A stretch of 43,095 nt of DNA, taken from positions 1-43,095 of the forward strand of contig CAXMPL010000183.1 in the NCBI GenBank assembly GCA_964195125.1, read 5' to 3'. The stretch is from an uncultured Kiloniellales bacterium (GTDB taxonomy: Bacteria > Actinomycetota > Acidimicrobiia > Spongiisociales > UBA5794). Below are positions 1-43,095 of this stretch, one piece after another. Both the position numbers and the translations under genes were made by a program. Every line of letters begins with the position of its first letter. Position 1 is the first letter of the stretch. The notes under the pieces were generated by a model. It was not told where the DNA came from, did not search any database, and saw only the letters and a program-made list of their open reading frames with translations.

Positions 1-818
1 ACCAGCCCGCGGTGGATCTGGACGTACGGGTTGTAGGTGACGCCGCCGTAGTAGCCGGTGGTCAAACTGCCGCCGGTACGCCAGGTCAGGTTCCCGTCTG
101 TCGGGACCTGGCTGGCAAGGGCGCTTGAGATCCCGATGGCCCCGACCACCGTCACCACCAGGAGGGCGAGGGCGCCTGCGGAAATGGGCGCGCCTGCGAC
201 GGTCGAGGGGTGGTGGCCGGGTCTGGCCATTCGTCCTGCGCCACGGTCGTGCTCATCGAGACCGACGGCGAGGGTGGTGGCGGCCACCAGGAGAACGAAC
301 ACGGCGATCTCCGCATTGGACGATGGCTGCAGTTCGACCGTGAGCAACTGCAACCCAATGACCAGAGGGGGAGCCAGGGCGACGAACGGACGCCCGGAGA
401 GGAGACCGAAGGCGAGGAAAGCGCCCACCAGCCAAAACACGCCGGCCAGGATCAGGACGAGTCCGATGGTGGGCTGCACCGGCTCCACACCATGTCGGAT
501 CAGCCCCACCGCACGCTCGATCTCCGCTGCCAGTGTGGCGAATGTGTCGGGGCCGGGCAGGACCCACACGCCGGTGTCGGGGGCGCCGTACCGGGCGGCG
601 ACGAACCCAAACAGGGCCACGTTGAGCAGCGCGATCCAGCCGGCCCGCATCCGATAGCTGACCGCAGCCCAGGTGACGATGATCCCGATCATGACCGCAG
701 CGAGCACCAGCAGCTGCCACTTCGCTCCCGAGCGCGTCGGTAGCAGGACCTCGCTGAGTCGCCAGATCGCGAACCCGATCGAGGCCGCCCCCGCTATCCA
801 GCTGTAGCGGTAGACCAT
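1..818 (-). CDS. Transglutaminase-family / DUF3488-type polytopic membrane protein, N-terminal part (3' end lies beyond window start)
   Basis: Not in the ORF track because it is open to the window edge. My own reverse translation from ATG (complement of 816-818) gives MVYRYSWIAGAASIGFAIWRLSEVLLPTRSGAKWQLLVLAAVMIGIIVTW... with about 6 hydrophobic helices and no stop down to base 1. It overlaps the DUF58 stop by 25 nt. Its position downstream of MoxR-DUF58 is typical for TgpA-like proteins. Confidence 0.6.
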   Translation of the reverse strand, partial: MVYRYSWIAGAASIGFAIWRLSEVLLPTRSGAKWQLLVLAAVMIGIIVTWAAVSYRMRAGWIALLNVALFGFVAARYGAPDTGVWVLPGPDTFATLAAEIERAVGLIRHGVEPVQPTIGLVLILAGVFWLVGAFLAFGLLSGRPFVALAPPLVIGLQLLTVELQPSSNAEIAVFVLLVAATTLAVGLDEHDRGAGRMARPGHHPSTVAGAPISAGALALLVVTVVGAIGISSALASQVPTDGNLTWRTGGSLTTGYYGGVTYNPYVQIHRGL

Positions 819-1981
819 GTGCGCTCCATTGCCTTTTTCCAAGCCGCTGCCCACGACTCGCCGGGCTGGGCAACGATCGCGGTGACTCCGGTGCGTGCCA
901 GGCCACCGAGGCCACTTCCCGGATCCGGGGTGACCGCCATGACGATCTTGCGGTCAAAGTCACGGTCGAGCGTGCGGAATGCCTTGAGCGCACCGTCGTC
1001 CGGTGTGCCGGTCATCATCACAAGGACTCCGCCGCTGCCGTTGCGACCGAGCTCCTGGGAGACCCCCCTTGTCAGGTCCACGGCGCCGCGGCTCTGGACG
1101 ATGGCGAGCTCTTCCATGGCTCGCTGATATCCCTCGGGCGTGTCGACGGGCGTGAACGATCCGGTGCCGGTCCAGACGGTTGGGCGGTACCGATTGCGAT
1201 ACAGGTGTCGCACAACTGATGCCACTCCGGTCACCGCGTGCTCGAACGAAGCGTCGTCGGCGTACACCTGCGCCCTCGGGTCGAAAACCACCAGTGCTCT
1301 TGACTGCCAATGAGCCTCGAGCTGTCGGATCATCAACTGGTCGCGTTTGGCAGACGTAGGCCAGTGGACTCTGCGGAGATCATCGCCAACCTGATACTCG
1401 CGGAGGGTGTAGAAGTCCTCGCCTCCAGCCTGAGAGAAGCTGGCGCGGGTCGCGTCCGCCGTCGGGTCGAGCCCGCGGCCGGAGGGGAGGCCGACGAGAT
1501 CCTCGACGGCAGGAAACACGACGAGCCTGTCGATGTTCCTCGCCTCCCCGACCGACTCGGCGAGACCGAGTGCATCTTCGACGGCGACCGTCGCAGGTCC
1601 GATGCGGTAGACCCCTCTGGGATGACAGAGCACCTCATAGCGGGCTTCGATCGGGACGTTCGCGTCGATGCGCTTGGCGACGAACCGGGCGGTGCCGAGA
1701 CCATAGACCCGATCGACGACGGTGGCGGCGTGGATCGTTTTGGTTGCCACCAGTCCGACGAGAACGACGGCACGATCGCCAGCGTGCACCTGGGTCGGCG
1801 TGATCGTCCGGCTGATTCTCACGCTTGGCGTAGCAGACCGGACGGATGCGATGCCAATCACCACGGCAAGTATGAAAAATACCCCTACGGCGAGCATGAC
1901 CCGCTCGCCGAATGCAAACCAGAGAATGGGGAGCGCCATCCCGACGCCGAGTGCCGCCCATCCTCTGGTCGTCGGCATCAA
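794..1981 (-). CDS. DUF58 domain protein (MoxR-associated, vWA-like)
   Basis: 395-aa ORF with an N-terminal TM pair and the motif REYQVGDDLRRVHWPTSAKRDQLMIRQLE typical of DUF58. Its start overlaps the moxR stop (ATGA). Confidence 0.85.
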   Translation of the reverse strand: MMPTTRGWAALGVGMALPILWFAFGERVMLAVGVFFILAVVIGIASVRSATPSVRISRTITPTQVHAGDRAVVLVGLVATKTIHAATVVDRVYGLGTARFVAKRIDANVPIEARYEVLCHPRGVYRIGPATVAVEDALGLAESVGEARNIDRLVVFPAVEDLVGLPSGRGLDPTADATRASFSQAGGEDFYTLREYQVGDDLRRVHWPTSAKRDQLMIRQLEAHWQSRALVVFDPRAQVYADDASFEHAVTGVASVVRHLYRNRYRPTVWTGTGSFTPVDTPEGYQRAMEELAIVQSRGAVDLTRGVSQELGRNGSGGVLVMMTGTPDDGALKAFRTLDRDFDRKIVMAVTPDPGSGLGGLARTGVTAIVAQPGESWAAAWKKAMERTWSTATAG

Positions 1982-2949
1982 ACAGCGCCTTGAGATCCAG
2001 GGACGGGGACCGATCCGGCTACGTCCTCGATCACTTTGGCGATGGATGTTCCGCGCATCTGAGCCTCGGGATGGAGCAGCATGCGGTGGTTGAGCATCGG
2101 CTCGAGCATCGCCTTGACATCGTCCGGCGTGACGAACTCCCTGCCAGCGATTGCCGCCCGAGTCCGGGTCGCTCGCTGCAGAAAGAGGGTCGCTCTCGGT
2201 GACGCCCCGAGCAGGAGATCTGGATGGGTTCGGGTGGCTTCGGCGATGTCGATCAGGTACCCGCGAATCACCTCCGACGTATGCACCCGGTTGGCGATAT
2301 CGACCATCGTGACGACGTCGTCGGCGTGGATGACCGCACCGAGGTCGTCGAAGGTCGAATGCTCCCCATGCGTGTCGAGCATCTCGAGCTCCTTCGCCCG
2401 CGACGGGTACCCCATGGCGAGGCGCATCATGAAACGGTCGAGCTGGGCCTCAGGAAGCGGATAGGTTCCTTCATGCTCGATGGGGTTCTGTGTGGCGATG
2501 ACGATGAACGGCGGAGCCAGGGCCCTCGTCACTCCGTCGACGGTCACCTGGCGTTCCTCCATTGCCTCGAGCAACGCCGCCTGGGTTTTTGGGCTCGCCC
2601 TGTTGATCTCATCGCCGAGCACGACATTGCCGAAGATGGGTCCGGAGCGGAACACGAACTGGCTGGCCTCCCTGTCCCATACCGAGACCCCGGTTACGTC
2701 GGAGGGAAGCAGGTCGGGGGTGAACTGGATCCGCTGGTAGGTGCAGTCGATGGATCTTGCCAGGGATTTGGCGAGCAGGGTCTTGCCGATGCCCGGCACA
2801 TCCTCGAGCAGGGCGTGACCCCCGGACAGCATGCAAGCGGTGACCAGCTCAACGGTTTCCCGCTTCCCCTGGATGACCAGCTCTATGTTGTCTGCGACGG
2901 CTCTGAAACGCTCGTCGAACCACGCAAGATCATCAGATGTAACCGACAC
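1978..2949 (-). CDS. moxR: MoxR-family AAA+ ATPase
   Basis: 323 aa. Walker A GHALLEDVPGIGKTLLAKSLA, Walker B VVLGDEINRASPKTQAALLEAMEE, and the MoxR C-terminal region. GTG start. Confidence 0.9.
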   Translation of the reverse strand: MSVTSDDLAWFDERFRAVADNIELVIQGKRETVELVTACMLSGGHALLEDVPGIGKTLLAKSLARSIDCTYQRIQFTPDLLPSDVTGVSVWDREASQFVFRSGPIFGNVVLGDEINRASPKTQAALLEAMEERQVTVDGVTRALAPPFIVIATQNPIEHEGTYPLPEAQLDRFMMRLAMGYPSRAKELEMLDTHGEHSTFDDLGAVIHADDVVTMVDIANRVHTSEVIRGYLIDIAEATRTHPDLLLGASPRATLFLQRATRTRAAIAGREFVTPDDVKAMLEPMLNHRMLLHPEAQMRGTSIAKVIEDVAGSVPVPGSQGAV

Positions 2950-3052
2950 GCAGACTCCAATTCGCCGACGACTGCACCGAGCCTAGGAGAGTCTTCGGTG
3001 CATGGTGAACGCGGTCTTGAGCGCCTAGCCTTCCATCGGAGGTGGAGGCACC

Positions 3053-3307
3053 ATGCTCAGACGGTCGATCGTCGCCGTGGCCAAGCGCCCTTCCTTGTGG
3101 CCGACGGCGCTGGGCGCTCTTGCGGCCATGTCGCCGCAGCGCTGGTGGGCTCGACCACCCTTTCTCCCCATCCCTGAAGAGGATGTGGTCCGGTGGCGGG
3201 TGACTACCGCCTACGGGGACGCCGATGCCACCCTTACCGAGGATGACCTCGTGGCGTATCTCGAGTGGCGGCAACGAGCCGCCCGGGCCCTCAGGGGGCC
3301 CAGATGA
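3053..3307 (+). CDS. Hypothetical small protein (84 aa)
   Basis: ORF with GGAGGTGGAGG Shine-Dalgarno 6-7 nt upstream of the ATG and GC3-rich codon usage. No family recognised. Confidence 0.5.
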   Translation: MLRRSIVAVAKRPSLWPTALGALAAMSPQRWWARPPFLPIPEEDVVRWRVTTAYGDADATLTEDDLVAYLEWRQRAARALRGPR

Positions 3308-3321
3308 GTGGCAAGTTGCCA

Positions 3322-3342
3322 GAGTCGCGAGTCGCGAGTCGC
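3322..3342 (+). repeat. Tandem heptamer array (GAGTCGC)x3
   Basis: Three perfect head-to-tail copies read directly. The same unit recurs at 39955-39975 (reverse complement), 42788-42816 and 42959-42972 (reverse complement). Confidence 0.9.
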
Positions 3343-3396
3343 AGGCCGCCCGTTGAGTGAGCAGTCGGGCTGGGCTGCGACGCGCCAGAAGCGGAC

Positions 3397-3428
3397 CCTT
3401 TGCCTCCCGCTTGGAAGGGGAGCAAAGG
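3397..3428 (+). terminator. Stem-loop downstream of the 84-aa ORF (possible terminator, no T-tract)
   Basis: CCTTTGC-CTCCC / GGGGA-GCAAAGG arms around an 8-nt loop. There is no following U-run, so its function is uncertain. Confidence 0.3.
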
Positions 3429-3442
3429 CCAGTTCCGAGGCT

Positions 3443-3517
3443 CGTAATACGTAATACGTGATACGTAATACGTGGTTTGTGATACGTAATACGTATTGCC
3501 TACGTAGTAGGCAATAC
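3443..3517 (+). repeat. AT-rich tandem heptamer array (CGTAATA-type, about 8 units) ending in an 11-bp-stem palindrome
   Basis: Units read as CGTAATA CGTAATA CGTGATA CGTAATA CGTGGTT TGTGATA CGTAATA CGTATTG. The palindrome is GTATTGCCTAC-gta-GTAGGCAATAC (3493-3517). The local AT-richness contrasts strongly with the window. Confidence 0.9.
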
Positions 3518-3561
3518 TCCGCTACGCCCGGTGTTTTTCTCACCCCTGGTAGCCTTTCCTC

Positions 3562-4056
3562 ATGGCCCGCGCACTTGTGCTCAATGCAAGTCTCGAGCCG
3601 CTGTCGGTCGTTCCCGTTCAGCGGGCGCTGGTGCTCGTCCTTGCCGACCGTGCCGAGGTCGTCGTGTCCAACGGCGTGGTATGGCACTCCGAGCACATAA
3701 CGATGGCGTCGCCATCTGTGGTGCAGCTTCGCCGATTTGTTGCGGTGCCCTATGCGAGGCGGGTTCCTGTGAACCGGAGAACCGTCTTCCATCGCGACCG
3801 CGACGCCTGCCAATATTGTGGGCGGCAGGCTGAGAACCTGGACCACGTCATTCCCCGTTCGAGAGGGGGCGAACACACGTGGCGCAACGTGGTCGCCGCC
3901 TGCCGTCGGTGCAATACGCGCAAGGGAGGCAGAACTCCTAAAGAGGCGGGCCTCCAGTTGAGACGCAACCCGCGGGTGCCGCCGAGGGATAGCTGGGTCG
4001 CAGCCGCGCTCGGCGGTATGCCGGATGCGGAGTGGGCGCCCTACCTCAAGGTCTAA
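3562..4056 (+). CDS. Standalone HNH endonuclease (164 aa)
   Basis: HNH core CQYCGRQAENLDHVIPRSRGGEHTWRNVVAACRRCNTRKG. No SD. TAGCCT (TANNNT) lies 6 nt upstream of the ATG, so the mRNA may be leaderless. Confidence 0.85.
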   Translation: MARALVLNASLEPLSVVPVQRALVLVLADRAEVVVSNGVVWHSEHITMASPSVVQLRRFVAVPYARRVPVNRRTVFHRDRDACQYCGRQAENLDHVIPRSRGGEHTWRNVVAACRRCNTRKGGRTPKEAGLQLRRNPRVPPRDSWVAAALGGMPDAEWAPYLKV

Positions 4057-4091
4057 GCTCGCGCACCGGTCGGTGACCGGATCGCGCCCTC

Positions 4092-4256
4092 TTTGCGGAG
4101 CCTCTATTTTTCCCGCTCTTGCCGCCTTGCGGCGGGCCGCTTGGGCCACGGCTCCGCAAATGGTTTTTCAACACAGACCGGATCGCTCCCGATTGCGGAG
4201 CCTCTATTTTTCCCGCTCTTGGCTACGGGCCGCTCGCGCTGGGCAGCGGCCTACGG
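4092..4256 (-). repeat. Structured GC-rich intergenic repeat, locus 1 (one full core plus one partial core; core reads on the minus strand)
   Basis: Core reverse complement at 4107-4157. Inverted 10-11-mers are TTTGCGGAGCC 4092-4102, GGCTCCGCAAA 4150-4160 and TTGCGGAGCC 4193-4202. Partial second core at 4203-4256. The locus lies between the convergent HNH and thioesterase genes. Confidence 0.9.
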
Positions 4257-4262
4257 GGGCAC

Positions 4263-4760
4263 TTACTCGCTGTTGATCCTGACCAGAACCGCAGAGCCTT
4301 TGGCGGTCACCTGATCGTCGACCCATAACTCGGTCTCGACGATCACTTTGCGGATCGAGCCGGGTTCGATGTCCGCCAGGTCTGAAGGAGCTCCCTTGTC
4401 AAGTAGGGCGCGCCCTACGAGGCGCATCGGGGCCAGCGGCGTCGGCGCCAGATAGTCCACCTCGAGGTGAGCGGTGACAAACCGTGGCGCCGGGTCGCTC
4501 CCGATCGTGCCGCCCTCAGCCTGCATAGCGAGGATCGCCGCCGAGCCGGTTGAGTGACAGTCGATGATCGACGCGATCAAGCCACCGTAGGTCGAGTCGA
4601 CATAGGCAGTATGGAACGGCTCGGGTACGAACTCGGTGAGCGTCCTAGTCCCCTGGGGTCGTGTCTTGATCTGATAGCCGGCATCGTTGAGCCGTCCGCA
4701 CCCATAGCAGTGCGCCGCTGGCTCGTCGTACATGTCCTGGATGGCGATCGATTCGGTCAC
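4263..4760 (-). CDS. Hotdog-fold (PaaI-like) thioesterase with N-terminal Cys-pair
   Basis: 165 aa. N-terminal CYGCGRLNDAGYQIK followed by a hotdog-like region (YGGLIASIIDCHSTGSAA). The family call is by resemblance only. Confidence 0.6.
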   Translation of the reverse strand: MTESIAIQDMYDEPAAHCYGCGRLNDAGYQIKTRPQGTRTLTEFVPEPFHTAYVDSTYGGLIASIIDCHSTGSAAILAMQAEGGTIGSDPAPRFVTAHLEVDYLAPTPLAPMRLVGRALLDKGAPSDLADIEPGSIRKVIVETELWVDDQVTAKGSAVLVRINSE

Positions 4761-4811
4761 CGGCGCATGATGGCAGACACGGCACCGTCACGCACCCTCG
4801 CATGGCTCGCT

Positions 4812-4976
4812 AGATCAGTCGATCAGTAGCAAGAGGCTCCGCACATGGCGCGCGATCCAGTCTCTGTTCGCGAGGCTATTTGCGGAGCCGTGGCCCGAGC
4901 GGCCCGCCGCGAAGCGGCAAGAGCGGGAAAAAAGCTCCACCTCTGTCGATACGACCGGTCACCTATCGGTTTGCGT
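4812..4976 (+). repeat. Structured GC-rich intergenic repeat, locus 2
   Basis: GATCAGTC GATCAGTA lead-in, GGCTCCGCA 4835-4843, loop, TGCGGAGCC 4881-4889, 50-nt core 4882-4931, and a tail ...GACCGGTCACCTATCGGTTTGCG. Confidence 0.9.
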
Positions 4977-4981
4977 CCTCG

Positions 4982-5749
4982 CTACTGCTCTACTTTTTCC
5001 GCGATGGCTTCGAGTGCGGGCGTCGCGATCCCGGCGCTGCGTGCGAAGCGAAGAGCCCGCTCCAGACGGCGTGGTGCGCTCCTGCCCGTTGCGCCGTGGT
5101 CGGGGTCGGCGTCGAAGGCGGTAACCATCGCATCCATCGCCCTTTCCCGATCTAGCGGCTCCCCGACTAGGTGCTCTTGGATATCGAGCACCTCGGCGGC
5201 CACCGGTCCCGCCAGCTCGGGATGCCCGTTCCACAGCTCTGACACCGTCCCGCCCGTCTGCATGCCGCCGATGTTTGCGGTCAGGATGTACAGGTTCTTG
5301 GCCACGAGGGCGTCGACCAGCTCGTCACGAGGGATGACCTTTGCCGCAATGCCGAGCCGATCCAACGCTGTGGCCACGAGTTCCGCCTGGGGCCCGGCAA
5401 CGAGGGTGGGGACGATTACCTTGACCGGTGTACCCGGCTTCTTCTCGAACCAGACGGAGGCAACGGTCGGGTCTGCGATCCCGTGTCTCATCCAGTCACG
5501 CGGGAGCAGTTCATTCTGGATCAGACCGACGCGAGGGCGCCACATTGCAGGAAGGCCGTCAAGCGTCTCATCCAGGTCGGCTTCCCCGACGGTGACCAGG
5601 ACCAGTGCGGGGTCGGGGACGGTCGTGGCGGCGTCCTCCATCGAGGTATGGCGGAGCGCGGGATAGACGGGGTATCCCACACTCAGGAAGGCCCTGGCGA
5701 ACACCCCACCCATCTCTCCCAGCCCGACAACGACAATCGGCCGCTCCAT
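4982..5749 (-). CDS. NAD(P)-binding Rossmann oxidoreductase (ketopantoate-reductase-like), 255 aa
   Basis: I trim the 363-aa track ORF to the internal ATG (MERPIVVVGLGEMGGVFARAF, a GxGxxG motif). The upstream 108 codons run through repeat locus 3 and the mraZ promoter region and look non-coding. Confidence 0.55.
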   Translation of the reverse strand: MERPIVVVGLGEMGGVFARAFLSVGYPVYPALRHTSMEDAATTVPDPALVLVTVGEADLDETLDGLPAMWRPRVGLIQNELLPRDWMRHGIADPTVASVWFEKKPGTPVKVIVPTLVAGPQAELVATALDRLGIAAKVIPRDELVDALVAKNLYILTANIGGMQTGGTVSELWNGHPELAGPVAAEVLDIQEHLVGEPLDRERAMDAMVTAFDADPDHGATGRSAPRRLERALRFARSAGIATPALEAIAEKVEQ

Positions 5750-5780
5750 GGCGCAGAGGCTACCCGGCCCGGGCCACCGT

Positions 5781-5943
5781 CGAATCAGTGGTAAGAGGCT
5801 CCGCAAGAGAGCCCGATCCGGTTTCTGTCGCAAGGCCTTTCGCGGAGCCGTGGCCCGAGCGGCCCGCCGCGAAGCGGCAAGAGCGGGAAAATGGCTCCAC
5901 TTCTGTCGAGACCGGCCGGCGTCATCGCGAATCAGTGGTAAAG
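5781..5943 (+). repeat. Structured GC-rich intergenic repeat, locus 3, flanked by a 14-bp direct repeat
   Basis: 50-nt core at 5842-5891. GGCTCCGCAA at 5797-5806 pairs with CGCGGAGCC at 5841-5849. CGAATCAGTGGTAA occurs at 5781-5794 and again at 5928-5941. Confidence 0.9.
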
Positions 5944-5968
5944 CGGGGGTTGTCGGGGGCCGATAAGG

Positions 5969-6030
5969 TTGACAGGTGGTAGATAGTGGGCCATAGTGGC
6001 GACCTGTGGAGGATGGTGACCGAACCGTGA
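5969..6030 (+). promoter_or_regulatory. Putative mraZ promoter (TTGACA -35, CATAGT -10) overlapped by a 10-bp-phased GTGG direct-repeat array (candidate MraZ operator)
   Basis: TTGACA at 5969-5974, a 17-nt spacer, then CATAGT at 5992-5997. GTGG starts at 5976, 5986, 5996 and 6006, and GTGA at 6016 (exact 10-bp phase). A further GTGA at 6027 is 1 nt out of phase. Confidence 0.55.
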
Positions 6031-6045
6031 TGGAGGCGCAGACGC

Positions 6046-6477
6046 GTGTTTCTTGGGGAATACACCCATGCACTCGATGCCAAGGGGCGGATTGTGATGC
6101 CCAGCAAGTTCCGAAAGGGGCTGGAAGCAGGGTGCGTCGTCACCAAGGGTCAGGAGCGCTGCCTGTACGTCTTTTCGATGGATCGGTGGGAAGACGAGGC
6201 AGGTCGCGTGCTCTCTCTCCCAAGAACAGATCGGCGGGCCAGGAACTTCTCGCGGTCCTTCTTCGCCTCGGCGACGGACCAGCGTCTCGATGGGCAGGGG
6301 CGGATTCAGCTCCCAGAGGCGCTGCGGACGTACGCCGGGCTGAGGAAGGACCTGGCGGTAGTGGGCGTCGCCGATCACATCGAGATCTGGGCGACGGACG
6401 TGTGGGAATCGGTCGCCGCCGAAGCCGACGAGTACTACGCCGGGATCGAGGAGGTGCTGTCGGAGGATGGAATATGA
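6046..6477 (+). CDS. mraZ: Transcriptional regulator MraZ
   Basis: 143 aa, starting MFLGEYTHALDAKGRIVMPSKFR, with a duplicated SpoVT/AbrB-like half (DGQGRIQLP). GGAGG lies 9 nt upstream of the GTG start. Confidence 0.95.
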   Translation: MFLGEYTHALDAKGRIVMPSKFRKGLEAGCVVTKGQERCLYVFSMDRWEDEAGRVLSLPRTDRRARNFSRSFFASATDQRLDGQGRIQLPEALRTYAGLRKDLAVVGVADHIEIWATDVWESVAAEADEYYAGIEEVLSEDGI

Positions 6478-6582
6478 ACGAAGTCTCTTGGTCTGGTCTG
6501 TGGTCAGCCCCCCGGATGCCATTTGGAAGGCCCCTTACTCCGCCCGCTTCCATGGTGGCGCCAGCGTTCCGGGGGGCTGACC

Positions 6583-7518
6583 ATGGGTCAGACCAGCTCG
6601 ACCTATCACAACCCTGTGATGGTGAGCGAGGTGGTGGACTTCATGGAGCCCGTCGCGGGCGGCATCATTGTCGACGGGACCTTCGGCGGCGGGGGTCACG
6701 CCCTTGCTCTCCTGGATCGGTTTCCCGAGGTAACAGTGATCGGAATCGATCGGGATCCCGACGCTATCGCCAACGCCCCCGTCCACCCGCGCCTGTCTCT
6801 GGTCCAGGCCAACTTCGCCGAGCTGATGGAGGTGGTCGCCGGTGAACGTGGCACCGAACCATCTGATGGTCCTCATGTCGACGGCGTACTTCTGGATCTC
6901 GGCATCTCTTCGCATCAGGTCGATACCGCGGAGCGCGGCTTTTCGTTTCGGCGCGCTGGTCCATTGGACATGCGGATGGGGCCCGATACCGCGCTGGACG
7001 CCTCAGAATTGGTCAACGAGTGGGACGTGGATCGCCTCACATCCATCTTCCACGACTACGGGGAGGAGCGTTTCGCACGCCGGATCGCCCGCGCCATCGT
7101 CGCAGCACGCCCTGTCGATGACACCGAGAAGCTCGCTGCCGTGGTCGCAGATGCGATCCCTGCCGCAGCGAGGCGACCGGGCCATCCGGCCAGGAGGATC
7201 TTCCAGGCCCTCCGGATCGCGGTCAACGATGAACTGGGGGCCCTCGCCGCTGGGTTGGATGCGGCGATCGGAGCAATCCGGCCAGGAGGCAGAGTCGTGG
7301 TGATCTCATACCACTCCCTCGAAGACCGCCTGGTGAAGCAGCGCTTCGTAGCAGGAGCTGCGGGGCGCACCTTCCCCCCCGATCTCCCAGTGCGCGAATA
7401 CGGCGACGCTGCTGAGCTGCGCCTTCTGGGGCGCACACTCCCGAGTACCAAGGAGATCGAAAAGAACCCGCGGGCTCGGAGTGCGGTGCTGAGAGCGGCG
7501 GAGAAGGTGACGTCTTGA
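6583..7518 (+). CDS. rsmH: 16S rRNA (cytosine1402-N4)-methyltransferase RsmH
   Basis: HNPVMVSEV..DGTFGGGGHA SAM motif and SYHSLEDRLVK. I prefer ATG 6583 (GGGGGG upstream) over the track's TTG 6523. Confidence 0.9.
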   Translation: MGQTSSTYHNPVMVSEVVDFMEPVAGGIIVDGTFGGGGHALALLDRFPEVTVIGIDRDPDAIANAPVHPRLSLVQANFAELMEVVAGERGTEPSDGPHVDGVLLDLGISSHQVDTAERGFSFRRAGPLDMRMGPDTALDASELVNEWDVDRLTSIFHDYGEERFARRIARAIVAARPVDDTEKLAAVVADAIPAAARRPGHPARRIFQALRIAVNDELGALAAGLDAAIGAIRPGGRVVVISYHSLEDRLVKQRFVAGAAGRTFPPDLPVREYGDAAELRLLGRTLPSTKEIEKNPRARSAVLRAAEKVTS

Positions 7519-7898
7519 CCGCCGGAGCGTTGACGACAAGGTGGTCCGCCCGCCCGGTTCGCGATCGCACGAGGGTACGACCTCTCGCGGTGTTCGCGCT
7601 GGTCGTCGTCCTTGCATTCTTCGCCCTGATCTACTCGCGTATCTCGTTGGATCGGGCCGCTTTCGAACTTCACCAAATCGGCCAAGACGTCGCCGCCCAA
7701 GAGCGCATCCACTGGGATTTGCGGCTCGAGGTGGCGAGGCTGCAGAGCCCGCAACGGATCACAGAGGTCGCGGCCGGCCTCGGGCTCGTCTACCCGGAGG
7801 AGCGCATCACGATCGAAGCTTCGGGCGTCGCCTCCGATACCAACTACGCAGCGGCACGATGGACCGCATCTAGGTCGCTCCTCTCGGAGCTGCCGTGA
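7515..7898 (+). CDS. ftsL: Cell division protein FtsL-like (single TM plus coiled region)
   Basis: 127 aa. TM segment LAVFALVVVLAFFALIY followed by a coiled segment. It occupies the conserved position between rsmH and ftsI. TTGA start/stop overlap. Confidence 0.7.
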   Translation: MTAGALTTRWSARPVRDRTRVRPLAVFALVVVLAFFALIYSRISLDRAAFELHQIGQDVAAQERIHWDLRLEVARLQSPQRITEVAAGLGLVYPEERITIEASGVASDTNYAAARWTASRSLLSELP

Positions 7899-7972
7899 CG
7901 GGAGGGCAGCTATGGCCGGGCCGAACGCTGGCGGCCATCTGGCACCTCGCCAGCACTTGAGGGGAGCCTGAC

Positions 7973-9700
7973 GTGGGCCGGCCGCAGTGGCGTCTGCAAG
8001 ACGCTAGGGTCGTCGTGCTCGCAGTCGTCATGATCCTGGCGTGGGCCGGAATCGGTTACCGGCTGTTCCAGGTGCAGGGTGCCGATGCCGCCGCGCTGTC
8101 GCAGCGGGGCTTCGATCAGCGGGTGCGCCACGAGGAGATTCTGCCCAAACGGGGAACGATCTATGACCGAGACGGCATCGAGCTCGCCGTCACCATCTAC
8201 GGGAGTTCCCTGGTCGCCGATCCTGCGCTGATTGATGATCCGGCGGCGGCCGCTGCGGTCATCGGTCCTTTGATCGGCGCCAACATCGCCGACGTCGCGG
8301 TCAAGCTCGAGAGCGAGGGGCGTTACGTGCCATTGGTACGTCAACTCGAGCATGCCGAAGAAGAAGTCTTAGCGACGGCGATCGAAGGGGCGGGACTCGA
8401 CGGTTTCACTTTCGTCGAAGAACCGGTGCGGATCTACCCATCGGGGACGCTCGCCGCGCCGGTCGTTGGTCTCACCCGTCTCGATGGGGGCGCAGGGATC
8501 GAAGGCATCGAGGCCATCATGGACGGTGCCCTCGCCGGACGCCCTGGAACACGAATCGTTGAGCGAGATGCCGCAGGGAGGGCCATCCCACAGGGGGAGC
8601 TCCTCATCGAGCCAGCGGTGCCAGGGTCGGACGTGATCCTCACGTTGGATCGCGAGATCCAACACACCGCAGAACAGGCTCTCGGCGCCGCCATCGAGAG
8701 CGGAGCCCTTGGAGGCTCGGTGATCGTGATGGTTCCGTCCTCAGGAAGGATCCTCGCCATGGTGTCGCTCCCTTCCTTCGACCCAAACGATCGGGGCGCC
8801 CTTGATCCGGCGACGTTGCGGAATCGAGCGGTTGCCGACGTATACGAGCCAGGGTCTACGCTCAAGGTGGTTGCCGTCGCCGGCGCACTCGAGCTGGGCA
8901 TCGTGGGGCCCGCCACGGTGATCGAAACCCCTCACGAGATCACGATCGGGGATGAGGTGTTCGAGGATCATTCGGATCTCCCCACCGCCATGACCGTCGC
9001 TGATGTCGTCGCCAAGTCATCGAACGTCGGCACCATTGAGATCCAACGCCGGTTGGGCAACGAGCGGCATTACGCATTCCTCGATGCCTTCGGCCTCGGT
9101 CGGCCGGCGTCGATCGACTTCAACCCGGAGGCCGCGGGTCGCCTCGACCACTACAGCGCATGGTGTTATTCCACTTGTGGGGCTTCGGCTGCGATCGGGT
9201 ACGGCATTGGCGCAACTCCGATCCAGATGGCGGGTGTGTATGCCACCATTGCCAACGACGGCCAATGGGTCGAGCCGCATGTCGTGGCCGAGCTCATTGG
9301 GCTCGATGGAGGGCGGGTCGTCAGCGAGCCGCGGCGCCGCCAGGTGCTGTCGGCTGAGACCGCCGGCCTCATGCGCCAGATGTTGCGGGGCGTCGTCGAG
9401 GGCGGCACCGGCCGCCGGGCGCGGATCAACGGATTCAGCGTCGGTGGCAAGACAGGGACCTCGGTCAAATTCGACGTCGAGGAGGGCGCGTACAGCGAAG
9501 ACGAGACCATCGCCTGGTTCGTCGGCATCGCGCCTATCGACGATCCGGCGATCGTAATCGTCGTCGTGCTCGATGCCCCAACCGGTCTACTCGACGACGG
9601 AACCGAGCTTCAGTTTGGTGGTGCCTCGGCGGCCCCAGTGTTCGCCGAGATCGCAGAGTCGGCGCTGCACCAGCTTGGCGTGGCGCCGGACAAGGATTGA
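7973..9700 (+). CDS. ftsI: Class B penicillin-binding protein / peptidoglycan D,D-transpeptidase FtsI
   Basis: 575 aa with an N-terminal TM and the motifs STLK, SSN (KSSNVGT) and KTGT. Confidence 0.9.
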   Translation: MGRPQWRLQDARVVVLAVVMILAWAGIGYRLFQVQGADAAALSQRGFDQRVRHEEILPKRGTIYDRDGIELAVTIYGSSLVADPALIDDPAAAAAVIGPLIGANIADVAVKLESEGRYVPLVRQLEHAEEEVLATAIEGAGLDGFTFVEEPVRIYPSGTLAAPVVGLTRLDGGAGIEGIEAIMDGALAGRPGTRIVERDAAGRAIPQGELLIEPAVPGSDVILTLDREIQHTAEQALGAAIESGALGGSVIVMVPSSGRILAMVSLPSFDPNDRGALDPATLRNRAVADVYEPGSTLKVVAVAGALELGIVGPATVIETPHEITIGDEVFEDHSDLPTAMTVADVVAKSSNVGTIEIQRRLGNERHYAFLDAFGLGRPASIDFNPEAAGRLDHYSAWCYSTCGASAAIGYGIGATPIQMAGVYATIANDGQWVEPHVVAELIGLDGGRVVSEPRRRQVLSAETAGLMRQMLRGVVEGGTGRRARINGFSVGGKTGTSVKFDVEEGAYSEDETIAWFVGIAPIDDPAIVIVVVLDAPTGLLDDGTELQFGGASAAPVFAEIAESALHQLGVAPDKD

Positions 9701-9704
9701 GGCG

Positions 9705-11162
9705 ATGCTGCTCAGCACACTCGCAGATCGCGTCCCAGGCCCCGCCTCGGTGATCGGGAACGATGTGTCGATCGACGATGTGACCCATGATTCACGAGCG
9801 GTGAAGATCGGGGACCTGTTCGTCGCGATACGCGGTCTGGTGACAGATGGGCACGATTTCGTGGATGCGGCCGTCGCCGCAGGGGCCGCTGCCGTCGCCG
9901 TTGATCGAGCAGGGGAAGGCACCTACAGCCAGCTCGTCGTGCAAGATACAAGAGCGTCGCTCGGTCCACTGGCTGCGGCCGTCCACGGCGAGCCCTCGCA
10001 ACGCGTCGCAGTCGTCGGGGTCACGGGAACCAACGGGAAGACAACCGTCACCCATCTCATCGAGTCGATAGTCGCAGCCGGCGGAGGCAACCCGGGGGTG
10101 ATCGGCACGGTCGGCGGCCGCATTGCCGGTGACCACGTCGCTCTGTCGAGGACGACACCGGAGGCGTCCGATCTCCAGCGTTTGCTGGCAAGGATGGTCG
10201 AGGCCAACGTCGACGTCGTTGCCGTCGAGGTGTCCAGCCATGCGCTGGCTCTCCATCGGGTGGACGGCGTATGGTTCCGGGTCGCCGCATTCACCAACCT
10301 CATGCAGGACCATCTCGATTTCCACGGTGATATGGACTCGTATCTCGCAGCCAAGCGGCGGCTGTTCGATGTTGCCAGGGCCGAACGCGCCGTGGTCGGC
10401 GTCGACGACGAAGCCGGCCGTTCCATCGCCGCTGCCGCTCAGATGCCGGTCACGACCGTCGCACTGGATCAGGCTGCCGACATCACCGCCACCGACATCG
10501 AGGTGACCCTGGGTGGTAGCACGTTCACCGTGATCACGCCCGAGGGGAGCTACCGGGCCGCGATGCCCCTGCCGGGGCGCTTCAACGTACGGAACGCGCT
10601 GCTGGCGGCTGCCATCGCCCGCGAGCTGCGATGCACCAACGAGACCATTGCCGCAGGACTTGTCGCCGTCGGCGCCATTCCGGGACGCTTCGAACCGGTC
10701 GATGAAGGACAGCCGTTCGGGGTGGTAGTGGACTACGCACACACTCCGGACGCCATTGGGGCGATGATCGAGAGCGCCCACCGCCTTACCGAAGGCAGGG
10801 TCATCGCGGTTGTAGGCGCCGGAGGGGACCGCGACAAGGCCAAGAGGACGCCAATGGGCCAGGCAGCCGCCGGAGCCGACGTGGTGGTACTGACGTCCGA
10901 CAACCCGCGATCCGAGGATCCTCTGGTGATCATCACCGAGGTCGCCGCAGGGCTGGCATCGGGTACGGAGGCTTTCACCGAACCCGATCGGCGTCTGGCG
11001 ATCAGGAGCGCGGTCGGTCGAGCCGAAAAGGGGGATCTGGTGTTGATCCTTGGCAAGGGTCACGAGACCGGACAAGAAGTGGAGGGAACCATCCACCCGT
11101 TCGACGACAGGGTGGTCGCCGCAGAGGAGCTTCGGGCTGCGATGGGGGAGGCGACGGCGTGA
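9705..11162 (+). CDS. murE: UDP-N-acetylmuramoyl-L-alanyl-D-glutamate--2,6-diaminopimelate ligase MurE
   Basis: GVTGTNGKTT P-loop, Mur ligase middle and C-terminal domains, and TSDNPRSEDP. Start trimmed to ATG 9705, just after the ftsI stop. Confidence 0.9.
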   Translation: MLLSTLADRVPGPASVIGNDVSIDDVTHDSRAVKIGDLFVAIRGLVTDGHDFVDAAVAAGAAAVAVDRAGEGTYSQLVVQDTRASLGPLAAAVHGEPSQRVAVVGVTGTNGKTTVTHLIESIVAAGGGNPGVIGTVGGRIAGDHVALSRTTPEASDLQRLLARMVEANVDVVAVEVSSHALALHRVDGVWFRVAAFTNLMQDHLDFHGDMDSYLAAKRRLFDVARAERAVVGVDDEAGRSIAAAAQMPVTTVALDQAADITATDIEVTLGGSTFTVITPEGSYRAAMPLPGRFNVRNALLAAAIARELRCTNETIAAGLVAVGAIPGRFEPVDEGQPFGVVVDYAHTPDAIGAMIESAHRLTEGRVIAVVGAGGDRDKAKRTPMGQAAAGADVVVLTSDNPRSEDPLVIITEVAAGLASGTEAFTEPDRRLAIRSAVGRAEKGDLVLILGKGHETGQEVEGTIHPFDDRVVAAEELRAAMGEATA

Positions 11163-12490
11163 CCGGGCCTCTCGATTGGACGCTTGCGGAGGTGGCAGCG
11201 GCCACGCATGGTGTCGTCGACGGCGACGCGTCGATGCGGATTCACTCGGTTTCTACCGACTCGCGTTCGGTCACCTCGGGCGCGCTGTTCGTCGCCATCA
11301 AGGGTGAGCACCACGACGGGCACGACTTCGTCGCCGGCGCCATCGCCGGCGGAGCGGTTGCCAGCGTCGTTGAACGAGGCTCGATCAGCGAGATGCTGCC
11401 GCGAGTCGAGGTGGAAAACACAGCCAATGCGCTCCGAGACCTGGCCGCGGCCCGCAGGAGCGAGCTGGATGCGCGGGTGGTCGCCGTCTCCGGCTCGACG
11501 GGAAAGACATCGACAAAGGACTTGCTTGCCGCGGCGCTTCCCGGGAGCTTCGCCTCGCCGCGGTCGTTCAACAACGAAGTCGGGGTACCGCTCACCGTGC
11601 TCTCCGCCGCCGACGACACCGAGACCCTCGTGCTCGAGGTCGGATCGCGCGGCCTCGGGCACATCCGTTGGCTTGCACCTGCCGTCCTCCCCGACGTAGC
11701 CATCATCACCAACCTCGGAGTTGTTCACCTCGAGACCTTCGGGACCAAAGATGCTCTGGCCGACGGCAAGTTCGAGCTCATCGAGTCGCTCGTGGAAGGG
11801 GGCGTGGCAGTGCTCCCTGACGATGAGCCTCGCCTGGTCCGTCCTCACCCTGGGCCAACGATCACATTCGGCCTCAACCCAAATGCTGGTGTTCATGTGT
11901 CGGACATCGCGGTCGACCAGCAGGGGAGACCCCACTTCGTGCTCCACGCCGACGGTGCCTCGGTAGCCGTAGAGCTTGCCATGGCTGGCGCGCACAATGC
12001 GGTCAATGCTGCCGCCGCTGCAGCTGCTGCGTTGGTCCTCGGCCTCGATCTGGAGACGATCGCCAACGGGTTCGCTACCGCCACCGCCGCACCGTGGCGG
12101 ATGGAGGTTCACCAGGGCCGGATCACCGTCGTCAACGATGCCTACAACGCCAACCCCGACTCAATGGTTGCCGCCATGGAGACCGTCGCCGCCATGCCAG
12201 GACCCCGGATCGCTGTGCTCGGCGAGATGGCAGAACTCGGTCCGGTGACGGATGAAGAACACGAGCGCATCGGCCGAATCGCTGCCGATCTCGGGTTCGA
12301 TGTCATCACCGTAGGCCGGGACCACGGTCTTTCCGAGGCCGCGGGCGGACGAAACGTTGCCCGACAGTCGGATGCGGCGGACATCGTGCTTGATGAAGCC
12401 AGGCCAGGTTCGGTGGTCCTGGTGAAGGCGTCCCGATCCGTCGGTCTGGAGCGACTAGCCGCCGAGCTGATAGAGGAGGCGCGACCGTGA
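11159..12490 (+). CDS. murF: UDP-N-acetylmuramoyl-tripeptide--D-alanyl-D-alanine ligase MurF
   Basis: 443 aa, VSGSTGKTSTK P-loop, GTGA overlap with murE. Confidence 0.9.
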   Translation: MTGPLDWTLAEVAAATHGVVDGDASMRIHSVSTDSRSVTSGALFVAIKGEHHDGHDFVAGAIAGGAVASVVERGSISEMLPRVEVENTANALRDLAAARRSELDARVVAVSGSTGKTSTKDLLAAALPGSFASPRSFNNEVGVPLTVLSAADDTETLVLEVGSRGLGHIRWLAPAVLPDVAIITNLGVVHLETFGTKDALADGKFELIESLVEGGVAVLPDDEPRLVRPHPGPTITFGLNPNAGVHVSDIAVDQQGRPHFVLHADGASVAVELAMAGAHNAVNAAAAAAAALVLGLDLETIANGFATATAAPWRMEVHQGRITVVNDAYNANPDSMVAAMETVAAMPGPRIAVLGEMAELGPVTDEEHERIGRIAADLGFDVITVGRDHGLSEAAGGRNVARQSDAADIVLDEARPGSVVLVKASRSVGLERLAAELIEEARP

Positions 12491-13554
12491 TCCAGCTGCT
12501 GATCGCCGCAACCGTCGCCTTCACCTTCACCCTCGCGGCGACGCCGGTCGCCATCCGCTTTCTCAGGGGGCGGAGCATCGGCCAGTTCATCCAGGAGGAC
12601 GTTCAAGGCCACATGCACAAGAAGGGAACGCCAACCATGGGTGGCGTGGTCATCCTGCTCGGGGCCGTGCTCGGGTATGGCGCTGCCCACTTTCGACTGT
12701 TCAGCCTCGGCTCAGGCTTCGACCTCACCTTCCATCCGTTTGCACCCGAGGGCCTGCTCGCCGTGTTCGCATTTGTCGGCATGGGTTTCATCGGGTTCCT
12801 CGATGACTACGAGAAGCACGCGGCGAAACACAACCAGGGGCTCTCCAAGCGATGGAAGTTCCTTGGCCAGCTCGTCGTCGCCGGGATCTTTGCCTGGGGA
12901 GCTCAGATGTTCGGGGCATCCACCGAGCTGTCGTTCGTCCGGCCCCTTGGGATCGACATCGGTCCCGCGCTCTACTTCGTGCTGGTCCTGCTCATGCTCA
13001 CGGCTGCAGCCAACGCGGTGAACCTGACCGACGGGCTCGACGGGCTCGTTGCCGGATCGAGCGCCCTGGTGTTCGGGGCGTACGTGTTGATCGCGTTCTG
13101 GCAGTTCCGCAACGTCGCCTTCTACGGGGTCGACCCGAACGGTGCACTCGATCTCGGCCGATTCGCCGCCGCACTGGTGGGTGCTGTGCTCGCCTTCCTG
13201 TGGTGGAACGCCGCCCCAGCGCAGATCTTTATGGGCGACACCGGATCCCAGGCCGTCGGAGGTGCGCTTGCCGCGCTGGCACTGCTCACCAACACCCAGC
13301 TGCTCCTCATCATCCTCGGTGGCCTGTACGTGATGGAGACCATGTCGGTCATCGGGCAGGTATTCGCCTTTCGCGTATTCGGGAAGCGAATCCTCCGTAT
13401 GGCGCCGTTCCATCACCACTACGAGTTGAAAGGCTGGCCCGAAACCGTCGTCATCATTCGGCTGTGGATCATCGCTGGGATCCTGGTTGCCCTCGGCATC
13501 GGGATCTTCTACGCCGACTTCGTGGCGTCGACCGCCACGGGAGCGGGACTGTGA
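12487..13554 (+). CDS. mraY: Phospho-N-acetylmuramoyl-pentapeptide-transferase MraY
   Basis: 355 aa polytopic protein with NAVNLTDGLDGL and FMGDTGS motifs. GTGA overlap with murF. Confidence 0.95.
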   Translation: MIQLLIAATVAFTFTLAATPVAIRFLRGRSIGQFIQEDVQGHMHKKGTPTMGGVVILLGAVLGYGAAHFRLFSLGSGFDLTFHPFAPEGLLAVFAFVGMGFIGFLDDYEKHAAKHNQGLSKRWKFLGQLVVAGIFAWGAQMFGASTELSFVRPLGIDIGPALYFVLVLLMLTAAANAVNLTDGLDGLVAGSSALVFGAYVLIAFWQFRNVAFYGVDPNGALDLGRFAAALVGAVLAFLWWNAAPAQIFMGDTGSQAVGGALAALALLTNTQLLLIILGGLYVMETMSVIGQVFAFRVFGKRILRMAPFHHHYELKGWPETVVIIRLWIIAGILVALGIGIFYADFVASTATGAGL

Positions 13555-14828
13555 ACATGCTCGTTATCGGCGCCGCGGTGAGCGGCAGGGCTGCGGCCCG
13601 CCTGGCGAGGGACCGCGGGCATACCGTTGGCATCTATGACCATTCCGAGACCGGGGCAGCCGGGCTGCGACGCGAAGGGTTCACGGTGGTGACCGGTGCC
13701 TGGGATCGGGCTCAGTTGCGCGGGGTTGACGCAGTTGTCACCTCGCCGGGCGTTCCGGAACATGCGCCACCGCTCGTTGACACCGCAGCAGCCGGCATCG
13801 TCGTGTGGAGCGAGCTCGAATTCGGAGCCGGACACCTGGAGGCGCCGTATGTGGCGGTGACGGGAACGAACGGGAAAACGACGGTGACGGCCATGACGAC
13901 GGCGATGCTGACCGAGAGCGGCGTCGGCGCCGTAGCCGCAGGCAACATCGGGACCCCGGTGAGCAGCATCGTCGACGGTGATCACGAGGTCGTTGTCATC
14001 GAAGCCTCGAGCTTCCAGCTCCGATATATCGACACCTTCCATCCCGAGGTCGCCGCCATCCTCAATGTTGCCACCGATCACCTCGACTGGCACGGCACCG
14101 CCGCCGCCTACATGGAGGCCAAGGCGAGGATCTTCGAGAATATGAACGGTGCCGACCGCCTGGCTTACGATGTCGACGACGAGGGCTCAATAGCGCTGGC
14201 GGCTCGGGCCGCCGCCATCACCATTCCCGTCAGCGCAAGCGGGGTACCCGAAGGGGGTGCGGGTGCGAGTGGCTCCGAGCTCGTCTTCGGTGACCACCGA
14301 TACCCGTTGCCAACCGACGACCCGTCGTACGTTGCCGACCTGGCGTTTGCTGTGGTAGTCGCCACGGAAGCCGGCGCCACCGAGGAGGGAATCCGACGAT
14401 CCCTCGCTCGGTTCACCCCGGGGCCGCATCGTCGCCAGCTTGTCGGAACCATCGACGGTGTCATGTTTATCGATGACTCCAAGGCCACGAACCCGCACGC
14501 GGCCCGCGCCGCCGCAACGTCCTACGAGCGCGTGGTTTTGATCGCAGGCGGCCGCAACAAGGGGCTAGACCTTTCGGGAATCGTCGGACCGACGGTGCGT
14601 CACCTTGTTGCGTACGGCGAGGCCGCGGCCGATGTGGCCGCCGGCAGCGATGTCCCAATGACGATCGTCGTCGAGTTCGACGCCGCGGTCGACGCGGCGA
14701 GACGCGTGGCCGAGCCTGGCGATGTTGTGCTGTTGGCACCTGGTTGTGCCAGCTTCGATCAGTTCTCCGGGTACGAAGAGCGCGGCGACCGGTTCGCCGC
14801 CCTGGTTCTAGGGGAGGTGTCGAAATGA
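13551..14828 (+). CDS. murD: UDP-N-acetylmuramoylalanine--D-glutamate ligase MurD
   Basis: Begins VNMLVIGAAVSGRAAA and carries VTGTNGKTTV. The track ORF (12852..) extends spuriously upstream over mraY. GTG 13551 overlaps the mraY stop; ATG 13557 is an alternative start. Confidence 0.9.
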   Translation: MNMLVIGAAVSGRAAARLARDRGHTVGIYDHSETGAAGLRREGFTVVTGAWDRAQLRGVDAVVTSPGVPEHAPPLVDTAAAGIVVWSELEFGAGHLEAPYVAVTGTNGKTTVTAMTTAMLTESGVGAVAAGNIGTPVSSIVDGDHEVVVIEASSFQLRYIDTFHPEVAAILNVATDHLDWHGTAAAYMEAKARIFENMNGADRLAYDVDDEGSIALAARAAAITIPVSASGVPEGGAGASGSELVFGDHRYPLPTDDPSYVADLAFAVVVATEAGATEEGIRRSLARFTPGPHRRQLVGTIDGVMFIDDSKATNPHAARAAATSYERVVLIAGGRNKGLDLSGIVGPTVRHLVAYGEAAADVAAGSDVPMTIVVEFDAAVDAARRVAEPGDVVLLAPGCASFDQFSGYEERGDRFAALVLGEVSK

Positions 14829-16027
14829 CCTTCACGACGCGGCGATTCGACGAAGCTGGCTCGATGCTCGATACCAGCAACGCACCAGAGGAGCCGACAC
14901 GGTCGCGCCGTCGGATCCGGGCGACCGCGGTCGCGGTTCGGGAACGGCGATCGATCCTGCTTGTGGTTCCGGTTGTGATGTTGCTGATCGTCGGGCTGGG
15001 GGCGATGCTGAGCGCATCCTCGGTGGTCTCGATCAGAGAAACCGGAGATGCCCTCTTCTATATCAAGCGTCAGGTCCTATGGGTCGGTCTTGGGCTCGCA
15101 GCCTTTGTCATCACGACCAGGGTTCCCTATCGCTTCTACGAACGCGTGGCGGTTCCGATCTACCTGCTGGGTGTCGCCGGCCTGGCGGCGACACTGTTCT
15201 TTGGGGACGTCAGGGGCGGGGCGCGGCGCTGGATCGAGGTCGGACCGATCACCCTCCAGCCATCGGAGTTCGCCAAGCTGGCGACCGTGATCGTCCTGGC
15301 GGCGATCCTGGCGAGAAAAGGCACCCTTCTACGGAACCTCGGCCACTTTACGGTACCTGTGGTGACCGTCGTTGGGTCGATATCGGTGCTTCTAGTCCTC
15401 CAACCGGACTTCGGCACCGCGTTGCTCGTCGCTGGCGCCGCCTTTTCCGTCATGATCGCCTCGACAGCGCCGATCGGCTATTTGGCAGGCGCTGCCACCC
15501 TGGGCGGCGTGCTCGCCGTGGGGGGTGCCCTCGCCATGGATTACCGGCGAGCGCGAATCACCGGCTTCCTCGACCCGTTCGCCGACCCGCTGGACACCGG
15601 TCACCAGGCTGTGCAGAGTCTGGTTGCGTTGGGCACGGGCAGCTGGTTCGGGGTCGGCCTCGGCGCCAGTCGCGCCAGATGGTCCTTCCTACCAAACGCC
15701 CACACCGACTTCATCTTTGCCATCATCGGCGAGGAGATCGGGTTTGCAGGCGCATCACTGGTACTCGTGTTGTTCGCCGCTTTTGGTTTCCTCGGGATCC
15801 GGATCGCACTGAAGGCACCCGACATGTTCGGCCGGCTGCTCGCGGTCGGTATCGTCGGCTGGTTGTCGCTGCAAGCTCTGGTCAACATCGGGGGTGTGGT
15901 CGGCGCGCTGCCGATCACCGGGGTTCCGCTGCCGTTCGTGTCATCGGGGGGCAACGCCATGCTGATCAACCTGGCCGCAGTCGGGATCCTGGTCAACATC
16001 GCCAGGGCCGGCACCACCCGATCATGA
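14825..16027 (+). CDS. ftsW: SEDS-family peptidoglycan glycosyltransferase FtsW
   Basis: Polytopic, with PSEFAKL, the HTDFIFAIIGEE motif and VPLPFVSSGG. ATGA overlap with murD. Confidence 0.9.
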   Translation: MTFTTRRFDEAGSMLDTSNAPEEPTRSRRRIRATAVAVRERRSILLVVPVVMLLIVGLGAMLSASSVVSIRETGDALFYIKRQVLWVGLGLAAFVITTRVPYRFYERVAVPIYLLGVAGLAATLFFGDVRGGARRWIEVGPITLQPSEFAKLATVIVLAAILARKGTLLRNLGHFTVPVVTVVGSISVLLVLQPDFGTALLVAGAAFSVMIASTAPIGYLAGAATLGGVLAVGGALAMDYRRARITGFLDPFADPLDTGHQAVQSLVALGTGSWFGVGLGASRARWSFLPNAHTDFIFAIIGEEIGFAGASLVLVLFAAFGFLGIRIALKAPDMFGRLLAVGIVGWLSLQALVNIGGVVGALPITGVPLPFVSSGGNAMLINLAAVGILVNIARAGTTRS

Positions 16028-17103
16028 CATTCGCCTTCGCCGCGGCTGGTACGGGAGGGCACCTCGTCCCTGCCATCGCCGTCGCCAGAGAGCTCGTGCG
16101 CCGTGGTGTCTCGGCCTCCGACATCGTGTTCTTCGGCGGGGAACGACTCGAGACCACAGCCGTCCCTGAAGCCGGATTCGATTTGGTCCGGCTCGACATA
16201 CGCGGGTTGCGGCGGTCGCTCTCGCTGCGGAATGTGGGCCTGCCGTTGATGATCCGCCGAGCGGCACGGACGGTAAAAGACAACCTCAACGGCCGTGGGC
16301 GCGGTGTGCTCACCGCCTTTGGCGGCTATGTCACGATTCCCGCCGGCCTCGGTGCATCCTCAGCCGGTTATCCAATCGTGATACACGAGCAGAACGCGGT
16401 GCCTGGTCTCGCCAACCGTGTGGCGACGAGACGAGCCGCTCGGACCCTGGTTGCGTTCCCTGCGACAGTTCCCAGGCTGATCGGAGCTGAGCTGACGGGC
16501 AATCCGCTGGCCGAGCCCATTGCTGCGTACGATCCGAACCTCCGCAGCGACGCAATCGCCGGGTACCGACTGGACTCGAAACGGACCGTGCTCGGCGTGT
16601 TCGGCGGGAGCCAAGGCGCAGCAGCGCTCAACGAGCAGGTCGTCGGCTTCGCCAGCCGCATCGTTGACTCCGGGTACACCATTCTCCACGTGACCGGACC
16701 AGCCAACCACGATGCGGTCGCCGTCCGCGCCACCGACAATCCCCAATGGGTCACCGTCCCGTACGAAGGGCATATGGAGCGCTTCTATGCGGCATCGGAT
16801 CTCGTGCTATCTAGGGCTGGCGCGCTGACGATCAGCGAGCTCACCGCTACCGGCACGCCGGCCGTCGTCGTCCCTCTTCCTGCGGGCAGGGGCTACCAGG
16901 GTGAGAACGCCAGCGAGATGGAGGCTGCCGGCGGGTGTGTGATCGTTGACCAGGACAAGGTCTCGGCTCTGCCCAACCTACTCGCCGAGCTGCTCGCGGA
17001 CCGGGAGCGAAGGAACAGGATGGCGGTTGCAGCGGCAACGGTTGGGCGTCCAACCGCAACGGCCACCGTTACCGATATCGTACTCGAGGTGGCCAATGCT
17101 TGA
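16024..17103 (+). CDS. murG: UDP-N-acetylglucosamine--N-acetylmuramyl-(pentapeptide) pyrophosphoryl-undecaprenol GlcNAc transferase MurG
   Basis: Begins MTFAFAAAGTGGHLVPAIAVA, with a C-terminal GALTISEL region. ATGA overlap with ftsW. Confidence 0.9.
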   Translation: MTFAFAAAGTGGHLVPAIAVARELVRRGVSASDIVFFGGERLETTAVPEAGFDLVRLDIRGLRRSLSLRNVGLPLMIRRAARTVKDNLNGRGRGVLTAFGGYVTIPAGLGASSAGYPIVIHEQNAVPGLANRVATRRAARTLVAFPATVPRLIGAELTGNPLAEPIAAYDPNLRSDAIAGYRLDSKRTVLGVFGGSQGAAALNEQVVGFASRIVDSGYTILHVTGPANHDAVAVRATDNPQWVTVPYEGHMERFYAASDLVLSRAGALTISELTATGTPAVVVPLPAGRGYQGENASEMEAAGGCVIVDQDKVSALPNLLAELLADRERRNRMAVAAATVGRPTATATVTDIVLEVANA

Positions 17104-18475
17104 CCCAGCATCGTTCGACCTCGTTGCGCAGCGGCGCATCCACATCATCGGTGCGGGAGGCGCCGGCATGTCGGGCCTGGCAAAGTTCCTATCCCAGCTC
17201 GGCCATCGGGTCACGGGCTCGGACCTCAAGCCGAGCAGCCTGCTCGACGGACTGACCGACAGCGGGGTCGAGACGTGGGTCGGTCATCGACCGGAGCGTC
17301 TTGGCGATATCGAGCTCGTGGTTGCATCGACCGCCGTCCCCGAAAACGACCCCGAGCTGAGAGCAGCTATCGACGCAGGATTGACGGTGTGGCGGAGACC
17401 GGCTCTGCTCGACGCGCTGACGGCGGCAATTCCAACGGTCGGCATTGCCGGCACCCATGGCAAGACCACAAGCAGCGCGTTGGCCGTTTCTGCGGTTCGG
17501 GCGTGCGGGCGGGACCCGTCGTTCGTGGTTGGCGGCGAGATCACCGCCCTGAACACCGGGGCCCATCTCGGCGACCGGGACCTCTTCGTGCTCGAAGCCG
17601 ACGAGGCTTTCGGCACCTTCCGTCATCTTCATCTATCAGGAATGCTCGTCACCAACATCGAAGCGGACCACCTCGACCACTACGAGACCGTCTCCGCCCT
17701 CGAGGAGGCCTTTGCCCAGGTTGCAGCCGCGACCGATGGGCCCGTGCTCGGGTGCATAGACGATCCCGGTGTCAAACGGCTGGCCGAGCGAACCGAGGTC
17801 ATCGGTTACGGGACGGGCGAGGAGGCGACGTGGCGCGTGACCGATCTCACCACGACCGCCGCCGGGGTGTCATTCCGCCTGGAAGGACCGCATGGTGCTG
17901 TGGATGTCACCGTGCCCCAACCGGGCACCCACATCGCCAGGAACGCGGCAGGTGTTGTCGCCCTGTTCAGCGAGCTCGGGCTCGACCGCGACTGCCTCGC
18001 CGCCGGGCTTGCATCCTTCGGAGGTGTTCGGCGCCGATTCGAGGTCAAGGCGCGGCGCGGAGGAGTCGCGATTCTCGAGGACTATGCACATCATCCAACC
18101 GAGGTCGAGGTCACCATCGCTGCCGCACGCAAAGGGACCGAGGGCCGACTCTGGGTGGTGTTTCAGCCGCACCGATATACAAGGACCGCCGACCTTGCAC
18201 CGGGTTTCGGTGCCCCGCTCGCCGCGGCCGATCGGATCATCGTCACCGACGTGTACGGCGCCGGTGAGCGCCCGCAACCGGGCGTGTCCGGTCGTATCGT
18301 TGCCGAGGCGGTTGCGGCAGCCGGTGGGAGCGTTGAGTACGTGCCCCTGCTCCATGACGTTCCGGGGGTGCTTCGCGGAAGGGTGGAGAGTGGTGACACG
18401 GTCGTGCTGATGGGAGCAGGCGATGTCGCTTCGATTTGGCCGTTGCTGGCAAAGGGCGAGGGGGATCGAGCGTGA
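17096..18475 (+). CDS. murC: UDP-N-acetylmuramate--L-alanine ligase MurC
   Basis: IHIIGAGGAGMSGLA and IAGTHGKTTS motifs. 8-nt overlap with the murG stop. Confidence 0.9.
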   Translation: MLDPASFDLVAQRRIHIIGAGGAGMSGLAKFLSQLGHRVTGSDLKPSSLLDGLTDSGVETWVGHRPERLGDIELVVASTAVPENDPELRAAIDAGLTVWRRPALLDALTAAIPTVGIAGTHGKTTSSALAVSAVRACGRDPSFVVGGEITALNTGAHLGDRDLFVLEADEAFGTFRHLHLSGMLVTNIEADHLDHYETVSALEEAFAQVAAATDGPVLGCIDDPGVKRLAERTEVIGYGTGEEATWRVTDLTTTAAGVSFRLEGPHGAVDVTVPQPGTHIARNAAGVVALFSELGLDRDCLAAGLASFGGVRRRFEVKARRGGVAILEDYAHHPTEVEVTIAAARKGTEGRLWVVFQPHRYTRTADLAPGFGAPLAAADRIIVTDVYGAGERPQPGVSGRIVAEAVAAAGGSVEYVPLLHDVPGVLRGRVESGDTVVLMGAGDVASIWPLLAKGEGDRA

Positions 18476-19380
18476 TCAAGACCCGCCACGCCTCGATGCA
18501 ACGCGACGTCGACCTGGCACCGCTCACGTCCTACAAGCTCGGCGGCGTCGCGGCGTGGTTCGCCGATGTCGAGGATGAGGACACGCTGCGTGCTGTTCTG
18601 CGGTCGGCCGGCGACGTCGAACTCCTCGTGCTTGGACGAGGAAGCAACCTGGTGGTTTCGGACCATGGCTTTCCTGGACTGGTGATCCGGCTGGTAGGGG
18701 CGTTTCTGCAGGCGGCCCTCAACGAGGACGGGTCGCTGGCCGCAGGCGCGGGCATGCCGCTGCCGCGACTGGCTCGATTTGCCGCAGCACACGATCGTGG
18801 TGGGCTCGAGTTCTTTGTTGGTATCCCGGGCTCGGTCGGGGGAGCGGTCAGGATGAATGCAGGCGGTCACGGGTCGGACACCGCTACCTGGTTGCTCGAC
18901 GCTACCATTCTCAATCGGTTGACGCTGAACGAGCGAAGCGATGGGCCGGCCGACCTCGATCTGGCGTACCGATACTCCAACCTCGACGATGCCGATCTTG
19001 TGGTGGCTGCGCGCTTTCGAACCGTCGAGCAGTCCCGAGCCAGGGGCGAGGAGATCCTGCGCGACGTGACCCGCTGGCGCAAGCAGCATCAGCCGGGGGG
19101 GACGCTCAACGCCGGCTCGGTGTTCAAGAACCCACGGGGAGACGCCGCAGGGCGAATCATCGATGCTCTCGGTCTCAAGGGCTACCGTCGTGGCGGCGTC
19201 GCCGTATCCGACGTGCATGCCAATTTTTTCGTATCCAACGAAGGAGCGAGGGCCCAGGACGTCTGGGATCTGGTGTGGGCGATCAGGCGTCGCGTTGGTG
19301 ACGAGACCGGGGTTTGGTTGGAGCCGGAGCTGCGGTTCGTCGGTCGATTCGAAGGTGACGAGGGGCCGGAGGTTCGCTGA
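18472..19380 (+). CDS. murB: UDP-N-acetylenolpyruvoylglucosamine reductase MurB
   Basis: LAPLTSYKLGG and LGRGSNLVV FAD-binding motifs. GTGA overlap with murC; ATG 18496 is an alternative start. Confidence 0.85.
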   Translation: MIKTRHASMQRDVDLAPLTSYKLGGVAAWFADVEDEDTLRAVLRSAGDVELLVLGRGSNLVVSDHGFPGLVIRLVGAFLQAALNEDGSLAAGAGMPLPRLARFAAAHDRGGLEFFVGIPGSVGGAVRMNAGGHGSDTATWLLDATILNRLTLNERSDGPADLDLAYRYSNLDDADLVVAARFRTVEQSRARGEEILRDVTRWRKQHQPGGTLNAGSVFKNPRGDAAGRIIDALGLKGYRRGGVAVSDVHANFFVSNEGARAQDVWDLVWAIRRRVGDETGVWLEPELRFVGRFEGDEGPEVR

Positions 19381-20183
19381 TGAAGACAATGGACCGACGC
19401 ATCGCACAGCGCCGCCATCGAGTCACCGAGGAGCGGGCTCGTACCAGGCTTCGGCTTGTGATCGGCCTGGTAGCGCTGGTCGCGATGGCGGCGGCCGGGT
19501 TCGCTCTGGTGCGATCCCCGCTGCTCTCCGTCAACAGGGTCACCGTCACCGGTGATGAGCACTCAGATCCCGCTGCCGTTCTTGCCCGCCTCGATGTCGT
19601 CCTGGGCATGCCGACTGTTTCCGTCGACGCCGGCGCTATTGAGGCGGCACTACGCGCCGATCCGTGGGTCGCAGACGCGCGGGTGGTGGTCAGCTGGCCT
19701 GGCAGTGTCGATGTCGAGGTTACCGAGCAGGTTCCGGTGGCCGCAGTCACCACAGCTGGCGGTTACGCGCATGTCACCACTACTGGTGCTGTTGTCGAGA
19801 TGCTCGATAGCCCGATCGGGATGGCCCTGATTGCCCTCAATGTGCCCGAAACCATCCGCCCCGGCACAACCATCTCGACGACGGCGACACTGGGGGCCCT
19901 CGAGTTCATCGACTGGCTGCCGGGCGACATCGCACGGGTGACTGTCGTTTCCGTCGATGAGGGAGGGCAGCTGACGGCAACCATCGATGATTTGACGGTT
20001 CGACTGGGCCGAGCCAGAGAGATGCAGTTCAAGGCGGTCGCGCTTGCTGCCTTGATCGAACACGGCCTGGCCCCCGGCAGCTATGTCGATATCACTGCCC
20101 CGCGACGGCCGGCAGTGGCCAACCCTCAACCTGAGGTCGAGGATGAGGGAGAGACACCACCAGAGGTTCCACCCACGGACTAA
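19380..20183 (+). CDS. ftsQ: Cell division protein FtsQ (POTRA domain)
   Basis: 267 aa with an N-terminal basic tail plus TM (LVIGLVALVAMAAAGFALV), then a POTRA-like region. Conserved position before ftsZ. Confidence 0.8.
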   Translation: MKTMDRRIAQRRHRVTEERARTRLRLVIGLVALVAMAAAGFALVRSPLLSVNRVTVTGDEHSDPAAVLARLDVVLGMPTVSVDAGAIEAALRADPWVADARVVVSWPGSVDVEVTEQVPVAAVTTAGGYAHVTTTGAVVEMLDSPIGMALIALNVPETIRPGTTISTTATLGALEFIDWLPGDIARVTVVSVDEGGQLTATIDDLTVRLGRAREMQFKAVALAALIEHGLAPGSYVDITAPRRPAVANPQPEVEDEGETPPEVPPTD

Positions 20184-20210
20184 CCTTTGGTATGCGGCCT
20201 GGAGGTTCCG

Positions 20211-21293
20211 ATGAATGAGATGAATTACACCCCGCATTCCTACCTCGCAGTGATCAAGGTGGTCGGCGTCGGCGGCGGCGGCGTCAATGCCGTCAACCGC
20301 ATGATCGAGGCCGGCGTCGGTGGAGTCGAGTTCATCGCCGTCAACACCGACGCCCAGGCATTGCTGATGTCGGATGCGGATCTCAAACTCGATATCGGGC
20401 GCGACACGACGAAGGGGCTCGGAGCAGGAGCCGATCCCGAGATCGGGAGGATGGCGGCGGAGGATCATCGCAGCGAGATCGAGGATGCCCTCGCCGGAGC
20501 CGACATGGTTTTCATCACAGCGGGTGAGGGCGGCGGGACCGGAACCGGAGCGGCGCCCATCGTCGCCGAGATCGCCAAGGCAGCTGGCGCGCTGACCGTG
20601 GGCGTTGTGACCCGACCATTCGGATTCGAAGGTCGCCGGCGTTCGGTCGCAGCAGAGCAGGGCATCCAGGAGCTGAAGAACGCCGTGGACACGCTGATCA
20701 TCGTGCCCAACGAGCGACTGCTCGAAATAACCGATGACAACACCCCGGTCAACGACGCCTTCAAGATGGCGGACGAGGTACTCACCAACGGAGTACGCGG
20801 GATCTCCGATCTCATCACTACCCCCGGCCTCATCAACGTCGACTTCGCAGACGTCAGGTCGGTGATGGCCGACGCCGGCTCAGCCGTGATGGGAATAGGG
20901 GAGTCGACCGGCGAGAACCGAGCGGTTCAGGCCGCGGAGAAGGCGATTTCGAGTTCGCTACTCGAGTCGTCGATGGACGGCGCTCGCGGCACGCTGCTCG
21001 CCGTCGCCGGACCGAGGGAAATGACGCTGCACGAGGTGAGCACGGCGGCTTCGATCGTGGCCGATCACTCCGACGGGGATGCCAACATCATCTTCGGCGC
21101 AGTCATCGACGACACCCTCGGCGACGCCATGCGGGTGACCGTCATCGCTGCGGGGTTCGATCGAGGCCCCAGACCTTCTCCATTCTCCTTCGGTTCGACG
21201 TCCTCGCCAACGGAGGGTCTTGGACTCGGCGATACCGACGATGAGCCAGGAGGGACCGACGATATGGAGATCCCGGGCTTCGTCCAGGGATGA
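20211..21293 (+). CDS. ftsZ: Cell division GTPase FtsZ
   Basis: [17 protein letters not shown] and the [10 protein letters not shown] tubulin signature. GGAGG lies 5 nt upstream of ATG 20211; the track start 20187 is less likely. Confidence 0.95.
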
Positions 21294-21919
21294 TCCAACC
21301 GCCCGGGTTCCGCGGCGCCATCTTCGGAGAGGCAGCAGACGGGGACCCGCGCACAAATCCTGCCGTCCGCTCTCACTTTTCTGGACGGTCTGGTGCTCCG
21401 GATCGCTGGTCGTGGCTGAACCAGGTGCACGGCAGCACCGTTCTTGCCGTCGATCAGCCTGGGGGCGCGGGAGACGGCGACGGTCTGGCGACCGGTTCGG
21501 CCGGCCTGGGGGTTGCCGTGGCGACAGCCGACTGCGTCCCTGTGATCATCGAAGGCGCCCGAACCACCGTTGTGGTCCACGCCGGATGGCGCGGCATGGC
21601 CGCAGGCGTGGTCGATGCCGGCGTCGCTGCGGTCCGCATCGTTGGCGATACCCCGCTGAGAGCGGCGATCGGCCCGGCGATAGGGCCTTGCTGCTACGAG
21701 GTCGGGACCGAGGTGCTGGCCCTCCTCGACCCATTCGTTGCAACAACGACATGGGGTACAAGCAGCGTGGACCTGTGGTCGGCTGCCGAGGCGCAACTCG
21801 GATCCCTGGAGGTATGGCGGGCCAATGTCTGCACCTTCACCGATGCTCGATTCCTCTCGCACCGTCGTGACGGGACCAAGGAACGGCAGGTATCAGTCGC
21901 ATGGCTGTCCGCGAGCTGA
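21290..21919 (+). CDS. pgeF: Peptidoglycan editing factor PgeF / YfiH (laccase-domain protein)
   Basis: [21 protein letters not shown] and GPCCYEV motifs. ATGA overlap with ftsZ. Confidence 0.8.
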
Positions 21920-22581
21920 CGGAGGTCCGGCGCCGGATCGCGAGTGCTGTCCAGCGCGCCGGCCGCCAGCCCTCCGATGTGACGCTCGTCGTGGTGTCGA
22001 AAGGCCGTAGCGACAGCGAGGTGCAACAGCTGTACGACAATGGCCTTCGCCTGTTCGCCGAGAACCGCGCCGAAGCACTGGCGTCGCGGCTCGGTGGCCG
22101 GCTTCCGGTTGACATCACCTGGCACTTCGTCGGTAGTGTGCAAAGACGCAAGGTCAAGGTGATCGGACCGAGCGTGGAGCTGCTGCACTCGATGGATCGA
22201 GCCCGTCTCGAGGAACCGTGGGCGCAGCTGCCGGATCCACCGCCGGTGTTGCTACAGGTCAACATTGCCGCCGAACCACAGAAGCATGGGTATCCGCCTG
22301 CCCAAGTGATGGAGGCGGCGCAGCGCCTGGTCGATCTCGGTGTGCCGGTACGCGGCCTGATGATTCTCCCCCCAGCGCCAGGGATGGCAGAGGATTCGCG
22401 ATCGTGGTTCACCGAGCTCGCCGCTATCGGCGCCAGACTGCGCGCACGGCACCCAGCCGCCGTCGAGCTCTCGATGGGTATGTCGGACGACTTCGAAGTC
22501 GCGATCGAGTGCGGTGCAACGATTATTCGCCTGGGACGGGCTATCTTTGGCACAGGCGAGCCCGATATCGGAGCTCGCTGA
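21901..22581 (+). CDS. yggS: YggS-family pyridoxal-phosphate homeostasis protein (YlmE)
   Basis: 226 aa, VTLVVVSKGRS (PLP lysine), HFVGSVQRRKV and MGMSDDFEVAIECGATIIRLGRAIFG. Confidence 0.85.
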   Translation: MAVRELTEVRRRIASAVQRAGRQPSDVTLVVVSKGRSDSEVQQLYDNGLRLFAENRAEALASRLGGRLPVDITWHFVGSVQRRKVKVIGPSVELLHSMDRARLEEPWAQLPDPPPVLLQVNIAAEPQKHGYPPAQVMEAAQRLVDLGVPVRGLMILPPAPGMAEDSRSWFTELAAIGARLRARHPAAVELSMGMSDDFEVAIECGATIIRLGRAIFGTGEPDIGAR

Positions 22582-22595
22582 GTGGAGGACTGAAC

Positions 22596-23159
22596 ATGGC
22601 TACGTTCTGGCAGAAAACCCTGTTCTACCTTGGTCTCGTCGACGACGAAGGTGGATACCCGGGCTTGGGCGGCGATGAGCGAGCCTCTGCAACGGCGGTG
22701 GCGACCGATCCTGACGCGACCGGAACCGTCACCGCCCGGCCCCCCGGCACCGTCGCCGGTCGCCGCGTCGATCCGCCAGACTCATCCCGGCGTACATCGA
22801 CCTGGAAGCACACGGAAGCGGGCGTGTACGTGCAACCGGACCCCGGGTCATCATCGGTTCCGGAGGAGCTGTTACCAACAACTCCGGAAACCGAGGTAAT
22901 CATGGCGCGCAATTTCTCAGACGCCCAACGGCTTGCCGACGGCATTGGCAGCGGGCGCGCCATCGTGCTCGACCTTCGCAGCACCGAACCCGAGATGGTG
23001 CGACGCCTTGTCGACTTCACCTCAGGGCTGACCTATGCGTTGAACGGTAGGATGGCAAAGACCGCCCAAGGCGTGATCCTGGTTTCGCCGGCAGGGGTCA
23101 CGGTCGGGGTCGACGAGCTCGACCGCCTGGCGGCGGCTGGCCTGTACAGCCCGGACTGA
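22596..23159 (+). CDS. sepF: Cell division protein SepF
   Basis: MATFWQKTLFYLGLVDDE N-terminal membrane-targeting sequence and a C-terminal core FSDAQRLADGIGSGRAIVLDL...LVDFTSGLTYALNG. GGAGG upstream. Track ORF trimmed. Confidence 0.85.
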   Translation: MATFWQKTLFYLGLVDDEGGYPGLGGDERASATAVATDPDATGTVTARPPGTVAGRRVDPPDSSRRTSTWKHTEAGVYVQPDPGSSSVPEELLPTTPETEVIMARNFSDAQRLADGIGSGRAIVLDLRSTEPEMVRRLVDFTSGLTYALNGRMAKTAQGVILVSPAGVTVGVDELDRLAAAGLYSPD

Positions 23160-23162
23160 TCG

Positions 23163-23438
23163 ATGGACCTTCTCGTCGATCTCGTCTGTTTCGCACTCAA
23201 CATCGCATTCTGGGCCATCATCGTCTGGATCGTCCTGAGCTATGTGGCGTCGTACGGCCGCCTGTCCTTCGACCACCCGGTGCGCAGGTTCTACGACTTC
23301 ATGTCCCGGCTCATCGAACCGGTGCTGCGTCCGATCAGGAACCTCATCCCGCCGCTGCGCATCGGGGGAGCCGCACTCGACCTTTCCCCGCTGGTGCTGA
23401 TCATCGGGATCCAGGTGATTCGCTTTGTCATCTGTTGA
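23163..23438 (+). CDS. yggT: YggT-family membrane protein (YlmG)
   Basis: 91 aa with two TMs and a PVLRPIRNLIPPL motif. Conserved position after sepF. Confidence 0.8.
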   Translation: MDLLVDLVCFALNIAFWAIIVWIVLSYVASYGRLSFDHPVRRFYDFMSRLIEPVLRPIRNLIPPLRIGGAALDLSPLVLIIGIQVIRFVIC

Positions 23439-26400
23439 GAAGCGCCTCGATGCCGAGATGAACGTCGTTGCCGTCGATGTCGACGAGCACCGCATCGGGT
23501 GATCCCTCGTCGAGCGACTCGGCCAGCACCTCGCCTGCGATGAGGGCGGAGTGGACGCCAAATGCGTCCCGGATCATCTCATCGTCTGCCGACCAAACCA
23601 CGGCGATGTGGTCGGTGACATCGAGACCGAGGTCGCGGCGTATGCGCTGGATGCGGTTGACGATCTCTCGGGCGACGCCTTCGAGTCGAAGGTCGTCGGT
23701 GACGGTCGTGTCGAGCGCCACCGTGATCGGTCCAGACGATGCCACCACCGTCCCGGGATGCGGGGTCCTGGACACCACCAAGTCTTCTGCGTTTATCTCG
23801 TCGCCGCCGACGGTCAGCGCGTCGCCGTCGAGCATCGCGGCAACTGTGTCGTGATCGAGAGCGGCGATGACGGCTGCGATCTCCTTGGTAGATTCTCCGA
23901 AGCGGGGCCCAATCCGCTTGAAATCCGCCTTCGCCGATAGCTCGACCACATCGGATTCGTCCGCGATCACCTCCACCTCGCGCACGTTGAGCTCCTCTTC
24001 GATCAAGCGGCTATGGGCAGCGATGCTTTGCCGTATTTTGAGATCACGGGTAATCACGGTGGCCGCTTTCAGCGGCTGGCGCACGCGAAGACCGTCACGT
24101 TTTCGCAGGCCGAGTCCCAGGGTGACCACAGTTCGCACGTAGGCCATGGCCGTCTCCAGAGCCGGATCGATGACGGCCCGGTCGGCGGTCGGATAGTCGA
24201 CATGATGAATACTCGGGGGCGCGCTCTCGTCGATCGCGGTGACCAGACCCTGATGGATCTCCTCGGTGATGAAGGGAAGAACCGGAGCCGCCACCGTGGC
24301 GAAGGTGGTCAGCACCTCGTACAGCGTGGCGAAGGCGGCGAGCTTGTCGGTGTCGTCACCAGCGACGCGGTGCGCCCAGAACCGGCGCCTCGACCGCCTG
24401 ATGTACCAGTTGGTGAGGAAATCCACGAAACCGATGATCGGCGGAATCACAGCGAACAACCGGTACGACTCCATCTCCCGGTTGACATCGGCGATCAGGC
24501 TCTGCAGCACGGAGAGGATCCACCGATCGATCTCGGGTCGGTCGGTGATGGCGGGTGCGGCGGCGAGGTCCTCAGCCGATATCCGGTCGGCCTCTGCATA
24601 GGTGGTGAAGAACGAGTACGCGTTCCACAGAGGGAGCAGGACGGTCCTTACCACCTCCCTGACGCCATCGTCCCTGAACCGCAACGGGTCCGCCCGCAAC
24701 ACCGGCGAGTTGATGAGGTAGGCGCGCATGGCGTCTGCTCCGTACGCGTTGAGGATGTCCGACGGATCGGAGAAGTTCCCTGCGCTCTTGGACATCTTGC
24801 GTCCGTCCTCCGCGAGCAGCAACCCGGTCACGATGCAGTGCTGGAACGGAGCCACGTCGAAGATCCCGGTCGACAGGACAAGCAGCGTGTAGAACCAGCC
24901 GCGGGTCTGGTCGAGGCCCTCGGCGATGAAGTCCGCGGGGAACCCAGACTCGAACCGCTCGGCGTTCTCGAACGGGTAGTGGATCTGGGCGAAAGGCATT
25001 GAGCCTGAGTCGAACCACGTGTCCAAGACCTCTGGCACCCTTCGCATTGTTCCCGCACAGGTAGCGCACCGCCAAGTGATCGGATCGAGGTTGTCCTTGT
25101 GAAGGTCGTCAGGTCGCGTCCTTGCGAGGGCTTCCAGTTCGTCGATCGAACCGACACATACCTGTTCGTCACAGCCGTCGCACTCCCAGACCGGAATCGT
25201 GGTTCCCCAGAAGCGGTTGCGCGAGATCGCCCAATCTCTGGCGTCCTCGAGCCAGTTTCCAAACCGGGCAGTCCCCACGTAGTCGGGAACCCAATGGATC
25301 CCATTGTTGTGTGCCACCATCCGATCCTTGAGGCGCTCCACCGCCACGTACCAACTCGGGATGGCCTTGTAGATCAAGGGAGTATCGGTGCGCCAACAGA
25401 ACGGGTAGGGGTGGGTGATCCTGGTGGAACGGACGATGCGGCCTCGCTCCGCAAGCAGATCGAGAAGGATCGGGTCGGCGTCCTTGACGTACTTGCCCGC
25501 AACCTCGGGGACCTCGTCTGTGAACTTCGCCACAGCATCGACCGGGTCGACGAAGGCGTCGATGCCGTTGGCCTGGAACGCGACGAAATCGGTTTCCCCA
25601 TAGGCAGGCGCAAGATGGACGAGACCGGTGCCGTCTTCGGTCGTGACCTCCTCCATGGCGATGACCCGGAAGGCTCCCTTTTCTCGTTGGACCTCGAAGT
25701 GCGAAAACGGCGGCTCGTAGGAGACGCCGAGCAGGTCGGCACCCTTCCCGATGCCGACGATCTCGTGATCCTCGTCTGGCCAGATTGCGTCGACCCGTTG
25801 CCGCGCCACCCAGGAGCGGGAGTCACCATGTGCCACCCTGACATAGTCGATCGAATAGCCAACGGCGACAGCCAGATTCCCCGGCAAGGTCCACGGGGTC
25901 GTGGTCCATACCAGCAGTTCGTCCCCGGCATCCACCACGTCGTTGCCGTCGAGAACCCGGAGCCGCAGGGTCACCGACGGGTCGTCGACGTCTCGATATC
26001 CGCCGAGGCTCACCTCGAAGTTCGACAACGGTGTCGCCGCACCCCACGAGTACGGGACCACCTTGAATGTCTTGTACACGAGATCCTTATCCCACAACCG
26101 CTTGAAGCCCCACCACACCGACTCCATGTACGCCGTGTCCATTGTCTTGTAGTCATCGTCGAAGTCGACCCATCGTCCGATGCGGCGGGTGATGTCGTAC
26201 CAGTCGGTTGTGATGTCGGAGACGAGATCGCGAGCCGCCTGGTTGAAGCGGTCAACGCCCAGTTCCTCGATCTCGCGAGGGCTGCTCACCCCGAGGCGCT
26301 TCTGCACCTCCATCTCTACTGGGAGACCGTGCGTGTCCCAGCCAAACCGTCGCTCCACGCGGTGTCCGCGCATGGTCCAGTACCGCGGGACGATGTCCTT

Positions 26401-26616
26401 GACCACGCCTTGCAGAATGTGCCCGTAGTGGGGGCTGCCGGTTGCGAAGGGGGGGCCGTCGTAGAACGTGTACTCGGACTCCGCCGGACGCATCTCGACC
26501 GAGGTGGCGAAGGCGTCGATCCGATCCCAGAAGGCAAGGATCCGGGTATCGACCGCGCGTAAATCGACGGCCGGGTCGACCCTGACGAAGGTCGGGGCGG
26601 TATAGCTGTCGGTCAC
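23428..26616 (-). CDS. ileS: Isoleucine--tRNA ligase (long, type-2-like form)
   Basis: HIGH-type motif PHYGHIL and KMSKS (GRKMSKSAGN), about 1062 aa. I place the start at GTG 26616, preceded by GGGAGGA. The track ORF extends 190 codons further through the T-box leader and repeat locus 4. Confidence 0.9.
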   Translation of the reverse strand: MTDSYTAPTFVRVDPAVDLRAVDTRILAFWDRIDAFATSVEMRPAESEYTFYDGPPFATGSPHYGHILQGVVKDIVPRYWTMRGHRVERRFGWDTHGLPVEMEVQKRLGVSSPREIEELGVDRFNQAARDLVSDITTDWYDITRRIGRWVDFDDDYKTMDTAYMESVWWGFKRLWDKDLVYKTFKVVPYSWGAATPLSNFEVSLGGYRDVDDPSVTLRLRVLDGNDVVDAGDELLVWTTTPWTLPGNLAVAVGYSIDYVRVAHGDSRSWVARQRVDAIWPDEDHEIVGIGKGADLLGVSYEPPFSHFEVQREKGAFRVIAMEEVTTEDGTGLVHLAPAYGETDFVAFQANGIDAFVDPVDAVAKFTDEVPEVAGKYVKDADPILLDLLAERGRIVRSTRITHPYPFCWRTDTPLIYKAIPSWYVAVERLKDRMVAHNNGIHWVPDYVGTARFGNWLEDARDWAISRNRFWGTTIPVWECDGCDEQVCVGSIDELEALARTRPDDLHKDNLDPITWRCATCAGTMRRVPEVLDTWFDSGSMPFAQIHYPFENAERFESGFPADFIAEGLDQTRGWFYTLLVLSTGIFDVAPFQHCIVTGLLLAEDGRKMSKSAGNFSDPSDILNAYGADAMRAYLINSPVLRADPLRFRDDGVREVVRTVLLPLWNAYSFFTTYAEADRISAEDLAAAPAITDRPEIDRWILSVLQSLIADVNREMESYRLFAVIPPIIGFVDFLTNWYIRRSRRRFWAHRVAGDDTDKLAAFATLYEVLTTFATVAAPVLPFITEEIHQGLVTAIDESAPPSIHHVDYPTADRAVIDPALETAMAYVRTVVTLGLGLRKRDGLRVRQPLKAATVITRDLKIRQSIAAHSRLIEEELNVREVEVIADESDVVELSAKADFKRIGPRFGESTKEIAAVIAALDHDTVAAMLDGDALTVGGDEINAEDLVVSRTPHPGTVVASSGPITVALDTTVTDDLRLEGVAREIVNRIQRIRRDLGLDVTDHIAVVWSADDEMIRDAFGVHSALIAGEVLAESLDEGSPDAVLVDIDGNDVHLGIEALLNR

Positions 26617-26850
26617 GGATCCTCCCGGTCTCATGCGCCGGGACGAGGTGGCCCCGCGGTACCACCCGGCTTGCCGGCTGAAGCCGGCCGCTCTGCCGAG
26701 AGCGAGCACGCTCTCGTTCTCCGATTTCGGCGGAGCGCCGTCGAGATCTACCCCCGGCCGATCCGGGGGATCTGCTCGCCGCTCGGGGGTGATGTCCCTC
26801 ACCGCCTGCGGTACCGACCTCTCACCGTCGTCGGTTCGCTGCAACCGCAG
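26617..26850 (-). promoter_or_regulatory. T-box leader of ileS (Ile specifier AUC; probable translational SD-sequestering type)
   Basis: On the minus strand, GGGUGGUACCGCGG (T-box core, complement of about 26654-26667). GGGACAUCACCCC carries AUC at the complement of 26791-26793 followed by A. CCUCGUCCCGG can pair with CCGGGAGG, which contains the SD just before GTG 26616. Confidence 0.75.
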
Positions 26851-26917
26851 GTTCGCTCGAGGGCGCGTCCCCGTCTGTGCGTTACCGAGAGGATACCCGT
26901 TTCCTGCTGCGCCGGCA

Positions 26918-27070
26918 GCGTCAGCCCAGAGGCTCCGCAAAATGTTGCGCGATTCGGTCCGTCGGCGACACCGTTTGCGGAGCCGTGGCCCGAGCGGCCC
27001 GCCGCGAAGCGGCAAGAGCGGGAAAATGGGACCACTTTCCTCGAAACGACCGGTCACCCACCGATTGCGC
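26918..27070 (+). repeat. Structured GC-rich intergenic repeat, locus 4
   Basis: GGCTCCGCAAA 26931-26941, TTTGCGGAGCC 26974-26984, 50-nt core 26977-27026, and a tail ...GACCGGTCACCCACCGATTGCG. It lies between the divergent ileS leader and the DUF167 gene. Confidence 0.9.
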
Positions 27071-27102
27071 GCTCTTGGTGCTGCAACGGGTAGCGTCCGA
27101 CG

Positions 27103-27393
27103 ATGAGTTGGATCGAACACCATCCAGGGGGATCCCTGGTGACGGTATGGGCGGTTCCCCGGGCCTCGCGCACCGAGATCGTCGGTCTTCACGATGGTGC
27201 GCTGCGTGTCTGTCTCGCCGCTCCGCCCGAAGCCGGGAAAGCCAACAGGGAGCTAGAAACCATCCTCAAGACGACATCGGGCGCAGCAGCCGTCGAACTC
27301 CTCTCCGGCAGCACGAGCCGCAAGAAAACCCTGGTGTTGCGAGGCGTCGACCCGGTGGACGCTCGCAGACTGCTCAACGCAGGAGGCGCATGA
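27103..27393 (+). CDS. DUF167 (YggU) family protein
   Basis: 96 aa. The VWAVPRASRTEIVG...PEAGKANRELE pattern is typical of YggU. Confidence 0.8.
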   Translation: MSWIEHHPGGSLVTVWAVPRASRTEIVGLHDGALRVCLAAPPEAGKANRELETILKTTSGAAAVELLSGSTSRKKTLVLRGVDPVDARRLLNAGGA

Positions 27394-27439
27394 TGTCCCA
27401 CAACCGATGCTATATTCCCGGCCGCGAATTGGAGGCCCG

Positions 27440-27811
27440 GTGGTCAGGAAATTGGCGCAATCCACACTCGATCGCTTCGGCGAGAAGCTCCAGTCCGAGC
27501 GAGAACGGCTCGAAGAGCTCATCGAAGAGGTCGAGCGGCAGCGAGAGGTTGGCAGGCTTGCCGAGTCTGCGTCGGAGCACAGTGCGGATCCTGGGAACGC
27601 CGACGGCGGTTCACTCGCTTTCGAGATGGAGATGGACATCTCAGTGGAGCAGAACGCAAGAGAGCTTCTGGAGAAGGTCATTCATGCGCAAGACCGCATG
27701 GAGAAGGGTATGTACGGCATATGCGAAGTGACGGGGAAGGCGATTCCGCTGGCGAGGCTGGAAGCCCTCCCGTACGCGACGACGACGGTGGAGGCCGCAA
27801 GCCGGGCTTGA
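27440..27811 (+). CDS. DksA/TraR-family protein with a degenerate (non-Cys4) zinc-finger region
   Basis: Coiled-coil N-terminal part, then ICEVTGKAIPLARLEALPYATTTVEA, where the canonical Cx2C-x17-Cx2C positions read C,T,T,A. GGAGG lies 4 nt upstream of GTG 27440; the track start 27407 is possible. Confidence 0.6.
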   Translation: MVRKLAQSTLDRFGEKLQSERERLEELIEEVERQREVGRLAESASEHSADPGNADGGSLAFEMEMDISVEQNARELLEKVIHAQDRMEKGMYGICEVTGKAIPLARLEALPYATTTVEAASRA

Positions 27812-28260
27812 ACCTCCGGGTGCTGGCTCTGATCGTCGCAGCCATCGTGTTCGTCGCCGATCAGCTGACCAAGGCGTGGGCGGTGAATGCGCTTGCCGAC
27901 GACCCCATCGTCCTCATCGAGGGTTTCCTGCGGTTCCGTCTCACTCACAACACCGGTGCGGCCTTCTCGACCTTCGCCAGGAGCGGCCCTTTGCTCGGCC
28001 TGGTCGTTATCGGGGTCGTCGTCTTCATCCTGTTCGCCCTTCGTGATACCGCACATCGCGGTGAGGCGATAGGACTGGGGCTGCTACTCGGCGGCGCCCT
28101 TGGCAACCTCAGCGATCGGCTGTTTCGCGGGGAGGGGATCATCGACGGCGCTGTCGTTGACTTCATCGACCTGTGGTTCATCCCAACCTTCAACGTTGCC
28201 GACAGCGCGGTCACCATCGGCGTGGTCGTGCTCCTGATTTCGTCACTGTTTCGCCGATGA
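27808..28260 (+). CDS. lspA: Lipoprotein signal peptidase II
   Basis: DQLTKAW, NTGAAFS and FNVADSAVTIG motifs with 4 TMs. The start is TTG 27808 (overlapping the upstream stop) or GTG 27820. Confidence 0.85.
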   Translation: MNLRVLALIVAAIVFVADQLTKAWAVNALADDPIVLIEGFLRFRLTHNTGAAFSTFARSGPLLGLVVIGVVVFILFALRDTAHRGEAIGLGLLLGGALGNLSDRLFRGEGIIDGAVVDFIDLWFIPTFNVADSAVTIGVVVLLISSLFRR

Positions 28261-29183
28261 CCGCTGCGGTCCCCGAAGAGCTCGACGGGAGCCGAGCCGA
28301 CCGGGCGATCGCGGCCATGTGGGACGTCAGTCGAGCTCAGGCCAGAAAGACAATTGATGCCGGCAACGCCGAGCGCGGCGGTGTGGCCCTCCGTCCGTCC
28401 GATCGAGTTGCGGTCGGCGATGAGCTTGCCGTGGCAATCGAGGTGAATCGAGTGACGGTTGAGGCGGAGGACATTGCCTTCGGCGTCGCCTACGAGGACG
28501 ACGATGTGATTGTCGTGGACAAGCCAGCGGGGCTCGTTGTGCATCCCGGGGCGGGTCACAGCAGCGGCACTCTCGCCAACGGCCTGCTGGCACGATTCGA
28601 CGCCGCCGGTGAGCTCGGCCGGGATCGACGATGGGGGATCGTTCACCGGCTCGACCGCGATACCTCGGGCCTGCTCATCGTCGCCAAGACCCCAGGGGCC
28701 CAGGCGACCCTTCAGGACGCGCTTCGTGCGAGAAAGATCAGCAGGCGTTATCTGACACTGGTTGTTGGGCAGTTCGACTCCGCCACCGGCACCATCGAGG
28801 CACCGATCGGAAGGGATCCGACCAACCCGACGCGTATGGCGGTGACCAGCGCCGGCCGTCCCGCTCGCACCCACTACCGGGTAAGTGCGGCCTGGGACGA
28901 CCAGGAGGTCAGCCTGCTGGCGGTGGAGCTGGAAACCGGCCGCACCCACCAAATTCGGGTGCACCTGCAAGCGATCGACCACCCGGTCGTAGGAGACCGC
29001 GTCTATGGTCCTCGCCGCCCCGTCTCCGGTGATCCCGGTCGCACCTGGCTCCACGCCGTTGGGCTCGAGTTTGCCCATCCTTCGCGGTCGACGAGTGTGG
29101 TCGTCGAGGCATCGGTTCCCGAGGACCTCGCCAGGTCGCTCGAGCAACTCGGTCCGCCGAACCGGGGTGTCATCCCTGGCTAA
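28257..29183 (+). CDS. rluD: RluA-family 23S rRNA pseudouridine synthase (RluD-like)
   Basis: S4-like N-terminus, the HRLDRDTSGLLIVAK catalytic motif and GRTHQIRVH. ATGA overlap with lspA. Confidence 0.85.
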   Translation: MTAAVPEELDGSRADRAIAAMWDVSRAQARKTIDAGNAERGGVALRPSDRVAVGDELAVAIEVNRVTVEAEDIAFGVAYEDDDVIVVDKPAGLVVHPGAGHSSGTLANGLLARFDAAGELGRDRRWGIVHRLDRDTSGLLIVAKTPGAQATLQDALRARKISRRYLTLVVGQFDSATGTIEAPIGRDPTNPTRMAVTSAGRPARTHYRVSAAWDDQEVSLLAVELETGRTHQIRVHLQAIDHPVVGDRVYGPRRPVSGDPGRTWLHAVGLEFAHPSRSTSVVVEASVPEDLARSLEQLGPPNRGVIPG

Positions 29184-29205
29184 AATCGATCGTTGGGAGG
29201 CCACG

Positions 29206-30633
29206 ATGTCCGTCCACTACGACCGCTTGTCGTACCTCGACAACTCATATCTCGCGCTCGAGTCGCGCTCGACTCACTTTCACGTTGGCGCGGTGACGAT
29301 CTTCGAAGCCGGTTCGTTTGCGACCGGCGACGGGGGTATCGACGTCAAGCTGGTGCGGGATTTTGTGGCGTCCAAGCTGCACGTCGTCCCTCGCTACCGG
29401 CAACGGTTGGCATGGGTGCCGATCGAACGTCATCCGGTGTGGGTCGACGACGAGTTCTTCAACATAGAGCACCACATCAGGCACATCGCGCTCCCACGAC
29501 CGGGATCGGAGGAGGAGCTCAAACGGATCGCCGGCCGGCTCATGTCCCAGCCGCTCGATCGGTCCAAGGCGCTGTGGGAGATGATCGTCGTCGAGGGCCT
29601 GGAAGGTGGTCGTTTTGCCCTGGTGACCAAGATCCACCACTCCATGATCGACGGGATTGCCGGCGTGGACTTGATGGCGATGCTGATGGGCCTGGAACCG
29701 ACCACTGAGATCGTTGCAGGCTCACCCTACGAGCCGCGGGGGGTTCCAAACGGGACGGAGCTGGCGGTGCGGGAGACGACAAGGAGGATCTCGGGACTGA
29801 TGGAGTCGTTGCTCGAAGTCGGCAGCCTCGTCGAGAACGCCTCCGAGATCCGAGACAACCTGTTCCGCAGGCTGAAGGCGGTGAGCGCCTCCCTTTCCAG
29901 CGGTTGGCTGACGCCGACCGGAGGGACCGCAATCAACGGGCAGATCAGCCCGGACCGGCGGATCGATTGGCTCAGCACACCGCTCGCCGATGTAAAGGAG
30001 GTCAAGAACCTCCTCGGCGGCACAGTGAACGACGTGATCCTCACCACTGTGGCGGGAGGAGTCCGCCGTTTTCTGATGGAACAGCGGGGCGTGGATGACG
30101 ACGCGCTCTCCCAGACTGAGTTCAGAGTGATGGCGCCGGTGAGCGTCCGCAGCCCGCGGAATCGCGGAACCCTGGGCAACCAGGTGGCGATGTGGCTGGT
30201 AAACCTGCCCATCGGAGAATCGGACCCGGTGACACGACACGCCACCGTGGTCGAGGAGACCCGCATGCTGAAGAAGTCGAATCAAGCCCTTGGTGCCTCG
30301 ACGCTGGTGCGGCTCTCAGCCGGGGCCCCGGCAACCCTGGTGGCACTCGGCGCTCGCCTGGCGGCAAACGCCAGACCCTTCAACATGACGGTGACAAACG
30401 TTCCCGGCCCCCAGTTTCCCCTCTATCTCCTGGACGCCAAGGTGCAGAGCACCTATCCGCTGGTACCGCTGTGGCAGAGCCACGGCGTCGGGGTGGCGTT
30501 GTTCAGCTACGCCGGTTCGGTGGACTGGGGCCTCAACGGCGACTTCGGGTTGATGTACGACCTCGACAAGTTCGGCGCCGCCCTGGAAGAAGCGTTCCGC
30601 GAGCTGCTAAAGACAGCACGCGAGAGGCTCTGA
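29206..30633 (+). CDS. Wax ester synthase / acyl-CoA:diacylglycerol acyltransferase (WS/DGAT)
   Basis: HHSMIDGIAG (the HHxxxDG active-site motif), 475 aa, GGGAGG upstream of ATG 29206. Track ORF trimmed. Confidence 0.85.
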   Translation: MSVHYDRLSYLDNSYLALESRSTHFHVGAVTIFEAGSFATGDGGIDVKLVRDFVASKLHVVPRYRQRLAWVPIERHPVWVDDEFFNIEHHIRHIALPRPGSEEELKRIAGRLMSQPLDRSKALWEMIVVEGLEGGRFALVTKIHHSMIDGIAGVDLMAMLMGLEPTTEIVAGSPYEPRGVPNGTELAVRETTRRISGLMESLLEVGSLVENASEIRDNLFRRLKAVSASLSSGWLTPTGGTAINGQISPDRRIDWLSTPLADVKEVKNLLGGTVNDVILTTVAGGVRRFLMEQRGVDDDALSQTEFRVMAPVSVRSPRNRGTLGNQVAMWLVNLPIGESDPVTRHATVVEETRMLKKSNQALGASTLVRLSAGAPATLVALGARLAANARPFNMTVTNVPGPQFPLYLLDAKVQSTYPLVPLWQSHGVGVALFSYAGSVDWGLNGDFGLMYDLDKFGAALEEAFRELLKTARERL

Positions 30634-30669
30634 GCCGCAGGTTTATCGCCAGGGGAGTCGATCTAGGAA

Positions 30670-31452
30670 CTATCGGCGGTGCCGCCAGGGCGGGTCGGGG
30701 CCTGCCCGCGGTCGAATCAGTCGACGCCGTTGCCGTGGGCTGTCGAGGGCGATGCGGAATCCTTGGCCGTGGATGGCGACGTGGTGGTGGTACCAACACA
30801 GCGTGGTGAGGTTGTCGGGGTCGTGGGTGCCGCCGTGGCGATGTTCTCGAATATGGTGAGGTTGCAGCCGGTAGCGGCTCTGACAGGCGTCGATGGTGCA
30901 GCAACGGTCACGCCAGGCCACGAAGCGGCGAACCGCCGGTGGGATGGCCCTGGCGGCGTCTGAGGTGACGACGGGTCGTCCGTCGGCGAGTCCGATGAGT
31001 TGCACCGACCCGGTACACAGCAAGGTTTCGAGTGTGTTGGGTCCGACCCGCGGTCCATATTCGATCTCGGCCCCGGTCTCACCGCCGCTGGTGTTGGCGG
31101 CGTCGAGGTCGACGAACACTGCTACGGAAGGCCCTGCCAATCCGCCGGCATCAGCGTTTCCATTGCGATCGAGGGAGTCTTGTGCCATGGCGACCAGGGC
31201 GTCGGCTTGGCGTTGTGCCCTCGTGAACTCGTCACCCCCGAGGAGTTGGCGAAACTCGTCGGCACGGTTCTGGAGCGCTTTGGCGAAGGTGCGGCCCTCG
31301 AGGCCCGGGAGTTGCCCTAAGACTCTCCACGTCGATTCATCGAGCGTTGGCTGCGCCATACAGAACCGCTCTGCAAACGCCCGCCGCTCGTTGCGATGAG
31401 TCATCCGACGCTGTCGCGCACTGAGCCGGGCCACATCATGCAGGTCGAGCAA
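30670..31452 (-). CDS. DUF222-type HNH endonuclease (13E12-repeat-family-like), short form
   Basis: C-terminal CTIDACQSRYRLQPHHIREHRHGGTHDPDNLTTLCWYHHHVAIH, preceded by a DUF222-like region. It is only 260 aa with a TTG start, so it may be 5'-truncated. Confidence 0.75.
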   Translation of the reverse strand: MLDLHDVARLSARQRRMTHRNERRAFAERFCMAQPTLDESTWRVLGQLPGLEGRTFAKALQNRADEFRQLLGGDEFTRAQRQADALVAMAQDSLDRNGNADAGGLAGPSVAVFVDLDAANTSGGETGAEIEYGPRVGPNTLETLLCTGSVQLIGLADGRPVVTSDAARAIPPAVRRFVAWRDRCCTIDACQSRYRLQPHHIREHRHGGTHDPDNLTTLCWYHHHVAIHGQGFRIALDSPRQRRRLIRPRAGPDPPWRHRR

Positions 31453-31573
31453 AGCCGAAGACTGATCGCAGAGCTGCGCCCGAGGTCGCGAAATGCTGTC
31501 TGCGGCCGCTCGCTTGTGTGGTCCCGGCGTGGTTGAATGCCACTGATGTAGTTCCGGCCAGCCGAGGAAGCCG

Positions 31574-34500
31574 TTGCCCCGCGAAGGGTTCGCCCACTTA
31601 CACGTTCACTCTGAGTTTTCCATGCTCGACGGAGCGGCGCGGGTCAACGACATGGTCGCCGCCGCCGCCGCCGACGATCAGCCGGCGATCGCCATCACCG
31701 ACCACGGGGTCTTATACGGGGTCATCGACTTCTACAAAGCAGCCACCGAGGTCGGGATCAAGCCGATCATCGGCATGGAGGCGTATCTCACGCCTGGGTC
31801 CCGGTTCGACCGACCACCACGACGGGAAGACGTTCGCTACCACATGACCCTGCTCGCGGTGAACCAAACCGGGTATCACAACCTCATCCAGCTGTCGTCT
31901 CGCGCCTATCTCGAGGGGTTCTACTACAAGCCTCGCATGGACGCCGAGCTCCTTGCAGAGCACAGCGAGGGGATCGTGGCAACAACCGGATGCCTCGGCG
32001 GCCATGTGCCTCAGTTGCTCGCTCCCGAGGGGTCCAGCGAGGAGGGCAACGTTGGTCAGGTCCGCGACTACTCGGGTGCGGTGGCCGCGGCGGCCCGGTA
32101 TCAGGACATCTTCGGCAAGGACAACTTCTTCGTGGAGGTCCAGGACCACGGGCTCGCCGCCCAGAAACGGATCATGGACGATCTGCTCCAGGTGGCAACG
32201 GACATCGGCGCCCCGCTGCTCGCCGCCAACGACAGCCACTACACCTACGCCGCAGAGGCCGACACCCACGATGTGCTGCTCTGCATTCAGACGGGCGCTA
32301 ACAAGAGTGATGAAAAACGGTTCCGGTTCGACTCTCAGGAGTTCTACCTCAAGTCTGCGAAACAAATGCAGGAGCTATTCCCAGACGACCGGTACCCGAA
32401 TGCAACTGCCAACACCCTCCTGATCGCAGAACGCGCCGACCTCACCATCGAGTTCGGCAATTTCCTCCTCCCCCAGTTTCCAGTACCGGAGGGGGCCAGC
32501 GAGGCGGAGTACCTGCATCAGCGAGTGATGGAGGGGGCAAGGAATCGGTACGGGACGCTGGGGCCGGACGTCGTCAACCGTATCGACTACGAGCTTGGTG
32601 TGATCACCGATATGGGTTTCGCTGCCTATTTCCTCATCGTCTGGGATCTGATGCGACACGCCCGCGAGCGCGGCATCAGGCGAGGGCCCGGCAGGGGCAG
32701 CGCCGCCGGCTCGATCGTCTCGTACTGTCTCGACATCACCGATCTCGACCCGATCGAGTTCGGTTTGCTCTTCGAGCGGTTCCTCAATCCGGGGCGTCGC
32801 GAGATGCCCGACATCGACATGGACTTCGACGAGCGGTACCGCAGCGAGATGATCCGATACTGCGCAGGGAAATACGGGTCGGACCACGTCGCCCAGATCA
32901 TCACCTTCTCTACGATCAAGGGGAAGCAGGCCATCCGGGACGCTGCCAGGGTGCTCGGCTATCCATACGGGGTGGGGGACCGAACCGCGAAGCTGATGCC
33001 CCCGTCGATTCTCGGCAAGGACGCAACCCTTGCCCAGGCGCTCGACGAACCGGGTCCCTATGCCGATCAGATGGTGCGCGATCACTACACGAGCGCTGCC
33101 GGGCTCAGAGAGCTCTATGACGCCGACTCGCAGGTCAAGGAGGTTGTCGACGCCGCGCGAGGCCTCGAGGGCCTTCGCCGCCAGGACTCGATCCACGCTG
33201 CGGCGGTAGTGATTTCTCCGCGGCCGCTCACCGAGGTCGTACCCATCCAGCGCAAGGGCGACGACGCCGAGGTCGTCACCCAGTATGAGATGCACGGCGT
33301 CGAGGCGCTTGGCTTGCTGAAGATGGACTTCCTTGGGCTCCGGAACCTCACCACCATCGAACGCACCCTCGATTTGATCGACCGGAACGCCGGGTCCAAA
33401 CCCGATATCGACAATCTGTCGCTCGACGACTCTGCGGTATACGACATGCTCAAGAGCGGCGACTCGGTTGGCGTCTTCCAGTTCGAGGGTGGGCCGATGC
33501 GGGCATTGATGCGCAACCTCGAGCCCGATCGGTTCGAACACCTCGTCGCCCTCAACGCCCTATATCGCCCTGGACCGCTCGGCGCAGGGATGCATCTCGA
33601 ATACGCGAACAGAAAGAACGGGAAGGCGGAGATCAGCTACCTCCATGATGACCTCGAGGAGATCCTCGGTGACACCTTCGGGGTCGTGGTGTTCCAGGAG
33701 CAGGTCATGCAGGCCGCTCAGAAGATGGCGGGGTACTCGCTGACAGAAGCGGACAGCCTGCGCAAGGCGATGGGGAAGAAGATCCCAGCGGTGATGCAGG
33801 CCCAGGAGGAGCAGTTCATCGCAGGATGTGTTGCCAACGGGTACACGGAGCAGTTGGGCAAGGAGCTCTTCGGGTTCATCGAGCATTTCGCCGGCTACGG
33901 GTTCAACAAGAGCCACTCTGCGGCCTATGCGCTCGTCGCCTACCAGACCGCGTGGTTGAAGGTCCACTATCCGTCGGAGTACATGGCGGCCCTGCTGACC
34001 TCGGCCAAACGAGACAAGGACCGCACCGCCGTCTACCTGCACGAGTGCCGGATGATGGGAATCCCCGTGTTGGTTCCCGACGTAAACCTCTCGGAGTCGG
34101 ACTTCGTCGGGAGCGATGGTCGCATTTCCTTTGGGTTGTCTGCGATTCGCAACGTCGGAGAGGCTGTTGTAGATCTCGTGGTATTCGAGCGGGAGAAGAA
34201 CGGCCCGTTTGTCAGTTTCGACGATTTCGTCAATCGGGTCGACGTCAACGTGCTCAACAAACGAACGATCGAGGCCTTGATAAAGGCTGGCGCATTCGAT
34301 TCGCTTGCCCACCGCCGCCGCGGCCTGCTCGAGGTGGCGTTCGACACGCTCGACGCCACGATCACCCGTCGCCGGGCGGAGGATATGGGTCAGTACAGCC
34401 TGTTCGGCAGCGCAGATGTTGGTGAAGAGTCAGTCGGGATCGTGGTCCCCGAGATCGAGTGGGACAAGAAGGTCAAGTTGGGATTCGAGAAAGAGATGCT

Positions 34501-35080
34501 CGGCCTATACGTCTCCGACCACCCCCTGCTCGGTGTCGAGGCGACCCTCGAAGCCATGTGCTCGGCATCCATCCCCGGGCTCTGGGATCTGAAGGATCGT
34601 GCGCAGGCCTCAATCGGTGGCATCGTCGGAGCGATCACCACCCGGTATACCAAGGCCGGCGAGCCGATGTATTTCTTCAGTCTCGAGGATCTGCAGGGTG
34701 CGGTCGAAGTGGTCAGCTTCCCGCGTACGGTGTCCGAGTTCGGTCCGCTCATCCGCGAGGATGCCATCTTGATCGTGACCGGGCGGGTCGACCATCGCGG
34801 CGACGATGTCAAGTTCATCGCCCAGCAGATCCACGAACCTCAACTCGATGCTGATTCGGTTGTCCGACTCAAGGTGCCCGCGACCCGCCTGTCGCAGGAC
34901 ACGGTGGGCAAGCTGCGTGGCATTTTGAGTAATCATCCAGGAGCCGCGGAGGTGTACCTCCACATGACGGCGGACAACGGTGAGAAAGTGCTGCGACTCG
35001 GAAAGGAGCACCGGGTCGAAGCCCGCTCCGCCCTGTTCGCCGAGCTGCGCGAGCTGCTGGGACCGTCGGTGGTGTTGTAA
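31574..35080 (+). CDS. dnaE: DNA polymerase III alpha subunit DnaE1
   Basis: 1168 aa with the PHP domain FAHLHVHSEFSMLDG, a polymerase core and an OB fold. TTG start with GAGGAAG upstream. Confidence 0.95.
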   Translation: MPREGFAHLHVHSEFSMLDGAARVNDMVAAAAADDQPAIAITDHGVLYGVIDFYKAATEVGIKPIIGMEAYLTPGSRFDRPPRREDVRYHMTLLAVNQTGYHNLIQLSSRAYLEGFYYKPRMDAELLAEHSEGIVATTGCLGGHVPQLLAPEGSSEEGNVGQVRDYSGAVAAAARYQDIFGKDNFFVEVQDHGLAAQKRIMDDLLQVATDIGAPLLAANDSHYTYAAEADTHDVLLCIQTGANKSDEKRFRFDSQEFYLKSAKQMQELFPDDRYPNATANTLLIAERADLTIEFGNFLLPQFPVPEGASEAEYLHQRVMEGARNRYGTLGPDVVNRIDYELGVITDMGFAAYFLIVWDLMRHARERGIRRGPGRGSAAGSIVSYCLDITDLDPIEFGLLFERFLNPGRREMPDIDMDFDERYRSEMIRYCAGKYGSDHVAQIITFSTIKGKQAIRDAARVLGYPYGVGDRTAKLMPPSILGKDATLAQALDEPGPYADQMVRDHYTSAAGLRELYDADSQVKEVVDAARGLEGLRRQDSIHAAAVVISPRPLTEVVPIQRKGDDAEVVTQYEMHGVEALGLLKMDFLGLRNLTTIERTLDLIDRNAGSKPDIDNLSLDDSAVYDMLKSGDSVGVFQFEGGPMRALMRNLEPDRFEHLVALNALYRPGPLGAGMHLEYANRKNGKAEISYLHDDLEEILGDTFGVVVFQEQVMQAAQKMAGYSLTEADSLRKAMGKKIPAVMQAQEEQFIAGCVANGYTEQLGKELFGFIEHFAGYGFNKSHSAAYALVAYQTAWLKVHYPSEYMAALLTSAKRDKDRTAVYLHECRMMGIPVLVPDVNLSESDFVGSDGRISFGLSAIRNVGEAVVDLVVFEREKNGPFVSFDDFVNRVDVNVLNKRTIEALIKAGAFDSLAHRRRGLLEVAFDTLDATITRRRAEDMGQYSLFGSADVGEESVGIVVPEIEWDKKVKLGFEKEMLGLYVSDHPLLGVEATLEAMCSASIPGLWDLKDRAQASIGGIVGAITTRYTKAGEPMYFFSLEDLQGAVEVVSFPRTVSEFGPLIREDAILIVTGRVDHRGDDVKFIAQQIHEPQLDADSVVRLKVPATRLSQDTVGKLRGILSNHPGAAEVYLHMTADNGEKVLRLGKEHRVEARSALFAELRELLGPSVVL

Positions 35081-35085
35081 CCACC

Positions 35086-35106
35086 CAGTTTCCAGTTTCC
35101 AGTCAA
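35086..35106 (+). repeat. Tandem heptamer CAGTTTC CAGTTTC CAGTCAA
   Basis: Read directly. It fills most of the 31-bp gap between convergent dnaE and the ArsA-like gene. Confidence 0.8.
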
Positions 35107-35111
35107 GCCCA

Positions 35112-36179
35112 TCACTGGTCGATCACCGCATCGAGATCAATACCGTCGAGGAGTGCAATCAGCGATTCCGCATCGGTCAAGGGGACGGGTACCCACGGAA
35201 CGGCGATGAGGGGGACCCCGTAGCGGTCGGCGAGTCCCACCATGGCAGCCGACTGGCGCCTGGCCTCACCGCCCCAGTTCACCAGGTTCTTCGTCAGCTC
35301 GGCTCGGACTGCCGGGTCGGGGACGTTGGGGATCGGCAGCAGGGCGGCGTCGGCCCAGGCCGTCGGTAGGGCGCGGTTGAGGATGATGGCGGCCGGCTTC
35401 ACGTCGGTTTCGGTCAACTCCTCGAAGAAGCGAACAGCCTCGGCAACGGGTGCGGGATCGGCTGTGGTCACCACCAGCGTGGTCGCTTGCTGTAGATACC
35501 GCTGCATCGTGTGAGCCCTCGCCGTCAACGCGTCGTACATGGTCCGCAGATCGAGCAGGAACTCGGCGACGTCCTCGAGTAACGGTCCGCCGAGCACGCT
35601 ATCGGCGACCTTGAGCAGCGGCCTTCCGGTGAATCGATACAGGAATCGGCGGCCGGGCAGCTGGGCACCGGTCAGCCAGTGCAGCAGCCTCCCCCCCACG
35701 AGATCGGCTGTTCTTGCTGGGGCGAGATAGAAATCAAGACCACCAGCCGACGGCGGGGTATCGATGACGATGCGGTCCCAGCTCCCGGACTCGATGAAGA
35801 TCGACATTGCCTCGGCAGCGGCAAAGGACTGCGCGGCAGGGAATCGATCGGCCAGGGCTCGGAAGTACGGGTTCACCAACAGGCGGTCTGCGATCTCCGG
35901 CTCGCTGTAGCGATGTACGATCGCTTCCCATGATGCGGTAGCGTCGAGCATCGCGGCCCACACGCCGGGTGCGTCGATCACCGGCACAGGATCCCCACCG
36001 AGGCTGGTCAAATCGAGGGCGTCGGCGAGCCGCTTCGCGGGGTCAACCGTCATGACCAGGGTACGTGTGGTGCGAGAGGCGACGGCGATGGCCAGCGCTG
36101 CCGACAGAGTGGTCTTGCCAACTCCTCCGGCTCCGGTCACGACGACCACCTTTGTTCCGCTCACAAGAGCCGCTCGCAT
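35112..36179 (-). CDS. ArsA/Get3-like P-loop ATPase (second of pair)
   Basis: 355 aa, VVTGAGGVGKTTLSAALA deviant Walker A. Overlaps the upstream partner by 19 nt. Confidence 0.8.
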   Translation of the reverse strand: MRAALVSGTKVVVVTGAGGVGKTTLSAALAIAVASRTTRTLVMTVDPAKRLADALDLTSLGGDPVPVIDAPGVWAAMLDATASWEAIVHRYSEPEIADRLLVNPYFRALADRFPAAQSFAAAEAMSIFIESGSWDRIVIDTPPSAGGLDFYLAPARTADLVGGRLLHWLTGAQLPGRRFLYRFTGRPLLKVADSVLGGPLLEDVAEFLLDLRTMYDALTARAHTMQRYLQQATTLVVTTADPAPVAEAVRFFEELTETDVKPAAIILNRALPTAWADAALLPIPNVPDPAVRAELTKNLVNWGGEARRQSAAMVGLADRYGVPLIAVPWVPVPLTDAESLIALLDGIDLDAVIDQ

Positions 36180-37024
36180 TCATCGGCAAGGCGCTCCGCG
36201 ACCTCTGCTGGTGTCCGCATGTCGAACAGGTAGGGGAGCCGTGGATCGTCTGGCACGGCGTCGAGCCACTTCCTTTGCTGTGCGGTGAGGTCGCTGTGCA
36301 GCAAGCCCGCGTCCCTGGCCTCCGATGGATCCAGCCGTTCGATAGTGGCGCGAGACGCTTCCAACGGGTCGAAGACGCGATTGGCGAGCACGCCGGCAAT
36401 GAGGATCTGACGCTCCTTGTCGATCTGGGCGATCGCCTGACGGGTCTCCACGATGGGAAGCTCCTCGGCGGTTGTGACCAGCGCCAATCCACTCACTTCA
36501 GGGTCGCCGAGGGTGGCTTGGAGCCTTGCCGCCTGTTCTCGTACCCCACCGGTTGGGATGAGACCGGTGATCGTTTGGGGGGCGGTCAGGTACGACTGGA
36601 GCTGGCCAAGGGGGGGTGCGTCGACAACCACCAGATCCCAATCTCCCTCCCACACTTCGAAGATCGGCTTTCCCATCGTGACGATCTCCCGTACCCCTGG
36701 AGCGGTGTCGACGAGGACGTTGAGTGCCTTGCTCAACTGAGTGGTAGGGAGAGATCGAGCCGCTCGCACCTGGAGTTTGAGGTATTGGTCGAGGGCGTTA
36801 GCGCGGTCGACAACGGAGGCGAAGAGACCAGGGTGGACCTGCAGCGGTTCGGTGCTGAGGGTCTCGATGCCGAAATGGGAAGCTAGGCCGAGGGCCTCAG
36901 TCATCGCAACGGCGAGAACCCGCCGGCCATGACGGGCAGCGACAATGGCAAGCGCCGCGGTCACCGCTGACTTCCCGACACCCCCCTTGCCGGAGACGAG
37001 CAGCAGGCGTCGGTCGAGCATCAT
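36161..37024 (-). CDS. ArsA/Get3-like P-loop ATPase (first of pair)
   Basis: 287 aa, LVSGKGGVGKSAVTAALA. The paired arrangement resembles M. tuberculosis Rv3679/Rv3680. Confidence 0.8.
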   Translation of the reverse strand: MMLDRRLLLVSGKGGVGKSAVTAALAIVAARHGRRVLAVAMTEALGLASHFGIETLSTEPLQVHPGLFASVVDRANALDQYLKLQVRAARSLPTTQLSKALNVLVDTAPGVREIVTMGKPIFEVWEGDWDLVVVDAPPLGQLQSYLTAPQTITGLIPTGGVREQAARLQATLGDPEVSGLALVTTAEELPIVETRQAIAQIDKERQILIAGVLANRVFDPLEASRATIERLDPSEARDAGLLHSDLTAQQRKWLDAVPDDPRLPYLFDMRTPAEVAERLADECERLL

Positions 37025-37080
37025 GGGGCGGCGATAGTCGGCAGCCGCAAGTTTCCGACGGCGGCGGTGCGCTTGGTGTT

Positions 37081-37380
37081 GGTGAGATCGGTCGATGGGT
37101 TATCGGTTGTCTCGGCGGAGGTGGTCTGATTTTTTCCGCTCTTGCTGCTGCGCAGCGGGCCGCTCGGGCCCCGGCTCAGCGGGTTCTCTTCTTCAGCAAA
37201 AGCCAGGTCGCGTTCCATCCGCTTCGCCTTGGTGAGATCGGTCGATGGGTTATGGGTTGTCTCGGCGGAGGTGGTCTGATGTTTTCCGCTCTTGCTGCTT
37301 CGCAGCGGGCCGCTCGGGCCCCGGCTCAGCGGATTTCCCTCATCGATACCGGCCAGATCGCGTCTCATCCACTTCGCCTC
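37081..37380 (-). repeat. Structured GC-rich repeat, locus 5: two tandem 150-bp units (37081-37230, 37231-37380)
   Basis: The units are near-identical over the first ~105 nt (5 substitutions) and diverge in the last ~45 nt. Each contains a core (37130-37183, 37280-37333, minus-strand orientation) with the GCTGC/GCAGC stem variant. The locus lies between the 73-aa ORF and the ArsA-like pair. Confidence 0.9.
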
Positions 37381-37389
37381 TGGTTGGGG

Positions 37390-37611
37390 TCAGGGACCAC
37401 CGTCGCTGAGTGGAATCCGCAATACGAGCGCGTCGTCATCGACAGACCACTCGGCGCGTCCGATCAGTGAGTAATCCATGTAGTCGTTCTCGGCGCTGGC
37501 GATCCACTGTCGGCGCGCATCACCCTCGAGCGGTGGGATGCCGCGCTCCTTGACGGCGGCGGCGCGGTCTCGGAATCGCTCGACGAAATCGTCGACATTC
37601 AACTGGGCCAT
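37390..37611 (-). CDS. Hypothetical small protein (73 aa)
   Basis: Strong SD (GGAGGA, 4 nt spacer) before the ATG and good GC3 bias. It sits 35 nt downstream of the ThyX-like gene. Confidence 0.6.
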   Translation of the reverse strand: MAQLNVDDFVERFRDRAAAVKERGIPPLEGDARRQWIASAENDYMDYSLIGRAEWSVDDDALVLRIPLSDGGP

Positions 37612-37646
37612 CGCATCCTCCTAGCCGAGCAGGCTAACGGGCTGGA

Positions 37647-39299
37647 TCATTCACCCGGCACTTCGAGGGCGGCCCGTTTTGCCGCAGATCGGCGCTCGGA
37701 CTCGAGTCTGGAGAGCTCGTAGTCGTCGTAATCGACAAACTTCATCCCATCGGCGATGAGGCGGTGCCCGGCGACGTCACCGATGAGCCGGTGCATCTCC
37801 TGAGCCACCCTGCGGTAATCCGGATGCCCGGTGCGCTGGCTGCGCAACTCGGTGAAGTGGAAGGCCTCTCTGGCGTTCATGTGCAGGTAGTACCGGATGC
37901 GGTAGGCGAAGGGGATGACGTACTGGGCGACATCCTCCCCATGAGCGGATGCCACTCTCTCGTGGAGTGCCTCCGCCCGTTCCATGGCCTCTGCCCACTG
38001 TGCCCCGCCGCCGATGTCGGCGATGGAGCCCGGGGTGACGAAACCGTGGACGGGTGAAAGGCGCTGCCATTCGAGGGTCAGCATCCGGTGGCGCTGCAGG
38101 TCGCGGAAGACCCCGTAATCGGAGAGGACATCGAACCGGTAGAACACCCGCTCCATGGATCGACCCGGCTTGTGCCTCCGGTTGCCACGCTCGCCGATGG
38201 CGGCGCGAATCAACGTTTGCCGGTCCTCGACGGGAAGCCGGCGCACATAGTCGAGCAGTTGATCGTCTGGCAGATCGGAAGCGGAGTACAGCGCAGCTGC
38301 CGCCACCTTGGTCTCGGCGTCCGGATCCCATTCAACGAGCGTGACTTCGTCTCGGTGCTGTGGCGCAAGCCCGATTTGGGCGGCACGGGCGCCGAGTCCA
38401 GCAGCCACAGACGCCAGATAGTCGCTCCACGCTCCGCCTCTATCGGGGACGTCGACTCGTTTGAGGAACGAAGGGATTACCTTGCGCAGCTCGGTGAGGA
38501 TGAGGTCGGAATAGCTGCGCGCCTCGTGCAGGGGGTGGGAACGCATGCGAAGCAGCAGTGCCTCATATGCTTGGCCGCTTGCGAAAATGCCGAGATTGGA
38601 CACAGTGGATGCCGGGAGCAGCCCGCGAAGATCGTCGCACGCCTTGGCTCTGATAGTGGAACGCCAGACGAAGCTGGAATCCCCCTCCTGTTGTGGGAAC
38701 AACGTCTCGTAATACGGAACCGCACGGGCCACGAGGGATGAGTAGGCATCGAACAGCCAATCCATTTGCTCCACGTAGTCGTCGCCGAGGGTGGAGCCTG
38801 CTAGCTCGGTTGGGATGTGATAGCGATAGCGAGCTCCGAGCTTCCGGTCGTAAAAGATGTAGCGAGTCGACTCCTCGAGGTAAGAGCCGAGGCGTCCCCA
38901 TTCGAGGACCTTGGTGAGCAGGTTGGAGGCTTGTTCGCAGGCGATGTGCGCAGCACCCAGTTGGGCGACCGAGTCGTCCCCGTACTGGGTGAATACGCGG
39001 TCGTAAAGTCGCTCGGCTCGCTGCAGGTCGACTATCGGATCGGCGCCATCGAGTTGCCCGGCGATCGCCTCCAACCCGGCATCGGCGTCGGCGACGAATT
39101 CATCGAGGAAGAGGCGCCGCACCGATTTCGGTGAGCGGCTGTAGCGTGCGAACAACGCACCTTTCACCACCTCAGGCAGGTTGACGACCGCATAGACCGG
39201 TCCATCGAGCTCGGTGAAGAACCTGCCGAGCACGGCGCGCTCGTCGTCGGTGAACGTCTCGACGTGGTAAGCCGGCGGGGGAAGGATTGTGGTGGTCAT
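37647..39299 (-). CDS. Fused double-domain ThyX-like (FAD-dependent thymidylate synthase family) protein, 550 aa
   Basis: The N-terminal half has YGDDSVAQLGAAHI and WGRLGSYLEESTRY (ThyX motif lacking RH). The C-terminal half has FRDLQRHRMLTLEWQRLS and NAREAFHFTELRSQRTGHPDYRRVAQEM (ThyX-like C-terminal helix). Confidence 0.7.
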   Translation of the reverse strand: MTTTILPPPAYHVETFTDDERAVLGRFFTELDGPVYAVVNLPEVVKGALFARYSRSPKSVRRLFLDEFVADADAGLEAIAGQLDGADPIVDLQRAERLYDRVFTQYGDDSVAQLGAAHIACEQASNLLTKVLEWGRLGSYLEESTRYIFYDRKLGARYRYHIPTELAGSTLGDDYVEQMDWLFDAYSSLVARAVPYYETLFPQQEGDSSFVWRSTIRAKACDDLRGLLPASTVSNLGIFASGQAYEALLLRMRSHPLHEARSYSDLILTELRKVIPSFLKRVDVPDRGGAWSDYLASVAAGLGARAAQIGLAPQHRDEVTLVEWDPDAETKVAAAALYSASDLPDDQLLDYVRRLPVEDRQTLIRAAIGERGNRRHKPGRSMERVFYRFDVLSDYGVFRDLQRHRMLTLEWQRLSPVHGFVTPGSIADIGGGAQWAEAMERAEALHERVASAHGEDVAQYVIPFAYRIRYYLHMNAREAFHFTELRSQRTGHPDYRRVAQEMHRLIGDVAGHRLIADGMKFVDYDDYELSRLESERRSAAKRAALEVPGE

Positions 39300-39372
39300 A
39301 AGGCGAATGACATCAGTGTGATTCGAGACGGTAGCAGCATGTCAACCTGCCCGTCGGGGTACGCTGCGCTGC

Positions 39373-39645
39373 GTGGTCATCCTGCTGAGAGTCGTCCAAG
39401 CGATCCTGCTCGCGGTCGTCGCTGCAATCGCCGCAGTGCCGCTATTCCTCGTATTCGATCTGGTCTCAGGCGGAACGGCACTGGGGCTGTGCCCGAGCGG
39501 GATCGCCAGGTGTGAGCCTGGATATTTCAGCGGCATCGAGCTATTCGGAATCCTGCTCGTTGCTCTGTTCATTGCCATCGGAGGCGTCGGACTGTGTGCG
39601 GCAGGGATCCGACGCGTTCAAAGTACTCAGGGCGCGCACCGATAA
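39373..39645 (+). CDS. Hypothetical small membrane protein (90 aa, 2-3 TM)
   Basis: Hydrophobic segments VVQAILLAVVAAIAAVPLFLVF and IELFGILLVALFIAIGGVGLCAAG. GTG start with no clear SD. Confidence 0.4.
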   Translation: MVILLRVVQAILLAVVAAIAAVPLFLVFDLVSGGTALGLCPSGIARCEPGYFSGIELFGILLVALFIAIGGVGLCAAGIRRVQSTQGAHR

Positions 39646-39882
39646 GTGACCGGTCGTCTCTCGATAGAAGTTGAGCCTCTGTTTTTCCCGCTCTTGCCAC
39701 TGCGTGGCGGGCCGCTCGGGCCCCGGCTCAGCGGACTTCTCTGATCGTTGATGCCCAGTGGTCGCATCCGCTTCGCCTTCGTTTCCCGCTCTTGCCGCTT
39801 CGCGGCGGGCCGCTCGGGCCCCGGCTCCGCAAATGGCTTTTCGCAAAAGAGACCGGATCGTGCGCTATTTGCGGAGCCTCGA
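39646..39882 (-). repeat. Structured GC-rich repeat, locus 6 (two cores, 100-bp spacing)
   Basis: Cores at 39682-39733 (GCCAC/GTGGC stem variant) and 39782-39832 (1 mismatch to the consensus). GGCTCCGCAAA at 39823-39833 pairs with TTTGCGGAGCC at 39868-39878. Confidence 0.9.
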
Positions 39883-39895
39883 GTACCAAGTAATC

Positions 39896-39975
39896 GAGTC
39901 GTCAGCCATCAGTCGTCAGTCCTCAGCAACAAACGTTGCGTTGAGTTTTGGCTCGCGACTCGCGACTCACGACTC
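39896..39975. repeat. Heptamer arrays GAGTCGT CAGCCAT CAGTCGT CAGTCCT CAGCAAC ... GCGACTC GCGACTC ACGACTC around a small hairpin
   Basis: Read directly. The central hairpin is GCAAC-aaac-GTTGC at 39926-39939. The outer GAGTCGT (39896-39902) is complementary to ACGACTC (39969-39975). The arrays lie immediately upstream of nth. Confidence 0.8.
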
Positions 39976-39991
39976 GTAAGCTTCGCTACCC

Positions 39992-40666
39992 ATGTCCGAT
40001 GCCCCGACCGTCGCCGAACGCGCACAAGCGGAAGAAATCCTTGACCGCCTGAGGCAGCGTTACCCGGAGATGTCGACCGCACTCCGGTACGACAATCCGT
40101 GGCAGCTGCTCGTCGCCACCGTGCTCTCCGCGCAGACCACCGATGACAACGTGAATGCGGTCACGCCGGTGTTGTTCCAGCGTTGGCCGACGGTTGACGA
40201 CCTGGCAGGAGCCGACCTAGAGGAGGTCGAGGAGGTGGTGTACTCGACCGGGTTCTTTCGGCAGAAGACCGCGTCGATCATCTCCCTCTCCGCGGATTTG
40301 GTGGACCGCTACGACGGCGTGGTCCCCGGCGACCTAAACGATCTGATCACGCTGCGCGGCGTCGGGCGCAAGACCGCAAGTGTGGTCCTTGCTGAGGCGT
40401 TCGGTCAGCCGGCGATTGCCGTGGACACCCATGTGAACCGCGTGTCCAACCGACTCGGGCTGGTGTCGACAAGTGCACCCGAGAAAATCGAGTTCGCCCT
40501 GCGCGATCTGTACCCACAGGTAGATTGGGGTGCAATCTCCATGCGGTTCATCCAATTCGGCCGCGAGGTGTGCGTAGCGCGGCGCCCGAGATGTTGGAAG
40601 TGCCCGCTAGCCGACGTGTGCCCATACCCGGACAAAACACCGGCCCCGGAGCCGGACGAGGTTTAG
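39992..40666 (+). CDS. nth: Endonuclease III (DNA glycosylase/AP lyase)
   Basis: HhH-GPD motif LITLRGVGRKTASVVL and the 4Fe-4S cluster CVARRPRCWKCPLADVC. Confidence 0.9.
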   Translation: MSDAPTVAERAQAEEILDRLRQRYPEMSTALRYDNPWQLLVATVLSAQTTDDNVNAVTPVLFQRWPTVDDLAGADLEEVEEVVYSTGFFRQKTASIISLSADLVDRYDGVVPGDLNDLITLRGVGRKTASVVLAEAFGQPAIAVDTHVNRVSNRLGLVSTSAPEKIEFALRDLYPQVDWGAISMRFIQFGREVCVARRPRCWKCPLADVCPYPDKTPAPEPDEV

Positions 40667-40697
40667 AAGCGCACCCGCGTCTCATTTCATAGAACCC

Positions 40698-41936
40698 CTA
40701 GGAGGCAGCGGAGCTCCTGCCGCGGCGGGCCTTTACGATGTCCATGCCCTTCGTCTCAGGTAGCCGCAGGGTGAGGAACACTGCGCCGATCACGCCGACA
40801 CCGAGAATTGCGATTGTCGTTGGCAACCCGACTTGGCCGATGAGCAGGCTTGCGATCAGGAACCCAGCAATGCTCCCGATAATGGCGACGTTGGTGATCC
40901 AGCCTGCGGCGGTGGCTCGGACCCTGGTCGGAAACAGCTCGGCTCGCATCGCACCGAGGGCGGGGGTCAGCATCGTGGCGCCGAACGTCGCTAGGAATAC
41001 CGAGACGGCAAGGAACCAGCCGCTGTCGAGCAAATAGAAACCGAGGCCCCCGACCAGACCGATGATGATCGCAGTGACAGTCGTCGGCCGCCTCCCGATT
41101 CGGTCTGCGGCTCGCCCCCCAACGAGCAAGCCGACCGTGCCGAGTCCGCTGGCCACGATCAGGAGGAACCTGGCGGCTCCTGCCTGCCATCCCAAATCGT
41201 TGATGAGCCGTTCCAGGACGAAGTCGAAAGCGGGCGAGGCAAAGGCGGCGATGAAAAAGGACACGCCGGCCAGCGGCCAGAAATGCTTGCCGAGCCCCAT
41301 GCGCAGGGCGCTCACGAATGAGATCGCAGGACCCGTTCGGAATGCGCGGCTCTCGGGCAAGAACCTAAGCAGCAAGGGGATCGCCAGCAGGCTCAACCCG
41401 GCGAGAGCAAACAGGATCCGCCATGCCTCATCGGCGCGCTCGGCCAGTGGGAGGAGAAGTAGACCCGTGCCGACGCCAAGCGAGCCGGCCAACCCGTACA
41501 AACCCATCCCATAGCCGCGCAACCCAGGCGTCAACTCCTCCGCCAGCAACACCATCCCGAGCCCGGCGATGGCGACGACGCCGATCCGGACTCCCGACTG
41601 GGCAACGATGTAGACGGCGGGAATGGGTACGAAGGCCGTGAGCAAGCTGCCGGTTGCTAGCAATGCATATGCAGCCATCAGGGGAAGCTTTCTCCCGCGG
41701 CGGTCGGCGACGATCGAGAACCCGACTCCGAGGAGCGAAGCGGCGCGTACGCCGGCGAATACCAGGGCCATGGTGCCCTCTGTCAGATCGAGGGAAAGCC
41801 TGGCAAAAGGGAGGGTGTGGGCCATCTGCGCGCCGGCGTAGCCGGCGACGAACGCAACGATCCCGAGCAGGAACACGATTCGCCGGTCGCTGACGGTGAA
41901 CGTTTCAGTCGGGCTGAGGAACTTGGGTAATGCCAT
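40698..41936 (-). CDS. MFS transporter
   Basis: About 12 TM segments with an ADRRGRK-type loop between TM2 and TM3. I prefer ATG 41936 (MALPKF...). The track's GTG 42020 would overlap the ccdA upstream region. Confidence 0.75.
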   Translation of the reverse strand: MALPKFLSPTETFTVSDRRIVFLLGIVAFVAGYAGAQMAHTLPFARLSLDLTEGTMALVFAGVRAASLLGVGFSIVADRRGRKLPLMAAYALLATGSLLTAFVPIPAVYIVAQSGVRIGVVAIAGLGMVLLAEELTPGLRGYGMGLYGLAGSLGVGTGLLLLPLAERADEAWRILFALAGLSLLAIPLLLRFLPESRAFRTGPAISFVSALRMGLGKHFWPLAGVSFFIAAFASPAFDFVLERLINDLGWQAGAARFLLIVASGLGTVGLLVGGRAADRIGRRPTTVTAIIIGLVGGLGFYLLDSGWFLAVSVFLATFGATMLTPALGAMRAELFPTRVRATAAGWITNVAIIGSIAGFLIASLLIGQVGLPTTIAILGVGVIGAVFLTLRLPETKGMDIVKARRGRSSAAS

Positions 41937-42038
41937 ACGCGAGCCGAAGAGGGGGTGGAGGAACGACGGGAGCCTACCGTCGCCGGGAACATCAGGGCCG
42001 CCGCTACCGTTCTTTCCCACGGTCCCTACGGAGGATCT

Positions 42039-42788
42039 GTGACCGAAGTCTCACTCATTGCCGCCGCGCTGGCAGGCGCCGCTTCCTTCCTGTCGCCTTG
42101 CGTGCTGCCCTTGCTGCCGGGATATATCTCTTTGATGTCCGGCTACTCGCTTCAGGAGTTGTCGACCGGCGAGGTGTCGATGCGGAGGGTGGTGGGAATG
42201 ACAGGGCTGTTCGTATTCGGGTTCAGTGCTGTGTTCGTTGCCCTCGGGGCCACCGCCACCTCGCTGTCGGCGTTCCTGAATCAGCAGATCTTCACCCAGG
42301 TCGCCGGTTGGGTGATCATCGGTATGGGCCTGTTCATTGCCGTCACCGCCGTGTGGTCTCCAACGCTGCTGCTGCCGATCATGAGAGAACGGCGCGTCGA
42401 AGCCCACGGTGCGCAGACGCTCGGCTACTTCGGCCCCCCAGTAATGGGAGCGGCCTTTGCCTTCGGTTGGACCCCGTGCATCGGGCCCTTTCTCGCCTCG
42501 GCGCTAGCCCTGGGAGCGGCCACTGCGACGGTAGGGGAGGGCATGACCGTGCTTCTCTTCTACTCCCTCGGACTCGGAATCCCGTTCCTGGTGACATCGC
42601 TGTTGCTGGCCAAGGCCTTCTCAGCGTTTGACTGGATCAAGCGATACCTGACACCCATCACCGTCGTCTCTGGACTGCTGCTCGTCGCGTTCGGCGTGGT
42701 GATGGTCACCGGTCGCCTTGGCCAGCTGTCCAATTTCTTCTTCGAGCTGCTCGACAGCCTCGGCCTGGACAGCCTGACGACTTCTTAG
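42039..42788 (+). CDS. ccdA: Cytochrome c biogenesis / thiol-disulfide transfer protein CcdA
   Basis: FLSPCVLPLLPGY and WTPCIGP motifs with 6 TMs. GTG 42039 is preceded by GGAGGA; the track start 41955 adds an implausible basic N-terminal extension. Confidence 0.85.
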   Translation: MTEVSLIAAALAGAASFLSPCVLPLLPGYISLMSGYSLQELSTGEVSMRRVVGMTGLFVFGFSAVFVALGATATSLSAFLNQQIFTQVAGWVIIGMGLFIAVTAVWSPTLLLPIMRERRVEAHGAQTLGYFGPPVMGAAFAFGWTPCIGPFLASALALGAATATVGEGMTVLLFYSLGLGIPFLVTSLLLAKAFSAFDWIKRYLTPITVVSGLLLVAFGVVMVTGRLGQLSNFFFELLDSLGLDSLTTS

Positions 42789-42816
42789 AGTCGCAAGTCT
42801 TGGAGTCGCGAGTCGC
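42788..42816 (+). repeat. Heptamer array GAGTCGC AAGTCTT G GAGTCGC GAGTCGC
   Basis: Read directly. It begins at the ccdA stop codon. Confidence 0.85.
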
Positions 42817-42954
42817 AAGCCAGAATCTCTGGGATGGGGGCTCGGAAACTGGGGACCCGTGTCCGGCCACCGGCAACGAGGAACCGAAGATCAAGCAACC
42901 TCATCGCAGCCGTCGGTGGTACTCGCCCCTGGATGGAGAGATACGAGCATCGCT

Positions 42955-42972
42955 ACTCGCGACTCGCGACTC
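42955..42972 (-). repeat. Heptamer array (reverse complement) tACTC GCGACTC GCGACTC
   Basis: GCGACTCGCGACTC at 42959-42972 is the perfect reverse complement of GAGTCGCGAGTCGC at 42803-42816. Confidence 0.85.
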
Positions 42973-42997
42973 GGGACCTGGTCGCTAGTCTCGCTCG

Positions 42998-43095
42998 GTG
43001 AGGTTTTCCCTGAGCGAAGACGATTTTCTCGACCTGGCTTCCGATTATTCGGTGGTCCCGGTCGCACTCGAGGTGCTCGCAGACAGGGACACGCC
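42998..43095 (+). CDS. trpE: Anthranilate synthase component I, N-terminal fragment (continues beyond window)
   Basis: My translation from GTG 42998 is VRFSLSEDDFLDLASDYSVVPVALEVLADRDTP, matching the conserved TrpE N-terminus pattern F..LA....VVPV...VLAD.ETP. Only 32 codons are visible. Confidence 0.6.
   Translation, partial: MRFSLSEDDFLDLASDYSVVPVALEVLADRDT

Follow-up and report, generated by a model that had tools for sequence, protein, structure and literature searches.

The window (the entire stretch of DNA analyzed here, 43,095 nucleotides) contains eight cores and one partial copy of a GC-rich, modular repeat, located at five intergenic loci (Table 1). Three cores, in elements A, B, and C on the plus strand, are exact copies of the same 50-nt sequence. 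The minus-strand core of array D/E showed three mismatches, and that of unit I showed two at 39781-39830, which corrects the single mismatch at 39782-39832 reported by a first-pass annotation. The minus-strand cores of elements F and G and of unit H are diverged. Matches to the 50-nt core were absent from shuffled sequence, and none are expected by chance. The dispersed family that the annotation had described, with its eight cores, one partial copy, and three exact cores, is thus borne out, as is its statement, checked with gene calls made here, that all copies are intergenic and occur in both orientations.

The loci differ in gene context. Array D/E sits between the convergent genes 3562-4056 (+) and 4263-4760 (-), and the TAA at 4054-4056 beside it is the stop codon of an HNH gene. 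On the minus strand, gene 4982-5749 has its stop codon (4982-4984) 1 nt away from the 3' end of element A, and element B occupies the divergent region between this gene and mraZ (6046-6477, +). Element C is placed between ileS (-) and a DUF167 gene (27103-27393, +), and array H/I separates the divergent genes thyX (-) and nth (+). Three of the five loci are found between divergent genes. The names "thioesterase" and "oxidoreductase", previously given to genes bracketed by the repeats, received no Pfam or NCBIfam support.

Table 1. Repeat copies, their component units, and target duplications in the window.
Feature	Position	Strand	Description
Array D/E	4057-4256	-	Partial "short-core" unit (~4203-4256), M1+core unit, and M1/tail hybrid
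Array D/E, M1+core unit	M1 4150-4205; core 4108-4157	-	
Array D/E, end of M1/tail hybrid	4057-4064	-	GCGCGAGC
Solo element A	4833-4980	+	148 nt: M1 hairpin, exact core 4882-4931, tail
TAA target duplication of element B, left copy	5792-5794		
Element B	5795-5938	+	144 nt: M1, exact core 5842-5891, atypical tail
TAA target duplication of element B, right copy	5939-5941		
Solo element C	26929-27074	+	146 nt: exact core 26977-27026
Element F	37081-37230	-	150 nt, subfamily b: core 37133-37180, b-type tail
Element G	37231-37380	-	150 nt, subfamily b: core 37283-37330; 87% identity to F
Array H/I	39630-39880	-	Unit I (a-type M1, core 39781-39830), then unit H (b-type M1, core 39685-39732, a-type tail)

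The complete element is about 147 bp long and reads 5'-GAGGCTCCGC...GCGCGCTC-3'. Its first bases are GAGGC and its last are GCGCTC, and a TNA triplet adjoins each true end. It consists of three parts, namely the M1 hairpin, the core, and the tail. The first-pass annotation had correctly recognized these modules as an inverted repeat with a loop, a core, and a tail, and had taken them for the full element; the true ends lie further out, beside the TNA triplets. M1 is a long hairpin with the left inverted-repeat end folded inside, in which the stem arms GGCTCCGCA/TGCGGAGCC enclose a loop containing CGATCCGGTCT. The core follows, composed of two small hairpins (GGCC-CGAGC-GGCC and GCCGC-GAA-GCGGC) and AAGAGCGGGAAA, and is succeeded by the GACCGGTCACC tail, which is M1 in degenerate inverted copy. 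A proposed helix closing the core, formed by GCGGAGCC with GGCTCCAC of the tail, was rejected, as only 72% paired and no compensation was observed. Single-element lengths cluster at 145-149 nt, with a short-M1 form at 109-112 nt. Because the unit comprises only 147 nt, no protein-coding gene fits within it.

The terminal inverted repeats are imperfect, spanning about 17 nt with a weak extension to about 40 nt. The short form has 13 matching positions of 17 between its 17-nt ends, and the long form, which is the commonest subfamily, has 10. Across about 50 nt, a score of 34 was obtained for inverted similarity, versus 24.9 ± 3.9 in shuffles (55 of 2000 shuffles reached 34; p ~ 0.03). GAG opens both ends: conservation of GAGGC at the 5' end is 90% or higher, and the 3' end reads GAGCGCGC in reverse complement. 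Conservation is higher in the core than in the ends and the remainder of the element, although core invariance across samples is partly an ascertainment effect of gathering the loci by an exact core pattern. Strong selection, one of the explanations offered earlier for the three identical cores, is not needed for their identity, even though the core is conserved above the rest of the element.

Modules are shuffled between subfamilies, and identical cores were found beside diverged loops. Instead of a single element, the loci of arrays D/E and H/I and the locus at 37081-37380 each hold an array of two or three units. At the last of these, elements F and G form a head-to-tail tandem with CAA as the joint, and the M1 stem of F is GGCGAAGCGG/CCGCTGAGCC.

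We observed a 3-bp target duplication in a filled/empty orthologue pair. The filled site in L071 reads ...gacgTAA(GAGCGCGC...GGAGCCTC)TAAactag, whereas the corresponding site in L016 reads ...ggcgTAAactgg, indicating that TAA was duplicated. Element B is likewise flanked by TAA on both sides, and the empty site in the syntenic L107 has a single one (...CAGTGGTAAAGCGG). Among 47 clean-ended elements, identical flanking triplets were found in ten (five TTA/TTA, five TAA/TAA, and no TTA/TAA), and a second parse gave identical triplets in 8 of 56, versus 2.6 expected (permutation p = 0.002). The short-M1 copies, with triplets read by eye, showed TGA/TGA twice and TCA/TCA and TTA/TTA once each. The base before the triplet was C in 32 of 56 cases, and the base after it was G in 23 and A in 20. 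A perfect duplication is kept in only about a fifth of the copies; the triplets flanking element C, for example, are CCA and TTG, which do not match each other. Duplication of TA alone, as in the IS630/mariner type, was considered and set aside, since it gives inconsistent ends and leaves TGA/TGA and TCA/TCA unaccounted for. Around element B, we also found an exact 14-nt direct repeat, CGAATCAGTGGTAA, at 5781-5794 and 5928-5941, each copy of which ends in the flanking TAA. This repeat and the non-canonical tail of B go beyond what a 3-bp staggered cut explains.

Copies and array lengths vary between strains whose flanks are 90-100% identical. Element B is missing from the syntenic L107, and two units are present at its position in L128 and L129, the flanks of which are 100% identical to the window. 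Array H/I is missing from the syntenic L019, L098, and L064; the F/G locus holds one to three units across seven related strains; and many further loci differ by about 100 or 150 nt. The recent mobility that had been suggested is supported by the missing copies at B and H/I and by the different array lengths of near-identical strains. At the element A orthologue in L107, the 50-nt core showed no differences, versus about 9% divergence in the flanks. The arrays of tail-less units, sometimes of mixed subfamilies, go beyond simple transposition.

The element was detected in more than 118 metagenome contigs and two GTDB metagenome-assembled genomes, and the carrier lineage appears to be Acidimicrobiia. 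A BLAST search of the 154-nt consensus against plasmids and phages gave no match, nor did a pattern scan of viral contigs.

These features were weighed against three other origins of the repeat. If it were primarily a structured cis-acting RNA, such as a 3'-UTR stabilizer or terminator, or a family of small RNA genes, its repetition would reflect function and not mobility. Compensatory changes preserve pairing in 6 of 12 pairs of the M1 stem and also occur in the GCCGC/GCGGC hairpin, many copies stand directly after stop codons, a GAYA tetraloop is present on one strand of the short-M1 form, and a T-run follows the hairpin in antisense arrays; all of these fit an RNA. However, the element has no orientation bias with respect to genes, because a gene 3' end abuts its 5' side in 40 of 82 long-M1 loci and its 3' side in 34, and because the stop codons of coding-like ORFs, which overlap the triplet or terminus in 16 of 42 cases, do so on the 5' side in 10 and on the 3' side in 7 (both sides in one). 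The position of three window loci between divergent genes points the same way. The hairpin mismatches comprised 10 G-T and 11 A-C, and therefore lack the strand asymmetry between G-U and A-C that would speak for a transcript. Single copies fold little better than shuffles on both strands (z -0.25 to -3.2). The Rfam search proposed in the first-pass annotation gave no match in the window at the gathering thresholds of Rfam 15, and at E <= 10 the sole match within 3950-6050 scored 19.6 bits versus a gathering score of 112. Since the copies are, in addition, insertion polymorphisms with target duplications, we regard a primary RNA function as quite improbable.

A REP/REPIN-type origin, in which a domesticated Y1 (RAYT) transposase recognizes the hairpins of extragenic palindromes and moves these in single-stranded form, would agree with the hairpin-rich, extragenic, and very dense copies, their BIME-like mosaic arrays, stems that covary without strand asymmetry, and an interior conserved above the ends. 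It is nevertheless highly unlikely in view of the 3-bp target duplication and the clean filled/empty pair, and of a unit of about 147 nt instead of 20-40 nt that lacks a conserved GTAG-type head; a recurrent neighboring gene was also absent in 770 kb. Much the same low probability attaches to a minisatellite or VNTR-like repeat spread and homogenized by recombination and gene conversion alone. The shifts in array length by units of about 100 nt between near-identical strains, the shuffling of subfamily modules, and the identical cores beside diverged loops are what such a process could produce, but solo copies with defined ends and TNA duplications exist at many unrelated loci, one empty site carries just a single TAA, and placement at new sites is beyond recombination alone. 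Integron attC sites, considered for the way the copies seem to bracket cassettes, were set aside on account of the two orientations, the housekeeping neighbors, and the TNA duplications.

Based on the terminal inverted repeats, the 3-bp TNA duplication, and the clean filled/empty pair, the repeat, which the first-pass annotation could not assign to any named repeat, MITE, or ncRNA family, is assignable to the MITEs; that it is a MITE-type transposon with a 3-bp TNA duplication is, in our judgment, very probable. We propose that a transposase acting in trans would insert the element at TNA, preferably at C-TNA-G, with duplication of those 3 bp. The most likely enzyme would be a DDE transposase of the IS1031 group of the IS5 family, although for an IS5/IS1031 source specifically we see roughly even chances. 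This link draws only on the target, the duplication length, and the end signature, as neither the window nor 770 kb of related loci yielded a transposase with matching ends. The IS5-type C-terminal transposase motif returned no matches in a scan, and inverted pairs of the terminal repeats 0.6-2.6 kb apart with matching triplets were not found. Pfam searches on 20 window proteins returned housekeeping genes only and no transposase. No recurrent neighbor gene emerged either: when 1458 ORFs from these 770 kb of flanking DNA were clustered all against all, the families recovered were common paralogous ones only.

The proposed mechanism could also account for the positions and the arrays. TAA and TGA fit TNA, and TA followed by the initial G of the element would form TAG, leaving the gene intact after insertion into its stop codon. 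Copies would accumulate exactly at gene ends, in either orientation, because such insertions would spare the gene. The G at the start and the C at the end of the element would restore C-TNA-G on both sides, and the rebuilt site would in turn invite a second copy alongside, giving tandems 3 nt apart. Recombination or deletion between the repeated modules may then generate tail-less M1+core arrays, in which the number of units would vary quickly between strains.

The conservation of the core above the ends is unusual for a DDE-type MITE. It might be attributable to a functional cassette that travels round the chromosome with the element, such as a DNA or RNA module that binds protein or forms hairpins, an idea that we hold to be unlikely. 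Such a cassette would account both for the conservation of the core above the ends and for the subfamily modules always being joined at the core. If this were true, the cassette could, either way round, mark the boundary of a transcript, be a target of RNase, or act as a site of recombination, and selection on it in each copy could maintain the core.

No published description of the repeat was found in the searchable literature, using the accession, sequence strings, and the combination of MITE and Acidimicrobiia as queries. The repeat constitutes a previously undescribed MITE family, made up of small non-coding transposons of about 147 bp at TNA sites; the novelty is the family, as this kind of transposon is already known, and no new kind of system is involved. 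A new category of biology would arise only if the conserved core has a function of its own. The family adds a well-defined, currently active MITE to a poorly known and mostly uncultured actinobacterial class. Its TNA target and G...C ends would offer a safe way of landing, in which stop-codon sites are used either way round and the element rebuilds its own target. The elements probably break metagenome assemblies of their carriers, and the fast-changing arrays could be used as strain markers, as is done with MIRU-VNTR in mycobacteria. Essential genes could be affected in their expression where copies occupy divergent promoter regions (upstream of mraZ, ileS, and thyX/nth).

The family shares with MITEs of the IS5 family (IS1031 group) a small size, the lack of coding capacity, terminal inverted repeats, a 3-bp TNA duplication, GAG ends, and a high copy number with insertion polymorphism; GAG termini are an ISfinder criterion for the IS1031 group. 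IS1031-group elements prefer TNA and have an exclusive 3-bp direct repeat (PMC12016507). Unlike these MITEs, the present family has weak inverted repeats in its main subfamily, a core conserved above the ends, and arrays of tail-less units. The 3-bp TTA/TAA target duplication is shared with the plant Tourist-type MITEs (mPing and mJing; PIF/Harbinger), whose transposase superfamily is related to IS5. Tourist-type MITEs are, however, eukaryotic, differ in size and sequence, and are not known to have a conserved hairpin core or to land on stop codons.

Correia elements (NEMIS) of Neisseria are intergenic MITEs of about 100-150 bp that are often co-transcribed and whose hairpins can affect mRNA. 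The present elements are similar in size, in their very high chromosomal density, in their location between genes, and in forming hairpins, whereas the target duplication of Correia elements is TA and their 26-bp inverted repeats are unrelated in sequence; we know of no tandem arrays of partial Correia units. REP, BIME, and REPIN sequences are likewise extragenic and hairpin-forming, with mosaic arrays and very high density. REP units of 20-40 nt are mobilized by a Y1 transposase, and REP and IS200/IS605-type elements are not known to produce a target duplication, in contrast to the 3-bp duplication observed here. Mycobacterial MIRU-VNTR loci share the intergenic tandem units of about 50-100 nt, the actinobacterial chromosome, and a copy number that varies between close strains. 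To our knowledge, MIRUs lack inverted repeats and target duplications at their borders, whereas the arrays described here are a secondary feature of a transposon.

The exact 50-nt core, the middle module of the proposed repeat, occurs three times in the window and recurs there with mismatches (table); shuffled sequence gave 0 core matches, and the repeat is real. Repeat finding and a nine-way alignment recovered the diverged cores and the partial unit, and module HMMs over the whole window detected 8 cores, 8 M1 hairpins (M1 being the long 5′ hairpin that holds the left inverted-repeat end), 3 canonical tails (the 3′ part), and nothing further. The strictly intergenic placement claimed by the first-pass annotation held for every window copy, while its gene names for the neighbours, 'thioesterase' and 'oxidoreductase', lacked Pfam or NCBIfam support.

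Coordinates of elements, arrays and neighbouring features (window unless a locus is named)
Feature	Position	Strand	Core start or detail	Setting
Array D/E	4057-4256	-	4108 (3 mismatches); partial unit 4203-4256	between convergent genes
Element A	4833-4980	+	4882 (exact)	between same-strand genes
Element B	5795-5938	+	5842 (exact)	between divergent genes
Element C	26929-27074	+	26977 (exact)	between divergent genes
Array F/G	37081-37380	-	~37133, ~37283 (diverged)	between same-strand genes
Array H/I	39630-39880	-	~39685 (diverged); 39781 (2 mismatches)	between divergent genes
TAA flanks of B	5792-5794, 5939-5941
14-nt direct repeat	5781-5794, 5928-5941		CGAATCAGTGGTAA, exact	flanks B
McrA-like HNH gene	3562-4056	+		adjoins D/E
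Sigma-70-like match	5969-5997	+	TTGACA, 17 nt, CATAGT	upstream of mraZ
DUF222+HNH gene	30670-31452	-
thyX ORF	37647-39299	-	550 aa
7-8 nt tandem tracts	3322-3342, 3443-3495, 35085-35103, 39897-39926, 39952-39976, 42950-42977
7-8 nt tandem tracts	L107:3393-3520; L098:7818-7913; L099; L126		heptamer (L099), octamer (L126)

The consensus, built from 95 solo copies, reads (C-TNA)-GAGGCTCCGCAAATAGGGCGCGATCCGGTCTCTGTCGGCGAGGCCATTTGCGGAGCC-GTGGCCCGAGCGGCCCGCCGCGAAGCGGCAAGAGCGGGAAAA-ATGGCTCCACTTCTGTCGAGACGACCGGTCACCTATCGGTGCGCGCTC-(TNA-G). Lengths of single elements cluster at 145-149 nt, and at 109-112 nt in a subfamily with a 24-nt mini-hairpin replacing M1. Both ends start with GAG, their first 17 nt match as inverted repeats at 13/17 (short form) or 10/17 (long form) positions, and the whole tail repeats M1 in inverted, degenerate form. 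Compensatory changes keep pairing in 6/12 pairs of the M1 stem (GGCTCCGCAAAT/ATTTGCGGAGCC; variants GGCTCAGCGG/CCGCTGAGCC, GGCTCTGCGG/CCGCAGAGCC and GGCTCCACA/TGTGGAGCC), and a small hairpin, GCCGC/GCGGC, alternates with GCTGC/GCAGC. A helix enclosing the core was rejected, its pairing not being maintained.

The element is mobile and creates a 3-bp duplication on insertion. The cleanest pair is a filled site in L071, gacgTAA-GAGCGCGC...GGAGCCTC-TAAactag, versus the orthologous empty site in L016, ...ggcgTAAactgg. Element B is flanked by TAA on both sides and is missing in the syntenic locus L107, which has a single TAA. The filled/empty pair and the copies absent from syntenic relatives bear out the recent mobility suggested earlier. 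Flanking triplets are identical in 10/47 clean-ended elements, all TTA/TTA or TAA/TAA, among which the inverted combination was never seen; a second parse gave 8/56 versus 2.6 expected (permutation p=0.002). Short-form copies showed TGA/TGA twice, TCA/TCA and TTA/TTA. The preceding base is mostly C and the following base mostly G or A. A TA duplication was rejected as unable to explain the triplet data. The 14-nt repeat flanking B, present as one copy at the empty L107 site, exceeds the 3-bp duplication elsewhere, and B's tail is non-canonical; both features are unexplained by the 3-bp model.

Copy number at orthologous loci changes rapidly. Array H/I is not present in three syntenic relatives, the F/G locus holds 1-3 differently arranged units in seven strains (flanks 87-100% identical), and locus B carries one additional M1+core unit in L128 and L129, where flanks are 100% identical to the window. 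Many other loci differ by ~100 nt, which is one tail-less unit, or ~150 nt, which is one whole element. Whole-element tandems are usually spaced by exactly 3 nt, as would be expected if a second copy inserted into the TNA that is recreated next to the first. Different subfamilies may be combined within one array of tail-less units (H/I; L098), and modules are interchanged (b-type M1 joined with a-type tail), which points to recombination at the core; simple transposition does not account for the tail-less arrays. A 'short core' variant, GTGGCCCGATGTGGCCC-GTAGCC-AAGAGCGGG, lacks the GCCGC/GCGGC hairpin and usually opens arrays (L025, L045, L060, L067, L077, L083, L086, L091, L094; partial unit in the window). 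Intergenic 7-8 nt tandem repeats (GAGTCGC, CGTAATA, CCAGTTT, AGTCGTC, GATCAGTA, CCAAGTA) are frequent in the lineage, often paired inverted with a predicted long hairpin directly 3′ of a stop codon; element A lies inside such a pair and several elements adjoin such tracts.

A DNA-level element was weighed against a strand-specific RNA. Of 82 long-M1 loci, 40 have a gene 3′ end abutting the 5′ side of the element and 34 have one abutting the 3′ side. In 16/42 clean elements the triplet or terminus overlaps a coding-like ORF's stop codon (10 cases on one side and 7 on the opposite one, with 1 element counted for both). Stem mismatches are balanced (10 G-T versus 11 A-C), single copies show little folding advantage over shuffled sequences on either strand, and the Rfam check returned no match, as the first-pass annotation had implied. 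The near-equal orientation counts, balanced mismatches, shuffle-like folding and lack of an Rfam match speak against a strand-specific RNA. The data are consistent with an element acting at the DNA level, with stop codons by chance among its target sequences: TAA and TGA are TNA triplets, and TA followed by the element's first G makes TAG. A core with a function of its own seems unlikely. Elements A, B and C are identical at 50/50 core positions and only 76-83% identical over core-spanning 109-nt windows; copies outside the search pattern carry either a 'short core' (GGCCCGATGTGGCCCGTAGCCAAGAGCGGG) or a full core that differs, by eye, at only 1-3 positions, and with both classes averaged core identity is 84%, no higher than that of M1 (84%). 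The apparent invariance in collected loci comes partly from pattern-based collection. The core is more conserved than the element ends.

The window is a stretch of chromosome with housekeeping genes (MoxR/DUF58, HNH gene, mraZ-led cell-division cluster, ileS, WS/DGAT, dnaE, two ArsA-like ATPases, thyX, nth, MFS transporter, DsbD) and no transposase among them. It matches contig CAXMQE010000392.1 of NCBI MAG GCA_964195365.1, and among proteins sharing at least 90% identity the labels are Acidimicrobiia, Actinomycetota and, for some MAGs, Acidobacteria. The TAA stop codon of the small HNH endonuclease gene is itself the flanking triplet of a D/E element; being syntenic in relatives and not multi-copy, the gene is probably unrelated to the element. 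The sigma-70-like match lies ~28 nt downstream of B, placing this insertion just upstream of a likely cell-division-cluster promoter. The thyX ORF is about double the normal length and has two stretches that match Thy1 (top-scoring, residues 320-509). DUF222+HNH genes are a selfish-looking family common in actinobacteria; the window copy seems 5′-truncated, its DUF222 profile matching only from position 140, and the syntenic region (L098:3816-4280) is ~370 nt longer.

Searched with an exact degenerate core pattern, only two of 185,579 GTDB species genomes matched, an Acidimicrobiales soil MAG (7 copies) and a MAG labelled Acidobacteria (with a tandem array). Among the metagenome matches listed, >118 contigs matched, with 147 exact cores across 770 kb of loci; the plasmids, phages and viral contigs searched gave zero. 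I found no prior description of the family in the searchable literature.

The earlier view that the element is assignable to no named kind was not upheld, since its structure and 3-bp TNA duplication fit a MITE (miniature inverted-repeat transposable element); it has every structural feature of one except an identified autonomous partner. The 770 kb of element loci held no recurrent neighbour protein, a scan found no IS5-type transposase motif, and no IS-sized inverted pair of element ends was found. IS1031-group ends start with GAG in the ISfinder table, as do those of the element. In this group of the IS5 family, TNA is preferred, with an exclusive 3-bp repeat (PMC12016507). From the target, duplication length and end signature, we infer that an IS5/IS1031-type transposase may mobilise the element. 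The element failed when tested as a REP/RAYT element, as a member of any Rfam family and as a strand-specific RNA. The element shares its 3-bp TNA signature with IS5/IS1031 and has one similar to that of PIF/Harbinger. Its density is like that of Correia elements, and its arrays behave much as MIRU loci do.

Follow-up and report, generated by a model that had tools for sequence, protein, structure and literature searches.

The repeat core studied here, which recurs between housekeeping genes in a genome of the Acidimicrobiia, carries a short hairpin at its center. It raises the question of whether this hairpin is maintained by selection for a folded nucleic acid and, if so, in which form and as part of what kind of element. 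The window, by which is meant the whole stretch of DNA that was analyzed, comprises the 43,095 nt of contig CAXMPL010000183.1 (assembly GCA_964195125.1, uncultured Kiloniellales bacterium; GTDB: Acidimicrobiia, UBA5794). Soils, sediments, and sponges harbor abundant Acidimicrobiia, a class known almost wholly from MAGs. Structured mosaic repeats are well known in other phyla, and the repeat described below introduces no new principle; what is new is a small mobile intergenic repeat of the Acidimicrobiia for which no published description was found (a literature search combining Acidimicrobiia with REP or MITE returned no paper on such a repeat), the kind of element being familiar. The family is dense: the 43 kb of the window, which is housekeeping DNA, contain nine cores, and a repeat of this density will break assemblies and gives rise to spurious gene calls, such as a 115-aa ORF annotated in a public contig. 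It also offers a ready marker for strain typing and insertion dynamics and, as a clean instance from nature of covariation in a hairpin with DNA-like loop chemistry, a testable case for selection acting on the single-stranded structure of chromosomal DNA.

Element copies in the window

In what follows, F denotes the orientation of the + strand at position 39782 and R the opposite strand. The nine cores of the window have the form CCGCTCTTG-[insert]-GGGCCGCTCGGGCC (Table 1), and eight of them contain a 3-nt loop on a perfectly paired stem of 5 bp (GCCGC/GCGGC five times, GCTGC/GCAGC twice, and GCCAC/GTGGC once), the ninth having GCTAC in place of the hairpin. The positions and stem variants that a first-pass annotation of this DNA had given for four of the hairpins (4906-4918, 39696-39708, 37144-37156, and 37294-37306) all read as it described them. 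GCCGCNNNGCGGC occurs 5 times in the window versus 0.46 times expected from shuffles, and a 14-bp direct repeat, CGAATCAGTGGTAA, borders the copy at 5795..5927 on both sides (5781-5794 and 5928-5941).

Table 1. Element copies, their parts, and adjoining genes in the window
Feature	Position	Orientation or strand	Description
Block 1	4057..4245	F on +	between convergent genes; left arm of hybrid type
HNH endonuclease gene, neighbor of block 1	3562-4056	+	
165-aa gene, neighbor of block 1	4263-4760	-	
Core 1a	4113-4147	F on +	hairpin GCCGC-ctt-GCGGC at 4121-4133
Right-arm hairpin of block 1	4150-4202		GGCTCCGCAAA...TTGCGGAGCC
Core 1b	4213-4240	F on +	GCTAC where the hairpin would be
Single-unit element	4833..4980	F on -	148 nt; flanked by two - strand genes
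Its right-arm hairpin	4835-4889		
Its core	4892-4926	F on -	
Its central hairpin	4906-4918		GCCGC-gaa-GCGGC read on +
Its left arm	4927-4980		
Element copy	5795..5927	F on -	divergent region; left arm truncated
255-aa gene, neighbor of this copy	4982-5749	-	
mraZ, neighbor of this copy	6046-6477	+	
Its right-arm hairpin	5797-5849		
Its core	5852-5886	F on -	hairpin at 5866-5878
Single-unit element	26929..27074	F on -	146 nt; divergent intergenic region
Its right-arm hairpin	26931-26984		
Its core	26987-27021	F on -	hairpin at 27001-27013
Tandem block	37070..37384	F on +	two 150-bp units, 87% identical
ArsA-like ATPase gene, neighbor of tandem block	36161-37024	-	
73-aa ORF, neighbor of tandem block	37390-37611	-	
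First core of tandem block	37136-37170	F on +	hairpin GCTGC-tgc-GCAGC at 37144-37156
Variant right arm after first core	37173-37228		GGCTCAGCGG...ATCCRCTTCGCC
Second core of tandem block	37286-37320	F on +	hairpin GCTGC-ttc-GCAGC at 37294-37306
Variant right arm after second core	37323-37378		GGCTCAGCGG...ATCCRCTTCGCC
Two-core block	39626..39882	F on +	left end GGGCGCGCACCGAT at 39630-39643
Core 6a	39688-39722	F on +	hairpin GCCAC-tgc-GTGGC at 39696-39708
Variant arm after core 6a	39725-39777		
Core 6b	39786-39820	F on +	hairpin GCCGC-ttc-GCGGC at 39794-39806
Right-arm hairpin after core 6b	39823-39878		

Covariation of the central hairpin

The copies of the window provide only two independent double changes because the hairpins at 37144 and 37294 lie within a 150-bp tandem duplication, and the covariation among these copies alone is suggestive and not significant. 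Public sequences were scanned with the flanks as the only anchors and with the hairpin entered as N; the scan matches listed include 335 unique cores, nearly all from Acidimicrobiia MAGs, and the genome scan at least 119 loci of the same provenance, collection through near-exact flanks biasing this sample toward young or constrained copies. The core is conserved across the Acidimicrobiia and is the best conserved part of the element, the arms differing among distant lineages of the class.

A Watson-Crick hairpin (class I) is present in 219 of the 335 unique cores and is perfect in 175 of these 219, which together display 19 different stems of 4-7 bp at a fixed position between invariant flanks; among shuffled inserts, perfect hairpins amount to 0.4%. 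The inserts are 10, 12, 14, or 16 nt long. For the 46 distinct cores with 12-nt inserts, 97.8% of the cells are paired versus 84.7% in shuffles, with 22 versus 2.6 double-change cells and a covariation score of 0.344 versus 0.086, values that 0 of 500 shuffles match, and sliding the partner by 1-3 columns leaves 20-68% paired. The corresponding figures for the 22 distinct cores with 14-nt inserts are 96.2% versus 74.2%, 25 versus 7.8, and 0.559 versus 0.154 (0/500 shuffles). In alignment A3, the pair at columns 11-19 takes all four Watson-Crick types.

The covariation check on aligned copies that the first-pass annotation had suggested is thus significant by pair counts for both the 12-nt and the 14-nt inserts, and its claim that the two arms change together with pairing kept is borne out by the matched changes of 19 stems across the 335 unique cores. 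Of the uncompensated stem mismatches, which it had expected in many copies if the idea were wrong, single ones occur in only 14 of the 219 copies, with 4 wobbles on F and 4 on R. The covarying hairpin is almost certainly real, and the constraint on a folded form that had been deduced from the window is supported by the public sample; between RNA and DNA the balance leans toward DNA and is undecided. It should be noted that the independent events number in the tens and not in the hundreds because amplified sub-families share stems, and that outside the central helix the canonical sub-family is too uniform and conserved to show any covariation. The GCTAC type, at about 8% of copies, has no hairpin, yet it persists and has spread.

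Matched arms could also arise with no structural selection, if template switching at quasi-palindromes or gene conversion copied one arm to the other and master variants were then amplified. Stem variants do track sub-families, as with GCTGC/GCAGC, which accompanies the arm GGCTCAGCGG in the window and in the loci L081 and L203; single-mismatch intermediates (GCCGC/GCAGC and GCCGT/GCGGC) are present, and degenerate copies have lost the hairpin together with the flanks. This mutational explanation is nevertheless distinctly unlikely: it does not account for the C-G closing pair or for a GNA loop with variable N, nor for perfect stems of four lengths or for a core that is best conserved despite lineage-divergent arms, and it itself needs a hairpin in single-stranded DNA, so that it overlaps with the main explanation.

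A protein-coding repeat, or a palindromic double-stranded operator of a dimeric regulator, is effectively refuted. The 115-aa ORF at 37021-37368 spans the tandem units, overlaps the next gene start by 4 nt, is a gene call in the public contig L120, and has a weakly positive codon-bias score (12.2); it has no Pfam match, however, and a coding constraint on the core is excluded because the four insert lengths shift the frame; the cores moreover occupy intergenic regions of all kinds, in either orientation. A fixed double-stranded operator would keep one sequence and is excluded because the stem sequence changes, taking 19 forms. Read as protein, the repeat would give the peptide PLSRGPSGPLRSSKSGK.

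Loop, closing pair, and strand

The closing pair is C-G in 175 of 175 perfect hairpins, and the class I loops read on R are GAA (121), GCA (26), GGA (11), and GTA (4). The loop drift described in the first-pass annotation therefore holds for the variable N but not for the loop as a whole, which is TNC on F and GNA on R in 162 of the 175. Class II, a sequence-conserved sub-family, has GNA on R in 100 of 103 copies (GCA 73, GAA 18, GGA 7, GTA 2), the middle base being the sole variable base of the loop, and 100/103 copies retain the TC/TC “mismatch” (GA/GA on R); energy models make the class II hairpin barely stable (-1.7 kcal/mol on R, 0 on F).

With a GNA triloop and a C-G closing pair on R, the hairpin matches the d(C-GNA-G) motif in sequence. 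The d(GCGNAGC) mini-hairpin forms only with GNA loops and has a Tm of 70-76 C, its RNA counterpart r(GCGAAAGC) melting at 39 C (PMC13037366), and it needs the C-G closing pair for its stability (PMC3201870). Pyrimidine-GA-purine “CGAG blocks” fold into stable DNA hairpins as well (PMC10085684). Phages supply the natural examples of d(GCGNAGC): single-stranded phage replication origins, and the promoter hairpins used by the phage N4 virion RNA polymerase, whose stems have 5-7 bp and whose loops have 3 nt (PMC13037366). The corresponding mini-hairpin DNA is d(GCCGCGAAGCGGC).

By this analogy, the chemistry of the loop argues for DNA over RNA, the match of loop and closing pair to d(C-GNA-G) favoring a single-stranded DNA form; that the fold acts as DNA is, in our estimation, an even proposition. 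The strand argument rests on loop chemistry from the literature, as the energies are strand-equal. Comparison of the two strands, as had been advised, gave equal energies for whole elements and equal nearest-neighbor energies for the Watson-Crick hairpin and a strand difference for the right arm only, for which R gives the more stable fold in 88 class II copies v 9 and in 109 class I copies v 37. The single mismatches show no G.U asymmetry, as expected without selection on one RNA strand.

Genomic context and transcription signals

Genes were called for this purpose with a home-made codon-bias (log-odds) caller, which covered 87% of the window and replaced a GC3-based caller that covered only 60%. 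Copies are found in intergenic regions of every type and either way round: of the 228 cores that could be classified, 145 lie between co-directional genes (57 F and 88 R, a modest R excess with p = 0.012), 42 between convergent genes, and 41 in divergent regions. The hairpin is not an intrinsic terminator, no T run following it on either strand; a terminator-like, G.U-rich stem with a T run does occur on F at 37105-37126 and 37253-37278, in the variant left arm only. No promoter- or terminator-like signal was found to be consistently linked to the elements.

These data bear on the possibility that the hairpin works as RNA, the co-transcribed element acting in cis as a 3'-end stabilizer, a U-tract-independent terminator, or an RNase site, with selection at the host locus keeping the stem. 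Cis-acting RNA roles of that kind have been reported for REP, ERIC, and Correia elements, stable RNA hairpins typically carry GNRA or UNCG tetraloops, and tandem G.A pairs are stable in RNA as well as in DNA. Given the co-directional and convergent counts, most cores would be transcribed, and the R excess in co-directional regions, the greater stability of the right arm as RNA on R, the stability of tandem G.A pairs, and the F-strand terminator-like stems all fit such a role, as does the good folding of whole elements as RNA on either strand, the element at 4833..4980 beating its shuffles on both (z = -4.1 and -3.4). Against it stand the 41 cores in divergent promoter regions, the frequency of both orientations, the missing G.U versus C.A asymmetry among stem mismatches, a GNA/TNC triloop unlike the usual tetraloops, the missing T run in either orientation, and the lack of an Rfam family match, to which is added that the mini-hairpin is far less stable in RNA than in DNA (PMC13037366). 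Altogether, a cis-acting RNA hairpin is possible but rather improbable.

Small structured RNA genes with their own promoters, or RNA parts of a larger system, would agree with the multi-hairpin architecture, the one covarying helix, and the conservation of the core across the class, but are very improbable: promoter and terminator signals are not consistent, the non-central helices are too conserved for covariation, and hundreds of copies, tandem arrays, variable modules, presence/absence polymorphism, and candidate flanking duplications are traits typical of a mobile repeat and not of RNA genes. Rfam at gathering thresholds gave 0 matches in the window and 0 in 15 related loci, and its E-value mode on 4000-6000 gave chance-level matches only.

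Element architecture and mobility

On F, the canonical unit reads (TWA) GAGCGCGCACCGATAGGTGACCGGTCGTCTCGACAGAAGTGGAGCCATTTTCCCGCTCTTG - hairpin - GGGCCGCTCGGGCCAC - GGCTCCGCAAAT..loop..ATTTGCGGAGCCTC (TWA); it is about 147 nt long (range 139-157 nt), has no coding capacity, and is built of modules that are repeated or swapped, giving blocks with one to three cores. Its terminal inverted repeats, GAGCGCGCAC at the left end and GAGGCTCCGCA as the reverse complement of the right end, are imperfect and extend over some 11-14 nt. The 3-nt flanks are identical in 8 of 43 elements versus 2.9 expected, the shuffle maximum being 9, and TAA/TTA flanks agree in 7 cases and disagree in 0. A 3-bp TAA/TTA target duplication is likely on the basis of these flanking sequences, the TWA duplication being seen in only about one-fifth of the copies and otherwise absent or decayed.

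Presence/absence polymorphism was found for the block at 39626-39882, which is missing from the public contigs L120, L121, and L123, otherwise 99-100% identical. This site has GTACT on both sides as a candidate duplication, with a heptamer array as its flanks and with no TWA seen. L199 and L203 differ from each other by the gain or loss of modules. When the collected loci were compared all against all, only three indels emerged, one of them unrelated to the element, and a search for further empty sites found three other sites identical in all contigs recovered, with the same copies throughout around 4263-4760. That the hairpin is part of a mobile mosaic repeat is held with good confidence.

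No autonomous IS or transposase with matching ends was found within the 1.7 Mb of DNA searched. In this DNA, what lies between paired ends spaced 500-3500 bp is housekeeping genes and no transposase; no solo end adjoins a long ORF, the solo ends representing either decayed copies or matches by chance. A composite transposon around thyX (37081-39882) was likewise rejected: its interior consists of a double-domain ThyX gene and the 73-aa ORF, and sister strains without the right block have these genes still in place.

Proposed model

The best reading likens the element to MITEs as regards its ends and insertion behavior and to BIME or BOX elements as regards its modular build, with a structurally constrained central stem, and the overall model, in which the mini-hairpin is the central module of a non-coding, non-autonomous mobile repeat of about 147 nt, is considered reasonably likely. 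The constraint would act on single-stranded DNA that extrudes the hairpin, or on a cruciform, presumably with R adopting the d(C-GNA-G) mini-hairpin, to which a commoner related sub-family would add tandem sheared G.A pairs. The fold may be needed for propagation or maintenance of the element, e.g. by providing a structured site that is recognized or processed during single-stranded stages, and would not be needed for a sequence-specific contact with duplex DNA. Mobilization would probably be carried out by a DDE transposase acting in trans and making the 3-bp TWA duplication. The two halves of this model do not match well, since DDE cut-and-paste leaves an internal single-stranded hairpin without an obvious role.

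A different arrangement, judged unlikely, would make the core a dedicated folded recognition module of single-stranded DNA (or RNA) for a putative protein and the mark of a REP/RAYT-like or new hairpin-dependent mobilization or genome-maintenance system in the Actinomycetota; the inverted-repeat ends and the TWA flanks would then be side features. The core so viewed consists of invariant flanks, a covarying stem, a C-GNA-G cap, and, in the commoner sub-family, “CGAG blocks”.

Comparison with known systems

The comparison with REP/BIME or MITE elements recommended by the first-pass annotation proved apt. Comparators of the MITE class, which comprises non-autonomous DDE-transposon derivatives of less than about 500 bp, are the Correia/NEMIS elements of Neisseria and the Tourist-like MITEs derived from IS5 or PIF/Harbinger, with a TAA/TTA duplication. 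Like these, the element is about 150 nt long, non-coding, and present in high copy number, with terminal inverted repeats, a probable short A/T-rich flanking duplication (TAA/TTA), and insertion polymorphism between strains; it is intergenic, lies beside stop codons, and folds into a stable structure as a whole. It differs from them in that it has no similarity in sequence, only short, imperfect inverted repeats, a mosaic build with modules varying in number, and no cognate transposase within 1.7 Mb, and in that its best conserved part is internal (the covarying hairpin with invariant flanks) and not terminal.

The REP/BIME elements of Enterobacteria and Pseudomonas, whose REPs are imperfect palindromes of 20-40 nt with a conserved GTAG-like head, are mobilized by RAYT, a Y1 HUH transposase that acts on single-stranded DNA hairpins. 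They share with the element an extragenic location, abundance, a short GC-rich hairpin thought to fold in single-stranded DNA, a mosaic association with other motifs, and occurrence in both orientations. In contrast to them, the element has no GTAG-type head, its hairpin being flanked by CCGCTCTTG and GGGCCGCTCGGGCC, and consists of modules repeated directly in tandem every 98-150 bp instead of inverted pairs; it has inverted terminal repeats and probable flanking duplications, which REPs lack, and no RAYT gene was noticed in the loci inspected. The BOX elements of Streptococcus pneumoniae (boxA-boxB(n)-boxC) are similarly modular, with a variable number of central modules, an intergenic location, and a stable predicted fold, but are unrelated in sequence and phylum and have no reported covarying mini-hairpin.

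The likeness to d(GCGNAGC) is one at the level of the motif, the element being chromosomal and present in hundreds of copies: the R strand reads ..GC-GNA-GC.. with C-G closing in all perfect copies and a stem of 4-7 bp, and all four GNA loops occur, GAA being the commonest in class I. The core hairpin of the element has the same geometry as the N4 promoter hairpins.

Cores, hairpins and architecture of the repeat

The hairpin is part of a mobile, mosaic, non-autonomous repeat family, whose ~147-nt intergenic elements contain a 35-nt core, CCGCTCTTG-[insert]-GGGCCGCTCGGGCC, with the hairpin always bracketed by these constant flanks. The window carries nine such cores, six with the F orientation (that of the repeat on the + strand at 39782, R being the opposite strand) on the + strand and three on the - strand. 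Eight of the nine contain a perfect 5-bp stem that encloses a 3-nt loop, and in the ninth the hairpin is replaced by GCTAC. The hairpin coordinates given in the first-pass annotation all proved right when re-read in the sequence, and GCCGCNNNGCGGC occurs five times in the window against 0.46 expected. By itself, the covariation evidence from the window is suggestive and short of conclusive, with only two independent double changes to be counted, because the hairpins at 37144 and 37294 share a 150-bp tandem duplication.

Features of the window (for cores, the strand is the one on which F is read)
Feature	Position	Strand	Detail
Block 1	4057-4245		
Core	4113	+	
Core	4213	+	core 4213-4240; GCTAC replaces the hairpin
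Core	4892-4926	-	
Hairpin	4906-4918		GCCGC-gaa-GCGGC
Direct repeat, 14 bp, perfect	5781-5794, 5928-5941		CGAATCAGTGGTAA
Copy between direct repeats	5795-5927		left arm truncated
Core	5852-5886	-	
mraZ	6046-6477		
Inverted repeat, 28 nt	6489-6516, 6568-6595		TGGTCTGGTCTGTGGTCAGCCCCCCGGA / TCCGGGGGGCTGACCATGGGTCAGACCA
Core	27021-26987	-	
115-aa ORF	37021-37368	-	L120:8073-8420
Block 5	37070-37384		
Core	37136	+	
Hairpin	37144-37156		GCTGC-tgc-GCAGC
Core	37286	+	
Hairpin	37294-37306		GCTGC-ttc-GCAGC
ThyX homologue	37647-39299	-	550 aa
Block 6	39626-39882		
Core	39688	+	
Hairpin	39696-39708		GCCAC-tgc-GTGGC
Core	39786	+	
Heptamer array	3322-3342		
Heptamer array	3443-3495		
Heptamer array	35085-35103		
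Heptamer array	39885-39976		
Heptamer array	42950-42977		
Complementary arrays	3322-3347, 39950-39975		88% complementary

The canonical unit, drawn from the window copies aligned with their relatives and from 39 extracted full units, reads on F GAGCGCGCACCGATAGGTGACCGGTCGTCTCGACAGAAGTGGAGCCATTTTCCCGCTCTTG - hairpin - GGGCCGCTCGGGCCAC - GGCTCCGCAAAT(~30 nt)ATTTGCGGAGCCTC. Its two ends, GAGCGCGCAC... and ...TTGCGGAGCCTC, are imperfect inverted repeats, and CGCTCTT, located 5' of the hairpin, also pairs with the left-end AAGAGCG, giving the element, on either strand, a fold made up of successive stem-loops. Blocks 1 and 6 (repeat copies of the window) hold two cores each, and block 5 is built from a tandem pair of 150-bp units, in which the right arm is the variant GGCTCAGCGGAT...ATCCGCTTCGCC. 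Between the orthologous public loci L203 and L199, one core-plus-arm module has been gained in L203, where the first hairpin is GCTGC-ttc-GCAGC vs GCCGC-ttt-GCGGC in L199.

Two core classes in a wider sample

A scan of a genome collection with both flanks fixed and the hairpin left as N{9,17} gave at least 119 loci. Of those listed, nearly all are MAGs bearing an Acidimicrobiia or Acidimicrobiales label, among them Candidatus Aldehydirespirator and Candidatus Poriferisodalis as well as bins from sponge and soil. Complete chromosomes with the repeat include OZ244866.1, OZ242033.1, OY759762.1 and NZ_OZ241968.1. Metagenome contigs, scanned for the flanks plus the window-type right context MCGGCTC, contributed at least 118 loci. 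Pooling both scans, with one or two flank mismatches tolerated and duplicates dropped, yielded at least 335 unique cores in two classes. Among the genome matches listed, the contigs whose element type is nearest to that of the window carry the label “Acidobacteria bacterium” (isolates B3T1L10 and B11T1B8; L004, L081 and L085, from JADFIY01 and JACZST01), and one other match (L112) is labelled Bifidobacteriaceae, almost all remaining listed matches being Acidimicrobiia; both labels may reflect mis-binning or mis-classification.

Class I, the window's type (219 of the cores listed), has a Watson-Crick hairpin, which is perfect and spans the entire insert in 175 of the 219, compared with 0.4% of shuffled-insert trials. 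These perfect hairpins comprise 19 distinct stems of 4-7 bp, including GCCGC, GCTGC, GCCGCC, GGCGCC, GGCC, GCCAC, GTCGCC, GCAGC, GGCCC, GGCGC, GCGGC, GCCGGC and GCTCGCC; 14 listed cores have a single mismatch and 17 have no hairpin (GCTAC type). In one sub-family, ~8% of class I listed, the hairpin is replaced by GCTAC, GCAAC, GCTAG or GCTAT, and the right flank is frequently GGGCCACATCGGGCC; besides the window it is found at L167, L169, L173, L207, L227, L236 and L238, and its presence at many loci implies that the hairpin is dispensable for the persistence or copying of some copies.

Class II (116 of the cores listed, and the majority type in the genome scan) has termini and core in common with class I and different arms. 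It reads G-TT-CGC-tNc-GCT-CA-C at the hairpin position, a sequence that is conserved rather than covarying, the TC/TC “mismatch” being retained in 100 of 103 copies and variation being limited to the middle loop base.

Covariation of the hairpin arms

In set A3 (12-nt inserts, 46 distinct cores), 97.8% of cells were paired against 84.7% after shuffling, double-change cells numbered 22 against 2.6, and the covariation score was 0.344 against 0.086. The corresponding values in A4 (14-nt inserts, 22 distinct cores) were 96.2% against 74.2%, 25 against 7.8 and 0.559 against 0.154, and in both sets the observed score was reached in 0 of 500 shuffles. Both sides change in three of the five pairs of A3, with pair 11-19 occurring as CG, UA, AU and GC, and shifting the 3' partner by 1-3 columns lowers pairing to 20-68%. 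The hairpin is real and its pairing is maintained by matched changes, as the first-pass annotation had proposed. The pattern that would have spoken against this, many uncompensated copies together with a lack of covariation, is not what the listed cores show. Since sub-family copies share one stem, the independent events number only in the tens, and collecting copies by near-exact flanks biases the sample toward young or constrained ones; in 15 copies found via the arms instead, the hairpin decays jointly with the flanks. That the matched changes are of purely mutational origin is considered very improbable.

Loop, closing pair and strand

The loops, described in the first-pass annotation as drifting, do vary, but not freely: among the 175 perfect class I hairpins listed, the closing pair is C-G in all, and the loop on R is GNA (GAA, GCA, GGA or GTA) in 162, the listed copies reading TTC (121), TGC (26), TCC (11) and TAC (4) on F. 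The class II loops listed are GCA (73), GAA (18), GGA (7) and GTA (2) on R. The resulting C-GNA-G matches in sequence the DNA mini-hairpin d(GCGNAGC), which is formed by GNA loops only and melts at 76, 73, 71 and 70 °C for N = A, G, C and T, compared with 39 °C for the RNA counterpart r(GCGAAAGC) (PMC13037366), and whose stability hinges on the C-G closing pair (PMC3201870).

On R, class II reads GT-GA-GC-GNA-GC-GA-AC, with the right arm GGC-CGAG-C...G-CGAG-GCC, so that pyrimidine-GA-purine tetranucleotides lie opposite each other in the pattern of the “CGAG block”, whose tandem sheared G.A pairs make stable DNA hairpins (PMC10085684). Read on F, the same positions are T.C/C.T mismatches. In energy calculations for the right arm, R was the more stable strand in 88 class II copies vs 9 for F, and in 109 class I copies vs 37; for the central Watson-Crick hairpin and for the whole element, the two strands came out alike. 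Wobbles among the single stem mismatches are evenly split between the strands, four on each.

Genomic context

The window is housekeeping chromosome, with an HNH nuclease gene, mraZ and a division/cell-wall cluster, dnaE, two ArsA-like ATPase genes, a double-domain thyX and nth, and its elements are strictly intergenic. When genes are predicted from codon bias by a caller that was trained on these loci and covers 87% of the window, 57 cores lie in F and 88 in R orientation between co-directional genes (p = 0.012), 42 between convergent and 41 between divergent genes. This modest R excess could reflect the direction of transcription or replication. An RNA hairpin serving as cis stabiliser, terminator or processing site is regarded as rather unlikely; an RNA-level 3'-end function, taken strictly, does not predict the divergent sites and the mixed orientation.

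The first-pass reading of a folded form under constraint is supported by the maintained pairing and the clean covariation, and this form would be single-stranded DNA or a cruciform hairpin on the R strand, to which we assign about an even chance. Such a DNA hairpin is favored because loop and closing pair together correspond to a hyperstable motif specific to DNA, class II is intelligible only if G.A pairs form on R, G.U asymmetry is absent and orientation is untied to transcripts.

Predicted ORFs overlap cores 25 times on R and twice on F. The 115-aa ORF spans both 150-bp tandem units, encodes the repeated peptide ...NPLSRGPSGPLRSSKSGK..., shares 4 nt with the start of the ArsA-like gene and is annotated as a gene in a public contig; a Pfam search with it gave no match, and the annotation is probably spurious, stemming from codon-like repeat composition on the - strand. 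The ThyX homologue, ~2x the usual length with the Thy1 domain matched in two stretches, appears to have arisen by fusion or duplication. Between mraZ and the gene that follows it (a 16S rRNA methyltransferase by Pfam in L124), a short gap contains the arms of the 28-nt inverted repeat (86% complementary, 51 nt apart), which is unrelated to the repeat family.

Mobility and other repeats

Five public contigs encode the ThyX-like protein adjoining block 6. Three of them (L120, L121 and L123) lack the entire block and elsewhere match the window at 99-100% identity, their empty site being an array of (C/G/A)TACTTG heptamers. Three other window sites that allowed comparison are unchanged across all public contigs. 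Among 43 single units, the 3-nt outer flanks are identical in eight (2.9 expected, shuffle maximum 9), and TAA or TTA on both flanks is concordant seven times and discordant never, which points to a putative 3-bp TWA target duplication. Duplications of this kind are characteristic of certain IS5-family and PIF/Harbinger elements and of their MITEs, a connection that serves as a lead rather than a test; a transposase with matching ends was sought in 1.7 Mb of DNA and not found. The main loose end concerns the role of the fold, for which recognition by a mobilising enzyme, priming and protection are candidates: a DDE-type route, to which the flanks point, leaves the hairpin with no obvious part to play. 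The 14-bp direct repeat around the truncated copy is far longer than the 3-bp duplication elsewhere, suggesting that this copy may have arrived by another insertion or rearrangement route.

Short tandem heptamer arrays, some as inverted pairs, occur in many intergenic regions (GAGTCGC x3, CGTAATA x7.6, AGTCGTC x4.3, CTCGCGA x3.6 and TCGCGAC x4), and where block 6 is missing, the site itself consists of such an array, (C/G/A)TACTTG x6. A separate 142-bp indel in L140 (1323-1465) relative to L223 has GCGAGTC arrays at its borders. These arrays look like a second repeat system unrelated to the hairpin element.

Relation to known repeats

Searches of Rfam and of the literature returned no model and no description, respectively, for the repeat family. 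Its covariation signal stands out as unusually clean, and experiments have a good handle in the signature of a DNA mini-hairpin. The family resembles MITEs in its ends and insertion behavior and BIME/BOX elements in its modular build, and as such it is a further case of the already familiar structured mobile intergenic repeats, requiring no new principle.
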